Shown: positions 1 through 55,669 of the stretch, in pieces
How positions within the stretch are numbered: the stretch's first letter is position 1
How the letters are laid out: each line of letters opens with the position of its first letter
Source: a virus
Taxonomy: Duplodnaviria > Caudoviricetes
IMG/VR virus record: IMGVR_UViG_3300037808_001257
Span: 1 to 55,669 of that record
Length of the DNA: 55,669 nucleotides
Reading direction: 5' to 3' (one strand)
Program-made: the position numbers and the translations under genes
Notes under the pieces: generated by a model
The model's database searches: none
The model's input: the letters and a program-made list of their open reading frames with translations, nothing else
What the model was told of the DNA's origin: nothing

Positions 1-1
1 C

Positions 2-817
2 CTCGCCACAGGTTCTTCAATTGGAACTCTTACTTTAGCGGATGGATCTATCACAGATAGTAATGGAGATATTTCTTTCGGAGATGAGAACCTCGTAACC
101 ACAGGTACTTTAGGTGCAGGTGTTGCTACCCTCGCCGCAGGTTCTAATATTGCAGGAAATACTATCTTAGACGCTTCTACTGTATTATTTGTCATTGATG
201 GAGATGGAGACGCTGATACTACAAATGTTACCGTAACTCCTTCTCAGACTTTGTTGTTTAAAGGTTCAAACGATAACAACAATGCAGGTCTACAGTTTAA
301 GATTAACACTGACTCAGTAGAAGCTTCTTTTGAGAGCACTGTTAAAATGCCTGGAGACTTAACTCTCGTAGGTGGTACTTCTGAGGGTTCTCTTGAAGCA
401 CACAACATAACTGCTGAAAATCAACTTGCTGTCACTTCTTCTGATGGTAAAGGACTTTCGATTACCAAAAAGACAGGGTTCACAGGAGATGAAGTCAGCA
501 ATACCCCATTAGACACAATAGATGATGGCGTAAGAGCTTTCCAAATCATAGTGACAACCAATGTGGAAGTTGCAGACGATGCACATTCGCTTGGTCTTCT
601 ACTTAACACGAACCAAGCTTCAAGCAGTTCTGTTATCATGGCAACATGTTCAACTGCGGTTGATAGTTTAGATAATAATATTTTTGCTCAAGGTGGCATT
701 GAAGTTTATGCTCACACCATCACCAACGGTACGAGCTTTCAGTTCAGTTTCGTTAACAGAACGGGGACTGCGATTGCTGCGGATAGTAAACTAACTATCA
801 ACTTTGTAATCATCTAA
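2..817 (+). CDS. C-terminal part of a tail fibre / virion structural protein (5'-truncated by the window)
   Basis: The frame of ORF 251..817 is open back to base 2 (LATGSSIGTLTLADGSITDSNGDISFGDENLVTTGTLGAG...). G/T/S/D-rich beta-strand composition; followed by a terminator. Confidence 0.6.
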   Translation, partial: LATGSSIGTLTLADGSITDSNGDISFGDENLVTTGTLGAGVATLAAGSNIAGNTILDASTVLFVIDGDGDADTTNVTVTPSQTLLFKGSNDNNNAGLQFKINTDSVEASFESTVKMPGDLTLVGGTSEGSLEAHNITAENQLAVTSSDGKGLSITKKTGFTGDEVSNTPLDTIDDGVRAFQIIVTTNVEVADDAHSLGLLLNTNQASSSSVIMATCSTAVDSLDNNIFAQGGIEVYAHTITNGTSFQFSFVNRTGTAIAADSKLTINFVII

Positions 818-871
818 GAAATAAGGGCAACCTTTTAGGTTGATTTTGTTTCCTGCGTAGATCTATTTCTT

Positions 872-905
872 AGTCAACTTCTTTTTTTAGGGGTTGGCTT
901 TTTTT
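872..905 (+). terminator. Rho-independent terminator
   Basis: AGTCAACTTC / GGGGTTGGCT stem (with G-U pairs) followed by a T tract. Confidence 0.6.
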
Positions 906-962
906 GTTTGTTTATAGAGTAGTTTATTTAGCGAATATAGTTTTTTGTTTTGGAGAGAAGCA

Positions 963-3900
963 ATGAAGAGAATAAAACTCAAATCAAATGTGAAACCTTT
1001 TATTGGTCGGCTAAGAAGAACTGTAATGAAAAAAACGGTCAGACCTATTAAACTAGACGAAAAAGAAATAAAAGCATACGTCCAAAAACATGGTACAAAT
1101 CCACCTGTTTCTACTAAACCTTCTTCAGAATGGGCGAATTTATTTGCAGTTTACACTTATTTAATTGAGATAGATCAGTTTTTCATAAAGTTACAAAAAA
1201 GAGTAAATAACAACAAACATGAGGTTAAAGACGTTCTTCTTAGGAGCAAATATCTTAGTGCATACAATTACATTAAGAGGATGTATCGGGAAGACTTAGA
1301 AGAGAACTATATTCAAAACCATAGGATAACAAATCGTCAGCTTGATCTTCTTGAGACGAAGCTTTTAGCACTCGCAATGCAGAACATCCCTATGGAAGAA
1401 AAAATCAAAAAGATCAGATCTCATGTAAGAACAAACGTATTCAAAAATAGGCTTCTCGGTTCATACACTAGATTCATGCTTCAAGCTTTCAGACTATTGA
1501 AATACAGTGTGTCTACAAAAACTAGAAAGAACAGTGCCTTAAGACTTGAATACACACAGTTTAAGTTTGACACTCGAACTGAAGAAATAATAAAGCAGTC
1601 TTCTTTTGATGTAGTCGAAGAGAGAGAAGCTCGTAAGAGACTACTCAAAGTACAAGAAGAGACGTTGAAGAGAGAACTAGAAGAGAGAGAGAGTCCTCTT
1701 GTAGCAGTACAAGAACCTTTATATGTAAAATTAGGGGAAGATGAAAAGGGTAGATCCAAGTCAGAGAAGCAGTTTGTAGTGGTAGGTTACCATCCTTCTG
1801 TCTCTAACTTAAGAGAGAAGCCAAAAAAGAAAGACTTCTCAGTTTCCAAATACCCCACAACAAACATAAAGGATGTTACAGAAGTGACAGTAGGTCGTGG
1901 AGAGGAAAAGAAGAAGGTCTCAGTAAATAAGAAAGCGTTCAACAAAGAGATGGAATCTTGGAGAGAAGAAAAGAAATCCTATGTTGCTGAAATCTACAGT
2001 CCTGTTTTAAGAAATGCTTCTGGAGACGGCTACGAGAAGTTCGAGAAATACGATAAACTTGAAACTGCTCTCGAAGAGAAAAGACAAGAGCAGTTTTTAA
2101 AAGAAAGGCTGACACCAAAGGTTATCCTACCTAAAGATGTCAAACTTAAAGAAGGAGAACGACCAATAGCGAAAGTTGTCTTTGGTCAGGGACAAGCCGA
2201 CCTGGAGTATGAGCTTCCGAACTTTGCTTCAGAATTAGACACAGAATTGGCACAAGAGACAAAACCCTACTTCCGACAAATCACAGACAGAGAAGGGTCT
2301 GAAGTTTCGGATGTTGCCAAGATATACCCTGTAAAGAAGCTTGAAATTGATGGAGATCAAGTAGAAGTCATTTCAGAAGGGCCTTTTGCAGGATTTAAGT
2401 TTGATGAGATGGTTAACGCTATGGGTCGTGTAGTAGATAATGTCTACTATGACTCAGAGGAGAACCCCATAAAACTAATAGATATGGGTCTAGATGCTGA
2501 AAGCTTTGGTTTAGGTCGAGGATTCTTAGAGGTAGAAAAGTCTACAAATACTAAGTCGGGTTACTCTGTAGTCAAAAATAGATTAGTAGAGCCTTATGTC
2601 ACCGTCTCTTCTGACGGAGAACAGTTGATGATTGGACTCCCTAACAAAAAGATGTATAAAAATGATCGTGCTACGATGAAGAAGCTAAAGAAAGCTCAAA
2701 TTGTAACGCAGTACGACTATGCTCTTATTTCTACGAGGCAACAGGGATCAAACCCTTTCTATCTGTTTACTCCTGAGAACTATTCTGTTGTTAAGAATAA
2801 GCTCGGCTCTCTTTCTATTTCTAAACCTGCTCGTGATTTAATTAAGAAATACGAGAGAGAATTAGAAGTTAGAAATAGAGCCTTAGAGCCTGAGAATGTC
2901 TCAAGATTTGACTCTGCTCTTTTGGGAGGGTTTAAAGAAGAAGTGTTTGAAAAACAGTTTGACTTTAATGACAAGCAAAAAGAAGGAATGGCTTGGATTG
3001 AAAGCAATGGTTTCAAAGGTGTGATGTCTCTCGACACAGGTGTTGGTAAAACACTGTTTGGTGGTGGGACAATGCAAAACTTTATGAATTTAGAAAATGA
3101 GAAGATCGCAGATGGGGAGTCCATTTTAAATAAAAATGGAAAAACGAAGAAGTTTTTATTTGTTTCTCCTAAACGACTGGTCGGCAACTTTTCTGCTGAA
3201 ATGTACGATTTTATGAAAGACGAAGGAGTCATTTCAAATCGTATTGTAGAAATGAGCTACTTTGTTTTTGCTCGTACCGTTTCAGCAATGAATGGTATGG
3301 AGGAAGTCTTAAAACCCAACGCCAAAGCTTCTCTAAAGAAATATAGGATGAAGTTCGTGGAAGGTACAGACTTCTTAAACAAAGACAAGACAAAACTCAA
3401 CTATGATGATGCTAATGAGTATTTCTTAGAGAATTACAATATTATTTTCATGGATGAAATCAATGACGCACTTAAGCCTGCGATCAAGAAATCTGTCTCA
3501 GAGTTAGAGCATCCAAGAAAGATTCTTCTCACCGCTTCTCCTATGGAGAAAGACCCTCTCGATCTTTATCGTTTTGTTGCTATTTCTAAGGGGATTAAGC
3601 CAGACAAGAAGAAAGAGCAAGAATTCTTAGACGATTATGCAAATATCATCGGAGGTCGGTTTGTAGGGATAACAGACGACCTCGAAAAGAGAACACAATT
3701 TGAGAAATGGGTTGCAGAGAACGCTTACTTTGCACTTAAAGAAGATGTGGATCTACCTAAGATCAATATGCCAAGACTCCTTAAGCCTACTTACGAGAAT
3801 GTAAGACTAAGAATGGATGATGAAGTTAAGGCTGAGTATAAAAAGAGAGCTAGTAGTCTCAGCAAGAATCTAAAAGGTATGGTGGAGAAATACCGAGACA

Positions 3901-6293
3901 TTATCAAGCTCAAGAAAGCAGATAAGATTTCAGACAAAGAACTTGAGAAGCGTATGAAAGGTCTTGAGGATTATGCAGTTGTTGGCATGGCTGACTCCCT
4001 TAAAGAACTCCAAACACTCGCAACTAACCCTGAAGAAATCCTTCCGGGTGTAAGCAATCCTAAGATCGAAGAAGCTATTTCTATTGCCTCTAAGAGAGAA
4101 GGTAAGAAAATCCTTTATTTCTCTCATCTTGAAAAAATGGTTAAAAAGAACGCTCAGTCTATAAGTAAGCGAGTTTCAGGTCTTCATGTTGCGATGGGAA
4201 ATAATGACATCGTATTTTTTAAAAATGGAGAACCTGTTTCTAAGGTAAACAAGAACACCTCCGTTGGTGATCTTATAAAGATGAACAAAAACTTAAGACT
4301 TGCTTCTTCAAACCCTCCAGTCTTCTTTATGGAAAAGGGTATGGTGAAAGAAGAAGACCTTAACAGAGTTCTTGCTAAAATACTTGGTGGAGATATCTTG
4401 TTGAAAGTCATTGTAGATAAGAAAGGGGGACTCGTTAAGAAATACGATAGCGATCTCCCTCAAAGATACAAGGTGGTCCCTTGGCATGACTCTCCTGAGA
4501 TTATGTTGGAGTACAAAGAAAGAAAAGACCCTAACCAATGGGCGATAGGTGCTTCTAAGTTGATCTTTAAGAAAAACAAAAACATTAGAACGGTTTCCTG
4601 TACTGATGAATATGCTAGAGGCTTCAACTTTCAGTTCACCACAACCGTTGTCCATTTAGATCGTGGAGCAGGCTTTGATTCAGAAATAGTGAAGCAAAGG
4701 ACAGCACGTTCTTATCGCACCAAGCAAGACCAACGTGTAGAGGTTCTGTTCTTAGATGCAACGATTGCAGAGAAGAATGAGAAAGAAATAGAAGTTGAAA
4801 ACGGAGTTAAAGTAAAAGTTAACTGTAACTCTGCTGAAGATCAGACTATTGATGAGATTCAAGATCTTGTTCAAGGTGTGGATCAAGATTTCTTTATGTC
4901 TATCATCAACAAAGCCATGAAGACTAAGCTCAAAGAAGACGGGACTATCTCAGATCTTGGTGAAAGCTATCGTATGAACAGACAAGTGTTGTCTCAAATC
5001 ATAGATCCTACAGGGAAAAACCTCTCAAAGATGAGAGAATCGCTTGCGAAAGAAAGACAAAACCCACTCTTAACTTCTGCTAGAGACCCTAAGCGATTTC
5101 TGTCCTCAGATCTCAAAGCAAGTTTTGAGATCGAGAGTGATATTTCTGAAGATACGGTAGAGTCTAATCTTGATCTTTGTGGTGTCAGTAGCTTTGCAGC
5201 ATTTAACTTTTCCTCTCAAAGTTTCGCTAACTCTGTTTCTGAAAACGAAGTTATTTCTAATGGTCGTCTGCTTAAGCAGTCTACTTCTCTTGAGAAAGAC
5301 GAGGATGGTTTCATCTCAGTTAGAAATAATAAGCTTTCCGTTACAAAATGTGCCCCTAGAGGTACAGGCACTAGAGCTATTGTAGCACAGATAACCGCCT
5401 CTCTTGCGAGGACAGACGTTAAAGAAATAATTGTTATGGGAGAGACTTCAGATAAAACACATTATATCTGGCCAAAACTGGGCTTTAATGCTGAAGTTAG
5501 ACTTCCTTTCTTGGTCGACGAGAAGTTAAACGAAAGAGACAACACAGATGAGGGACGCTCTTTAATAAAAATCAAAGAGTGGCTAGTCTCCAATCGTAGA
5601 CCTATAGGAGAAAATGGTGAGGTCTGCTTACTTAATCTCTATTCTTGTGTAGATTCTTCGGGAGAGTTGATAGGTCAAGAGTGGTGGTTGAAGAACGGCT
5701 TCCCTGTTGAGCTTAAGATTAACTTATCAAACCCCAAGAACAGTTCTCTAAAGTTCTTCAATAGCTATTTCGTTCGGAGATGTGAAGAATTAGAAATTGA
5801 AACGGATGAGTTTCTTTCACTCGAACCTCAACCTTTTGATATAGATCAACCTGCGTGTTGGTTGGATTTCTTAAAGAGATACCGAGAAATAAAAGACTCT
5901 AACGGTAGGGTTTTAAATCCCACAAGAGTGATTAATTCTTACTTCGATGCGTTTATGATAGCTTATGTTTCTCGCAGAGATGTTAGAACGAGAGCAGAAC
6001 CCTTTATTCAGGGTCTACCCACTACAAAACGCAAGAGACTTCAAAGCAATAGTGAAGTTACTGACGAGGCACAAAACGTAGAAACAGGTATTTTTGATGA
6101 CCCAGATACCATTTCAAGATATGCTAACTCTTTGGTTATGAAGTCTGTACATGAGAGAGAAACAAAAACTCTTGATAGTATGTGGAGATCTCGAAGTAAG
6201 AGTATCGAAGCGAATGTAGCCCATGCAGAAATACTTGAAAGTGAAAACTTAGATATAGATGCTCTTGATTTAATTGAAAGTGATGAGGTGTAG
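963..6293 (+). CDS. Giant SNF2-family (SF2) helicase with C-terminal GNAT-like region; DarB-like, possibly virion-packaged
   Basis: Motif I SLDTGVGKT, motif II FMDEIN, motif III LTASP, motif V RGFNFQ..VVHLD, motif VI QRTARSYR. C-terminal RGTGTRAI...YIWPKLGF resembles a GNAT. ATG 963 follows GGAGA. Confidence 0.8.
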   Translation: MKRIKLKSNVKPFIGRLRRTVMKKTVRPIKLDEKEIKAYVQKHGTNPPVSTKPSSEWANLFAVYTYLIEIDQFFIKLQKRVNNNKHEVKDVLLRSKYLSAYNYIKRMYREDLEENYIQNHRITNRQLDLLETKLLALAMQNIPMEEKIKKIRSHVRTNVFKNRLLGSYTRFMLQAFRLLKYSVSTKTRKNSALRLEYTQFKFDTRTEEIIKQSSFDVVEEREARKRLLKVQEETLKRELEERESPLVAVQEPLYVKLGEDEKGRSKSEKQFVVVGYHPSVSNLREKPKKKDFSVSKYPTTNIKDVTEVTVGRGEEKKKVSVNKKAFNKEMESWREEKKSYVAEIYSPVLRNASGDGYEKFEKYDKLETALEEKRQEQFLKERLTPKVILPKDVKLKEGERPIAKVVFGQGQADLEYELPNFASELDTELAQETKPYFRQITDREGSEVSDVAKIYPVKKLEIDGDQVEVISEGPFAGFKFDEMVNAMGRVVDNVYYDSEENPIKLIDMGLDAESFGLGRGFLEVEKSTNTKSGYSVVKNRLVEPYVTVSSDGEQLMIGLPNKKMYKNDRATMKKLKKAQIVTQYDYALISTRQQGSNPFYLFTPENYSVVKNKLGSLSISKPARDLIKKYERELEVRNRALEPENVSRFDSALLGGFKEEVFEKQFDFNDKQKEGMAWIESNGFKGVMSLDTGVGKTLFGGGTMQNFMNLENEKIADGESILNKNGKTKKFLFVSPKRLVGNFSAEMYDFMKDEGVISNRIVEMSYFVFARTVSAMNGMEEVLKPNAKASLKKYRMKFVEGTDFLNKDKTKLNYDDANEYFLENYNIIFMDEINDALKPAIKKSVSELEHPRKILLTASPMEKDPLDLYRFVAISKGIKPDKKKEQEFLDDYANIIGGRFVGITDDLEKRTQFEKWVAENAYFALKEDVDLPKINMPRLLKPTYENVRLRMDDEVKAEYKKRASSLSKNLKGMVEKYRDIIKLKKADKISDKELEKRMKGLEDYAVVGMADSLKELQTLATNPEEILPGVSNPKIEEAISIASKREGKKILYFSHLEKMVKKNAQSISKRVSGLHVAMGNNDIVFFKNGEPVSKVNKNTSVGDLIKMNKNLRLASSNPPVFFMEKGMVKEEDLNRVLAKILGGDILLKVIVDKKGGLVKKYDSDLPQRYKVVPWHDSPEIMLEYKERKDPNQWAIGASKLIFKKNKNIRTVSCTDEYARGFNFQFTTTVVHLDRGAGFDSEIVKQRTARSYRTKQDQRVEVLFLDATIAEKNEKEIEVENGVKVKVNCNSAEDQTIDEIQDLVQGVDQDFFMSIINKAMKTKLKEDGTISDLGESYRMNRQVLSQIIDPTGKNLSKMRESLAKERQNPLLTSARDPKRFLSSDLKASFEIESDISEDTVESNLDLCGVSSFAAFNFSSQSFANSVSENEVISNGRLLKQSTSLEKDEDGFISVRNNKLSVTKCAPRGTGTRAIVAQITASLARTDVKEIIVMGETSDKTHYIWPKLGFNAEVRLPFLVDEKLNERDNTDEGRSLIKIKEWLVSNRRPIGENGEVCLLNLYSCVDSSGELIGQEWWLKNGFPVELKINLSNPKNSSLKFFNSYFVRRCEELEIETDEFLSLEPQPFDIDQPACWLDFLKRYREIKDSNGRVLNPTRVINSYFDAFMIAYVSRRDVRTRAEPFIQGLPTTKRKRLQSNSEVTDEAQNVETGIFDDPDTISRYANSLVMKSVHERETKTLDSMWRSRSKSIEANVAHAEILESENLDIDALDLIESDEV

Positions 6294-6295
6294 AT

Positions 6296-6598
6296 ATGTA
6301 CACTAGACCAAGAATAAGTGGGCCTGAGACAATAGAAGAGTGGGTGAATTATATCTCGGATGAGATACCTTCAAACCAACTCATTCACCAAGCAAGAGTC
6401 CTTGGTAGTTCTAAATTCATGTCTGTACTCAGACAAGAAGGTTTTGAAGGCAAAGACTTGGATGCTATTCATCTTGCAGTAGTACGGAGATTCTTAATCG
6501 AGGATGTTAGAATCCCTCAAAATATGGAGAACTGTTCAATCAACTATTTCGAGCTATCTGAACAAATAGTTTTTGAAAAAGAGTTGAAAAAGAAATAG
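6296..6598 (+). CDS. Hypothetical protein
   Basis: 100-aa ORF with GAGGTG RBS, directly after the helicase. Confidence 0.7.
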   Translation: MYTRPRISGPETIEEWVNYISDEIPSNQLIHQARVLGSSKFMSVLRQEGFEGKDLDAIHLAVVRRFLIEDVRIPQNMENCSINYFELSEQIVFEKELKKK

Positions 6599-6652
6599 GT
6601 GTAACAGGGTATAACTCCTCTGTAACCAAAAAAATGGAAAGAGGAGTAAAAA

Positions 6653-7000
6653 ATGATGAATGATTTTGAACTATCCGATTTGGACAGAGAGTCAATTGTA
6701 CAATCTTTTGACTTTTTAAATGTGGTCTCAACACTCTGCAACAAAAGAACGCCTACGGTAGAAGAGGTTTTTGAAAATGCAGGTGAGTTTAGATCCTATT
6801 TCTCCACACATACAGAAGAGATGAATGATTTTTGTCTCAGCTTGTCAAAAGACCATCTCTTTGAGAGAATAAATCGTGAAGAAGTACTCCCTTCCGAGAT
6901 CTCTGTTAAGACTTTACTCGATCTGAGTAAGCAACTGAGAAATAAGACTGAAAATCACTCAAAAAAATGGAATGAAAACAGAGTAGCAACATACAACTAA
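6653..7000 (+). CDS. Hypothetical protein
   Basis: 115-aa ORF with strong GAGGAG RBS. Confidence 0.75.
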   Translation: MMNDFELSDLDRESIVQSFDFLNVVSTLCNKRTPTVEEVFENAGEFRSYFSTHTEEMNDFCLSLSKDHLFERINREEVLPSEISVKTLLDLSKQLRNKTENHSKKWNENRVATYN

Positions 7001-7002
7001 GA

Positions 7003-7058
7003 GTAGATGTATTTCTTGTAGATGTATTTCTTGTAGATGTATTTCTTGTAGATGTATT
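7003..7058. repeat. 15-bp tandem repeat GTAGATGTATTTCTT, 3 full copies plus an 11-bp partial
   Basis: Read directly; no spacers; followed by a very AT-rich tract. Confidence 0.95.
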
Positions 7059-7560
7059 ATTACTTCTTTCTGTATTAGTATTATATGTATGAGTTGTATG
7101 TTTAGTTGTTCTATTATTTCTGTTATTGTTATTACGTCATTCTCTTTATATCCTTCTATATCTATACTTAATATAGATCTCTCTAATATAGTCTTCTAGT
7201 ACTACTAGTACTATTTCTATTAGAGCTTAGAAATATCAGGGGAGGAGAAAGAGTCTGCTCAACCAAGAGCCACTCCGTATTGGGTACTTTTTTTTAAAAA
7301 ATAGTTGCCGAACTGAGATACTGTTTCTTGAACTGCTAGACCGTACATCAGACTAGAAGGCTTACGCCTTTAGAGTTCCTTACAAAGAGTTTTCTAAACT
7401 CTCTTTGTTTGCCCCCTTTGCGTCAAAAAAACTGATTAGCGTTGGGAGGGATTACTCTCTGTACTCGTTAAGAGTAAGTTCCTTTTCGATATATCGTTAA
7501 AATCAAAAAAAGACAAACAAAAAGTATATAGAAGGAGAACACAATCCATCGGAGTTAAAT

Positions 7561-8145
7561 ATGATCATGATACATCATGGGAACGGAGTGGAAACTGCGT
7601 TGGGGGAGATCCTAGATTGCAAAACACTAATCCACCCACCGTTTTCTGATTTGAAAGTAGACGCAGTAAAGAAATTAGTGGTTTTGTTTTCTCAAAACCA
7701 CCCACAACACAGTCCTTGTCTTGTAGCGGGTCCTCTCGATGATGCAGACCCCTCTACACTTGATATCCTTCTAAAGAGGATAGAAGAGCCTGTTAAGTTT
7801 GCACCTGAGTTAATTTTGTGGGCTAGAGACTATGGGAGTGTACCTCTCACTATAAGATCTCGTTGTGGAGAGAAGTACCATTATGCTCCTCAACAAGAAC
7901 ACGAAATGAAGAGTCGTGCTCAGAGTATCTATTTTGCTCTTAGAGACAAGAAGGAACTAGACCTTTTCTCTTTGTTGAGAGATGTACCTAAAGGCGAAGA
8001 GAGAGCTGTCTTGGAGGCTTATTTAGAAGTCTTGGTAGAAGAGTCTGACTACCAAAGATATGATAGCACTTTAAAAGAGGTGATGAATGTGTCTCGGCTT
8101 AACAGGACTCTTTTAGTGGGATACTTTAATGGAGCTTTAAAATGA
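7561..8145 (+). CDS. DNA polymerase III delta-prime (HolB)-like clamp-loader subunit, short and degenerate
   Basis: DAVKKL...LDDAD...LDILLKRIEEP...LTIRSRC matches the LLK.LEEP / TI.SRC arginine-finger signature. No Walker A visible. Confidence 0.7.
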   Translation: MIMIHHGNGVETALGEILDCKTLIHPPFSDLKVDAVKKLVVLFSQNHPQHSPCLVAGPLDDADPSTLDILLKRIEEPVKFAPELILWARDYGSVPLTIRSRCGEKYHYAPQQEHEMKSRAQSIYFALRDKKELDLFSLLRDVPKGEERAVLEAYLEVLVEESDYQRYDSTLKEVMNVSRLNRTLLVGYFNGALK

Positions 8146-9080
8146 AGAAGCCGTCTATACTCTTGTACGGATCGAGTAAAACCCTTATTTCTTTGAGAAG
8201 ATCGGAGCTGATAAATGATAACTTGGCTCTAAACTATGAGGTGGTGGAAATAGATGCGAAGAAATCTTCCTCTTCAGAAATAGAAGATGCTTTTAGTTTT
8301 GGTCTTTTCGATACTGCAAGAAGATGTGTGGTCGTGGAAAATGCGTCTAAACTTAAGAAGCTAGGTTTGAGAGTGGAAGAAGCAGGGGCAAACTATAACT
8401 TGATACTACTCCATAACGGCACAGCTACTAAGAGTTTGACAGTTATCAAGAACAAAGAGCTTTTGGATGAACCTCCACAGGAATATAAAAAACAAGAGTG
8501 GGCGAGTGGTCTTTTTAGAAAGATGGTGTCTTCTTCAGGTAAGACTATTTCTAAAGAGCTTTCATTAGCGATAGTGTCACGAGTAGGGCATGACTTGGGT
8601 GTTCTGAGATGGGAGTTGGAAAAACTGCTTCAAGTCTCAGAGAAAGAAGAAATAACACCACAAGACGTTGGGCTTGTTATTTCTCCATTGAAGGAAACAT
8701 CCGCACTTTTGGTGTTAGATGCTATTTATAGCTGTAGACCTAGAGATTTCCTTAGAGTTATGGCTCGACTGGAAAAAACTATGAGATATAAAAATATGAA
8801 ATCTTTCACAGAGGGTTTGTTATTCAATAGTATTTATGAAACGTATCTTGTATGTCTTTGCGTGGAAGAGAAGAAATCCTTTGAAGAGATTTCTTCTCTA
8901 TTAAATAAGAATCTTTGGGTAGTTCAAAACAAAATAACACCCAAGTCCATTTCTTTCGGTAAAAAGAGAGCTAAGAGAGTGTTGGACATACTCTTCATAA
9001 TGGAGAAGAAAGTCAATTTTGAGGGTTTTGACCCTCTGACCTTTTTCAAAAGTGCTGTTGTTTCTACAATGGTTCTTTAA
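8142..9080 (+). CDS. DNA polymerase III delta (HolA)-like clamp-loader subunit
   Basis: GLFDTARRCVVVENA and VGHDLGVLRWELEKL match HolA motifs; typical size; 4-bp overlap with the HolB-like gene. Confidence 0.75.
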   Translation: MKKPSILLYGSSKTLISLRRSELINDNLALNYEVVEIDAKKSSSSEIEDAFSFGLFDTARRCVVVENASKLKKLGLRVEEAGANYNLILLHNGTATKSLTVIKNKELLDEPPQEYKKQEWASGLFRKMVSSSGKTISKELSLAIVSRVGHDLGVLRWELEKLLQVSEKEEITPQDVGLVISPLKETSALLVLDAIYSCRPRDFLRVMARLEKTMRYKNMKSFTEGLLFNSIYETYLVCLCVEEKKSFEEISSLLNKNLWVVQNKITPKSISFGKKRAKRVLDILFIMEKKVNFEGFDPLTFFKSAVVSTMVL

Positions 9081-9098
9081 TAGTCCCTACTCTTACAC

Positions 9099-9124
9099 GC
9101 TCTTCAACTGGGAAGAGTTTTTTT
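9099..9124 (+). terminator. Terminator-like hairpin between the holA-like gene and nrdJ
   Basis: GCTCTTC / GAAGAGT stem followed by a T run. Confidence 0.4.
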
Positions 9125-9147
9125 ATCTTCAAATTAAGGAAAGAGAA

Positions 9148-11070
9148 ATGGAAAATTCGGATTTATCCTCCTTCGTATATTATAGGACGTACTCTAGATG
9201 GCTTAGTAGTCTCGGAAGAAGAGAAACTTGGGGAGAGACTGTGGATCGCTTTATGGCTTGGGCTTTTGCTCCAACGAACCTTGATTCAGATTTACAAGGA
9301 GAAATAAAAGAAGCGATCTTATCAAAATCTGTAATGCCCTCAATGAGGGCATTATGGTCAGCGGGTAAGAATGCAGACAGAGAAAATGTCAGTATATACA
9401 ACTGCTCATTTCTGCCAATAGATTGCGTGAGAGCTTTCTCGGAAGGTCTGTATATTCTTATGCAAGGTACAGGAGTTGGCTACTCTGTTGAGAGTAAGTT
9501 TGTGGACAACCTTCCACTTGTGGCATATAAGCCCGATTCCGATCAGACACCCTTACTTATAACAGTAGAAGACTCCACAGTAGGTTGGGCCGAGGCACTT
9601 GATATTGCTTTTGTTCATCTGTGGCAAGGGGGTGATGTGGAGGTGGATGTGTCGGAAATTCGCCCTAAAGGGGCTGTGCTTCAGACAAAGGGTGGTAGAA
9701 GTAGTGGCCCTGGGCCGTTATTGAAGGCTCTTTCTTTCGCAGAAGACACATTAGAGAAAGCACGAGGCCGTAAGCTCACTACTTTAGAGTGTCATGATAT
9801 GATGTGTCAGATTGCTGAAGTAGTTGTAGTTGGTGGGGTTCGTAGAGCTGCTATGATTTCTTTCTCTGATCCTGAAGATGATACTTTACGTCATGCTAAG
9901 AATTGGAAGAGAGGGGAGTTCCCTTCGATCCGATATATGGCGAACAATAGTGCGTACTATCCTGAAAGACCTTCAGAAGAAGTGTTTTGGGATGAGTGGA
10001 AAGCCTTAGCGGAGAGTGGTAGTGGAGAGCGAGGGTTCTCTATTGATAATTGGTGGAGATACTGTGGAAGTCCTAAAGGCATGGTTAGAAGCAATCCTTG
10101 TCATGAGATCCGGTTAAGATTTAAACCTGCACAAAACCCTTGGACAGGGGAGGGAGGTGCAGGTCAGTTCTGTAATCTAAGTGCTTGCATAATGAGAGCA
10201 GAAGATACTATTGAGTCTATGTGTGAGAAAGTAAGGCTTGCGACATGGATTGGTTGTATCCAAGCGTCTAAGACTAACTTCTGCTTTTTGAGGCCGGGTT
10301 GGAAACAACTTTGCGAAGAAGATCGACTTCTTGGTGTAGATATTACAGGTCAATGTGATAATCCTAAATTATCTACAGATTGGGTTGCGATGAAGAAGTT
10401 CAATCAAGTTGCTTTAGCTACAGCGAAAGAAGCTTCAGAGTTACTTGGCATTAACTATCCCGCTGCGATTACTTGTGGTAAGCCTAGTGGGAATAGTTCT
10501 CAGTTTGTAGATTGTTCTAGTGGATTCCACCCACGTTTCAGTAAATATTATTTCCGCCATGTTCGTGTTGCTTCAAGTGATCCACTTTGTAAAGTACTTC
10601 AGTTTCAGAACATCGCTCTTTTCAAAGAGAATGGTCAAGAAGATCTTCCAGATGAGGAAGTTGACACATGGGTAGCAAGATTTCCTGTGAAGTCTCCTGA
10701 TGATTGTATGACTAGAGTAGATGAGGATTCCATTCAGCAGATGGAGAGATACTTGGGCATTATGAAGTCTTGGATTTCAGAAAAAGGACACAACCAAAGT
10801 GCAACGATTTACGTCAAAGATGGTGATTGGGATAAGGTTGGTCAATGGTTGTGGGATCATTTTGATGAGGTGGTGGGTTTGAGCTTCTTGCCTTATGATG
10901 GTGGTTTATATCGTCTTGCCCCTTATGTGGAAATAACTGAAGAAGAGTATGAGAAGACGATGGAAACTCATATCCCTATCAATTTTGATTTGCTCTCAGA
11001 TTTTGAGAAAGAAGATATGGGTGAGGGGAGTAGGGAAATAGCTTGTGGAGGAGGCGGTTGTGAGGTTTGA
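9148..11070 (+). CDS. nrdJ: Class II (adenosylcobalamin-dependent) ribonucleotide reductase
   Basis: YYRTYSR, PSMRALW, YNCS, GTGVG, VGGVRRAA, NPCHEI (thiyl Cys), FCNL, KPSG and C-terminal ACGGGGCEV. Start moved to ATG 9148 (AAGGA RBS). Confidence 0.92.
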   Translation: MENSDLSSFVYYRTYSRWLSSLGRRETWGETVDRFMAWAFAPTNLDSDLQGEIKEAILSKSVMPSMRALWSAGKNADRENVSIYNCSFLPIDCVRAFSEGLYILMQGTGVGYSVESKFVDNLPLVAYKPDSDQTPLLITVEDSTVGWAEALDIAFVHLWQGGDVEVDVSEIRPKGAVLQTKGGRSSGPGPLLKALSFAEDTLEKARGRKLTTLECHDMMCQIAEVVVVGGVRRAAMISFSDPEDDTLRHAKNWKRGEFPSIRYMANNSAYYPERPSEEVFWDEWKALAESGSGERGFSIDNWWRYCGSPKGMVRSNPCHEIRLRFKPAQNPWTGEGGAGQFCNLSACIMRAEDTIESMCEKVRLATWIGCIQASKTNFCFLRPGWKQLCEEDRLLGVDITGQCDNPKLSTDWVAMKKFNQVALATAKEASELLGINYPAAITCGKPSGNSSQFVDCSSGFHPRFSKYYFRHVRVASSDPLCKVLQFQNIALFKENGQEDLPDEEVDTWVARFPVKSPDDCMTRVDEDSIQQMERYLGIMKSWISEKGHNQSATIYVKDGDWDKVGQWLWDHFDEVVGLSFLPYDGGLYRLAPYVEITEEEYEKTMETHIPINFDLLSDFEKEDMGEGSREIACGGGGCEV

Positions 11071-11135
11071 TTTGTAGATTATTTATCTGACTCTTTAGTT
11101 GATAAATGTATTATAGCTAAAAGAGAGTTGGTTTT

Positions 11136-12263
11136 ATGTACTTTGATAAATATGTTCGCTACCTTGCTTCTAAAAATAAGAAGTCGTCTATGAGAGTGGC
11201 TTCTCAATATCGAAAAGCTCTGAAACTTGATGATCTTGAAAACATGGGTTTCGGCACATCTTCAGGGTGTGATTATGAGAATCTCAAAGACTACCCTGCT
11301 ACGAACAATGCTTATTCTTGTCTTTCAGAGCAATTTGCGGCTCATATGTTTACCAACCAAGTCATGTTTAATAATATCATGGTATCTAGCTTGATGAAAT
11401 TATTTCACCATCGTGCAAGTGCAGATAGCAGTAGAGCAGGCGTTATTTCTATGCTTGCAATGAACGATAACTCTGCAAGAATATCAGCAGGAAAATCAGC
11501 GATCAAGATCCTTAAAGAAGACAAAAGAAAACTTGGGCGATTTATCAAAGCTCTAAGAGTCGACGCTCTTCCTACTTTCTTAGCAGAAGTTAAGAAATAC
11601 TTGGTAGCTGGAGATGGCTATTTTGTATTTGATTCTGTGGACAGGGAGATGGCTAAGATTTCTCAAGAAAGTAAAGCTAAAGCAGATGGAGCTACTAACC
11701 AACAAAAGAAGCACAAACATAAGTTAGAAGGCGTTCAGAAAAAACTTAAACATCTAAGTGGGATTGCAACTTTAACCCGTATTCCTAGTGATTTAGATAA
11801 GGTTTTAGAGACCTATTTCCTTACACATGGAAAGACGCTCGGAGAGCTATTTAAAATTACTGATAGAAATATGGTAAAAATAGATCGTAACTTAGCTCAG
11901 GGTGTGCAAAGAGAAAGAGTACAACAGTTGAGAGAGGATCACTCCGAGGATTACTCTTCGCTGATTGGGGAATTAATCTATAGTAATGAGACCGTTGGTC
12001 GAGCATATAGGTCAGCGATCTTAGGTAACTTCGATCCTGTAGAGGGGGAGTTTACAGATAGGATCTTTAGATCCATAGCACAAGATATGCTTCCTGCTTT
12101 CAGGAGTGCCTCTAGATTTGTTGATTGGTTAGATCGTCTTCTAAAAGAAAAGAAGGGGAGTGTTACACTCTTAAAGTCCACTGTTTCTTACTTAGAAGAA
12201 CAAGGGCTGAAAGAAATGACAGAGATACAAGTTCAAGATTTTATGGACGAGATGGTGTTATAG
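11136..12263 (+). CDS. Hypothetical protein, candidate internal head protein
   Basis: 375-aa ORF; N-terminal MRVASQY motif; upstream TAGATTATTTAT. Confidence 0.7.
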   Translation: MYFDKYVRYLASKNKKSSMRVASQYRKALKLDDLENMGFGTSSGCDYENLKDYPATNNAYSCLSEQFAAHMFTNQVMFNNIMVSSLMKLFHHRASADSSRAGVISMLAMNDNSARISAGKSAIKILKEDKRKLGRFIKALRVDALPTFLAEVKKYLVAGDGYFVFDSVDREMAKISQESKAKADGATNQQKKHKHKLEGVQKKLKHLSGIATLTRIPSDLDKVLETYFLTHGKTLGELFKITDRNMVKIDRNLAQGVQRERVQQLREDHSEDYSSLIGELIYSNETVGRAYRSAILGNFDPVEGEFTDRIFRSIAQDMLPAFRSASRFVDWLDRLLKEKKGSVTLLKSTVSYLEEQGLKEMTEIQVQDFMDEMVL

Positions 12264-12339
12264 GGAGACAACGAAACCAAAAAGTCTTTTTATTCTATAT
12301 AAGGGAGAAGGGTATACTCTCTTTTATATAGGAGTAAGA

Positions 12340-14415
12340 ATGTTTTATTCAGCAAAAGTTTTGGGGGTTGTCTTTTCAAACCCACCTTTTCATATAGTAC
12401 GTTGTCTTGTAGCTACAGAAGAAGGCTTAGTTTCTGATGTGGTTAAAGGTGATATTCCAGGCCCTGTTTCCAGGGGGTATGTTTTCACCTTTAAAGGTCG
12501 AAAACGAAAAGACAATAGCGGTCGGTCAGCGTTCTCTGTGGAGCGTACTCCTATCAACCCTAAGTGGCTCAAGGGTACATCTTCATCTTCTTGGTTAAAC
12601 TGGTCTTCCGAGTCGGCTAGGGATAGTGTTCATGTTTTCTCTACTCTTTCAGAGTGTGGTGCAAGCGTTAAGCTCATTAATTCTATTTGGAAAGATGTGG
12701 AGAAAGATCCGAAAATTATTTCAGACAATCCTTGGTGTCTTGTAGATAAGGGGATACCTTTTAAATCTGCTGACCAAATAGCAAAGAAGTTGTTAGATGT
12801 TTTTGATCTTGGAGACCCACGAAGAGTTGAAGCAAGTATCTCTTGGTCTTTGAAACAAGGACTTCAAAATGGTCATGTTTACTTAGATGTGAATACTGTA
12901 TTCAGAGATTGTGGTCTTCTTACAGGTGTAGATATTACTACGATTGCTCACTCAGTTAAAGATATGAAAGAGAAAGGTTTGGTTGTTGTAGATAAAGATG
13001 AAGCTAATAAGAATATCTTATATTCACCTCGTCTTTATAATATGGAATGTGAAGTTGCTGAGTATTTGAATAGATCGGATGTATCTAATGTCCTAAAAGA
13101 AGAAATAACAGATGCGTTTATTTCTAACCATTCGAGATATGCTCTTACAGAAGATCAGATTCTTGCCATCAAGAGAGGTCTTACGAGTGGCGTTTCTATT
13201 TTAACGGGTCTTCCCGGAACAGGTAAGACTACAATTCTTAATACGTTAGTCAAAATACTTATTTCTCAGGGAGAACAAGTACTTTTGGTTGCACCTACAG
13301 GGATTGCAGCAAAAAGAGCTTCTTCTGTGACAGGTATTTCTGCATATACTATCCATAGGGCTTTTGGTGCAGGAGTTCCTTCTCAAGACAAGAGCAAAAG
13401 CTCAGATTATGAGGGCGTGAAGAAAGATGAGTCTTCTGAAGAGAGTGTAGAGGGTAGTGAAGACCGTTATTCTTCTTTCTGGAAATACCATCCTAAGAAC
13501 CCCCGCTCTGAGAGTGTCATCATAGTGGATGAAGCAAGTATGGTAGATCTTCATTTGATGTGGAGACTCTTAAGAGGCATTTCGCCAAGTTGTAGGGTTG
13601 TTTTGGTTGGAGATACTGCACAGTTGCCCCCTGTAGGAGCAGGCTTTGTATTGAAAGAAATAATAGAATCCGATTTAATCCCTAGAGTTCATTTGGAAGA
13701 TATTTTTAGACAAGGAGAAGGTAGTGGTGTGGTGCGATCTGCACATGATATATATCGAGGTGTCGTACCTACAGGGTGTTCAGACTATAACTTTAAAGAG
13801 CTTAGAAATAATGATTATGTGCTAGAAGAAATAATCAAGGTTTGTAAAGAGCTAAAGTTAGATGGTGTGGATTTCCATGTGATGAGTCCTACACATCATG
13901 GTGTGTTGGGTGTGACCCGACTCAATAAAGAACTAAGGTCTGTACTAAACCCAAGAAATATAAATAAGAATACTTTAAAGGTTGGGAAAGATGAGATTCG
14001 AGAGGGCGACAGAGTTATGGTTACAAAGAATGACTACAACCTCGATGTATTTAATGGTGATATTGGGGTTGTGCATCTGATTTCTAAGAGTGGTGTAGAG
14101 GTGGTGCTGAAAGGAACTAAGAAAGAAATCTTGGTGGAGATTCCGAGAAATAGAGTGGGTTCTTTATTGAGGCTTGCTTACTGTACTACGGTACATAAAG
14201 CTCAAGGTCAAGAATACCATACTATCGTGATGCCTATGGTTATTGAACATGGTAGAACACTCTTAAAAAGAAGTTTGTACTACACTGCCATTACACGAGC
14301 GACAGACAAGGTTTTTGTTTTCGGAGATCTAGATAGTATTGAAGTTTCTGTGTCTAACGACACGACAAATAATAATCTTTGTGGGCTAAAAAATAGACTT
14401 AAATACGATATATAA
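12340..14415 (+). CDS. recD2: RecD2-like SF1B helicase
   Basis: NPW.L / F..AD.IA N-terminal region, GLPGTGKTT, APTGIAAKR, TIHR, VDEASMVD, GDTAQLPPVG, FRQ, FNGDIG, AYCTTVHKAQGQE, YTAITRA. Confidence 0.92.
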   Translation: MFYSAKVLGVVFSNPPFHIVRCLVATEEGLVSDVVKGDIPGPVSRGYVFTFKGRKRKDNSGRSAFSVERTPINPKWLKGTSSSSWLNWSSESARDSVHVFSTLSECGASVKLINSIWKDVEKDPKIISDNPWCLVDKGIPFKSADQIAKKLLDVFDLGDPRRVEASISWSLKQGLQNGHVYLDVNTVFRDCGLLTGVDITTIAHSVKDMKEKGLVVVDKDEANKNILYSPRLYNMECEVAEYLNRSDVSNVLKEEITDAFISNHSRYALTEDQILAIKRGLTSGVSILTGLPGTGKTTILNTLVKILISQGEQVLLVAPTGIAAKRASSVTGISAYTIHRAFGAGVPSQDKSKSSDYEGVKKDESSEESVEGSEDRYSSFWKYHPKNPRSESVIIVDEASMVDLHLMWRLLRGISPSCRVVLVGDTAQLPPVGAGFVLKEIIESDLIPRVHLEDIFRQGEGSGVVRSAHDIYRGVVPTGCSDYNFKELRNNDYVLEEIIKVCKELKLDGVDFHVMSPTHHGVLGVTRLNKELRSVLNPRNINKNTLKVGKDEIREGDRVMVTKNDYNLDVFNGDIGVVHLISKSGVEVVLKGTKKEILVEIPRNRVGSLLRLAYCTTVHKAQGQEYHTIVMPMVIEHGRTLLKRSLYYTAITRATDKVFVFGDLDSIEVSVSNDTTNNNLCGLKNRLKYDI

Positions 14416-14446
14416 AGACAAAGACAAACATACAAAGGAGCGTGTT

Positions 14447-14797
14447 GTGATGGTAGTGGAACAAGTCAGAGAAAATTTAATCGCCCTTAAAAAAGGTGCT
14501 AAAATCAGTCAGATTACTGTGAGTCGAATTGTTAAGAATCCTAGAAATGGAGGCGATGTTTTTGTGTCTATGACTGCGAACTATGGTCATGGTGGAGATT
14601 CCATCTCAGAAGAAATGTTGTCCCTGCAAGACGCTAAAGTTGCGTCTTTACTCTTAGGGAAAGAAGTGAATGTCTTAGCTCATGAGCAAGCGAGTGCGAG
14701 TGGTCTTCTGTCAGAAGATCAGATGCGACAAGCCACTAAAAGAATCAGCAACAATTTTAATCAAATCATCAAGGAGAAATACGTTGAGCGTGGATGA
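14447..14797 (+). CDS. Hypothetical protein
   Basis: 116-aa ORF with AAGGAG RBS, in the replication block. Confidence 0.7.
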   Translation: MMVVEQVRENLIALKKGAKISQITVSRIVKNPRNGGDVFVSMTANYGHGGDSISEEMLSLQDAKVASLLLGKEVNVLAHEQASASGLLSEDQMRQATKRISNNFNQIIKEKYVERG

Positions 14798-15542
14798 GAA
14801 ATATATAGATCGTATTTATTCCGAACTGACTTCTATGGATATTTCTTTAGACATCAACCCTATTGAATATGGTCCGGGGCGTTTAAATAAGAAGATCGCT
14901 CAAGTTAGATCCTTGCTCTCTTCCACAGAGAAGATTTTCATGGAAGTTTCGCACAATCTTTCAAAATATAAGAGAGACTTATTGCGTTCGGAGACAGAGA
15001 TTAGTCTTCTTCAGACTAATCTGATGGCTACAGACCCGCACGTTCGCAGTGGTCGTAGTCAAGGAGAGAGGGAAGCCTTGGCTTCGACTCATCTTATTAC
15101 AGAGCAAGAGAACATAAACGATCTTACTTTATCTGTCCAAGACCTCGAAGATGTTCTTAAAGTTATCAAAGCTAAGAGAGCTGATTTGAAAGATATCCAA
15201 GCACGTTTGAGAGATCAACTGAAGCTTTGTCAAGAGCAGATCAGCTTGGGTCAAAGATGGGGTGTGAAGATTGATGTCAATATTACAGGTGAAACCATTA
15301 TAGAAGCAGAATCTTCTTTGAGAGAAGACTCTGCTCCTATAATCACTGAATCTTCACAGAGAGAAGACTCTGTGGTTGAGGCTCTCTTCTCTAAGAGTCA
15401 GTCTTCTCTTGGAGCTATGACTACTACTATTTCTTCCGAGGAAGATATTGAAGTTTTCTTGGCTACCCCAACAGAAGCTTTTTCTGTTGAAGAAAAAGTG
15501 GATGCGTTTGATCTTGACGCACTGTTTGACGATTTTACATGA
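14784..15542 (+). CDS. Coiled-coil protein with acidic C-terminal tail (possible recombination mediator)
   Basis: Heptad-rich helices; ends FDLDALFDDFT. Start at TTG 14784 (or GTG 14790) after AAGGAG; lies next to the SSB-like gene. Confidence 0.6.
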   Translation: MSVDEKYIDRIYSELTSMDISLDINPIEYGPGRLNKKIAQVRSLLSSTEKIFMEVSHNLSKYKRDLLRSETEISLLQTNLMATDPHVRSGRSQGEREALASTHLITEQENINDLTLSVQDLEDVLKVIKAKRADLKDIQARLRDQLKLCQEQISLGQRWGVKIDVNITGETIIEAESSLREDSAPIITESSQREDSVVEALFSKSQSSLGAMTTTISSEEDIEVFLATPTEAFSVEEKVDAFDLDALFDDFT

Positions 15543-15672
15543 TGTGCAAAAAAAGATTTCAAAAAAAGTTTTCTGACGATATATACCCATTGTGAGATGA
15601 ACATAACCTAGTCAATGATGACCCTGTTCAATTCTTGCTCACAGAAAAACAAAACAAAACAAGGAGGCATAA

Positions 15673-16392
15673 ATGCCAAGTTTTGAAAAACTCGATTTCT
15701 CTCGCCCTTTAAGTAAGTACACAAGCAACAAATGGAAGCCGAAAAAAGGGAAATATCGTGTTTCTATTGCAAATATACAAGGTTGGGAAAAACTCGCTCC
15801 TCAATTCTCAGAGTCCTCAATTCCTGACTGCCAAAAAGTTCAAGTGCTTTATAAGCAAGGTGTCGGCTCTTTCTACTGCAACGCACCAAAAAGTGAGTAT
15901 TTGAAGCTTGCAGGTGCTACAAAGCCACAGGAAAAAATCCCTTTTGTTCTCGTGTTTTGGCCCACTGACCCTAACGGTCAGATTGACAAAGATCGTCTTA
16001 AGGCGGGAGAGTTTGAAGTTAAATACTATCCGATGTCCACAGATAAGTTTAACCAACTCCTTGAGATCCACACAGAGGGTTCGCTTGCTCTTTATGATAT
16101 TAAGATTAGTGTCTTGGATGAGCAGTTCCATAAAATGAACTTTGTTTCATGTCGAGAAAGCATCTATCAAGCTATTTCTAAGAAAGACGAGACTCTTTTT
16201 AAGACTATTGCTACAGAGGTCAAAGACATTTACGAAAATGTGTGGACTGATCTTGCTCAAGACCTCTCCCTTGAAGAAATACGAGAGAAGCTGAGTGGAG
16301 AGGTGGGATCTCCAATCGGTGAGAATAGTGGTTTTAACTCTTCCTTTGAAGCAAATGACGTTCTCGATGGTGTTTTGGATGGGCTTGATTGA
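15673..16392 (+). CDS. Putative single-stranded DNA-binding protein (gp32-like)
   Basis: Aromatic-rich core, acidic tail DVLDGVLDGLD, strong AAGGAGG RBS, replication context. Family assignment is inference. Confidence 0.5.
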   Translation: MPSFEKLDFSRPLSKYTSNKWKPKKGKYRVSIANIQGWEKLAPQFSESSIPDCQKVQVLYKQGVGSFYCNAPKSEYLKLAGATKPQEKIPFVLVFWPTDPNGQIDKDRLKAGEFEVKYYPMSTDKFNQLLEIHTEGSLALYDIKISVLDEQFHKMNFVSCRESIYQAISKKDETLFKTIATEVKDIYENVWTDLAQDLSLEEIREKLSGEVGSPIGENSGFNSSFEANDVLDGVLDGLD

Positions 16393-16458
16393 TTCCCCGA
16401 CTTGACCCTTAATCCAGATCCGACATGGATTGGATTCTCTGATTCTATTTGAGAATCC

Positions 16459-16489
16459 AAAAAAAACCTAGTTTGTGCTAGGTTTTTTT
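16459..16489. terminator. Bidirectional-type intrinsic terminator
   Basis: A tract - CCTAG - loop - CTAGG - T tract. Confidence 0.75.
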
Positions 16490-16552
16490 GTTTCTTTATA
16501 TCCTGATTCTATTGTCTGTCTTTTTTTTAACAATGTATTCAGGAGTACTAGG

Positions 16553-17359
16553 ATGGAAAATAGAATATCGAGATTGATACAAAGGATTGCTCACCTTGAG
16601 GGTCGTGTGTCTTCTAAGAAGTTAATGATGTCTACTGTGACAATGAATGCCCTTCCAGATGTTGCAAAGCTAATTAAGATGACTAAAAAGATTCTTAAGA
16701 TGACTGACTCTAGTGGGCGTAAATGGTCTGTTACTGCGGGTCACTCAGACAATCCACTGCAAACCGTTCTTGTTTGTTCGCATAATGACGTGGCTCACAG
16801 TCGGTTTCAGCAAGAGGTTTTGGTAGTGCATCATCAAGGTACTGGTAATAGTCTGAGAGCATTTAAAACTGAGATTACAACAGGCTCTCAGTCTTATATG
16901 CAAGCTAACTTGGCGACAGCTATTTCTTTTATGATTAAAGTTGCAGACGCTGAGAAACAAGAAATAATGCAGTCCCGCATGAGTGGTGAAGATCATCCTA
17001 TGATCCGCCCTGTTTATGATTTCTCAGGTAGATCTCGCTTGAAGCTCAGTATCCCTGTAGCTCTTGTAGTACCCGACCCAAGTCGGTTGGCAAAATCTGT
17101 AGTCGAACTTTTAATAGAGAAATCTTCCAAAAGAGGGCGTAAGGTTCGTTGGGTCTTTGCAGACAGTAATTTAGATTACTCAAATAAAGTTTGTCATCTT
17201 CTTTTCACTTCTAACATGGGTGAGGAAAAAGATCTTTATGTTGCATTTGCAGGATCTCAAGGCTCAGGTGCTAAGTTTAGCTTTACTAGTGAAGCTAAGA
17301 CTTCTTCTTCTCTCAACGTGATCACTAGTCATATGCTTGCAGATAAATCTATAGGTTAA
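16553..17359 (+). CDS. Hypothetical protein with N-terminal RIAHLEGRVSS leader, candidate head cargo
   Basis: ATG 16553 after AGGAG; leader resembles those of 45634 and 46171. Confidence 0.7.
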   Translation: MENRISRLIQRIAHLEGRVSSKKLMMSTVTMNALPDVAKLIKMTKKILKMTDSSGRKWSVTAGHSDNPLQTVLVCSHNDVAHSRFQQEVLVVHHQGTGNSLRAFKTEITTGSQSYMQANLATAISFMIKVADAEKQEIMQSRMSGEDHPMIRPVYDFSGRSRLKLSIPVALVVPDPSRLAKSVVELLIEKSSKRGRKVRWVFADSNLDYSNKVCHLLFTSNMGEEKDLYVAFAGSQGSGAKFSFTSEAKTSSSLNVITSHMLADKSIG

Positions 17360-17434
17360 GATTTACGGGGTGGTTGTGAATCCTTTTGTTTGTTTATATT
17401 TCTTTTGTTTGTAGAAAATAAAGGAGAAGAGCAA

Positions 17435-17974
17435 ATGAGTATTATAGATGAGTTTTCTTTTTCAAGTTCAAGAACCTCAAGTCTTGATGAGGTTCTTAGC
17501 ACCCCTAGTGTGAGTGCTCTAGTGGATCGGAACAGAGATAAATTGAGTTCAGATAAACTCAATAGCTTTACTGAGGGTGTTCGAGTTGTAGCAAACACTA
17601 ACAATGGTCTTTTGATACCAAACGACCTCCCCTTTGCAGGAACTAAAGGCACAGTTGTAAAAGTAAGGACAGCTGGAGGTGAGGTTACTTCCTATGGTAG
17701 TGGAGTCTTTGTACAATGGGATGGTAGAAGAGATAAAATCTTTTGTGTCCCACCTTCTTTCTTAAGAGTTGCTTCAATGAAGGTCGCAGGTCTTGATGAC
17801 TTCATTGTCCTCTCTGGTCCTTCTCTCCTTTCTTCTGCCTATATGACAGGTGCTGAGTCGGGAGATCTTGTACATAAATCAACTAAAGATCTTTGGTCTG
17901 TTAAAATTTCAGAAGATGGTACTTATGACATCGAGAGACTTTTTGATGACGATGGTAATCCACTTAAGGTTTAG
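17435..17974 (+). CDS. Hypothetical protein, probably virion-associated
   Basis: ATG 17435 after AAGGAG; contains LRVASMKVAG; upstream TTGTTTGTTTATA. Confidence 0.7.
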   Translation: MSIIDEFSFSSSRTSSLDEVLSTPSVSALVDRNRDKLSSDKLNSFTEGVRVVANTNNGLLIPNDLPFAGTKGTVVKVRTAGGEVTSYGSGVFVQWDGRRDKIFCVPPSFLRVASMKVAGLDDFIVLSGPSLLSSAYMTGAESGDLVHKSTKDLWSVKISEDGTYDIERLFDDDGNPLKV

Positions 17975-17976
17975 TT

Positions 17977-18165
17977 ATGTCAAAAAAACTAAGAGATTTC
18001 ACAAAACCGATACCCTCGGAAGAATTTTGTGCTTTGTGTGGTGAGAAGAGAGTCGAGTGTGAATCTTGTTTCCGTCCTGTACATGAGTGTTCAGACTGTG
18101 ATTGCAATAATAAAGATTGCCCCTGCTGTTTAACAGGAGTTTGTACTTGTGACACTCAAAGTTGA
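17977..18165 (+). CDS. Cys-rich metallothionein-like / zinc-binding small protein
   Basis: 12 Cys in about 41 residues (CxxC, CxC, CC); fills the gap between coupled neighbours. Confidence 0.65.
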   Translation: MSKKLRDFTKPIPSEEFCALCGEKRVECESCFRPVHECSDCDCNNKDCPCCLTGVCTCDTQS

Positions 18166-19013
18166 GTAGAAATATGCCTGACCATGAAATTGCAATGAGA
18201 GAAAGATACTTAGCGATAGTACTCCTAGATTTGATAGGGTCTACTGCTTTTGTCCAAAAGGTAGGTGCGAAAGTCGCCGCTCAGTGGTTTCAAATCCATG
18301 ATCGTATGGCAAGAAATCTTGTTTATAGGCATGAAGGTCGGGAAATAGATCGTTCAGATGGATTTCTTTTATCTTTTGAGAGACCTATAGATGCTATTAA
18401 CTTTGCTCTCGCTTATCAAAAAAAAATCCCTCCTAAGATTAAGATAAACACACGCATAGGTATTCATTGGGGTAAGATCATTGAGGTAGAACAAAAAGAA
18501 GTTTATGTGGGAGCGGGTGCAAAGAGAGTCGAACTAGAAGGGATCTCAAAAAACATTGCTGCTAGAACAATGTCTTTATGTCAAAAAGGTCAAGTTCTAA
18601 TGACTAAGGAAGCAATGTTAGCCGTTAGAAATAGAACGAATATGCACACACCAAAAAGCACCCGATTTGCTTGTGTCGGCCTGTATAAATTTAAAGGTGT
18701 GAAAGAACCACAAGAAATATATGCGGTTGGTGAAACCATTGAATCGCTACAGCCTCCTCCAAGTTCAGAGAAAGTAAAGAGACTAGGAGGCCCTAAATAC
18801 ATTGGAAAAAGAGCTAGAGATCGCAAGTTCCTAGATTGGGCTAGTTATTTCTTTTGGAGGGCTGGGGTTATAGCGTGTTTGTTCTGGCTTTATATTATTT
18901 TTCAAATGTCTACAAAGTCCGTTGCAAGATCTCTTATCGGACTTCCTTACCAAATGCCTAAGTATGACGCTTTTATTAAATGGGCTAAAGAGATTCTTGA
19001 AAGGGCTTGGTGA
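18162..19013 (+). CDS. Class III nucleotidyl (adenylate/guanylate-type) cyclase with C-terminal transmembrane helix
   Basis: IVLLDLIGST, RSDGFLLSF, RIGIHWG, NIAAR, GQVL, YKFKGV; hydrophobic segment FFWRAGVIACLFWLYIIF. Start may be ATG 18174. Confidence 0.88.
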   Translation: MSRNMPDHEIAMRERYLAIVLLDLIGSTAFVQKVGAKVAAQWFQIHDRMARNLVYRHEGREIDRSDGFLLSFERPIDAINFALAYQKKIPPKIKINTRIGIHWGKIIEVEQKEVYVGAGAKRVELEGISKNIAARTMSLCQKGQVLMTKEAMLAVRNRTNMHTPKSTRFACVGLYKFKGVKEPQEIYAVGETIESLQPPPSSEKVKRLGGPKYIGKRARDRKFLDWASYFFWRAGVIACLFWLYIIFQMSTKSVARSLIGLPYQMPKYDAFIKWAKEILERAW

Positions 19014-19510
19014 TGTCCGAGACAAAAACAAACAGGCACTTCACACAAACCGAGAAAGCTAAAAGAGGGTGGTGGGCTAGTGTAGTCTTTATGCTTTTAA
19101 TAATTGGTCTGATCTGGTTCTTGGCTAAACATGAAATTGTAGAAAAAAACCGAGACATACTAATCGGCATTATAGGAATGCTAACGGGTTCGATTTCTTC
19201 AATGTTAGCAATAGCTAGTGGTCGAGATCCTTCCGAAGTAGAAGAACTCAAAGATAAGCTAGCCTCGGCTAATGGTGACCGAGAAGCTCTTATTGCTCGG
19301 TTGAGAGATTGTCAAATCCAACTACAGTTATGTAGAGATCAGATTTTTGAACTTCAATCCGCAGTCATTAATAAGCTGTCATTGTTTGCAGGTGAAGCAC
19401 CAATAAAGTCAATGACAGAAAAAGATGTGGAGTTAAAAGGTGTTGTTAGTGAATGGAGTGTGCCTAATAACTCTGAGGGTAATCCTATTTCTGACGGGGA
19501 GTCTGATTGA
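19007..19510 (+). CDS. Two-TM membrane protein with C-terminal coiled coil
   Basis: WWASVVFMLLIIGLIWFLA and ILIGIIGMLTGSISSMLAIA, then heptad repeats; overlaps the cyclase stop. Confidence 0.75.
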   Translation: MVMSETKTNRHFTQTEKAKRGWWASVVFMLLIIGLIWFLAKHEIVEKNRDILIGIIGMLTGSISSMLAIASGRDPSEVEELKDKLASANGDREALIARLRDCQIQLQLCRDQIFELQSAVINKLSLFAGEAPIKSMTEKDVELKGVVSEWSVPNNSEGNPISDGESD

Positions 19511-19859
19511 GATTCTCCCATCTTTTATGAAATGCCCCATCTTCAAAGTTTGTGAGATACTCATACGCTGAATCTGTGTTGCTCAAACCTTGGTCTCCAC
19601 TAAGATTTGAAAAGAAGAATTGCAACTCTCCTTTTGATTGCTCAGAAAAGCGAGAGAAATCCAGATCCGCCATTTCATTTTCAGACATATTAGAAATAAT
19701 GTTGGAGAGAGTTTCTTTCTCTTCTTTGCTTAGATTGAAGTTGACGGTTTGAGGGTTGAAGATATAATCAAGAATCTCTTCTCTTCTTTGCACAGGCATG
19801 GTGTGGCAGACATATCTAAATTTTAATCCCTGTAGTTTGCGTTTGATTGTCTTAAACAT
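19485..19859 (-). CDS. Hypothetical protein
   Basis: Only substantial ORF in the gap; ATG 19859 with AAGGA upstream. Confidence 0.6.
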   Translation of the reverse strand: MFKTIKRKLQGLKFRYVCHTMPVQRREEILDYIFNPQTVNFNLSKEEKETLSNIISNMSENEMADLDFSRFSEQSKGELQFFFSNLSGDQGLSNTDSAYEYLTNFEDGAFHKRWENLNQTPRQK

Positions 19860-20006
19860 TTTTCGATCTTCCTTCTCTTTCTGCGAGGTTGTATCTGTAG
19901 AACACACCTTGCTCATATATTCTTTGGTTCTTTTAAAAAAAAAATCATATTTGAAGTCTGTTTTATTTGGTACACCTTAAGGAACAGAGAAAATAAAGGA
20001 CTCGAA

Positions 20007-20750
20007 ATGTCAGAAGACTTCAGAAAAAACATGACTCCTATTTTTGGTGATGGTATAGGTGGTGTGTCTATAATAAATAGTATGGGAGATGATTTGACCC
20101 TCGTGAACTCAGCGAGGGCAAGCTTGGGTCAAGTGAGTACTGAGATGGGAGATCGAGAAAAAAAACTCTCGGATTTCTTAATAAGAGAAGGACATACTTC
20201 AACGAGTGAGCATAATGTAGTCACATTCTGGATTAAAGTACCCTTGTTCGTGGCACGTCAACAAATGAGACACAGGACATTCTCGTACAATGAGATTTCT
20301 CGTAGATACACTTCTTCAGATATTGAGTTCTATTTCCCAAGCCAATTCCGCCAACAAGATGAAGAAAACAGACAAGCTTCTTTAGACGAGACGTTCAATC
20401 CTACAATAGAATTCGATGCAGATGACTTCCCTAAGTTTTTAAGACTCGATGCTATTTCTGCATTGAAGAACCACACTTCTGATTCTATTAAGTTGTATAG
20501 GAGTATGGTAGACCAAGGTATTGCAAGAGAACAGTCGAGAATGGTTCTCCCACAGAATCTCTATACCACCTATTGGGCAACAGGGTCGCTCCATAACTGG
20601 ATGAACTCTTTTATTGCAAAAAGAGACCATGAGGATGCTCAGTGGGAAATAAAGTTATTAGCTAGAGAAATATCAAGAAAAATCAAACACCTCTGGCCTA
20701 TTGCTCACGAGAACTATGTTAAGCATGGGAAGATACCTCCTGTACTCTGA
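20007..20750 (+). CDS. thyX: Flavin-dependent thymidylate synthase
   Basis: GHTSTSEH, RQQMRHRTFSYNEISRRY (ThyX motif RHR-x7-S), AREQSRMVLP, AQWEI. Confidence 0.95.
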   Translation: MSEDFRKNMTPIFGDGIGGVSIINSMGDDLTLVNSARASLGQVSTEMGDREKKLSDFLIREGHTSTSEHNVVTFWIKVPLFVARQQMRHRTFSYNEISRRYTSSDIEFYFPSQFRQQDEENRQASLDETFNPTIEFDADDFPKFLRLDAISALKNHTSDSIKLYRSMVDQGIAREQSRMVLPQNLYTTYWATGSLHNWMNSFIAKRDHEDAQWEIKLLAREISRKIKHLWPIAHENYVKHGKIPPVL

Positions 20751-20906
20751 AATAGCTTAATACTTCTTTGATAGTTATGCCCTATAAGTCACGATCTCAT
20801 TACTTTGCTATTTCGAGGTGTCCTATGTGCTATTATTCAGAGTATTTGATGATGTGTGTCTGCTATACTGACGTAATAAATAATATGTTTGTATGAGGGG
20901 TTTTCC

Positions 20907-21551
20907 ATGTTATCTGAGAAAAATCGGATCTTAAAAGAAGCTTTTTTGAGACTTTGTAGCTTAAAAACCTTGGGAGAAATAGAACCTACGGTAGTACACT
21001 CCTTAGTTATCAGACCTAATATGAACACCCTATTTAAAAAGAGGATACAAAACTTACTTACATTCACGCCTTTTGCACATAAGGGCGTAGATGATCTGTT
21101 TTCAGACTATAAACGCCACCTCAATTTGCCTTTTTTGAGGATTCCTGAAGACCTCTTAGATGAACATCTTTCTTCAGAAAACTTGCAAGTAAATACAGAT
21201 AGTGTGCGACTAAAGGAATGCGATTTCGTTGGAAAATATGCCTACGTTTTAAAATCTAATGTGCCTCATCTACAAGGGACAGCACGTTTAGTGGGTCACT
21301 TTGGGTTTGAATCGGATCAAGACTATGGTTTTATAGTCAATGCTGTGGACACTCTGCTAGATGAGCTTTTCCCATCTTCTAAACGAAATAGAAAGACAGA
21401 AGAGGCTCTTCTTGATATTTTTTATAACGAGAGGCTCTCGTACAAGTTTGACGTGGAACTTGATTTCCTTATTCCCGTTACCAACTACACTAAGTTAAAA
21501 CAAGACTATGCTTATTATAAGTCACAAACAGGGTTTTACGGATTAAAGTAA
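20907..21551 (+). CDS. Hypothetical protein
   Basis: ATG 20907 after GAGGGG; about 214 aa. Confidence 0.65.
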   Translation: MLSEKNRILKEAFLRLCSLKTLGEIEPTVVHSLVIRPNMNTLFKKRIQNLLTFTPFAHKGVDDLFSDYKRHLNLPFLRIPEDLLDEHLSSENLQVNTDSVRLKECDFVGKYAYVLKSNVPHLQGTARLVGHFGFESDQDYGFIVNAVDTLLDELFPSSKRNRKTEEALLDIFYNERLSYKFDVELDFLIPVTNYTKLKQDYAYYKSQTGFYGLK

Positions 21552-22832
21552 ATCTGCTGTAATGTCTGAAAGCGTAGATCTTTCAGACCTATGTAACTCC
21601 ATACAACCAAAAATAGGTTGGTTTTTCATTCTTTCTATGACATGTATAAGACCATTAGACTTTGAGTCTAAGTATGGGTGGTCTATTTGATATGGGTCGC
21701 CAAGTAAGACTACTTTAGTGCCTTCCGCCGCTCTGGTGATGACCGATTTAATTTCATGCTTGGTGAGATTTTGTGCTTCATCAATAATCATGAAAGCATT
21801 TTTTAAGGACCTCCCCCTAATAGAGTGTATGGGCTGTATTTCTATATTGCATTTATCTAACAACTCTCCTCTGCTATCTTCAGATTGTCTAACATCCCAA
21901 TAAGGGCTTATTTGATCGAGGTTGTCGAAAAAAGATTGCATCCAAGGTTCTAGTTTCTCACTTAAACTTCCGGGTAAAAAACCAATGCCATTACCCACAT
22001 CTACTACGGGCTTGCTTAAGACTATCTTACTGTAGTTTGTCTGCTGTTCTAACGCAGCCGCTAACGCAAGAAAAGTCTTTCCTGTCCCTGCTTTCCCCAA
22101 TATGGCTACAAGCTGTATTTCTGAGTCTAAAAGCAGATCAAGACAAGCTGTCTGTTCTATATTTCTAGGTTTTGCTTTCTCTACTCTTAACTTTTTGTCT
22201 ACATTACTAAGACTCCCATCTTTGTAAATGAACAGGTGTGTTTTTCCTGTTCCATGACTGATAAACTTAATATACTTGTTTTCATATAGCTCACCGACAT
22301 AACACATATGGTCTTCATATCGGATAGCACCTTGCCAGTAAGCCTCTGCTATTTGTTTCTCTAGTTGGTCGTCAGGTATGACTTCGACTATGCCCACATT
22401 ATGTGTATCTCTTCTGTCTGCACTGTAGTCTTCGGACTTTAGTCCAACACTTTCACAAATGATCCTTAAGTTGACATCTTTGCTAACAAGAGTGAAATCA
22501 CTGTATTTCTCATTCTGCTCCATTGCAGTTTGGAGGATGAGTAAGTCTATGTACCTTATTTGACTCGCCTGATCTAAGTCTTTCAGACTTATTTCATCTC
22601 CAAGAGAAACAACTTCAAGATTTTCATCTTTTGATTCCATCTTTGAGAGGATCAAAGAAGAAGCTTTTCTTGCTAAATGGGAAATATGTCCTTTTTCTTT
22701 TTTTGGTGCGTCTTTTAGTAAATCAAGCTCCATAATTACAAATATGGGTATCAGAACTTTAGTATCCCCATACGAGCATACACTCTCTGGGTCATGTATT
22801 AAAATGGAGGTGTCGAGTAGAACCGCTTTCAT
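21543..22832 (-). CDS. phoH: PIN-domain + PhoH-family ATPase (PhoH2/YlaK-like)
   Basis: VLLDTSILIHDP, LVSKDVNLR (PIN); GKAGTGKT, GFLPG, IRGRS, IIDEAQN, GDPYQID. Confidence 0.93.
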   Translation of the reverse strand: MKAVLLDTSILIHDPESVCSYGDTKVLIPIFVIMELDLLKDAPKKEKGHISHLARKASSLILSKMESKDENLEVVSLGDEISLKDLDQASQIRYIDLLILQTAMEQNEKYSDFTLVSKDVNLRIICESVGLKSEDYSADRRDTHNVGIVEVIPDDQLEKQIAEAYWQGAIRYEDHMCYVGELYENKYIKFISHGTGKTHLFIYKDGSLSNVDKKLRVEKAKPRNIEQTACLDLLLDSEIQLVAILGKAGTGKTFLALAAALEQQTNYSKIVLSKPVVDVGNGIGFLPGSLSEKLEPWMQSFFDNLDQISPYWDVRQSEDSRGELLDKCNIEIQPIHSIRGRSLKNAFMIIDEAQNLTKHEIKSVITRAAEGTKVVLLGDPYQIDHPYLDSKSNGLIHVIERMKNQPIFGCMELHRSERSTLSDITADLL

Positions 22833-22893
22833 AGAGAACCTTTCTTTTTTTGTTTCTTAAAAAGAAGCTCCCTATTAAGAAAGTAATCTCAAC

Positions 22894-23604
22894 CTAGTGG
22901 TAGACTATCTCACCCTTGTTTGCAAACACCCATACAAAATGTTCTAACTCTTCTACTGAGATGTTTTTCAAGGAAGATAGCTTTTCGATGTCTTTTTTGT
23001 ATTGGTCATAGTCATCTAAGTCTAACTTCCCTTCTTGTGTAAAGGAGAGGATGTTATTAATCGCTTTCGTTCCTTCTATATGGTTCTTAGCCTCTTCGTC
23101 AGAAAGTACTTCATCTACGATTGCAACAGGCCCTCCTATCCACAGGAGGGCTTTTCTACCCTCAAAATCAGTTACCACATAGGATTCAAAGTCATTGCTG
23201 TTTAAATGGTCTAAAGGGATAGGGTATTCAGAGTTTTCTAATTTCTCCCAAGTGATCTTCGCTTCGTTTTCGTAAAATGTGAAGGAGATACTACCATTTC
23301 CTGTTGGGGTGAAAAACACTTCAAAGTTGTTTCCTTTTTGTTTTTTTCGTATTTCTAATACGCAACCGCTATGTTTGACTAAAGGTGTCATGCTTTCAGT
23401 GGTGAAAAATCTTAAGTTGAATAAGTGTTCTTTCTCTTCAAGAAACGCACCTCCGATGTTTTTGAGAGTGTCTTGCTTATCTATGTTAATGCCTTTGTGT
23501 GGCATTTTGCAGTTGAAATAGGTCTCTGAAAGAAGGCTTCTTTTTTTGTGGGAGAAGGGGGTTTTCCCAAACTTGCAAAAATTGAATTTTTCTAGCTCGT
23601 ACAT
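22894..23604 (-). CDS. Hypothetical protein
   Basis: 236-aa ORF with GAGGT RBS, co-oriented with phoH. Confidence 0.7.
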   Translation of the reverse strand: MYELEKFNFCKFGKTPFSHKKRSLLSETYFNCKMPHKGINIDKQDTLKNIGGAFLEEKEHLFNLRFFTTESMTPLVKHSGCVLEIRKKQKGNNFEVFFTPTGNGSISFTFYENEAKITWEKLENSEYPIPLDHLNSNDFESYVVTDFEGRKALLWIGGPVAIVDEVLSDEEAKNHIEGTKAINNILSFTQEGKLDLDDYDQYKKDIEKLSSLKNISVEELEHFVWVFANKGEIVYH

Positions 23605-23685
23605 TTCATACCTCTCTTGTGGTTTAATGGTCTTCTCTATTATATACTTTTTAGAGTGTGTTTGTTCCAGAAAGTTTTGTACGGT

Positions 23686-24141
23686 ATGAAAGATAAGTTG
23701 TTAGAAATACGAATAAAGCAGTGTGGTTTGCTGTCAAACGCTTCTCCTTGTCCACGAAGGGCGGTGGGTGCGATTATCATAGACCCTACAGATGGTGTTG
23801 TTTTAAGCGATGGTTACAACGGCACTCCTCGTGGTTCTGAGGATGTTCTCTGTGGAGGGTCTGTGTGTCTTAGAGAAGACTCTAGTGTTAAGAGTGGCAC
23901 ACAAAACGATATCGGGTGTCATCACGCAGAGATGAACGCAATTTTAAATAGTTCTCGGAGAGGTCAAGCTACTTTGGGTAAGTGGATGATTGTCTCATGT
24001 AGCCCATGTCTGATGTGTGCAAAAGCAATACACCATGCAGGGATAGTTAAGATTATCATCTCTAGCATTCCAGAGAGTCACACTCAAGGGGTGGAATATT
24101 TGAAAAGAAATGATGTGGACGTTTCCATTGTCCTTTTATGA
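23686..24141 (+). CDS. dCMP deaminase
   Basis: CPRRAVGA, GYNGTP, HAEMNA, SPCLMCAK zinc motifs. Confidence 0.93.
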   Translation: MKDKLLEIRIKQCGLLSNASPCPRRAVGAIIIDPTDGVVLSDGYNGTPRGSEDVLCGGSVCLREDSSVKSGTQNDIGCHHAEMNAILNSSRRGQATLGKWMIVSCSPCLMCAKAIHHAGIVKIIISSIPESHTQGVEYLKRNDVDVSIVLL

Positions 24142-24153
24142 TTCTACTTATTT

Positions 24154-24166
24154 TTAGTTTGTTTAT
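24154..24166 (+). promoter_or_regulatory. Representative copy of a putative late-promoter motif (consensus about TAGTTnnTTTAT)
   Basis: Similar words near 906, 11075, 16490, 17388, 38278, 42279, 45574, 46107, 47789 and 50500, each upstream of a virion-type gene. Confidence 0.5.
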
Positions 24167-24206
24167 GTTCTAGTAGTTGGAGAAAGAAAGAAGAGAGGAT
24201 TTTATT

Positions 24207-25145
24207 ATGTCGAGTAGACTTTCAGATTTAATCAGATTTGCCTATAACAACCCAGAATCAAGAGAAGAAGTACTTTCTGAGCTATTTTCAGGGTTAGATG
24301 CAGAAGAAATAGATTCCTTTGAGCGGATGTCAGGAGCAAGGTCTCTTGTGAATGAGCGAGGCGATTGTGCAAACCCACACGTTAGAGGCAAACCCCGCCC
24401 GGGCTATGGTACTTGCTATCAAACTCACAATGAATATGGTTCTGCAAGCAGTGGTGAGAATGGTTCGGATGATAGAAAGCAATACATGGTAGACTATCGT
24501 AAGAATAATTACGATACGGAAAATGGCCCTAACGATGGTAAGGATCGTAAGACTGTACCTATGCCTTGGGGTCAAAGCACCACACGAAGTGCAAGCTCAG
24601 AGTTAGTGAGACTTGCACATGAACTTCCTGAGTTAAGAGACCCCATCTTAAAGCTTTTTTTTTTCAAAACAGCAGTAGATAATGGTTACAAAGCCCCTTC
24701 TCCAAAAGCAAAGGAAAGAGGGTGTGGTGAGGTTTTTAAAGACCGTTCAGAGTTAACACAACAAGAAAAAATAGAGATGGAGTCGGCACGAAAGAAAGGT
24801 GAAGCACCCCCAGTAGGCAGTTGTAATCGTAGGATAAATGATTACGGCAGTGGTGTTTCTTTCGATATGAAGAAATATATGCAGGACTATCGAGCCAAGG
24901 GCTTTCTTGAGTTTAACTCAGATTTAGGTAAAGAAGTCCAAACGAGCAAGGGGGATGCGAGCCGCTCAAAGGTTCCAGATTGGGCAGGCAAAGTTAAAGG
25001 TGAAAATAATCCATCTAAGCTTGAAGTTCAAAAGAAGAGAACAGAGAAGAGAAAAGAGGTTGATCCTTCTAAAGCTCTTAAAGCCCCTCCTAAGAGTGAA
25101 GCTCCTAAGAAGAAGAAGCTTAAACTAGTTAAAGATAGGAGTTGA
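24207..25145 (+). CDS. Internally duplicated hypothetical protein, candidate internal head protein
   Basis: Two units: LIRFAYNNPESRE / LVRLAHELPELRD leaders, each followed by C..xN[ED]YGS...K.YM.DYR. ATG 24207 after GAGGA. Confidence 0.75.
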   Translation: MSSRLSDLIRFAYNNPESREEVLSELFSGLDAEEIDSFERMSGARSLVNERGDCANPHVRGKPRPGYGTCYQTHNEYGSASSGENGSDDRKQYMVDYRKNNYDTENGPNDGKDRKTVPMPWGQSTTRSASSELVRLAHELPELRDPILKLFFFKTAVDNGYKAPSPKAKERGCGEVFKDRSELTQQEKIEMESARKKGEAPPVGSCNRRINDYGSGVSFDMKKYMQDYRAKGFLEFNSDLGKEVQTSKGDASRSKVPDWAGKVKGENNPSKLEVQKKRTEKRKEVDPSKALKAPPKSEAPKKKKLKLVKDRS

Positions 25146-25738
25146 TTGTGTCAGAGATCAATAGAAATAAAAACATAAGAACAGCAGGTGAAGTTCGCTT
25201 CATCAAAGATGATTCTAATTCTCCTATGAACGCAGGAAATTGGGCATGGGGGGGCTTTCCTCCAACAAACAGAGAAATAAACCCTAACTTCAAGTTTGAT
25301 CCTGATTGTAGTGCGAAGCTCGTTGCTGTGTTGAAGAGTACTCTTTTTGCTTTAGGTCACACACTACACGCCTATGACATCTTCGCTAAACTTAAGAGTC
25401 GGAGTATTTCTCCAGATGGGAGTTTGGGAGGTAAGGGTTATATTCAAGAAGTGAAACATATGCGTAAGCAGTTTATGAATACTGTAGAAGCTCTCTCTGC
25501 TCTTTCTGACACTCTTAATGATGAAGTTAAAGCACCACATTGGGCTTTAGCTTCTAGAGATCCTCAAGAAGTTGATTCTATCAACGACATTAAAGAAGAT
25601 CCTGAGAAATATGCAGAGCGACAAATGAAAGAGGATGCAAAGTCAATAGAAGAATCTTCCAAAATCAGAACTGCAAGCATCCGCAAACGTGCTAGTGTTA
25701 CTATAGTAGCAGATAAATACATAAGGAGCATGAAATGA
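25142..25738 (+). CDS. Hypothetical virion-associated protein
   Basis: Coupled in the late operon; IRTAGE near the N-terminus, IRTASIRKRASV near the C-terminus. Confidence 0.7.
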   Translation: MIVSEINRNKNIRTAGEVRFIKDDSNSPMNAGNWAWGGFPPTNREINPNFKFDPDCSAKLVAVLKSTLFALGHTLHAYDIFAKLKSRSISPDGSLGGKGYIQEVKHMRKQFMNTVEALSALSDTLNDEVKAPHWALASRDPQEVDSINDIKEDPEKYAERQMKEDAKSIEESSKIRTASIRKRASVTIVADKYIRSMK

Positions 25739-28089
25739 GTAACAACAGTAAACTTCCAAATGGTGGGTTTTCGCTTACAAATGGCTCTAACTATATGCTT
25801 GATGGTTTTAGTTTCGATACCGATTATGGAGATGGTGTTTTAGACAAAGCTCGTCTTCCCGAATCAAAAGGTATTTCTTCTCTACCGAAAGGTATGGTCC
25901 CTCCCGAAGGTTCATTGAGTTCAGACTTACCTATAGGTGTAGAGAGAGAAATAGATCTCGACCTCACTGATTTTACAAAATCAGCAGGTCAGCTTATACC
26001 CTTAGTAGATCATTCTTGGTTGGCGGAGCAGTCAAAAGAAGATTTAGAAGGTATGAGAACACATGATGATATACTTCAACAGTTTGCAGAGGGTAAGTTT
26101 GAGCATCCTCAAGTTAATCAGATAAAAGCACTTGAGGATGCTTGGGGTAAAGGTCAATCTACAGATGGCCTGTCTATCATTCCAAATTCTCAACGCAAAC
26201 ATGAAAAATACACCAATCGCTATGAAGAGGTTTCAGAGTTACCTGCGGATGCTTATCGACAAAGAGTAGAGCAAGCCATGAGGAAGCTCGCTTACGGTGA
26301 CAACTTGGAAGATATCCTCAAAGACCTAGAAGATATGATGTCTTCAGAGAAACAAATGAAGCAAGCTTCTGAGCTGATTATTTCTGAGCATGGTCTACAT
26401 GGTACTGTATATTTGAAAGAAGCATATTTCCCAGGGCTTTTTAATGGTAAGTGGGATGAGGTCGTAAATAAGAGGTGTGCTTCTTCTCTTTATATTATTC
26501 CGAAGAATGAGGGTTGTGCTTTCGATAGAGTCTTAGGGAAAGAGGTGGTGGCATCTATTCCTTGGAAGAAAGCGTATCAGACGCTCATGCCTCGATTAGA
26601 GGCTTTTGGTGTTTCTAAGGTTTCAGGTTCCAGCTATCAATCTATGTTACAACAAGCTTTCATAGACTCTAAGTCTTTGGGAGGAAATACTCATGTAGCA
26701 AACACATGGTTTCCAACTCAAAACTTTGAGTTCGAGAGTATTTCTTCTGAAGACGCACAAAGAGAACTACAAGCTTCTGAATACTCAGATTTCTTTATTG
26801 AGCAAAAAGCAGATTTAAAGCTTGTGCGTTTAGAGCGTATTGCTTCTCAACTTGTGGGTCAGGGTTTCTTAGACTCAGATCAAGTTGAGGCAGTAGTTTC
26901 TTCAGGTAAAACCGCCCAACAGAAAATAGATCGTCTTTATGATCTTGCTTCTACTCCTGTTAAGTCCTCAGAGTATGAAGGGCGTGGGAAAGATGCCCAC
27001 TATTTAGCACCACGAAGAAATACAGACGTTGCTCAACCTGTACCTGTTGGAGAAATAAGTCTGGCTAAAAGAAATAAGTTGGCTATGAATAAAGTCGCTA
27101 AACTTATTTCTAGTGGTCTTATTTCTTATGAAGACTTAGAGCAGGTTACAAAAGGAATGAAAACACCTGAAGCTAAATTAGCTTCAGTACTCGATTTCTT
27201 ATCTAAACCTAAATCAGTTCAGAGTTATGCTGGTCATGTTAATAAAGCACATGTCATTACGGCTAGAAATAAAATGCCCACTGAAAAAGTGGTCTCTACA
27301 GAAGTTGTTGAGGGTAAGAAAATTGCTAGCCGTATTGAATACTTTGTAACGAATGGGTTCATTTCTTCTGAAGACGCAAATGCGAGCATGGCTCTTGACG
27401 GAAACGCTAAGTATAAGTCACTCTTTAAATTAGCTAAAGAGGGCGTGTCTTCTAAGAAAGTTGACTTTAGTGGGCATCATTTTGAAGCTCATATTTCTAA
27501 GAGGGCTTCTGCACCTACCAAGACAGCTCATGAAGTACAATCACATAAAGTGGCTACTTGGCTGAGACAAAAGATGACTGAGGGTTCAGCAGGACAAGAG
27601 CTTGATATCTTGTTAAGTTCGAGGTTCTCTCAGAATGTCCTTGATTCACATAAAGATAGGATTTCGTCTTTGAGGGCCGACCACGAAGGTATTTCTGGTC
27701 ATGCCTATGTCGATACTGAAGCGTATATGACTAGCGGTACTGAGGGTTGTGATAAAGGTGCTCTCATCCATAGAGCCAATCAGATTCCTTCTATTCTTAA
27801 GAACGCAAAATGTGGTGGTTGCGTGTTCAATGTTGGAGGGTCTTGTCAGAAATACAATAAGTGTGCTGTAGATGCTTCAAGCGAAATAGTAGAAGATAAG
27901 GCGAGTTATCAGAGTGAAACGATTAGAATCGCTAACTCTACAGATGCTGAGAGGACAGCTTCTCTTTTTGTTAATAACTACGACCATTCAGAGTTTAACT
28001 TGACTACTAACAACAACTTATCTTTTTCAGACGAAGCACCTAGTCTTGAAAAAATAGGTGAAGTGTTGTTTGGTGGGATAGAACTGTAG
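25735..28089 (+). CDS. Large virion-associated protein with internal helical repeats and C-terminal Cys cluster
   Basis: Three repeats of the type RIASQLVGQGFL / KVAKLISSGLIS / KIASRIEYFVTNGFIS; KCGGCVFN...C cluster; many [KR]xAS motifs. Confidence 0.7.
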   Translation: MSNNSKLPNGGFSLTNGSNYMLDGFSFDTDYGDGVLDKARLPESKGISSLPKGMVPPEGSLSSDLPIGVEREIDLDLTDFTKSAGQLIPLVDHSWLAEQSKEDLEGMRTHDDILQQFAEGKFEHPQVNQIKALEDAWGKGQSTDGLSIIPNSQRKHEKYTNRYEEVSELPADAYRQRVEQAMRKLAYGDNLEDILKDLEDMMSSEKQMKQASELIISEHGLHGTVYLKEAYFPGLFNGKWDEVVNKRCASSLYIIPKNEGCAFDRVLGKEVVASIPWKKAYQTLMPRLEAFGVSKVSGSSYQSMLQQAFIDSKSLGGNTHVANTWFPTQNFEFESISSEDAQRELQASEYSDFFIEQKADLKLVRLERIASQLVGQGFLDSDQVEAVVSSGKTAQQKIDRLYDLASTPVKSSEYEGRGKDAHYLAPRRNTDVAQPVPVGEISLAKRNKLAMNKVAKLISSGLISYEDLEQVTKGMKTPEAKLASVLDFLSKPKSVQSYAGHVNKAHVITARNKMPTEKVVSTEVVEGKKIASRIEYFVTNGFISSEDANASMALDGNAKYKSLFKLAKEGVSSKKVDFSGHHFEAHISKRASAPTKTAHEVQSHKVATWLRQKMTEGSAGQELDILLSSRFSQNVLDSHKDRISSLRADHEGISGHAYVDTEAYMTSGTEGCDKGALIHRANQIPSILKNAKCGGCVFNVGGSCQKYNKCAVDASSEIVEDKASYQSETIRIANSTDAERTASLFVNNYDHSEFNLTTNNNLSFSDEAPSLEKIGEVLFGGIEL

Positions 28090-28099
28090 GAGAAATAAA

Positions 28100-28756
28100 A
28101 TGCAACGTAGTACTGTCAATGTATCTCAAAAATATAAGCTCCTTGTAGCTCACCATAGAAGACCTTCAGACCCAAGCAAGGGCGAGGTTGGGAATCCTTC
28201 TCCGATCAGAAGAGGCTTTGAGTGTCAAACTATTTCTAATAGTTCGGGACGTGCCATATTGGGGAACTTTTCCGAGAAGAGGGTTAAGCTCGTCATTCAA
28301 GTAAACTCTTTAGATTATTTCAATGATCGTCTTGGAGGAGCACCTCCATTTTTTGAAAAAGATCAAATCTTAGCAGTTGCTTCTAACATCCCTACTTTAG
28401 ATCAGCTACCTTCTTTGAAGGCAGGTGATGATTTTGGACAAGCTAGTGGAGGCGGGGCGGGAAATATCGTAACCGTAGCTTCAGAATTAGCGGAAGCTTT
28501 AAACTCAAAAAGATTGGGTATTTTCGCTAAGGTTGATGACTTAGACAATACATTAGTTAATATTAAAACCGAATCTATTGAGGATGACTTGGTATTAACT
28601 ATTGTAAGCTATTCTTACAAGCTATTGAATGGTGTCCCTCCTTTTATTGTAAAAGACGCAGATGGTAACATAGTCTATGATCCGGATGTAGATGATAGAG
28701 GTGTCCGAGTACTTGTTAAGAGAAATGAGGACATAGACCCCATAAACGAAATTTAG
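28100..28756 (+). CDS. Hypothetical protein (possibly structural)
   Basis: 218-aa ORF with AGGAG RBS, in the late operon. Confidence 0.7.
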   Translation: MQRSTVNVSQKYKLLVAHHRRPSDPSKGEVGNPSPIRRGFECQTISNSSGRAILGNFSEKRVKLVIQVNSLDYFNDRLGGAPPFFEKDQILAVASNIPTLDQLPSLKAGDDFGQASGGGAGNIVTVASELAEALNSKRLGIFAKVDDLDNTLVNIKTESIEDDLVLTIVSYSYKLLNGVPPFIVKDADGNIVYDPDVDDRGVRVLVKRNEDIDPINEI

Positions 28757-28769
28757 TTGGAGGTATTAC

Positions 28770-29450
28770 ATGAGTATGAAACCCGAAGATTTTAATCTGA
28801 TTCCAGATGGAGTTACTCGTGTTCAAGTTAAAGATGAGATTGGAAAAACTGTTTGGAGAAAACCGACAGACTTAAAAAATTCAGACACTCTACAATTTAA
28901 TCCCTCCACAGGAGATTTATTTGTTATGTTTGGCTCTCCGGGGAAGCCAACGGTGAGCAACCCCAATAACCTGCCGGTTGTTTCAACCCCCCAAGCTACT
29001 ATCCAAAGAATACAAAATAAAAAGCAAGATTCTTTGAGTCGTGATCCTGTCTTAAGTACTACGACTTTGGACCCTGAGTCTTCTGATGTACTGACTTCAG
29101 TTCTTGTGGGTTTAGCAGAAGAATCTGCTTCCTTAGCTTTTGAGCGTCAAGAAGCAGAGAGAAGAGGAGACTCCACTTCTCAGATTTCTTTAAGGCGTGT
29201 AAATGCTTTAAAAGCAGTGGGCGACACTTGGTTAAAAAAGAAAGAACTGATCTCAAGTTCTTCTATTGATTTAGAGTCCACAGCTTTCAAGATTATTTTT
29301 ATACATATAGCTGAAACTTTCAGAAAAGCTTGTGACGAAGCAGGGGTACGGCCTGAGATGAGCGAGAGTGTGTTCGCAGTTTTTGGGACACTTGTGGATG
29401 ACATTGATTGGATGAGAGAAGCTAGGGCGAAATTAGAAAAAGGTAAATAA
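28770..29450 (+). CDS. Putative terminase small subunit
   Basis: Helical 226-aa protein immediately upstream of, and overlapping, TerL. Positional inference only. Confidence 0.45.
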   Translation: MSMKPEDFNLIPDGVTRVQVKDEIGKTVWRKPTDLKNSDTLQFNPSTGDLFVMFGSPGKPTVSNPNNLPVVSTPQATIQRIQNKKQDSLSRDPVLSTTTLDPESSDVLTSVLVGLAEESASLAFERQEAERRGDSTSQISLRRVNALKAVGDTWLKKKELISSSSIDLESTAFKIIFIHIAETFRKACDEAGVRPEMSESVFAVFGTLVDDIDWMREARAKLEKGK

Positions 29451-32400
29451 TGAGTCTTTCATCTTTGGCGATAGGTGCTTCAGCGACTGTGGGAAAAAAC
29501 TCTGAAGAAGATGCTAATATTATAGATTTTGTCGAAGCTTCTTGGGGCTTAAAGATGACTTTGTTTCCCATACAGAAAATCATTCTTAAAGCACACTATG
29601 GTCTAGAGCTTGACGGTGTGGAGACTTTTAAGATCAGCGATTGGAGAAGACAAGATTGGGAAGAACATACCGAGAAATCTTACCTCAAGAAGCTATATGA
29701 CGAGGGGAGATGTAATATCGGTGAGGTGATTCCTGGGAAGCAACGCAGGGAAATGATCCTTTCTATTGGTAGGCGTTCTGGGAAATGTGTAACAGGAGAC
29801 ACTCTCATACCGACCTCAAGAGGTTTAGTTAGATTAGATTCTCTTGGCGATTCCTCTTTAGGGGGGCTTGAATACCAACCTCTTTCAGAGTTGATCCTTC
29901 AAGAAGGGGGTAATACTGCTCGGACTGCTTTCTTTTATAATGGGGGCATAAAGAAAACGAAAAAAATGCGAACAAGTTCAGGGTTTGAACTAGAGGGGAC
30001 TCCAAATCATAGGATTAAAGTACTTGATTCAGACTTTAATATTTCTTGGAAATATCTGGCAGATATAAAAGAAGAAGATCTTGCTTGCTTAAATCGAAAG
30101 CGAGGGTTGTTCCCGGATTCTTGTGTTTCTTTAGTTGAATATAAAAGTGATTTGAGTATGAAGGATAAACTTCCTGATATTCTCAATGAAGATTTAGCAG
30201 AGTTTTTAGGAGTACTTGTAGGAGATGGTACTTGGTCTTCCTCCTCCAGGGTTGAAGTCACAGTAGCGGAAGAAGGTTTTAAAAGCGATGTCTGTAAGAA
30301 GATGGTTTCTCTCTTTGGCAAAGTCTCTATATCCTCTTTTTCAAGTGGCTGTTATAGGGTTTCTTGCTATAGCAAAGAGCTGAGACTATTTTTACATCGT
30401 CTTGGGTGGGGCATACAAACACCTCTGTTAGATAAGTCTATCCCCCACGTTATATTAAAAAGTCCTCGTTCTGTGGTGTGTGCTTTCTTTAGGGGTCTTT
30501 TTGAGACTGATGGGTATATTCGTGGCTTTAACTCAGTTACGAAGAAGCACAAGAGGGAGGTCGTTTACTATTCTTCTTCTCCTCTTTTGCTCAAAGAGTC
30601 TCAAATACTCTTAATGAATTTGGGGGTTTTGACTACAAGGAGATGGAAAGAGAGAAAAGGCAAAAAGAACCGAGAGGGGTTCATAAGCTTGAAGGGGTCA
30701 GATTCGTATCTTGTGTTTTTACGAGACATCGGCTTTATTTCTCAGAAAAAGAGAGACATTGCAAAAGCTCTTTTTGATCGTTTGAAGGTGAGGGTGGATC
30801 ATAGTGATTCCTCTTCTCCTAAAGGCTTTGGTTCTTTCTTGAAAAGTAGAGGGGTTTCCATAAGGAGTCACAGCCCAAGTTTTGCTAAGTTGGGTCAAAT
30901 ATTAAAAGGAGACCTCTCAGATGATTTGAGAGAGAAGATCTTAAAGATACTTGATCTAAGTTATTTCTTTGACAAGGTTATTTCTGTAGAGGATTCAGAA
31001 AACCATGTCTATGATTTGAATGTACCCGAAGGATCAATGTTTGTAGGGAACTGCTTTACGAATCACAACACCACTATTTCTGCCTGTATCGCAGCTTATG
31101 AAACGTATAAACTTATAAAGAAAGATGACCCTCAGAAATACTACGGACTGCCTTCCTCGAACAATATTCAGATTATTTCTGTAGCGACAGACAAAGATCA
31201 AGCAGGGTTGCTTTACCAAGAAGTGTCAGGGCATTATCGAAACTGTGCTTTCTTTGGTCCTTATACTGCAAATAACACTCTCTCCTATGCTCGCTTTCAA
31301 ACCCCTAGTGACGTGACAAAATATGGGAGATACATTGAAAACGCAGACGCAAAAGCGACTCTTAAAGTTACTTTTAGGTCTTGTGTGGCTAAAGGTCTTC
31401 GTGGTGCAGGTAACATATGCGTAATACTTGATGAGGTTGCTCACTTTACTGAAACGGGTCAGTCGGGGGCAGAAGAAGTCTATAATGCGGTTGTTCCTTC
31501 GACTTCAGCGTACTCACCTAAAGACCCCATAAATCCAACTAAGCCTGTGGGTGAAGTGGAGGGTCGCATTATTCTTATTTCTTCACCTTTGGGCAAACAA
31601 GGGTTGTTCTATAAGCTCTTCAATATTGGTATGCAAGGAGGGGGTGCTTCTTCTAATATGCTTTGTGTTCAAGCTCCTACATGGGAAGTAAACCCTACTG
31701 TACCTGCGGAAGAGTTTGAAAAGCACTACTTGAAGAATGCAGCGGTGTTCTTCACCGAGTATGGAGGGAAGTTTACAGATAGAACTAGAGGCTGGATAGA
31801 GAAAGAAGAAGACCTTTTAGCTTGTGTAGATCCTAATCTCAAAGAAAGAAAAAGAGCACCTGCAAGAAAACCACATTTCATAGGGATTGACTTGGGTCTT
31901 GTAGGCGATGGTACTGCAATAGCAATAGGACATCTCGAAGAAGATAAAATAGTATTGGATCTTGTTACTCAGATTAAAGCTGGGGAAGGGGATTTCGCAG
32001 ACAGAGACAGACTCGATTTTGATGATGTTGCAGATTGGATTTTCGGCTACACTAGGAAATTTTATGTGTCGGAGGGCTTATTTGATCAGTGGGCGGGTAT
32101 TCCTTTAGAGCAAGCTCTTTCTAAAAGGGGCTTAGGTCAAATGAGATCGGAACACATGACTAAGAATAAGACATCGGATATGTATCAGAACTTTAAGTCT
32201 TTGATGTGGGATAAAAAGATTTCTTTGTATGATAATCAAAACGTAGAAGAAAAGGGTCACGCTCCATATATCTTGGAGTTGTTTGAGTTACAAGCTCATG
32301 TACATAGTAAACATGTGGTCACTGTGGAAGCTCCACAAGTACAAGGGAAGCATGACGACATGGCAGATGCTTTGATAAGAATGGTGTGGGTCGCTTCTAG

Positions 32401-32581
32401 GAATTTCGGTAAGCAGAAATACTTCGCTAATGGTAGTGGTGGTAATACTCTTTCTATATCTGGCAAAGGTTTTGCTACTTCACCAAAGCTGAGAGGGAGA
32501 GCAAACTCTTCTCCTCAGAGATCCTCGCCTAGAAATAACAAGCATTCTTTAAGAAATAGAATACTTGGGAAGAGAAAATAG
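29450..32581 (+). CDS. terL: Terminase large subunit, intein-containing
   Basis: FPIQKIIL, Walker A GRRSGK|TT, Walker B VILDEVAHF, ISSPLG, nuclease motifs IGIDLG and HDDMADA. Confidence 0.93.
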   Translation: MSLSSLAIGASATVGKNSEEDANIIDFVEASWGLKMTLFPIQKIILKAHYGLELDGVETFKISDWRRQDWEEHTEKSYLKKLYDEGRCNIGEVIPGKQRREMILSIGRRSGKCVTGDTLIPTSRGLVRLDSLGDSSLGGLEYQPLSELILQEGGNTARTAFFYNGGIKKTKKMRTSSGFELEGTPNHRIKVLDSDFNISWKYLADIKEEDLACLNRKRGLFPDSCVSLVEYKSDLSMKDKLPDILNEDLAEFLGVLVGDGTWSSSSRVEVTVAEEGFKSDVCKKMVSLFGKVSISSFSSGCYRVSCYSKELRLFLHRLGWGIQTPLLDKSIPHVILKSPRSVVCAFFRGLFETDGYIRGFNSVTKKHKREVVYYSSSPLLLKESQILLMNLGVLTTRRWKERKGKKNREGFISLKGSDSYLVFLRDIGFISQKKRDIAKALFDRLKVRVDHSDSSSPKGFGSFLKSRGVSIRSHSPSFAKLGQILKGDLSDDLREKILKILDLSYFFDKVISVEDSENHVYDLNVPEGSMFVGNCFTNHNTTISACIAAYETYKLIKKDDPQKYYGLPSSNNIQIISVATDKDQAGLLYQEVSGHYRNCAFFGPYTANNTLSYARFQTPSDVTKYGRYIENADAKATLKVTFRSCVAKGLRGAGNICVILDEVAHFTETGQSGAEEVYNAVVPSTSAYSPKDPINPTKPVGEVEGRIILISSPLGKQGLFYKLFNIGMQGGGASSNMLCVQAPTWEVNPTVPAEEFEKHYLKNAAVFFTEYGGKFTDRTRGWIEKEEDLLACVDPNLKERKRAPARKPHFIGIDLGLVGDGTAIAIGHLEEDKIVLDLVTQIKAGEGDFADRDRLDFDDVADWIFGYTRKFYVSEGLFDQWAGIPLEQALSKRGLGQMRSEHMTKNKTSDMYQNFKSLMWDKKISLYDNQNVEEKGHAPYILELFELQAHVHSKHVVTVEAPQVQGKHDDMADALIRMVWVASRNFGKQKYFANGSGGNTLSISGKGFATSPKLRGRANSSPQRSSPRNNKHSLRNRILGKRK
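29786..31069 (+). mobile_element. 428-aa intein with LAGLIDADG homing endonuclease inside the TerL Walker A motif
   Basis: Starts CVTGDT; block B GTPNHRI; FLGVLVGDG and FFRGLFETDG; VYDLNV; ends HN followed by Thr(+1). Confidence 0.95.
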
Positions 32582-32583
32582 CT

Positions 32584-32850
32584 ATGAGTAAGCCAATAAA
32601 ACCGAAGTCTCGTCTTTCTGCTGACCATCGTGTCATTGCACGAATATTAGAGTTATCTCATGGAGATAAAAAGCCTTCAGAAAAGAAGCTAGATCTATGC
32701 TCAAAAGTTTTCAGCAATGCAGGTGGTAGTTGGTATGATTTCTTTGAAGGTAAACCACATACAGTAAAACTTTTAAAAAGAGTAATACTTGCGGTGGACA
32801 TGAAAGAAAAATTAGATGCTAAAAAAAAGGGGCGATTAGATGACGAATGA
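32584..32850 (+). CDS. Hypothetical protein
   Basis: 88-aa ORF between TerL and portal, closely coupled to both. Confidence 0.7.
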   Translation: MSKPIKPKSRLSADHRVIARILELSHGDKKPSEKKLDLCSKVFSNAGGSWYDFFEGKPHTVKLLKRVILAVDMKEKLDAKKKGRLDDE

Positions 32851-34516
32851 AGAACCTAAAAAAGTAGGTACGGTCAAAACAAAAGATGGCGTAACTACTA
32901 GACACCTTAAGCCTTTTGAGATGAGATCTCGTGTTAAAGTAGCGATGACCACATCAGGCACACAGATGGGTTCAGGTGGTAATTTTTACTCGCCAGAGCT
33001 ATCTACAGACTTCCTTGAGCTTCCCCAAAGCCAAGACGAACAACGTAACTATTTCAGATTTTTCTATCGTACGGACCCTTTTGTAGGTCAAGCAGTAGAC
33101 TTACATACTGAACTACCCCTTTCAAAAATAAGGCTTGGGATGCCGAAGGCTCAAAACAGAGAGATGGCTATGGCTTCTCTCAGATTTTGTGAGAAATGGG
33201 GCAAAAGAGTCGGGCTTCTTCATCGTCTTATAGAAATACTTCATGAATATAACTTGCTTGGAGAGGTGTTTGTCTTCTGCGAGGATAATAATCCCGATAT
33301 GCCTAAATCTGTGACACATAACCAAAGAAATGAGTTGTCTCCTAATGGAGACATAGATGTTATTTGGGAGAAATATGAGGATGCAGATGATCGTGCTTAT
33401 GTTTGGATGAAGAAGAACTATCTAGGATGGACAGGCATTAGAGTTCTTCCGCCAGAACAAGTCCACATGGAGTCTTTTCCCTTTACAGACCAAAAGATCA
33501 TAGAACTCATTCCTGATTCTAAGACTAAGAGTGTAGTCGAGAGAGCTTCAATCCAAGACCCTGAAGCGATGCGGATTGTAGATTCAATGCCTGAAGACGT
33601 GGTTGGTGCTATTCGGGAAGGTAGAAACATCCCTTTGAACAGTGACTCTGAAAAAGGCTCGTTTGTCTATTATATGGCACGAAAGAAATCTCAATATGAG
33701 CCGAGAGGACACTCTATGTTGGAGCGTTGTCTCAGAATACTAGTTTATCGAGATAAGCTCAGACAGGCAAACACTTCGATAGCTTCTCGTCACATGACCC
33801 CCATACGTCTCGTTTATGCAGAAGATATGGATATGGCAGATGTGGAGGCTCTCAGAGAACAAGTTGACTTAGCGTTACAAGATCCAGATTATTCGATCAT
33901 CTCTAACTTTCAAATTTCTTGGGAAGAAATGGGTAGCGATCAGCGTCTACTCGACTTAGGCTCAGAGTATGACATGACCGATAGACAGATGTATGCAGGT
34001 CTTGGAGTCACCGAGTCCTTGCTTAGTGGTGAGTCTAGTTATAGTGGAGATCGTATTAATTTAGAAGTTATCAACACTCGCTATATGCTCATGCGAGAAA
34101 TACTACAGGAAATGGTTGAGGAAAATATTCTTAAACCAATGTGTAGACGAATGGGTTTTGTAGAAGAAGATGAAGATGGGCAAGAAATAGTAGTTCACCC
34201 AACTCTTAGTTTCACTCGTCTTGGTCTTCGTGATAACCAAGATACTTTTGATGCACTCTTTAATCTGTATCAGAAGGGTTCGTTGGATATAGACATCATT
34301 CTTGAACTTCTCAATGTAGATCCGGAATCTACTAAGAGAAAACTTGAGCGTGATATGTGGACTCTTAATGATAGTCAGTTCAATGAAGTTCTCAGAGGTA
34401 TTTATGGGGAAGCAGGTCGTATGATTTCTGAAAACACAGGTGTGGTGGAACAGATAGCTGAAAATCTTGGGTTGAAATACACACCTGCTGACGAAGGTGA
34501 TGATGGGAGATTTTGA
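32840..34516 (+). CDS. Portal protein
   Basis: 558 aa, follows TerL; FYRTDPFVGQAVD, LLGEVF, RGHSML, AGLGV motifs typical of portals. Confidence 0.8.
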   Translation: MTNEEPKKVGTVKTKDGVTTRHLKPFEMRSRVKVAMTTSGTQMGSGGNFYSPELSTDFLELPQSQDEQRNYFRFFYRTDPFVGQAVDLHTELPLSKIRLGMPKAQNREMAMASLRFCEKWGKRVGLLHRLIEILHEYNLLGEVFVFCEDNNPDMPKSVTHNQRNELSPNGDIDVIWEKYEDADDRAYVWMKKNYLGWTGIRVLPPEQVHMESFPFTDQKIIELIPDSKTKSVVERASIQDPEAMRIVDSMPEDVVGAIREGRNIPLNSDSEKGSFVYYMARKKSQYEPRGHSMLERCLRILVYRDKLRQANTSIASRHMTPIRLVYAEDMDMADVEALREQVDLALQDPDYSIISNFQISWEEMGSDQRLLDLGSEYDMTDRQMYAGLGVTESLLSGESSYSGDRINLEVINTRYMLMREILQEMVEENILKPMCRRMGFVEEDEDGQEIVVHPTLSFTRLGLRDNQDTFDALFNLYQKGSLDIDIILELLNVDPESTKRKLERDMWTLNDSQFNEVLRGIYGEAGRMISENTGVVEQIAENLGLKYTPADEGDDGRF

Positions 34517-34553
34517 TGTAGGTTAATATATTCTCTATATCTCCCTATTTCCT

Positions 34554-35498
34554 ATGGATATGAAAAAAAGGAGTATATGGAAAATGGGCAACTTACTTCC
34601 AATTATGAACCCTCTCTTTAACTTGAGAGAAATAGTAAAACAGATGGCTTTACTTGAAGACCATTTAAATAACGCTCGAAAGAGATGCCCGGACTGTATT
34701 AGGAAGCATTTCTTAACCATAGAAGCTTTTTTTGAAGAAACTATTTCTTTAGATAAGAAGTTTCAATACGTTGGTCTTTTAGAGGGCAAAGCTGATTTGA
34801 TGAGAGATTTGCAAGGGTGTTGGCTAGATTTAAAAGATACCGAACAGTCTCAGATCGCTTACTTAGTAATATCTCAAGTTCTTAGGAAAATAAGAAAAGA
34901 GTTTGCTCCTCTTTGTTTCGATGTTCGCAAAATGGCAAACATAGAGCGTAGGGCTAGTTTATATGTATGTCCTCACAGGAGGGTTGCAACTCTCTCTCCA
35001 CAAGAGAAAGAAATAAGAGAAACTGAGAGACTTGTACGAAAAAAACCCAAGATAAAGCCTCCTCGGAAAGATCTAATGCGTAAGAGGATTCAGGAAGAAG
35101 ATCCCGATCTTCAGTATATGGGTGGTGGTGCAGGTGGAGATCGTGATCTCTCTCTGAATCATAAGCGAGTGGCACGTCACAGAGAAGGAGAGGGCTCTCA
35201 TTTTACACACGAAGGTCGCAGATATGACTTGAACTCCGTTCTTTCTTCTGTGGAAAAGAATCCTATTAAAAAAATAAGTGTTGGAGAAATAGATTGGGTT
35301 TTAGATTTTGGAGACACAGACCCAATACAGGTTCGTAAAGCAGATGTTTCTGTACCAATTCTTGTTGCTCCTAGTAAATCGGGTCTACCAACAGTCGTTG
35401 ATGGTTTACATCGTCTCCAAAAAGCCAAAGATTTAGGTTTGGAATATCTTACTTACAGGTATGTGAGTGAGCTTGTTTTGAAATCTTCTGAGATATAG
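34554..35498 (+). CDS. Three-part protein: CxxC/His domain + basic linker + ParB/Srx-like domain
   Basis: LLEDHL..RCPDCIRKHFL; C-terminal PILV...VVDGLHRLQKA; parts separated by RRVAT and KRVAR. Start may be a downstream ATG. Confidence 0.7.
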   Translation: MDMKKRSIWKMGNLLPIMNPLFNLREIVKQMALLEDHLNNARKRCPDCIRKHFLTIEAFFEETISLDKKFQYVGLLEGKADLMRDLQGCWLDLKDTEQSQIAYLVISQVLRKIRKEFAPLCFDVRKMANIERRASLYVCPHRRVATLSPQEKEIRETERLVRKKPKIKPPRKDLMRKRIQEEDPDLQYMGGGAGGDRDLSLNHKRVARHREGEGSHFTHEGRRYDLNSVLSSVEKNPIKKISVGEIDWVLDFGDTDPIQVRKADVSVPILVAPSKSGLPTVVDGLHRLQKAKDLGLEYLTYRYVSELVLKSSEI

Positions 35499-35506
35499 GA
35501 GTAGAA

Positions 35507-38500
35507 ATGCACACTCTTCTAAGAGAAATAATTCAAAAGTATGCTTCAAAGAAACCAAAATTAAAATCTGAGAAAGCTACTTATGTTGGAGAAGAAATCC
35601 ACAAAAAAATAATGGAGAAGCTCGCACCGAACACTTATAAAGATAAAGATTCGGGCAACGACATTCTTTTTACAACTGCGTATAGCCGTCAACATGCGAA
35701 AGCGGTTGAAGATTATAACAAAGAATTAGACAACTCAAAAGAAGGAGAGGGTGAGTCTAAGAAGACTAGAAAAAACACAAAGACTTTACAGTCAGAAGCA
35801 GACGCTAGTACAACAAAAAAGAAGAAACAACAAGACTCTTTAGATGAAATTAAAAAAACAAAAGACCAGTTTCGTCTTGATCTGTATGATGACCCTCAAA
35901 AATTCATCAATAACCTTTTGGGGGGTGAAAGAGAAAAGGCTATACATATACAATATGCACATGAGGTGGCAAAAGATTTAGCTAAAAGCTTTGATGAAGT
36001 TGCTAAAAACGAAGAGCAAAGATTAAATAGAGAGAACAGTGCTGAAGCTAAAAAAAATAAGATGAAGAAAGAAGAAGGGAAAATCACAGAGGATAAATTT
36101 AAAGAGCTTGAGAAAGAAAGGAAAGCAAAACACAAGCAACGTATAGAAGAGGTCGAGACCCTTGAAAAAGTCTTAGGTTTAGACACATCTAAGTTTACTC
36201 CTACAGAAAGAGAGAAAAAAGAGAACGTCGCTCAAGCAGACGAAAATAAGAGAAAGCTTAAAGACGGAGAAATATCTAAGAATGATTTTACTCGTCTTGA
36301 GCAACGTAGAAAAGCAAAGCAACAGCTTAGAAAAAAAGAGCGTAAGAAAGAAATAGTTAGAGCGATAGGGAAACTCAAAAAGACAAGTTTCCCTTCAGAA
36401 TTAAATGAAGGGGTTGATAAGATAGTAATCAATGATCTGGACGTGATGAAAGACCTTGGTCTTATTGAATTTGAAGGTGACTTAAAAGATTTATCCGATG
36501 AAGAAGTACAAGACCTTAATGACTCTTTTAAAGAGAAGTTAGATGGTATGTCTAAAGAAGAAAAAAAAGAGGCTAAGAATTCTATTTCTAAAAAGAAGAA
36601 AGAAAGCTTGGCTGACAAAGCCGACGCACTTATTGCTGCTAATACAGATCGTGTTTTAAAAGGTGGGACAGAAAAAGACAGAGAGATCATGGAAAACAAT
36701 CCCGTCTTGAAGTTGATGTCCTCTTTCAGAAAAACAGTATCGAGAGAAGAAGCCTCAGATCAAAAGACAAAACTTAATGAGAGACAACAAAAGCAACTAA
36801 GAACCGACTTTTTAGAGAATATGGTTAGTTCGCTAGGGGGGTCATATGGGTTTGGGTCGGCTTCTTCCATCTCTGGCTCAGATATGGACTCCAAAGTTTT
36901 TATTTCTAAAATGATTATGAAAGTTGATATAGATAAGCTTTCAGCAGAAGATATGGATAAAGTTTCTGAGGGATTTAAAGAGGCTTCTGTAAGACTTCAG
37001 AAAATCTTAGATGGTAATGAAGATCCTGATGCAGGTCTTCTCGAAAAGCTCAATCAGCTCCAAGAGAATATAAACGACATTTTTGATGAACAAATTAATA
37101 GTAAAGAGGGTGCAGAATTAGGTGCTTCTATTTTAGCCGGTGCGATGGAGATGGCTATCACTAGAAACCCTCTCTTTGGGGTAGACACATCGTCAAGTAG
37201 TGTTTTTATTGTCAAGAAAGACTCTATGGGTAGAGAAATGAAAGAGGTGGATGAAGATCTTCTCAATGACAACAGTCGCTTTTCAGCTCGAAAATATAAT
37301 GGTCGTGGTGAATCTGAAACGAGACTTGCTCTTGAGAACGTAGAGTCAAAGATGAAAGCGTTAGAGAAGAAAGGTGAGCGAGGTTCTGCTGAATACGAGT
37401 CTTTGGGGTCTGTAAAAGACGGCATAGAGGTTTCACTTCTACTCCAAGATGTGAGACCGAGACCAAAGGGTTTAGCAAAACCCTTCGATTATTTGGTAGA
37501 AATAGCAAAGCAGACGAACTTAGACTCAGCGTATGATGCTTTGAAGTATCTGAAGAGTGAAGATTTAAAGGATCTGGATAAGCATGAGATTCAGACAAAG
37601 TTCTTACACAGTTTGCCTGATAAAGAACTGGCACAAGCTCTTGGAGGCGAATCTGGGCCTTTTGGTGACGCTTTGGATATAATACAAGAACTAAAATGTC
37701 CTAATATTCCAATAAATGGAGATATGGCAGGAGAGGTTATTGGTCCTGGTGATGTTTGCCCTTATCCTGTAGATCCGGGTACGAAGCAAAGTGTGAGAAA
37801 CCATGTTATACAGATGATGTCAGACCACCATGTGGTCAACCCAACTCAAGCCTTGGGGTCATCTTCTTATGGGAGTAAAAAAAGAAAAGAAGAAAAACAA
37901 GATAAGCAAGAAGCCAAAAAACATGAAAAGATGAAGCAACTGTTTGAAATAAGCCCTGAAAAGTTTGAGAAAATCCTTACGAGTGGGTCTGAAAATGAGA
38001 AAGAAGAGTCTCTTGCGTATCTTATTTATCAAATGAGGGTGAAGCAGTTAGAGGAAATGAACTTTGGTTCTTACAATTCAAAGAAAAACAAGAATCAAAA
38101 TGAGAAGAAAAGAGATGTGGCTAAAAGAGATGCTATTTTAGAGATGGTAAAGAAAAATAAGAAAGATGAGATCAAAGAGATGCTTCAGGACCTTGACAAG
38201 GCAATGAAAGCTGATCTTTCATGGGACAGTTCTTTTGGGAAACAGGCAAGTCAGAGTGTGGGGTCTGCTATTTTTAATAGTTTGTTTATTCGAGGTCGCT
38301 ATTTAGACAGAGTAGGAGGATTTACACCTATGGATAAGAAATCACGTCAGCCGTACAACTATCAAGAAGTCGCCACTTCTTTTGAAGTGGGTATGCGAGC
38401 GTTTCCTTTTTTTAAGGGAGATGCTAAGACTTCTGGTGTAGTTGTCGCAGTTTTTCCTGCAATCGGGATGGTTGATTTGAAATTCCCTTATGGTGTTACC

Positions 38501-38665
38501 CGTTTTCCTGTGGAAGATCTTGTCCTCGACACCTCGGAAGATGTTGAGGATGTTTCTACATACGAAAACCCAGCTAAGTATTATCCTGTCTCGGCAGGTA
38601 AACAAAAACCCTCTAAAGAAAAAGTCGCTTCCATGTACTTATCCCTAAGACATAAAAGGAAATAA
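35507..38665 (+). CDS. Large K/E-rich helical protein, candidate internal head/ejection protein
   Basis: 1052 aa, located between portal and protease; KYAS, KQAS and KVAS motifs. Confidence 0.7.
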   Translation: MHTLLREIIQKYASKKPKLKSEKATYVGEEIHKKIMEKLAPNTYKDKDSGNDILFTTAYSRQHAKAVEDYNKELDNSKEGEGESKKTRKNTKTLQSEADASTTKKKKQQDSLDEIKKTKDQFRLDLYDDPQKFINNLLGGEREKAIHIQYAHEVAKDLAKSFDEVAKNEEQRLNRENSAEAKKNKMKKEEGKITEDKFKELEKERKAKHKQRIEEVETLEKVLGLDTSKFTPTEREKKENVAQADENKRKLKDGEISKNDFTRLEQRRKAKQQLRKKERKKEIVRAIGKLKKTSFPSELNEGVDKIVINDLDVMKDLGLIEFEGDLKDLSDEEVQDLNDSFKEKLDGMSKEEKKEAKNSISKKKKESLADKADALIAANTDRVLKGGTEKDREIMENNPVLKLMSSFRKTVSREEASDQKTKLNERQQKQLRTDFLENMVSSLGGSYGFGSASSISGSDMDSKVFISKMIMKVDIDKLSAEDMDKVSEGFKEASVRLQKILDGNEDPDAGLLEKLNQLQENINDIFDEQINSKEGAELGASILAGAMEMAITRNPLFGVDTSSSSVFIVKKDSMGREMKEVDEDLLNDNSRFSARKYNGRGESETRLALENVESKMKALEKKGERGSAEYESLGSVKDGIEVSLLLQDVRPRPKGLAKPFDYLVEIAKQTNLDSAYDALKYLKSEDLKDLDKHEIQTKFLHSLPDKELAQALGGESGPFGDALDIIQELKCPNIPINGDMAGEVIGPGDVCPYPVDPGTKQSVRNHVIQMMSDHHVVNPTQALGSSSYGSKKRKEEKQDKQEAKKHEKMKQLFEISPEKFEKILTSGSENEKEESLAYLIYQMRVKQLEEMNFGSYNSKKNKNQNEKKRDVAKRDAILEMVKKNKKDEIKEMLQDLDKAMKADLSWDSSFGKQASQSVGSAIFNSLFIRGRYLDRVGGFTPMDKKSRQPYNYQEVATSFEVGMRAFPFFKGDAKTSGVVVAVFPAIGMVDLKFPYGVTRFPVEDLVLDTSEDVEDVSTYENPAKYYPVSAGKQKPSKEKVASMYLSLRHKRK
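38330..38665 (+). CDS. Probable nested in-frame gene (111 aa, SH3-like)
   Basis: Own AGGAGGA RBS (38314-38320) and upstream TAGTTTGTTTAT motif; in frame with 35507. Confidence 0.55.
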   Translation: MDKKSRQPYNYQEVATSFEVGMRAFPFFKGDAKTSGVVVAVFPAIGMVDLKFPYGVTRFPVEDLVLDTSEDVEDVSTYENPAKYYPVSAGKQKPSKEKVASMYLSLRHKRK

Positions 38666-38667
38666 CG

Positions 38668-40020
38668 ATGGCTTTTCTTAGGTATGCTAGGGCTAACATA
38701 GTTCGTCCCCAGCTCCATTCTATGGAGTGGGATAAAGTGAGAATTGCTTCAGGGTCTTCTAAGCTGAATAGCTCTTTGAGAAAGAAAGCAGAAGACATAC
38801 TTGGAGAACCTTTTACTCCTGAAAGATTTCTTTTAACACATGCTACTATTGTATGTTCTGTTGATGCAGTTAAAGTTCCGGGGTCTAAGATAGGCTCAGT
38901 TACTGAAGGAAATATTCAGATCAATAGGAAATACTCAGATTATAGAGTTACTTCTGAAACGGACAAATACATCAACAATAATTTAGACTGTTGGTCTAGG
39001 GGTGTAATTAAAAAGTCGTACTCGACTTTTGTTGGTGCTCACAATTTTGTTGAACACGTTCAGATTGAGGAACTAAGTAAAGGTCGCATTGTTGACGCTG
39101 TTCTTCGAGATGTTGGTGAATCTATCTATGTGGATATTCTTGTAGCCACAGATAAGAAACATGAAGATCTTGTCAACCAAATCCTTTCTGGTGAAATGAA
39201 CGGTATGTCGATGGGTTGTAGTGTCGATTTCACTGTTTGTACTAAATGTGGACATGTAGCAGCGGATGAAGCTCAAATGTGTACTCATGTTAAGTATGAA
39301 AAAGGGAACTCTTTCTTTGATGAGAGTGGAAACAAACATCGTGTAGCAGAACTCTGTGGTCATGATACTGAGGGAGACACAGGTGGGGTTACTTTTATAG
39401 AAGCTTCTTGGGTTTCCGTCCCTGCCTTTCGTGGTGCAGTGGCAAGAAATACTTTAGAAATACCTACAAAAAAAGCGTCTTTGAATTCCATCCCTTCTCA
39501 ATGGCTAACAAAAACAGCCGGGCCGTTTGATGAGGATGATGATGAAGGCTCTGATGAGGGCGAGTCTTCCGATTCTGATACCTCTGAGTCATTCTTAAAC
39601 CAGATCGAAGATGTTATCAAAGATGCCGTTCTTGACAAGTTAAAGAAAAAGCTTCAAAAAGAAATAGATGTGAGTTCTGGTAAGGAAACCCCTCCAACCA
39701 CACCTATAAATGTTACGGATGATACTGTAATAAAAGAAGCTTCAAAGAAATACTTGCTCAATCTTGATTTTGCAGTTAAGAAGGCATCTTCTAAAGCTCA
39801 TACTATTCGCAATATTAGGATAGTCAATGATCACTTTGATGTTTATTTGCCGAACCATATTTACAAAGTTGCAGAACAAATCGACTTTAATAAGAAATAT
39901 GGTAGCGTAAGTAACCTTATTAAAGAGGCTGAGAGTCTTCTCGGCTTTAAACTCAACAAAAAAGACTCCATTCGTCTTGTTAGATTAGCTAAACTGATCT
40001 CGCTAAAATCTGAGCAGTAG
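38668..40020 (+). CDS. Prohead (capsid maturation) protease with zinc-finger insertion
   Basis: NFVEH, GRIVDA, MSMGC (candidate catalytic Ser), CTKCGH..CTH, FIEASWVSVPAF; located before scaffold and capsid genes. Confidence 0.75.
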   Translation: MAFLRYARANIVRPQLHSMEWDKVRIASGSSKLNSSLRKKAEDILGEPFTPERFLLTHATIVCSVDAVKVPGSKIGSVTEGNIQINRKYSDYRVTSETDKYINNNLDCWSRGVIKKSYSTFVGAHNFVEHVQIEELSKGRIVDAVLRDVGESIYVDILVATDKKHEDLVNQILSGEMNGMSMGCSVDFTVCTKCGHVAADEAQMCTHVKYEKGNSFFDESGNKHRVAELCGHDTEGDTGGVTFIEASWVSVPAFRGAVARNTLEIPTKKASLNSIPSQWLTKTAGPFDEDDDEGSDEGESSDSDTSESFLNQIEDVIKDAVLDKLKKKLQKEIDVSSGKETPPTTPINVTDDTVIKEASKKYLLNLDFAVKKASSKAHTIRNIRIVNDHFDVYLPNHIYKVAEQIDFNKKYGSVSNLIKEAESLLGFKLNKKDSIRLVRLAKLISLKSEQ

Positions 40021-40050
40021 TCCTGCTCTTAATAGGAAAGGAAACACGTT

Positions 40051-42240
40051 ATGTCACAACGTAAATATCCCGCTTTTAATCGCAGGGCTAACTCTGCAAT
40101 GCCCGGTTACGACAACAATGGTTACGATTCTTTCGGACACCCTGCTGCCCAAGATCAACCTTCTGTAGATGCTTATGGTATTGATTCAGAGTTTGGTGAG
40201 GGCGTTACTGACGGACCTTACAGCTCAGGCCCTGCTCCTGCTTCTTATGGTTGGATGCCTGATCATCCTGCAACTCAAGACCAAACTATTTCAGACTACG
40301 AGTCAACTCGTTCTTTGAAAGAGCAAAATCTTAAGCTCGCTATGGAGAGAAAAGCTTCAAAGTGCATTGAGATTGCAGAGCACAGACTCGGTAAGTTTGC
40401 TTCTCAAGATGAAGTAGAAGACCTCGCTCTTCGCTTTATGGATCTCCCGAATCGTGCAATCACTGCTCGACTTCAGAGAATCGCTTCTGATTTCTTAGCA
40501 GGAGATGAGATGCAAGACGAGACTGGTTATGAGGGCGATGATGTTGGTCCTGGAAATGTCATGGCAGAAGACCTCCTTTCAGACGAGGATCTTATGGCTG
40601 ACGAGGATCTTATGGCAGATGTGGATCTTATGGCTGACGAGGATCTTATGGCTGACGATACTGAGTCTATGAGTCCTGCTGAAGTTCTTGCAGAGGAAAT
40701 CTCAATGCTTCGCCAAGCGAATATGCGTTTGCGTTCTGAGTTAAAAAAAAAAGCAGAAGAAGAAGTCCAAGATGAGACTGGCTACGAAGGCGATGACGAG
40801 AGTGTAGATACTCTTGAGGATTCTGAGCCTGACGATGAGCCTACTCAGAAACTTGCAGGTCTTTCTCGTCTTGCTTCAGTTCTCAGTAGTATGATGGCTG
40901 AAGAGGAAGATGCTTCATCACATGAGTTGATGGCAGATCTTCTTGCTGAAATGGAAATCCTTGCTAAGAGCTATAAGAATCACAATGATTATGGTGAGGC
41001 TATTGATGATGATTCTTTCTACCAAAAACCTGCTGAGAGAGGTGCAAGACGCTCTCAAAAAGGCGGAGGTATGTGGGATGCTCAAGTAAAGCAAAACCAC
41101 AATGATCTCTACTATAGAGACAACCCTGACATTTGGGATGTTAAGAGTCGTGCTCCAGGTGAGAAACCTCGTGATGCTAAGAAAAATGTGAACCATACAA
41201 TCGGTGATGGCGGAGCTAAATCTGTTTCTACTGCTCAAAATGAGACTAAGCGTGTTCGTAAGACTCGTGAGAGATCAGCAGATGACATTCTTTCAGAAGA
41301 TCAGTTTGCAGAGCTTCTTGCTACTCTTGAGATGGTTGCTAGAGGCAATAAGAAAAATAAGAGAAATAAGTGGTCTGATGCACCTTATGGAGAAACATTA
41401 AAAGGCGACTTTGGTTATATGGAGCCGCAACAGAGAGTAGATAACCAATCTACTAAAGGTAAGAGTGGTTGGCCTCTTGCGATTAAAGAAGGGTACAATG
41501 AAGCCTATTACCAAAAGTTCCAGGAAAATTGGAAGAAGCAAGCGATGGATCTCAATGCTGAAGAGCGAGATATGCTTGCTGCGATGCTTGCAGAAATTGA
41601 AACTGCTGAAGAGCAACCAGAGGTTGTAGCGTCTTCACAGGAGGCTTCAGACGAAGAAATCTTAGCAAATATGCTTGCAGAAATTGAAACTGCTGAAGAG
41701 CAACCAGAGGCTGTAGCGTCTTCACAGGAGGCTTCAGATGTAGATCCTATGGCTTCAGACGAAGATCTTATGGCTTCAGATGTAGATCCTATGGCTTCAG
41801 ACGAAGATCTTATGGCTTCAGACGAAGATCTTATGGCTTCAGACGAAGATCTTATGGCTTCAGACGAAGAGACCACTATGGTAGCTCCTATGGCTTCAGA
41901 AGATTTGGCAGATCAGAATGATCCACATCACTTCGCAGAAGACATTATGGGTCTTTCTGATGACGAAGTTGGTATCGACCCTAAACTTGCTCGTATTTTC
42001 TCCGCAGGAGATGAGATGCAAGATGCTACAGGGAATGAAGGCGAGGACGTTGGTCCTGGAAATGCTTCAGAGGAAGATGGAGAGTCAGCATCTGAGAAGT
42101 CAGCATCTTTCCGTCCTCAGACTACTGCACGTCAGTCTTCTGTTAAGACTCTAGGAAATATTTCTCGTGAAGCCTCTTCGGCATCTGACGAGCTTTCTAA
42201 ACTTTGGGAGTCTGCTCCTGACGTAAGTAAGTTCTTCTGA
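40051..42240 (+). CDS. Acidic, repeat-rich putative capsid scaffold protein
   Basis: Very D/E-rich; DEDLMA(S) repeats; lies between protease and capsid genes. Confidence 0.65.
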   Translation: MSQRKYPAFNRRANSAMPGYDNNGYDSFGHPAAQDQPSVDAYGIDSEFGEGVTDGPYSSGPAPASYGWMPDHPATQDQTISDYESTRSLKEQNLKLAMERKASKCIEIAEHRLGKFASQDEVEDLALRFMDLPNRAITARLQRIASDFLAGDEMQDETGYEGDDVGPGNVMAEDLLSDEDLMADEDLMADVDLMADEDLMADDTESMSPAEVLAEEISMLRQANMRLRSELKKKAEEEVQDETGYEGDDESVDTLEDSEPDDEPTQKLAGLSRLASVLSSMMAEEEDASSHELMADLLAEMEILAKSYKNHNDYGEAIDDDSFYQKPAERGARRSQKGGGMWDAQVKQNHNDLYYRDNPDIWDVKSRAPGEKPRDAKKNVNHTIGDGGAKSVSTAQNETKRVRKTRERSADDILSEDQFAELLATLEMVARGNKKNKRNKWSDAPYGETLKGDFGYMEPQQRVDNQSTKGKSGWPLAIKEGYNEAYYQKFQENWKKQAMDLNAEERDMLAAMLAEIETAEEQPEVVASSQEASDEEILANMLAEIETAEEQPEAVASSQEASDVDPMASDEDLMASDVDPMASDEDLMASDEDLMASDEDLMASDEETTMVAPMASEDLADQNDPHHFAEDIMGLSDDEVGIDPKLARIFSAGDEMQDATGNEGEDVGPGNASEEDGESASEKSASFRPQTTARQSSVKTLGNISREASSASDELSKLWESAPDVSKFF
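40582..40653 (+). repeat. 18-bp coding tandem repeat x4 (DEDLMA)
   Basis: GACGAGGATCTTATGGCT units read directly. Confidence 0.95.
41584..41870 (+). repeat. 87-bp-period duplication followed by a 21-bp tandem repeat x6 plus partial (ASDEDLM / ASDVDPM)
   Basis: MLAEIETAEEQPE.VASSQEASD occurs twice; GCTTCAGACGAAGATCTTATG units span 41731-41870. Confidence 0.95.
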
Positions 42241-42404
42241 GATAAAGTATTCTTAAAGAAATATAGAGAATACTATAATAGTTCCTTTATATTTCTATGC
42301 TATATTGTTGAAAACCTTTGGGGGTCGCTTCGCCTTCCCCTTTCTAACTAACACACTACTCTCTTGGAAACAGAGAGTATGAGCAAACACATAGGAGAAA
42401 TACT

Positions 42405-43043
42405 ATGGCTCTACTTGGACAAGCTAGTGGTGGTTTTACTGAAAGTAGCTCTGCTCTTCGTATTTTGCACATCGGTGTTCGTAACACCCTTGGTCAACTT
42501 ACTTCAGACAGCTTCATTCAGACGAACCCCCCAATTATTACGACTCCTGCGACTGTATCTCAGTCTAGTGGTCTTTCCCTCGTCACAGGCGTACTCGGTG
42601 TATTGAGTGGTTCTGTTGCTTTCGCAAGAACTTCAGCAGACGGTAACACTCATGGTGGGCCTTCTGATTCTGGTAACATTGCAGACGCAAATGAGCGAGT
42701 ACTCGGTATTTTCATTAACAATGCTTCGGGCAATGCTTTTGAGAATCAACCCGGTGTTGCTTCTAACAGAGGACCTTATGTTTCTGCACAAGGTTCTTAC
42801 GGAAATAAACTCCGAGAGACACAACAACTCACCGCAGGTAACAATGCAGGTGCAGGCAATGACCTTACTTATGCTGTAGGGGATAGCCTTGTTGCTTCTC
42901 TTAACGGTTATCTCACTAACAGTGCTCAGACTACTGATCATCACGATGTGGCACATGGTGTGGCAACTACTACTGAGATTGCTATTCTTAAAATTGTACC
43001 CGATTCTGACTCTGATGAGTTGGTTTACGATCAACGTATCTGA
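42405..43043 (+). CDS. Head decoration / minor capsid protein
   Basis: G/S/T/A-rich 212-aa protein directly upstream of the MCP; VLGIFIN, YAVGDSL..S.NGYLT; AGGAG RBS. Confidence 0.65.
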   Translation: MALLGQASGGFTESSSALRILHIGVRNTLGQLTSDSFIQTNPPIITTPATVSQSSGLSLVTGVLGVLSGSVAFARTSADGNTHGGPSDSGNIADANERVLGIFINNASGNAFENQPGVASNRGPYVSAQGSYGNKLRETQQLTAGNNAGAGNDLTYAVGDSLVASLNGYLTNSAQTTDHHDVAHGVATTTEIAILKIVPDSDSDELVYDQRI

Positions 43044-43061
43044 TAGAAAGGAGTTAGAACT

Positions 43062-43937
43062 ATGAGTACCGTAGATAATGCAGTAAAACAGAAGATTATT
43101 TCTGACTATATTAAGACTCCACAGGGTCGTAGCAAACTCGCAGCCAGCATGACTCAGCCTTTGCGTCTTCGCAGAGACTATACGAGCGTTGGTCGTAAGA
43201 CTTTCCTCGTTGAGCAACTTCCTGATGGTGCGTTGCCGATTTATGACAAAGATCCAGACGTGACTGCGTTTGTGGTTGGTGAAGAGGGTGAGAACATTCT
43301 CGCTATCACCAAGCCTAGACGTGTGATTTTCCCTCTTTTTGAGATTGCGTCTAACCCTGAGATCCCATTGACTCAAATCAAAGAGAGACGCTTCGATCTG
43401 ATCGAGCGTGCTCAAGATTTGGCTCGTGCTCAGATCCAAGCGGCGGAAGACGAGCGTGTATTCGCTATTCTTGACGCAGTTGCTACTTCAGGCTTTGATA
43501 GCGTTCCTGGTCAAACTAACGCTGACATTCCTGTTATCGCTCCTCTCAATGGTGCTGTTCTTGCTGATGCTTTTGCTCTCATCGAGAGACATGACCTTCG
43601 TGTTGCTCGTATCTTCATGAACGCTCGTGATTATGCTGACATCCGTAAGTTCGGTAGAGACATTCTTGACATTGAGAGCCAAGCGGCTCTCCTCAAGACA
43701 GGTCTTCAAGCGACTCTTTGGGGTGCTCAGATTATCACTAGTCGTCTTGTTCCTGTTGGAACTGTGTACGCCACTTGTGAGCCTGAAATGTTCGGACGTA
43801 TCCCTGTTCGTACTGAGCTTACCGTTCTTTCTGCTGATGATCCAAAGGCTCGTACCATTGGTTTCAGCGTTTTTGAGAACTTGGGTATAGGTGCATATAA
43901 CCCTAAGGGCCTTGCACGACTCACCGTTACTCGCTAA
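43062..43937 (+). CDS. Major capsid protein (HK97 fold)
   Basis: LRLRRDY..VGRK.FLVEQLP.GA.P.YD, FEIASNP, IQAAED, LWGAQI..S..VP.G.VY, IGFSVFE.LG; strongly biased codon usage; followed by a terminator. Confidence 0.88.
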   Translation: MSTVDNAVKQKIISDYIKTPQGRSKLAASMTQPLRLRRDYTSVGRKTFLVEQLPDGALPIYDKDPDVTAFVVGEEGENILAITKPRRVIFPLFEIASNPEIPLTQIKERRFDLIERAQDLARAQIQAAEDERVFAILDAVATSGFDSVPGQTNADIPVIAPLNGAVLADAFALIERHDLRVARIFMNARDYADIRKFGRDILDIESQAALLKTGLQATLWGAQIITSRLVPVGTVYATCEPEMFGRIPVRTELTVLSADDPKARTIGFSVFENLGIGAYNPKGLARLTVTR

Positions 43938-43981
43938 TCTTTAAGAAATAGCTTGTAACTCCGCCTACTTAGGTAGGTGTG

Positions 43982-44034
43982 AGAGATCTCAGATTAAACC
44001 TCATTTCCCTTTGGGAGATGGGGTTTTCTCGTTT
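43982..44034 (+). repeat. Terminator-containing direct repeat, copy 1 (53 bp)
   Basis: AAACCTCATTTCCC-TTT-GGGAGATGGGGTTT hairpin; 52/53 identical to 45505-45557. Confidence 0.95.
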
Positions 44035-44120
44035 CTAGGGTTCTTTTTTTGCCTTATCTCACCCTCATGTGCTAAAGTGGATGCACTCTTAAACACTAAG
44101 AACCACATAAGGAGTGTAAG

Positions 44121-44597
44121 ATGAACAACAATTTTGTTCCAGTTCCCACAGTAATGGAAGCCATGACAGGTTTCCTCTGTAGTAAGGCTTTTCTTATCTA
44201 TCTAATTATATTTGGTGTTCCATTTTTTATATGGCTTTTTAGCAAAAAAAAGAGGAGAGAAGAAACTGATCTCTTTCGAGCACTAATGCTCGAAAACCAA
44301 AATCTTAGGCGAAGACTAGGACAGACACCAAATGAAGAGCAAGATGATATGTTCTCCAACAACGTACTCACCTCGTCAGATGACAATAAAAAACGACAGT
44401 TTAAAGATATCAAATGGATAAACGCAGGACTCAGACATGATATAAAAATACTAAACATCGAGGATAAAGAGACACTATTGAAAGCGAAGGCTCTACTTTT
44501 GTACTTAACTACCTCGGAGAAACAAACCCCACAATTTATTGAGGGTGTTCAGAAAACGCTCAAGGTTATTACGATCCTAGAAAAGAGTGTAAGATGA
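44121..44597 (+). CDS. Single-TM membrane protein
   Basis: AFLIYLIIFGVPFFIWLF followed by KKKRR; AAGGAG RBS. Confidence 0.75.
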   Translation: MNNNFVPVPTVMEAMTGFLCSKAFLIYLIIFGVPFFIWLFSKKKRREETDLFRALMLENQNLRRRLGQTPNEEQDDMFSNNVLTSSDDNKKRQFKDIKWINAGLRHDIKILNIEDKETLLKAKALLLYLTTSEKQTPQFIEGVQKTLKVITILEKSVR

Positions 44598-45505
44598 GAG
44601 CGATACCATGCCCTATATCTAAAGAGCGTTTTGAAGACCTCTATACTAAGCAATACTTAACACAGGAGCAGATTAACGAGTTGTTGATCTCTGAGGGTAT
44701 TGACTCAAGCATAAAGCGTATTGGTAGTTGGAGACTACGCTATGGGATTGAAACGGTATCTAAGTTTGATCGTCTTGAGTTACCAAAGATTGAGGGGGAG
44801 TTAAGATCAATCCTTATTGGTTCTATGCTAGGTGACGGTCGTATTGCTTTTCGTACTAACGCTTCACACTATGAGGAACGACACGCACCCAATCAGAAAG
44901 AGTATCTTGAGTGGAAGCAAGAGAAGTGGGGCGTGTGGTCATCTGGGGGTTTAGCTGTAGCGATGAGTAGGGAGTTCCCTAGTTATATCTTTCGCACCCA
45001 CGCTCACCCTATGCTGAATGAGTATCGAGACTTGTTCTATGAGGAGAGGGGTAAGGGGTGGAAAGTTGTTAAGTCTGATGTTATAGACCAAGTAGATGAG
45101 TTAGCTTTGGCTATGTGGTATCTCGATGATGGTCATGCAGGACATTGGCCTATTATTTGTTTTGGTGCAAAACAGGGGAGTCGAGCTAACGCTTACTTAA
45201 TCTTTGAGAAGTTTGGATTGCACCCAAGATGGAAAGTGGTAAAAGACACGAATGGTCAGTTCCATTTTCGAGAGGAAGATGCGGAGCGATTTATTGAGAT
45301 CATTAAGCCTCATGTACCCGATTGTATGTCTTACAAGTTGGACTTTGGTTTTCAAGGTCGTAACAATGCTATTAAGAAAAAGATGAACAAAGGTATCTTA
45401 GAGGAGTTGAGGGGTAAGGGTTGGAGTAAGCGTAGGATAGCTAAGTATCTTGATGTGGGATATAATACAGCAGATCGTTGGATGCGTAAGTTTGGGGTTG
45501 AGTAA
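44594..45505 (+). CDS. Free-standing LAGLIDADG homing endonuclease with flanking HTH-like regions
   Basis: ILIGSMLGDG, QKEYLEWK, LAMWYLDDG, IKPHV...MSYK; C-terminal GWSKRRIAKYLDV HTH. Confidence 0.9.
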   Translation: MRAIPCPISKERFEDLYTKQYLTQEQINELLISEGIDSSIKRIGSWRLRYGIETVSKFDRLELPKIEGELRSILIGSMLGDGRIAFRTNASHYEERHAPNQKEYLEWKQEKWGVWSSGGLAVAMSREFPSYIFRTHAHPMLNEYRDLFYEERGKGWKVVKSDVIDQVDELALAMWYLDDGHAGHWPIICFGAKQGSRANAYLIFEKFGLHPRWKVVKDTNGQFHFREEDAERFIEIIKPHVPDCMSYKLDFGFQGRNNAIKKKMNKGILEELRGKGWSKRRIAKYLDVGYNTADRWMRKFGVE

Positions 45506-45557
45506 GAGATCTCAGATTAAACCTCATTTCCCTTTGGGAGATGGGGTTTTTTCGTTT
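45505..45557 (+). repeat. Terminator-containing direct repeat, copy 2
   Basis: One mismatch versus 43982-44034. Confidence 0.95.
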
Positions 45558-45633
45558 TTATAATAGTTTTTTTGTTTGTTTATCTTCTCTGTTAGGTGTT
45601 GTTATCTTTAATAACACACATGGAGAAATGATT

Positions 45634-46038
45634 ATGAGAAGATCAGCATCAGAAATACTTAGAGACTTAGAAAAAAGAGTAGCAACGCTTGAATATAGAG
45701 ACTCTAAATTAGAGGTCTATGTTCAGGTTGAGTTTGATGATCAAGATGGTAGTCGCCCATTTATAGATAAAAGAACCTTTCGCAACATAGAAGACCTAGT
45801 AGGTTTCCTTAAAAGTTCGCATCCAGATAATGGTAAGTATGACGAGCTAGTAGATAATAGAAATAAAGAAGTAAAATCTATCTCTGCCTTGAGGGTTGGT
45901 AAACTGGTTCAGCTTTTAACTGTGACGGAGGATGAAACCGTCACCGCCTCAATTCTCATTGTAAAAGCCAATAATTTGGATCTGGTACAGCTAGGTAGAG
46001 CACTCTTTGATGATCTTTATGATAAATATAAGAGTTAA
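45634..46038 (+). CDS. Leader + cargo protein (MRRSASEILRDLEKRVATLE...)
   Basis: GGAG RBS 8 nt before ATG 45634; 5' UTR and first 20 codons are homologous to 46171. Confidence 0.8.
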   Translation: MRRSASEILRDLEKRVATLEYRDSKLEVYVQVEFDDQDGSRPFIDKRTFRNIEDLVGFLKSSHPDNGKYDELVDNRNKEVKSISALRVGKLVQLLTVTEDETVTASILIVKANNLDLVQLGRALFDDLYDKYKS

Positions 46039-46060
46039 TAACTTCTGTATTGCAATTTTA

Positions 46061-46105
46061 AAACGCTCTATTTCCTTCGGGTGTTGGGGTTTTCTCGTTT
46101 CTAGG
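46061..46105 (+). repeat. Diverged terminator repeat, copy 3
   Basis: TATTTCCTTCGGGTGTTGGGGTTTTCTCGTTTCTAGG shares its 3' half with copy 1. Confidence 0.85.
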
Positions 46106-46170
46106 ATAGTTCTTTTATTATTGCATATAAGTGTTGTTATCCCCCTTTAGCTACATATGGAGAAATAAAA

Positions 46171-46788
46171 ATGAGAAGAACAGCATCAGAAATAATTAAT
46201 GACCTTGAGATCAGGGTAGCCCGTCTTGAAAGAACAGCATTAGTTGAAGGAACACCAAAAGTAGCTCAATTACATATCCAAGCAAAAAGCTATGATCGTG
46301 TATTTTACTCTCCAAAGCCATTCACTTCTTTTCGTAATGTAAGTCAAGATCAAGGCTACACACTATACGAGAAGCCTAAAGGTCTTTGGTACTCTTGTGG
46401 TAAGGATTGGAAATATTTTGTTCAGACAAATATGGAACATGCAAGATATCCTCACAAATATTTACTTGAAGTAAATCTTAATCGTATGTGTGTGGTACGA
46501 ACAGAAAAAGAGTTATTGAAATTTAGTGAGAAATATGGAGAGCTAGAAAAACCAGATATTAACTTTAAGGGTGATAAAGGAAGATGGGCAGTTGATTGGA
46601 ACAAGGTATCAAGAGACTATGATGGGATAGAGATATGTCCGTACATAGATATTGATTGGAGCTTGAAAGAGTATTATAAATGGTACGATTTTTGGGATGT
46701 GGCAAGTGGCTGTATTTGGGGTAAGGGTGCAATTAAAGATATTACTGAAGTTGACAGCGACATGGGAGATAACGAGTTCCGCTATTAG
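46171..46788 (+). CDS. Leader + cargo protein (MRRTASEIINDLEIRVARLE...); Trp-rich cargo, possibly ADP-ribosyltransferase-like
   Basis: KPKGLWYS, DWNKVSRDYDGIEI, WDVASGCIW. The ART assignment is tentative. Confidence 0.75.
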   Translation: MRRTASEIINDLEIRVARLERTALVEGTPKVAQLHIQAKSYDRVFYSPKPFTSFRNVSQDQGYTLYEKPKGLWYSCGKDWKYFVQTNMEHARYPHKYLLEVNLNRMCVVRTEKELLKFSEKYGELEKPDINFKGDKGRWAVDWNKVSRDYDGIEICPYIDIDWSLKEYYKWYDFWDVASGCIWGKGAIKDITEVDSDMGDNEFRY

Positions 46789-46805
46789 AATAATCAGAGT
46801 TACTT

Positions 46806-46836
46806 CTCGCTAATCGTTAAGAAATAGCTTGCAACT
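46806..46836 (+). repeat. Copy of the capsid-gene 3' end and downstream sequence
   Basis: CTCGCTAATCGTTAAGAAATAGCTTGCAACT is 29/31 identical to 43930-43960 and includes the CGC TAA end of the MCP gene. Confidence 0.9.
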
Positions 46837-46853
46837 TAAGGGTTCTAAGAAAT

Positions 46854-46892
46854 AACCTCATTTCCTTCAGGTAGTGGGGTTTTCTCGTTTCT
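46854..46892 (+). repeat. Diverged terminator repeat, copy 4
   Basis: AACCTCATTTCCTTCAGGTAGTGGGGTTTTCTCGTTTCT. Confidence 0.88.
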
Positions 46893-46965
46893 GATAGTTT
46901 TTCATTGGAGTTGACATTCTTCCTCTATTGTTCTTAAATACCTTAGTAAGAAACTTAAGAGGTGT

Positions 46966-47187
46966 GTGTATATGTGTGACGATGATTTTGACGTTGAAGA
47001 AATAATGAGAGAAATACTCAACCCGAACCCTAAGTGGGAAGAAACACCCACACTAGGTGGAGATTCCCCCAAAGAGAAGCGAGTCTCCGAAATACATATC
47101 TCGGATAAGAATAACAAAAAGTTTGTATTTCCCGGAGACTTTATCGTTAGGTTTGAAGGCGATAAAGTGATCTGCTCATGTGGTTAA
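46966..47187 (+). CDS. Small hypothetical protein
   Basis: About 71-73 aa; GAGGTG RBS; start may be ATG 46972. Confidence 0.55.
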   Translation: MYMCDDDFDVEEIMREILNPNPKWEETPTLGGDSPKEKRVSEIHISDKNNKKFVFPGDFIVRFEGDKVICSCG

Positions 47188-47757
47188 GTCTTTCAGTTCT
47201 TTTAAATTCTTGAAAGACTTTAAAAGATCAAACCTGTAAAAAGCAGATTTGTTTCTTATGTCTTTACACTTAACTAAAGTATCATTGAAGTTTTGAGGGT
47301 GGTTGACTGCGATTTTATCTGCAAGACCACACATATGAAAAGTCAGATTGTTTTCTTTTATTAAGATTATCTGAGGGTTTCTAGTAGGCGAAGAAGCACT
47401 GGGTTTCTTTAAGAGAGGAAACCAACCTTTCTCTACTGACTTAACACCTACGTTTAAGTTTAAAGCAGAGAGGTCACATACGTCGTATCTGAGTGACTCT
47501 CCTATAGAGAAATCTACGAACTTTACGCCTAAGAATATTTCTAAAGCACATTCTCCACCCCAACCTGTGTACCATCTTTTAATTAGAGATTTAGGGTCTC
47601 TAGCATATTCTATTTCTTTAGTCTTCTGTAAGACTATTTCTCGAACTTTTGATTTTATTTCTAAATCTTTTTCTGTGGGTATGTTTATTTTAGTAGAGTT
47701 TTTAACAATAAGTTCAGCATATTGCATATACTTAGTGTTGTAGTAGGGGGAATCCAT
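47176..47757 (-). CDS. Hypothetical protein, possible PD-(D/E)XK nuclease fold
   Basis: GWGGECA (helix Glu), ..D.., VGVKS pattern. Weak evidence for the fold. Confidence 0.6.
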   Translation of the reverse strand: MDSPYYNTKYMQYAELIVKNSTKINIPTEKDLEIKSKVREIVLQKTKEIEYARDPKSLIKRWYTGWGGECALEIFLGVKFVDFSIGESLRYDVCDLSALNLNVGVKSVEKGWFPLLKKPSASSPTRNPQIILIKENNLTFHMCGLADKIAVNHPQNFNDTLVKCKDIRNKSAFYRFDLLKSFKNLKELKDLTT

Positions 47758-47845
47758 GTGTTTTAACCTGTTTCTGTTAAGATTTATGGTTCTTTTATAT
47801 CATATCATCGGTATGGTCTAACAATTCGTTTAAAGGAGAGAGAAG

Positions 47846-48790
47846 ATGACTTTTGAAAAAGGTAATTTTGTAAAGTTGGTCGCAACTACGACTATCCATC
47901 TGGGAAAAATAGAGAAAAATCTCTCTAAAGAGGATGTAGTGGAGTTTGATGGTTTTGAAGTGAAAGTTTTTGGTCAAACTGTACAGATGCCTGAGTTGAA
48001 GGCGGGCTTGAAGCGTGGTTGGTTGAAACTCCATGAAGGATCTTCTTCTTTGCCAACAGAAAAAGAAGCTGTTGTACCTACACAAGAACCTGCACTTAAG
48101 ATGAAAGTACAGAAAGTTTATGATGAGGAGCGTCCTGTTGCAGAAGTTAAAAAGAAGGAAACTGAATCAGAGAAGAAGAAGTTCCAGGTTATAGTTGAGC
48201 AACAAGAAAATGAGATTATCCCTGTAGCTAAGATCAAGAGTACAAGTGGAGCTACCATTGCAAGTGACAATGCTTCTTCTGGGATTCATGGCGAAGCCGT
48301 TACAATCAATTTAAAAACTGCCTCTAAAGTTAAGACTGTCCTTTCAGATGGTAGCCAAGTTTCTTCAGAGATCAACAGACTAGATAACGTTTCAGCCCGA
48401 CAAGAGTTTCCTATAGTCCGACAAGCTGAAGATGCAGTTGAAGTTTCTTCTTTTGTTGAAATGGCTTCAGAAGAATCTAGTGAGGAGCAACTAGATAATC
48501 TTTTAGAGAGTTTAGACACTCCCGATGAGCAAGCTTTAGAGGATGCTCAGTTATTGCAAGCCATTGAGGGAGAGATCGCTCCAGATCAAGGTGCAGTGAC
48601 GCTAGGTAAGAATGACTCTAAGTTGATTTCTTTGCCTGTAGGCGTAGATTGGGATATGTCTCCACATTGGTCAAAGCGAGCCAAGATCGCAGTTGAGAGA
48701 TATTCAGAGCACCTAGAAATCCTAGAAGCAATAAAAGCTGTAGAAACTAAAGGTGTGGTTAGAGCGATAAATAAGGGTCTTGAGGGATAA
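47846..48790 (+). CDS. Hypothetical protein (late-type upstream motif)
   Basis: 314 aa; AAGGAG RBS; upstream GGTTCTTTTATA. Confidence 0.75.
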   Translation: MTFEKGNFVKLVATTTIHLGKIEKNLSKEDVVEFDGFEVKVFGQTVQMPELKAGLKRGWLKLHEGSSSLPTEKEAVVPTQEPALKMKVQKVYDEERPVAEVKKKETESEKKKFQVIVEQQENEIIPVAKIKSTSGATIASDNASSGIHGEAVTINLKTASKVKTVLSDGSQVSSEINRLDNVSARQEFPIVRQAEDAVEVSSFVEMASEESSEEQLDNLLESLDTPDEQALEDAQLLQAIEGEIAPDQGAVTLGKNDSKLISLPVGVDWDMSPHWSKRAKIAVERYSEHLEILEAIKAVETKGVVRAINKGLEG

Positions 48791-48796
48791 TAGTCT

Positions 48797-49816
48797 TTAT
48801 TTTGAAGATTCTACAATGACTTTTGCTACTCGATAAGGGTCCGCATTTGCATTTGGTCTTCGATCCTCAAAATAGCCTTTTTTATCTCTTGCGGTTGTGA
48901 TTGGGATTCTAACAGAAGCAGTTCTGTCAGAAACTCCCCATTTAAACTCGTCATAGCGACAGGTTTCATGTTTGCCTGTAAGTCGTATTTCATAACCGTC
49001 CCCATACTCGGAGAGGTGTTCAGAAATACGGTTTCCCATAGTAGACATTATTTCTTCTATTACGGCTAGACCTCCTTCAGATCTTGTAGCTTCTGTAGAA
49101 AAATTGATGTGCATTCCTGCTCCATTCCAATCTCCAGTGACAGGCTTCGGTTCGAGTGTTGCAGAAATATTATATTTCTCTCCTATTCTATAAAGTAGCC
49201 AACGTGCTACCCACAGACAATCTGAACCTGTTAGAGGGTCTACTCCCGGACCTCCTACTTGGAACTCCCATTGTCCTGGCATAACTTCCGCATTAATACC
49301 TGTAATCGGTATTTCAGAAGAAATACAAGCCGATAAGTGTTCCTCAACGAGTTCTCTGCCCGAAACTTCGTCTGCACCTACTCCACAGTAATAAGGTCCT
49401 TGTGCGGGAGGGTATCTTCTTTCTGACGGAAACCCTAAAGGTTTTGACCCAAGAAATAATGTATACTCTTGCTCAAACCCTACCCAAGCATCCAAGTTAG
49501 GTTTTTCGTTAAGAATCTCTCTCAACTTAGCTCTGTGGTTTGTAGGGTGTGGGTTTCCATCAACATCGTATACTTCGCAAAGAATGAGGACAGTGTGGAT
49601 TCCTTTTCTTGTGGGGTCAAAGCAATAGAACACAGGTTCTAAAACACAATCAGAGTTATTTCCTTCTGCTTGTTCTGTGGAAGAACCATCGAAAGACCAC
49701 TCAGGAAATACAGATAAGCTGATTTTATCTTCTATTTCGAGGACTCTTGTTTTTGATCTGATTCTTGACGTTGGGTTTCCACCGTCAATCCAAAGATATT
49801 CTGCAATCACATTCAT
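48797..49816 (-). CDS. glnII: Glutamine synthetase type II
   Basis: AEYLWIDG, RSKT, WSFDGSST.QAEG..SD, GFEQEY, QGPYYCGVG, GINAEVMPGQWEFQVG, GDWNGAGMH.NFST, RLTGKHET, GYFEDRRP..NADPY; 339 aa from ATG 49816. Confidence 0.95.
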   Translation of the reverse strand: MNVIAEYLWIDGGNPTSRIRSKTRVLEIEDKISLSVFPEWSFDGSSTEQAEGNNSDCVLEPVFYCFDPTRKGIHTVLILCEVYDVDGNPHPTNHRAKLREILNEKPNLDAWVGFEQEYTLFLGSKPLGFPSERRYPPAQGPYYCGVGADEVSGRELVEEHLSACISSEIPITGINAEVMPGQWEFQVGGPGVDPLTGSDCLWVARWLLYRIGEKYNISATLEPKPVTGDWNGAGMHINFSTEATRSEGGLAVIEEIMSTMGNRISEHLSEYGDGYEIRLTGKHETCRYDEFKWGVSDRTASVRIPITTARDKKGYFEDRRPNANADPYRVAKVIVESSK

Positions 49817-50034
49817 TGTGCTTCTCTCTTTCTGTCTATTTCTCTCTGTAGATACCATATTGCTTTTTTTAAATCCTCTTCCATTTGTTCTTCAGGTTTC
49901 TTACCTGCTCTCAGAATATACTTCAAAGCAGACCCTAAAGAGAAGTTCAACTTGTAAGACTCAATCACATCTATGGCTTCCATATTTTTAGATTGGTAGT
50001 GTTCAGGATGGTTTATTTTCTCGTATGCACTCAA
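49813..50034 (-). CDS. DUF3310-family small protein
   Basis: INHPEHY, EAIDVI, LGSALKYILRAGKK, EDLKKAIWYL. Confidence 0.88.
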   Translation of the reverse strand: MSAYEKINHPEHYQSKNMEAIDVIESYKLNFSLGSALKYILRAGKKPEEQMEEDLKKAIWYLQREIDRKREAQ

Positions 50035-50214
50035 AATACTTCTCCTTCTTTCATAGGATAGTTAAAGCCCTCACCATTTCGCCTTGGATAAGTGGTGTGT
50101 TTTCTTTATATTCTTCTACCCAAGCCCATACTCTTTTATGCGATTATAAGAATCGTTTGGGTATATTAAAGAGACACCTTCGCTGTTATTTCTTTACATT
50201 CTTGGAGTTCTCGC

Positions 50215-50502
50215 TTGGAAAACATCATATTCTTAGAACCTCGCTCTACCTATGACGCTATGATTATTGGTGTCTGCTATACTATCGGTTTTGTTTGTCT
50301 GTCATATGATAAAGACAAGATAATACTGCATTTGAAAGAAGAAATATTAAGCGAGGATGCTAATGTTTCTGAAGAAGATGCAAACATCATGGCGATAGAG
50401 TTTTTCGAGTTTAACATTCTAGGTGCTTACATGGGAGAGGGTTCTCCTGTTTATATCTCAAAAACAGATTTGGAAGATGTGGTAGATTCTTCAGCGTTGT
50501 AG
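50215..50502 (+). CDS. Small acidic phage hypothetical protein
   Basis: YDAMIIG...YDKDKII...EFFEFNILGAYMGE; GGAG RBS before TTG. Confidence 0.7.
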   Translation: MENIIFLEPRSTYDAMIIGVCYTIGFVCLSYDKDKIILHLKEEILSEDANVSEEDANIMAIEFFEFNILGAYMGEGSPVYISKTDLEDVVDSSAL

Positions 50503-50549
50503 TTTGTTGATATGTTTCCTTCTTTTACTTAAGAATGGAGGAGACGAAG

Positions 50550-52307
50550 ATGGATCGTTTTTATTCACATAGTCAACCCTCCCAAGATTTGGCTGGGGTC
50601 AAAACTTGGGTAGATAAATCTCGCCAAGATGGGGTAGAAGAAGACACTTCTACACCACAATCTAGCAGACCTGATTATGCAGATGGTAAGCCACAGAGAG
50701 ATCGTGTTCTTCCTTTACCAAGTGGACACCCCAAAGGTAGAGACGAACAACGTGTTGGCCCTCCAATACATAATGTACCTTCAGACTCAGCAGGGAATAC
50801 AAATACTAAACCCAAGAGTGAATTTGCTATTTCTGACCACCCCGATGGTAAACCCCTCCACCAAAGACCAAGGTCTTCAGGTATTCCTGGAGATCAGTAC
50901 GGCTCTCCACATATAGATCAGTCTCAATCTACAGGAATGAAAAGGAGAGTTCTTTCTTCTGACTCTTACTATGGTCGAGGGAAGATAAATATTCGCCCAC
51001 CTCAGAGGAGACAACGAAAAACGAGGGGGCGTGTCCGTAGGCTTTATAATTTGTATCGTAAAAAAGTACTACGAACAAATCGCAGTAAAGCTAAACAAGA
51101 CAGAAGACGATATTATCGGAGAAATAAAAGGCGTATTCTTATGTATCAGAAGAGACGCAGACAGTCTCCTAAGAGATATGTGCGGTATGATGGAGGTGGG
51201 CAGTATTCACCTACCAAAAAAAATAAAGACATGCGAAATAAGAGGGCGGGTAGTTTTATGGATCTAGAACAAATGAAGAGAGAGGCATTACATGAAGTAA
51301 TGTCGTCTATGTATAAAGAAGTTGTTGCCCCTGTAGAAACTTCAGATGTTAAATTCTCAGAAGAAACACAAGCCCGTTTTAAAAGTGGTCCGGGAAGCAG
51401 ATCTCGACCTAAACAACAGAAGCAAAGAGCCAAGAGAAAGAAACAAACAGGAGGTTCGCTCTTACAATCAAGACGTAAGGCGAAAGCTTATTACCGAAGA
51501 AATAAAAGTAAGATTAAGCGTAATGTGAAGACATGGCGTAAAAAATACAAAAACACTCTTAAAAGGTACAAGAGACCAGGTCGTCGGGCTTCAGAGTTAC
51601 AGATGCTTTTGAATATTCCTTGTCGTGTATTAGGATGTGAAGCCATGCTATACAGTGTGAACCCACTACAAAACTCAATCCACATGAGATCTGAAATAGG
51701 GGATTTAGAGATGCCTTTGTCTCACTTCTTCGCATTTGTTGATTGGGAAGATCCTACACAAGAAAAAATGCTTGAAGAAATATATGTTGAGAGCCTTTCA
51801 GATTATTTCTCATTGGAGACAGCAAGAGAGAGCGATTTAGTAAAGAAGACTGCGAGTATTTCTATGAATAGTTTAACTGCACTTCAGATACTCCTAGCGT
51901 GTTTGAGAGGGGCTCATTGGGCACATTGGACAAGTCATTGGCAAGTCAGAGGAGATGCGTACTATGGAGATCATCTTTTAATGGAACGTATGTATGGTGG
52001 TCTTGTAGAGGAAATAGACACACTTGCTGAAAAGATTGTAGGTTCTTATGGTCCAGAAGCTGTTGGTCCTGTTGATCAAGCTCAGATTATGGCAAACACC
52101 CTTCTCCCTATCGTTGAGATGCAAGCACAAGAGCATCCTATTTTAAGAGCTTTAGTCGTAGAACAAGCTTTACAGAAGGTCTTCAAAAGAGTGTATGAGT
52201 TTCTCAAAGAACAGGACACTCTTTCTTTAGGTATGGATGACTTTATTATGTCGTTAGCTTCACAACATGAAACTAATGTATATTTAATCAGACAAAGGTT
52301 GAGATAG
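50550..52307 (+). CDS. Multi-segment protein: P/D/S-rich region, two highly basic R/K tracts, C-terminal Dps/ferritin-like domain
   Basis: HWTSHWQVRGDAYYGDHLLMERMY..LVEEIDTLAEK matches the Dps ferroxidase signature; GGAGGAG RBS favours ATG 50550. Confidence 0.8.
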   Translation: MDRFYSHSQPSQDLAGVKTWVDKSRQDGVEEDTSTPQSSRPDYADGKPQRDRVLPLPSGHPKGRDEQRVGPPIHNVPSDSAGNTNTKPKSEFAISDHPDGKPLHQRPRSSGIPGDQYGSPHIDQSQSTGMKRRVLSSDSYYGRGKINIRPPQRRQRKTRGRVRRLYNLYRKKVLRTNRSKAKQDRRRYYRRNKRRILMYQKRRRQSPKRYVRYDGGGQYSPTKKNKDMRNKRAGSFMDLEQMKREALHEVMSSMYKEVVAPVETSDVKFSEETQARFKSGPGSRSRPKQQKQRAKRKKQTGGSLLQSRRKAKAYYRRNKSKIKRNVKTWRKKYKNTLKRYKRPGRRASELQMLLNIPCRVLGCEAMLYSVNPLQNSIHMRSEIGDLEMPLSHFFAFVDWEDPTQEKMLEEIYVESLSDYFSLETARESDLVKKTASISMNSLTALQILLACLRGAHWAHWTSHWQVRGDAYYGDHLLMERMYGGLVEEIDTLAEKIVGSYGPEAVGPVDQAQIMANTLLPIVEMQAQEHPILRALVVEQALQKVFKRVYEFLKEQDTLSLGMDDFIMSLASQHETNVYLIRQRLR

Positions 52308-52309
52308 TT

Positions 52310-54943
52310 ATGTCTGTAACCAGCTTTTCAGGTCCAGATCGAGATCTCGTTGCTTTCTTTGAGAAGAACGTGGGCATTTTTGAGGTAGTTGTAATAAAAG
52401 ACTTTTGTTTTTTTGAAGTAGAGAAAAGTATCAAAAAGGACTTAAAGTCGTTCTTGGAGGGGTCTCCTTCCTCGATCCGCCCTTGGTCTTTATCTCTATT
52501 CGCTTGGGAGAGGACTCTAGGTAATATTTCTAACTATGATTTAACTTACGACTTCAAGTTAATAGAATCAAATTGGATTCTTAAAATGGTTAGTGGTGTT
52601 CTCACTGCAACAGGCACTGTTAAAGTAACCTTTGAAATGGATTACAAATTAAAAACAGGTACTAGTCATACTAGTGTGTTTTCTACTCAGAAGTCCTTCA
52701 ATCTTAGCATGAAAGAAGATACCGCCTTAAGTAACTTATATTTTATGTACTTGTCGGGGAGCAATCAATATAGGCGTTTCGCTACACAACACTTAATTAA
52801 TAGGTCATATGTGGACTATTGTGGGGATGGAAGAAGTCCAAGAGCCAACAAGTTAGCTACTAGATATTCAGTGGAAAAACAGTATGGTAAGAAAGCAGAT
52901 TTCTACAGAGAAGTTTCACCCCCAGACTCTCTCTCTAGCTTTACGACAGGAACTCCTGTTGGGGATTCAGAAAATCCTGATGGCACAAAAGACAACAGTG
53001 CTTTACCCGATGGAGATTCTGCAAGAAATATAGGCAGACCTTCTCCCGACTCACCTAACCTTAAATATCGTAATTTAGATAAATCTGAGGCTAATGGTAG
53101 AACACCTGCGAACAAACTTGATCTAGGCTATGTACATGACAGTGGTTCAGGTTCTGCTAGGGTTATCCCTTATGATAGTGGGTTTGAGAATAATAGCTCT
53201 CCTCTTAGAAATGCTTCGACCAAAGTTAAACCCATGTTTTTAGGGTCAGAAAGTGGAGCAATGGCTTACGATTTCTACTTTATGCGAGTCGAAAAAGACT
53301 ACTATTACCACTACACATACAGAGATCGTGCAGAAGAAATAATTGAAGACGGACATTTAAGACCTAACTTCTACAATGATCAGCCTGGTGCTAAAGGTGC
53401 TTACGCCATTTCTGGTTCTTATGGGCAAGAGGTTACGAGTCTTCAAGTTAGTGGTTCTAGGAAAGAACACATGGATAAAATCGTAGCTCTCAAGTTTAAG
53501 ACTAGAACTGAGCCAAAGTATGGTTACCCCGAAGAAGTCATTTGGGATAAGCCTGTGAAACTTATTCGACCAGAGATTGTGGGCGTTTCAAAAGCAGTAT
53601 CCGATCTGAACCGAAATGAAGACTTGGGAGAGAACTTCAAGGTGTTTTACGACTTCAAGAAGGCTGTCGAGATCAAAAAAGAATATGGGGAATCTAGTTC
53701 TAGGGTTGCAAGTAGATTCCGAATGCGAAGAGGATCTTTGACTAATCTTAGTCAACAGATAAAGCAAGAGTACGGGGTAGAATTATCTCTGCTTGATAAT
53801 GGGGAAATAATAGAATTAATAAAAATAGTGATACCAAAAGACCAAAGAGGGTTAGGTCTTGGGTCTAAGATTATGGGTGAGATTACAGCGTGGGCAGATC
53901 AAAAAGGGAAGATTATTTCTTTAACACCATCTAAGGATTTTGGAGGGTCTTCTGTTTCAAGGCTAGTTAGATTTTACTCTCAGTTTGGGTTTAAGAAGAA
54001 TAAGGGGAGAAATAAAGATTTCAGAACACGAGATACTATGCTCCGATATCCTTCTGAAGCACAAGGGGGGAAAGTAGCGGGGCTGATTAAACCCCCTAAG
54101 AGGTTGATCAACGATATTAATGATTTTGTTTGTCATACTTTCATCACTAACATCCTATATGGAGAAGATGAGTTTAGAGAAGGGTACCCAGAAGAAGAGT
54201 TACAATACTTCAGAGATAACAACTCCTTCACCTCCAAAGAAATAAAAGAGGCTCAGTATTCTGGGCTTGTTTTAAAAGAAATCGACTTCCCGTTGTCTTC
54301 TTATGGATTAGATGACACTCGATATAAAAATCTAAAAGTCTCTGTAAAGTGGGCAGACCCAAAAGGGAGTGCTTCAGCCCACTTCCACCCTGTGACAGGG
54401 GAGTTGTCGTTCTTTTGGATCGGGCAAATTTCTTCTAACTCTCATGGTGCGAAGCATTTTTGTAACTTCCTTAAGAGTATGGTTATCCATGAAGCTACAC
54501 ACGCCATGCAATATGTTAAACATGAAGGTGGTGGTCTACCTGCTAGAAAGAAAAAGCTCCCCTTTAATGTTTATGAATACTCAAAGAGTTCAAATTACCT
54601 AAATAATGTACGATATTTGAAGAATAAATATGGGGAGCGTTATGGAGAAGTCTTCCACACTCTTACTGGTGTTGAGTTTTACCCTGTCCTCTTACAACAG
54701 GTTTTAAGTTTTAGGTTTCATTTCCAAGAGCAGAATAAATCCCACACTAATTCAGATATTCGGAGATACTTGTCCGATAGCGATTTCTTTTTCTTTTTAA
54801 AAGAAGAAATGCCGAAAATGTACCTGAAGGCAGTTGGGATCTTTATAGATGAAGTGAATAAGACTAAAGAAGAAGGTTTATCTTATAAAAAAGCCTCTAG
54901 ACCTATTCGTGTTGCGAGCTTAATAAAAAAGAGTAGCTTCTGA
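52310..54943 (+). CDS. Polyvalent protein: ART-like + GNAT + HEXXH metallopeptidase-like domains
   Basis: YYHYT....EEIIEDGHLRP (ART-like); IPKDQRGLGLGSKIM...LVRFYSQFGF (GNAT); VIHEATHAMQ (zincin). Confidence 0.8.
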   Translation: MSVTSFSGPDRDLVAFFEKNVGIFEVVVIKDFCFFEVEKSIKKDLKSFLEGSPSSIRPWSLSLFAWERTLGNISNYDLTYDFKLIESNWILKMVSGVLTATGTVKVTFEMDYKLKTGTSHTSVFSTQKSFNLSMKEDTALSNLYFMYLSGSNQYRRFATQHLINRSYVDYCGDGRSPRANKLATRYSVEKQYGKKADFYREVSPPDSLSSFTTGTPVGDSENPDGTKDNSALPDGDSARNIGRPSPDSPNLKYRNLDKSEANGRTPANKLDLGYVHDSGSGSARVIPYDSGFENNSSPLRNASTKVKPMFLGSESGAMAYDFYFMRVEKDYYYHYTYRDRAEEIIEDGHLRPNFYNDQPGAKGAYAISGSYGQEVTSLQVSGSRKEHMDKIVALKFKTRTEPKYGYPEEVIWDKPVKLIRPEIVGVSKAVSDLNRNEDLGENFKVFYDFKKAVEIKKEYGESSSRVASRFRMRRGSLTNLSQQIKQEYGVELSLLDNGEIIELIKIVIPKDQRGLGLGSKIMGEITAWADQKGKIISLTPSKDFGGSSVSRLVRFYSQFGFKKNKGRNKDFRTRDTMLRYPSEAQGGKVAGLIKPPKRLINDINDFVCHTFITNILYGEDEFREGYPEEELQYFRDNNSFTSKEIKEAQYSGLVLKEIDFPLSSYGLDDTRYKNLKVSVKWADPKGSASAHFHPVTGELSFFWIGQISSNSHGAKHFCNFLKSMVIHEATHAMQYVKHEGGGLPARKKKLPFNVYEYSKSSNYLNNVRYLKNKYGERYGEVFHTLTGVEFYPVLLQQVLSFRFHFQEQNKSHTNSDIRRYLSDSDFFFFLKEEMPKMYLKAVGIFIDEVNKTKEEGLSYKKASRPIRVASLIKKSSF

Positions 54944-54992
54944 TTTTATTTAAACCTTTATAGATTTCCTTAGTAGAAAGAGGAGATCTAAA

Positions 54993-55199
54993 ATGCAGAA
55001 ATATAAAGACTCTTGTATTGAAACACAACCTGTCATTTATGTGGGTGTGGAAAGACAAGAAGCCAAAGGTTTTGATTCGATCAAACTCATACTAGAAGAC
55101 GCTAAAGGTTTAATCTATTCAGAATCTCACATAAAAGGGGTTATTTCTGTCCGTATGGTAAACAATATCTTAGAAATCTATGTTAAAGAGAGAGGCTAA
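54993..55199 (+). CDS. Small hypothetical protein
   Basis: 68 aa, GAGGAG RBS. Confidence 0.7.
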   Translation: MQKYKDSCIETQPVIYVGVERQEAKGFDSIKLILEDAKGLIYSESHIKGVISVRMVNNILEIYVKERG

Positions 55200-55201
55200 A
55201 T

Positions 55202-55669
55202 ATGTACCATCATCTTTCATTGGCAGTTCGAGATCGAATTATAAGAGAACTTAGATCTTATTGGACTGATCATCCTAGATATGAAGATTTCGCTAAGAAT
55301 ATACAGGGAAAATACTCTTTTGAAGAACGTCCTCAGTTTGGGATGATTGTAAAAACTAGTGGTGCGAGCAATGTGGTTTTCAGTCCAAATAACTTTATCG
55401 CCACCGTTGAGGGTTTTGTTTCTTTAGCGAGAGTTCCAGATAAGACTTATGGCTCGATAGAGTGGGTGCGAGAAGACTCCTTCTCAGAAAGAGAAGCAGG
55501 TGTCCATATTATTTCTGTCTTTGAGCCAGATCGTACTGACCCTAGTGTTCGAGAGCATGATGTCTATGTTCAGAGATACGAGAGGATAAAAGAAAACCCT
55601 CCGATATTCATATCTAAAACAGAAATACTTCTTTCTGATCTACCTATTGAAGATAGCTTAAGGGTGGTC
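55202..55669 (+). CDS. Hypothetical, probably structural protein (3'-truncated by the window)
   Basis: Open frame MYHHLSLAVRDRIIRELRSYW... runs to the window end; GAGG RBS. Confidence 0.7.
   Translation, partial: MYHHLSLAVRDRIIRELRSYWTDHPRYEDFAKNIQGKYSFEERPQFGMIVKTSGASNVVFSPNNFIATVEGFVSLARVPDKTYGSIEWVREDSFSEREAGVHIISVFEPDRTDPSVREHDVYVQRYERIKENPPIFISKTEILLSDLPIEDSLRVV

Follow-up and report, generated by a model that had tools for sequence, protein, structure and literature searches.

In phage biology, cyclic nucleotides are best known as bacterial alarms, raised by systems such as CBASS and Pycsar and destroyed or sequestered by phages. Pycsar and Pucsar combine a class III-type cyclase with an effector. 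According to the accessible part of one report, the transmembrane (TM) effectors of both consist of a cNMP-binding domain and a 3TM module of the pJV1-spdB3 family (10.64898/2026.08.12.744502). Solved class III cyclases include the cyclase-homology domain (CHD) of Rv1900c/LipJ (1YBT/1YBU) and Ma1120 (4WP8 and others), which are soluble or fused domains with neither a C-terminal TM helix nor a 2TM partner. Furthermore, Lysobacterales, Burkholderiales, Acidobacteriota and Myxococcota encode TIGR04510-type proteins, in which a CHD and a TM helix are followed by a periplasmic sensor. These proteins are uncharacterised, and our literature search found no work on TIGR04510 or on a "peptide modification system cyclase".

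Here, we analyzed a phage locus in which a membrane-anchored cyclase is encoded beside a 2TM coiled-coil protein. The literature search, which had the supplementary gene tables of huge-phage surveys outside its scope, found no description of such a pair, and the accessible part of a jumbo-phage survey names no comparable nucleotide cyclase (PMC7824862).

Results

A three-gene locus in a huge marine phage

The window, that is, the whole stretch of 55,669 nucleotides that was analyzed, is a piece of a huge marine phage genome with a completeness of about 18%. The original prediction described three overlapping genes, encoding a Cys-rich peptide, a membrane-anchored class III cyclase and a 2TM coiled-coil protein. 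All three are present on the same strand (Table 1). However, the likely starts read from the DNA limit strict overlap to the cyclase and 2TM genes, whose stop codon and start ATG have one base in common (TGATG); the peptide and cyclase genes overlap only if the latter opens at TTG 18162. The likely start of the peptide gene lies 3 bases past the stop of the preceding gene, and the length of the cyclase from its likely start equals that of the database protein P0001. A terminator-like hairpin sits at the stop of the partner gene, and the operon probably ends there.

Table 1. Features of the cyclase locus in the window. Cyclase residue numbers follow the 283-aa frame.
Feature	Position	Strand	Basis
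Cys-rich peptide, 62 aa, 12 Cys (likely start ATG 17977)	17977-18165	+	ORF list
Cyclase ORF, 283 aa	18162-19013	+	open from TTG 18162
Cyclase from likely start ATG 18174, 279 aa	18174-19013	+	DNA reading
2TM partner ORF, 167 aa	19007-19510	+	open from TTG 19007
2TM partner from likely start ATG 19013, 165 aa	19013-19510	+	DNA reading
Cyclase-homology domain (CHD), residues ~10-205	18189-18776	+	profile alignments to 1ybt, 4wp8
Cyclase single TM helix, residues 229-247	18846-18902	+	hydropathy scan; AF2 helix 223-251
Partner TM hairpin	19070-19213	+	hydropathy scan; AF2 helices; invariant columns
Partner long coiled-coil helix, residues 75-127	19229-19387	+	AF2 model
Terminator-like hairpin + T run	19496-19518	+	consensus scan only

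Database searches returned 816 clusters related to the cyclase (E ≤ 0.001, among 1731 candidates) and 1468 related to the partner (among 1726 candidates); thus, neither gene is a chance ORF. A tblastn search of GenBank phages with the cyclase or with the partner gave no match, and sampled words were next to absent from three metatranscriptome runs.

The cyclase retains a class III active site and carries one TM helix

The cyclase matched PF00211 with 26 bits, above the Pfam cut-off of 21.9, and with 25 bits in a six-frame search of the record. Its best solved profile matches were the CHDs of Rv1900c and Ma1120 (E = 2.9e-11 and 4.7e-09). The AF2 model (pLDDT 87.4) superposed on solved class III cyclases, and Foldseek returned 188 PDB matches at E ≤ 0.001, of which all those listed were cyclases. 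Rv1900c and Ma1120 were among the best fold matches (TM by target 0.86–0.90, rmsd 1.7–2.6; for Rv1900c, 1ybu_A, TM 0.90 and rmsd 1.7), and their metal-binding Asp pair and Arg align with those of the phage protein at an overall identity of 22–24%. The gene had been taken for a real class III cyclase, which the PF00211 score and the fold both bear out. Judged from its sequence, the protein of 279 or 283 aa consists of a class III CHD with one TM helix on its C-terminal side.

Catalytic positions were assigned from profile alignments to Ma1120 and Rv1900c. The CHD holds D23, D63, D66, R98, E124, N131, R135 and K178, together with an LQPPP linker motif. D23 and D66 occupy the metal-binding positions, and the motifs N131-x-A-x-R135 and EIDRSDG are present; the first metal-site motif reads DLIGST, compared with the usual D-I-x-G-F-T. 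D23, D63, D66, R98, K121, E126, K130, R135 and K178 were the same in all 57 distinct phage cyclases, a set that takes in sequences at only 38–45% identity, and the transition-state residue N131 was kept in 53 of the 57. Retention of both metal-binding Asp residues and of the N-x-A-x-R motif, first noticed in the window, is therefore a feature of the phage cyclases as a group, and these residues suggest that the enzyme would be catalytically competent.

The base-selecting pair is Lys/Asp in adenylyl cyclases and Glu/Cys-Ser-Gly in guanylyl cyclases. In the profile alignments to Rv1900c and Ma1120, the phage cyclase has D63 at the Lys position, followed by a one-residue deletion, so that the base-selecting Lys is missing from EIDRSDG as had been read from the sequence. 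E124 stands at the position of the base-selecting Asp and is replaced by Asn in 10 of the 57 distinct phage cyclases. The D63/E124 pair fits neither the adenylyl nor the guanylyl type and matched no characterised specificity; hence, the substrate base is not readable from the sequence.

The hydropathy scan agreed with the predicted membrane anchoring of the cyclase (Table 1). Past the TM helix, a conserved tail of 36 residues is probably periplasmic. The helix itself is poorly conserved, and thus a specific TM–TM contact with the partner is not favored. A complex prediction of the cyclase with partner residues 1–135, run without controls, gave a score of 0.00 and a mark of 0.32 and is neutral either way.

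TIGR04510-type proteins are the nearest cellular relatives

The nearest cellular relatives of the cyclase were the bacterial TIGR04510-type proteins, at 37–45% identity. The phage cyclase matched the TIGR04510 model (mod_pep_cyc) at positions 7–204 of 814 with 158.5 bits (E = 2.6e-46), below the family cut-off of 400 bits; a true member (L166) scored 881.6 bits. The comparison with TIGR04510 made in the original prediction was therefore apt for the N-terminal domain. Both groups contain EID[KR][ST]DGFLL, GAK..E.EG, Y.FKG and a PL.PP linker, Asp and Glu at the base-selecting positions, and a TM helix near residue 230. Phage and bacterial TIGR04510-type CHDs grouped together in the tree against ordinary PF00211-TPR cyclases (support 0.96). 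The bacterial proteins continue with a periplasmic TolB-like/TPR part of about 600 residues, whereas the phage cyclase lacks it and ends 36 residues past the TM helix. Moreover, the phage motif KNIAAR has the canonical Asn, in contrast to the Pro of KP.AAR in 21 listed bacterial sequences.

The neighboring gene also differs: phages have the 2TM partner, whereas a gene with PF00027 and PF00990 lies immediately upstream of the bacterial cyclase in 31 of 79 loci, in Lysobacterales and Acidobacteriota. Pfam confirmed both domains in three of three neighbor proteins tested. Because the bacterial sister cyclases share the motifs and adjoin genes for cNMP-binding GGDEF proteins, the sequences suggest that the phage/TIGR04510-type clade probably makes a cNMP. 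No gene of the Cys-rich peptide family was found near the 79 bacterial loci.

The partner belongs to a virus-only 2TM coiled-coil family

The predicted 2TM coiled-coil architecture was recovered by two methods: the hydropathy scan placed TM1 at residues 22–40 and TM2 at residues 51–69, and AF2 modeled helices at 14–41, 49–70 and 75–127, the last being the long coiled-coil helix. The short inter-TM loop contains an invariant N48-R49-D50, TM2 is rich in Gly, Ser and Thr, and an invariant juxtamembrane motif, ASGRDPSE, precedes the coiled-coil helix. From the two TM segments and the charge distribution, we infer that the coiled coil is cytoplasmic.

No family was found for the partner in Pfam, PHROGs, NCBIfam or PADLOC. 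The Atlas clusters of its relatives are 100% viral, and the partner is thus a member of a virus-only family without a name, present on at least 294 viral contig stretches. A PDB fold search with the partner model returned nothing at E ≤ 0.001, and its profile matched only generic coiled coils among PDB sequences. The partner contains no cNMP-binding domain by PF00027 or PADLOC effector searches. Searching its profile against 1.84 billion representatives gave 102 matches, all but one of at most 256 aa, with no form fused to a cNMP-binding domain. A relationship to SLATT proteins was considered and not borne out, the best model (NF033635) reaching 12.9 bits (E = 0.077), below its cut-off of 35; Pfam SLATT models matched neither the partner nor 26 distant relatives.

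Cyclase and partner are tightly linked in phages

The cyclase and the partner occurred together in 80 of 81 viral loci, and the remaining locus has just 213 nt of upstream DNA. In every paired locus, the two genes lie on the same strand; they overlap or are separated by at most 59 nt in 77 of 80, and their stop and start codons usually overlap. Gene order was reversed in one locus of this set and in a further locus, L013. The refuting outcome that the original prediction had named, genes unlinked in relatives, was therefore not observed. The partner remains 65–83% identical while cyclase identity drops to 38%. Five huge-phage records each contain exactly one gene of the partner family, and it lies beside the cyclase. 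In bacterial genomes, the phage-type pair was absent among 185,579 species, and none of 62 matches to a partner pattern was confirmed.

In the window and four related huge-phage records (G001–G004), the module lies among genes for RNR, a helicase, ThyX, PhoH and dCMP deaminase, a nucleotide-metabolism setting more in keeping with early or middle genes than with late genes for lysis. It is outside any lysis cassette in these sequences; the only candidate endolysin (Amidase_2) in the huge-phage records lies 23–61 kb away, and five huge-phage records contained neither the phrog_894 endolysin nor the phrog_3427 holin. PF00027 was absent from all four related phage records (227–376 kb).

The upstream slot is variable

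The Cys-rich peptide has the N-terminal motif RDFTKPxP..FCxLC and neither a signal peptide nor a TM segment, and searches of Pfam, PHROGs, NCBIfam and PADLOC gave no match for it. With an HMM made from ten of these peptides, a copy was found in 20 of the 81 viral loci, which come from at least three distinct branches in the tree of cyclases; 18 of the 20 genes overlap the cyclase start or lie within 6 nt of it. The peptide is thus a facultative third gene of the module, and its predicted membership stands only in that sense, as it is not fixed. Weak Atlas leads suggest a likeness to zinc ribbons, and the product is probably a small, cytoplasmic, zinc-ribbon-like protein. A pairing of the peptide with an upstream 194-aa gene instead of the cyclase was dropped on the larger locus set.

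In 23 of the 81 loci, a small lipoprotein fills the same slot, and the content of the slot (peptide, lipoprotein or neither) differs between close relatives. In E. coli, Asp or Glu at position +2 retains a lipoprotein in the inner membrane. The upstream lipoprotein of huge phages carries one of these two residues at +2 past the lipobox Cys; by this rule, it would be kept in the inner membrane.

Short relatives of the partner occur in lysis cassettes

Short relatives of the partner were confirmed on 264 viral stretches, and none of the 80 loci kept had a cyclase. Ten loci were annotated with PHROGs: in four, the short relative directly adjoins an endolysin or amidase gene, and a separate holin (phrog_3427) is present in three. 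By tblastn, 27 of the 80 loci contain an endolysin or amidase, which is adjacent in 18, and 16 contain a holin. Taken together, at least 32 of 80 loci have a lysis context, a lower bound obtained with three lysis query types, by which the other 48 contained no lysis gene. On this sequence evidence, the 2TM coiled-coil family appears to be a lysis-cassette component. Given that shorter, cyclase-less members sit in lysis cassettes, the partner looks of holin or antiholin type; because some of these cassettes have a separate holin, the role of the family may be holin, antiholin or other.

The original prediction allowed that the 2TM protein could simply be a holin. The contexts of the short relatives speak for this, and the distance of the huge-phage gene from its candidate endolysin speaks against it. 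Like class II holins, the partner is small, with two TM segments, a putative N-in/C-in topology and a charged C-terminus that would be cytoplasmic; the composition of TM2 and the endolysin genes adjoining the short relatives add to the resemblance. However, its long coiled coil is unusual for holins, its gene is not close to the candidate endolysin in the huge phages, and it had no sequence match to annotated holin families. Two-component spanins pair a protein that has one N-terminal TM helix and a periplasmic coiled coil with a lipoprotein of the outer membrane. Such a spanin, with the partner as i-spanin and the lipoprotein as o-spanin, was rejected: the partner has two TM segments, the short relatives have no real lipoprotein gene next to them and no spanin-like genes in their cassettes, and the upstream lipoprotein carries Asp or Glu at +2. 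Rz-like matches of the partner were weak (E = 0.0075 and 0.013).

No support for a place in the Pycsar family

The juxtaposition of a class III-type cyclase and a small membrane protein resembles Pycsar and Pucsar, and the logic of generator and effector may be the same. However, the PADLOC PycC match to the phage cyclase was weak (14.2 bits at E = 0.005, and no single stretch passed), and PADLOC found no PycTM or effector match in the module, in agreement with the earlier remark that no PycTM signature was visible. No Pycsar cyclase was among the PDB matches listed for the cyclase model. Pycsar effectors join a cNMP-binding domain to a 3TM or TIR part, whereas the partner has two TM segments, a coiled coil and no such domain. 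Moreover, the phage cyclase is itself membrane-anchored, unlike Pycsar and Pucsar cyclases, and the pair is carried by phages and was not found in bacterial genomes. Our comparison thus does not support membership in the Pycsar family, although the logic of cyclase plus membrane effector is similar.

Discussion

We propose, with a probability of roughly 0.4, that the phage cyclase is coupled to a holin-type membrane protein controlling membrane or lysis events. The core would be a two-gene phage membrane module. In the cyclase encoded by its first gene, a basic juxtamembrane linker would join the cytoplasmic CHD to a single TM helix with a short tail on the outside, the equivalent of a TIGR04510-type receptor cyclase without the large periplasmic sensor; the second gene would encode an obligate partner that combines a TM hairpin with a coiled coil in the cytoplasm. 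Cyclase and partner would act jointly at the inner membrane and may be in physical contact there. The cyclase would make a 3',5'-cNMP. Either this cNMP or contact of the two juxtamembrane segments would time the membrane perturbation by the partner, leading to lysis timing, lysis inhibition or exclusion of later phages. The Cys-rich peptide in the window, or the lipoprotein in other lineages, would serve as a swappable input or regulator. Against this proposal stand the nucleotide-metabolism setting of the module in huge phages, the lack of a recognisable nucleotide-binding domain in the partner, the poor conservation of the cyclase TM helix, the DLIGST form of the first metal-site motif and the D63/E124 pair. 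It seems quite unlikely that the partner reads the cNMP, possibly a non-canonical one given the Asp/Glu pair, directly through its invariant juxtamembrane motif; this would make it a new, CNB-less kind of receptor and the module a phage-owned, nucleotide-gated clock for lysis or exclusion, tuned by the swappable peptide or lipoprotein.

The main rival, possible but doubtful, is that the phage hijacks host signaling. The sensor-free cyclase would flood the cell with the TIGR04510-type cNMP, the 2TM protein would be a scaffold that dimerises the CHD, and host CRP-like regulators and cNMP-binding GGDEF proteins would reprogramme metabolism, motility or surface structures. Class III cyclases are active only as dimers, and the canonical coiled coil of the partner suits such a scaffold. 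The cNMP-binding GGDEF genes beside the bacterial sister cyclases and the position of the module among early-type nucleotide-metabolism genes also argue for hijacking. With no cNMP-binding domain encoded in the four related phage records, a host reader would be needed if a canonical domain reads the signal. In addition, the accessible part of a study of marine phage gene clusters reports adenylate cyclases as putative host-manipulating genes (PMC9599517). However, hijacking leaves unexplained why the partner family works without a cyclase in lysis cassettes and why conservation is higher in the partner than in the enzyme, and the absence of the phage-type pair from bacterial genomes also counts against it.

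It is unlikely that the module serves inter-phage conflict, in which a second phage would fire the cyclase and the 2TM protein would depolarise the membrane or block DNA entry in the manner of Pycsar. The shared logic described in the accessible part of the Pycsar/Pucsar report is consistent with such superinfection exclusion, as are the variable upstream slot, which is typical of conflict loci, and the early-type genomic position. The weak PycC match and the partner itself, which is not of the 3TM type, argue against it. Moreover, nearly all of the phage clade carries the pair, in a highly conserved form, whereas a patchy distribution is usual for defence islands, and no partner pattern match was confirmed in bacteria. 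A RiPP-like system, in which a peptide would be the target of the CHD, with the 62-aa Cys-rich product as substrate or precursor, we regard as very unlikely. The cyclase strongly matches an NCBIfam model named "putative peptide modification system cyclase", and 18 of 81 loci, from three parts of the cyclase tree, have a Cys-rich gene directly upstream; nevertheless, the cyclase scores below the family cut-off, and of the 77 loci with both a cyclase and upstream DNA, 57 lack the peptide. No linked maturase, protease or exporter was found in the phage, the catalytic residues of a nucleotide cyclase are strictly conserved, and among the bacterial relatives the pairing is with a cNMP receptor, with no peptide-family gene nearby.

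A large clade of huge phages owns a cyclase with an intact predicted active site, tied to an unnamed membrane protein, and this pairing suggests that a second messenger is produced at the membrane by the phages themselves. With an active enzyme, phages would be makers of second messengers as well as erasers of them, and cNMP signaling would be linked to membrane or lysis control. Two unnamed families also gain context, the 2TM coiled-coil family and the TIGR04510-type cyclases; for the latter, the position next to cNMP-binding diguanylate cyclases points to a bacterial relay from cNMP to c-di-GMP rather than to peptide modification.

Conserved linkage of the cyclase and partner genes

The three ORFs of the original prediction were recovered in an ORF listing of the window and form a single, tightly packed same-strand unit, encoding a Cys-rich peptide, a class III cyclase and a two-transmembrane (2TM) coiled-coil protein, hereafter the partner. 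Positions are collected in the table.

Coordinates of the module and of other features in the window and in database loci (L numbers)
Feature	Position	Remark
Cys-rich peptide, ATG	window 17977	three bases past the stop of the upstream 194-aa gene
Cys-rich peptide, TGA	window 18163-18165
Cyclase, likely ATG	window 18174	279 aa, equal in length to the identical database protein P0001
Cyclase stop/partner ATG	window 19011-19015	overlapping, TGATG
Terminator-like hairpin and T run	window 19496-19518
ORF of 1782 aa	window 945-6293	no PHROG match at E≤1e-5
Terminase large subunit ORF	window 29450-32581	1043 aa
Major head protein gene	window 43062-43937
LAGLIDADG homing-endonuclease gene	window 44594-45505	near the major head protein gene
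Slot lipoproteins	L018:800-1006, L026:2877-3092, L039:2847-3101	Asp or Glu at +2 after the lipid-modified Cys; 20 more loci
Asn-bearing cyclases	L047:1617-2492, L054:1578-2471	and relatives
Three paralogous ORFs of 150-170 aa	L047:2523-3979	between cyclase and partner, L047/L050 lineage
Lysis cassettes of smaller phages	L216:3983-5308, L234:3480-4753, L245:4001-5539	amidase or M15-like endolysin with phrog_3427 holin
cNMP-binding GGDEF neighbour	L166:4411-5721	upstream of cyclase L166:5932-8613
Cyclase gene running off both contig ends	L009:2-784, L017:6001-6426	375,691-bp viral contig G001

Using the partner alignment as a query, we found 294 viral stretches encoding a partner relative; linkage was counted over 80 kept loci plus the window. 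Cyclase and partner occurred together in 80 of these 81 loci; in the exception, the upstream DNA is limited to 213 nt. The two genes share a strand in every pair, the cyclase preceding the partner in 79 and following it in one, with a gap of at most 59 nt or an overlap in 77/80. An earlier locus set contained the pair in 14/14 loci with enough flank, once order-swapped, and the other neighbours differed. The original prediction had named unlinked genes in relatives as evidence against a module; the cyclase and partner genes proved to be linked. Partner identity was 65–83% where cyclase identity falls to 38%. Exactly one partner-family gene was present in each of five huge-phage records, and none of 62 pattern matches in bacterial genomes was confirmed as a partner relative. 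Three loci carry an insert of ~1.5 kb between the genes; that of L054 differs from the paralogous ORFs of the L047/L050 lineage and lies on the opposite strand.

The slot upstream of the cyclase is variable. An HMM built from ten Cys-rich peptides (12 Cys, N-terminal RDFTKPxP..FCxLC) detected the peptide in 20/81 loci. That it travels with the upstream gene was rejected: in 18 of the 20 positive loci it overlaps the cyclase start or is separated from it by no more than 6 nt, and the positive loci are spread over three or more distinct regions of the cyclase tree. In 23/81 loci the same slot is filled by a lipobox lipoprotein of 68–101 aa with four further Cys; neither was detected in 33, and four more lack upstream DNA. 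One lineage carries a different 52-aa Cys-rich ORF together with the lipoprotein. The window's closest relatives (86% identity) have the lipoprotein, so the content of the slot changes quickly. No family could be assigned to the Cys-rich peptide, for which Atlas gave weak leads to zinc ribbons.

Catalytic residues of the cyclase

The cyclase scored 26 bits against Pfam PF00211 (cut-off 21.9). Its AlphaFold model, built with 76 relatives as input, was confident (pLDDT 87.4), and Foldseek returned 188 PDB matches at E≤0.001; among the matches listed, all were class III cyclases, including Rv1900c (TM score 0.90 by target, rmsd 1.7). Catalytic positions were assigned from profile alignments to Rv1900c and Ma1120. 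These alignments bore out the intact metal-binding Asp pair (D23, D66) and N-x-A-x-R motif (transition-state pair N131, R135) of the original prediction, as well as its missing base-selecting Lys: D63 stands at that position, followed by a one-residue deletion, and E124 stands at the base-selecting Asp position. Among 57 distinct phage cyclases drawn from the 81 loci, some only 38–45% identical to that of the window, D23, D63, D66, R98, K121, E126, K130, R135 and K178 did not vary; N131 was kept in 53/57, and E124 in 47/57. Judged from sequence, such conservation is as expected for a functional enzyme, one whose substrate is not readable from established rules. The remaining ten, a divergent subclade, carry Asn for E124 and are also altered at residues 61 and 64; this subclade may mark a second substrate specificity. 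The cyclase-homology domain (CHD) is followed by a conserved basic linker (LQPPP...KVKRLGGPKY), one hydrophobic segment (229–247) and a conserved 36-residue tail. A few uncharacterised viral proteins carry CHD folds.

Relationship to bacterial TIGR04510-type cyclases

NCBIfam TIGR04510 matched strongly over its N-terminal 200 model positions (E=2.6e-46, 158.5 bits), but the phage cyclase falls outside this family by score (against 400) and by architecture, the sensor region being a feature of the bacterial proteins. A search among longer proteins gave 59 matches, 46 of them strong, with 34–45% CHD identity; several bear the source name 'putative peptide modification system cyclase'. Phage and longer bacterial cyclases have a common signature (EID[KR][ST]DGFLL, GAK..E.EG, Y.FKG, PL.PP linker), and most of the latter have one TM helix at ~residue 230, then a ~600-residue region with TPR repeats. 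In a FastTree analysis of 57 phage, 46 bacterial and 13 ordinary PF00211-TPR CHDs, all rows retained, phage and TIGR04510-type CHDs grouped together (support 0.96); the bacterial ones formed a clade (0.93), 56/57 phage CHDs formed a clade with weak support (0.22), and the remaining phage CHD, on a long branch, was placed beside the bacterial CHDs. Given the signature, TM position and tree grouping, the phage cyclase looks like a TIGR04510-type receptor cyclase minus its sensor.

One genome per species was scanned, which confirmed at least 518 bacterial TIGR04510-type loci; 79 of them were kept. All of these cyclases were 37–45% identical to the phage cyclase, and none was of the phage type. 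No partner-like, peptide-like or lipoprotein-like gene was found at the 79 loci, the sole match being marginal (E=0.003). In 31 of them, plus one truncated case, the gene directly upstream on the same strand aligned over a cNMP-binding region and GGDEF; such neighbours occur in Lysobacterales and Acidobacteriota/Thermoanaerobaculia, and Pfam confirmed PF00027 and PF00990 in 3/3 proteins tested. These neighbours suggest a cNMP-to-c-di-GMP relay instead of peptide modification at the bacterial loci, weaken the 'peptide modification' label, and by association support a cyclic mononucleotide as the product of the joint clade.

The partner and its short relatives in lysis cassettes

Hydropathy and a structure model of moderate confidence (pLDDT 66) concur on a TM hairpin (22–40 and 51–69) and a long helix (75–127) in the partner. 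No family matched in Pfam, PHROGs, NCBIfam or PADLOC; the PDB gave generic coiled coils only, and Atlas clusters were entirely viral. Invariant positions fall in TM1 (G21, W22, A24, S25), the loop (N48, R49, D50), a small-residue ladder in TM2 (G54, G57, T60, G61, S64) and a juxtamembrane motif, ASGRDPSE. Charge distribution predicts an N-in/C-in topology, by which this acidic motif and the coiled coil would be cytoplasmic and lie beside the cyclase's basic linker.

When 1.84 billion representatives were searched with a profile, 102 proteins matched at E≤0.001, with no fusion to a known domain seen. Many are 109–145 aa long and follow a common plan: TM hairpin, G[RK][DN]P.E motif, coiled coil and LQ..VI.KLS. 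This short family matches phrog_9990 (unknown function) weakly. A search with short members as the query gave 264 confirmed viral stretches; 80 loci were kept, and in none of them was a cyclase found within 4 kb. When 71 ORFs from ten such loci were annotated with PHROGs, an endolysin or amidase stood directly beside the short gene in four loci, and an endolysin stood 1.9 kb away in a fifth; a separate phrog_3427 holin adjoined the gene in three. Those endolysin, amidase and holin sequences then served as tblastn queries against the full set of 80 loci: endolysin/amidase was present in 27 (adjacent in 18), holin in 16 and any of them in 32, a lower bound from only three query types; the other 48 had no match to these types. 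No spanin-like genes were found in the cassettes. From these neighbours, the family is a putative lysis-cassette membrane component. The original caveat that the 2TM protein may be a holin gains from this context, but the huge-phage pair lies away from the amidase: a candidate Amidase_2 endolysin is 23–61 kb distant, and neither phrog_894 nor phrog_3427 was found in the huge-phage records.

Possible functions of the pair

A relationship to Pycsar was not supported. As described in 10.64898/2026.08.12.744502, the cyclase of Pycsar and Pucsar is soluble and is paired with an effector whose cNMP-binding domain is joined to a TIR or 3TM module; the partner lacks such a domain. The cyclase reached E=0.005 against PADLOC PycC with no stretch passing, PADLOC effector models did not match the module, and PF00027 was absent from four related phage records (227–376 kb, 73–100% complete). 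Membership in Pycsar is not supported, but by analogy the module may work like a generator–effector pair.

We favor, at a probability of about 0.4, a reading in which the cyclase would control a holin-type partner at the membrane, in lysis timing, lysis inhibition or exclusion, because this explains the near-absolute linkage and the partner's family context; activity, topology, contact and timing are what we infer. The alternative that the phage hijacks host cNMP signalling and uses the partner as a dimerising scaffold accords better than membrane control with the early-gene setting and with the bacterial receptor link; we consider it possible yet rather unlikely. Inter-phage defence appears improbable, and peptide modification, the role in the weakened bacterial label, highly improbable; the rest of the probability is given to no particular reading.

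Source annotation of cyclase relatives already reads 'class 3 adenylate cyclase', and PMC9599517 notes adenylate cyclases in pelagiphage curli clusters. In the literature searched we found no description of the conserved pair, the partner family or TIGR04510 biology, although supplementary gene tables may list the genes.

The window and its phage

The 55.7-kb record has an estimated completeness of 18%; it is therefore only part of a huge-phage genome of some 300 kb. PHROGs annotation placed ribonucleotide reductase, a Dda/RecD-like helicase, ThyX, PhoH and dCMP deaminase around the module, and terminase, portal, protease and major head protein genes further along. For the major head protein, identity was 89% with the counterpart in LR745208.1, a 485-kb record of an uncultured phage, 49% with that of Tunturiibacter phage Tunturi_5 and 39% with that of Bacillus phage G. 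Terminase matches in the large subunit ORF are confined to residues 507–929, and residues 110–438 are covered by phrog_9666, of unknown function; the ORF may be a fusion or carry an insertion. The contig G001 is probably a complete genome, circularly permuted or terminally redundant, although classed as linear.
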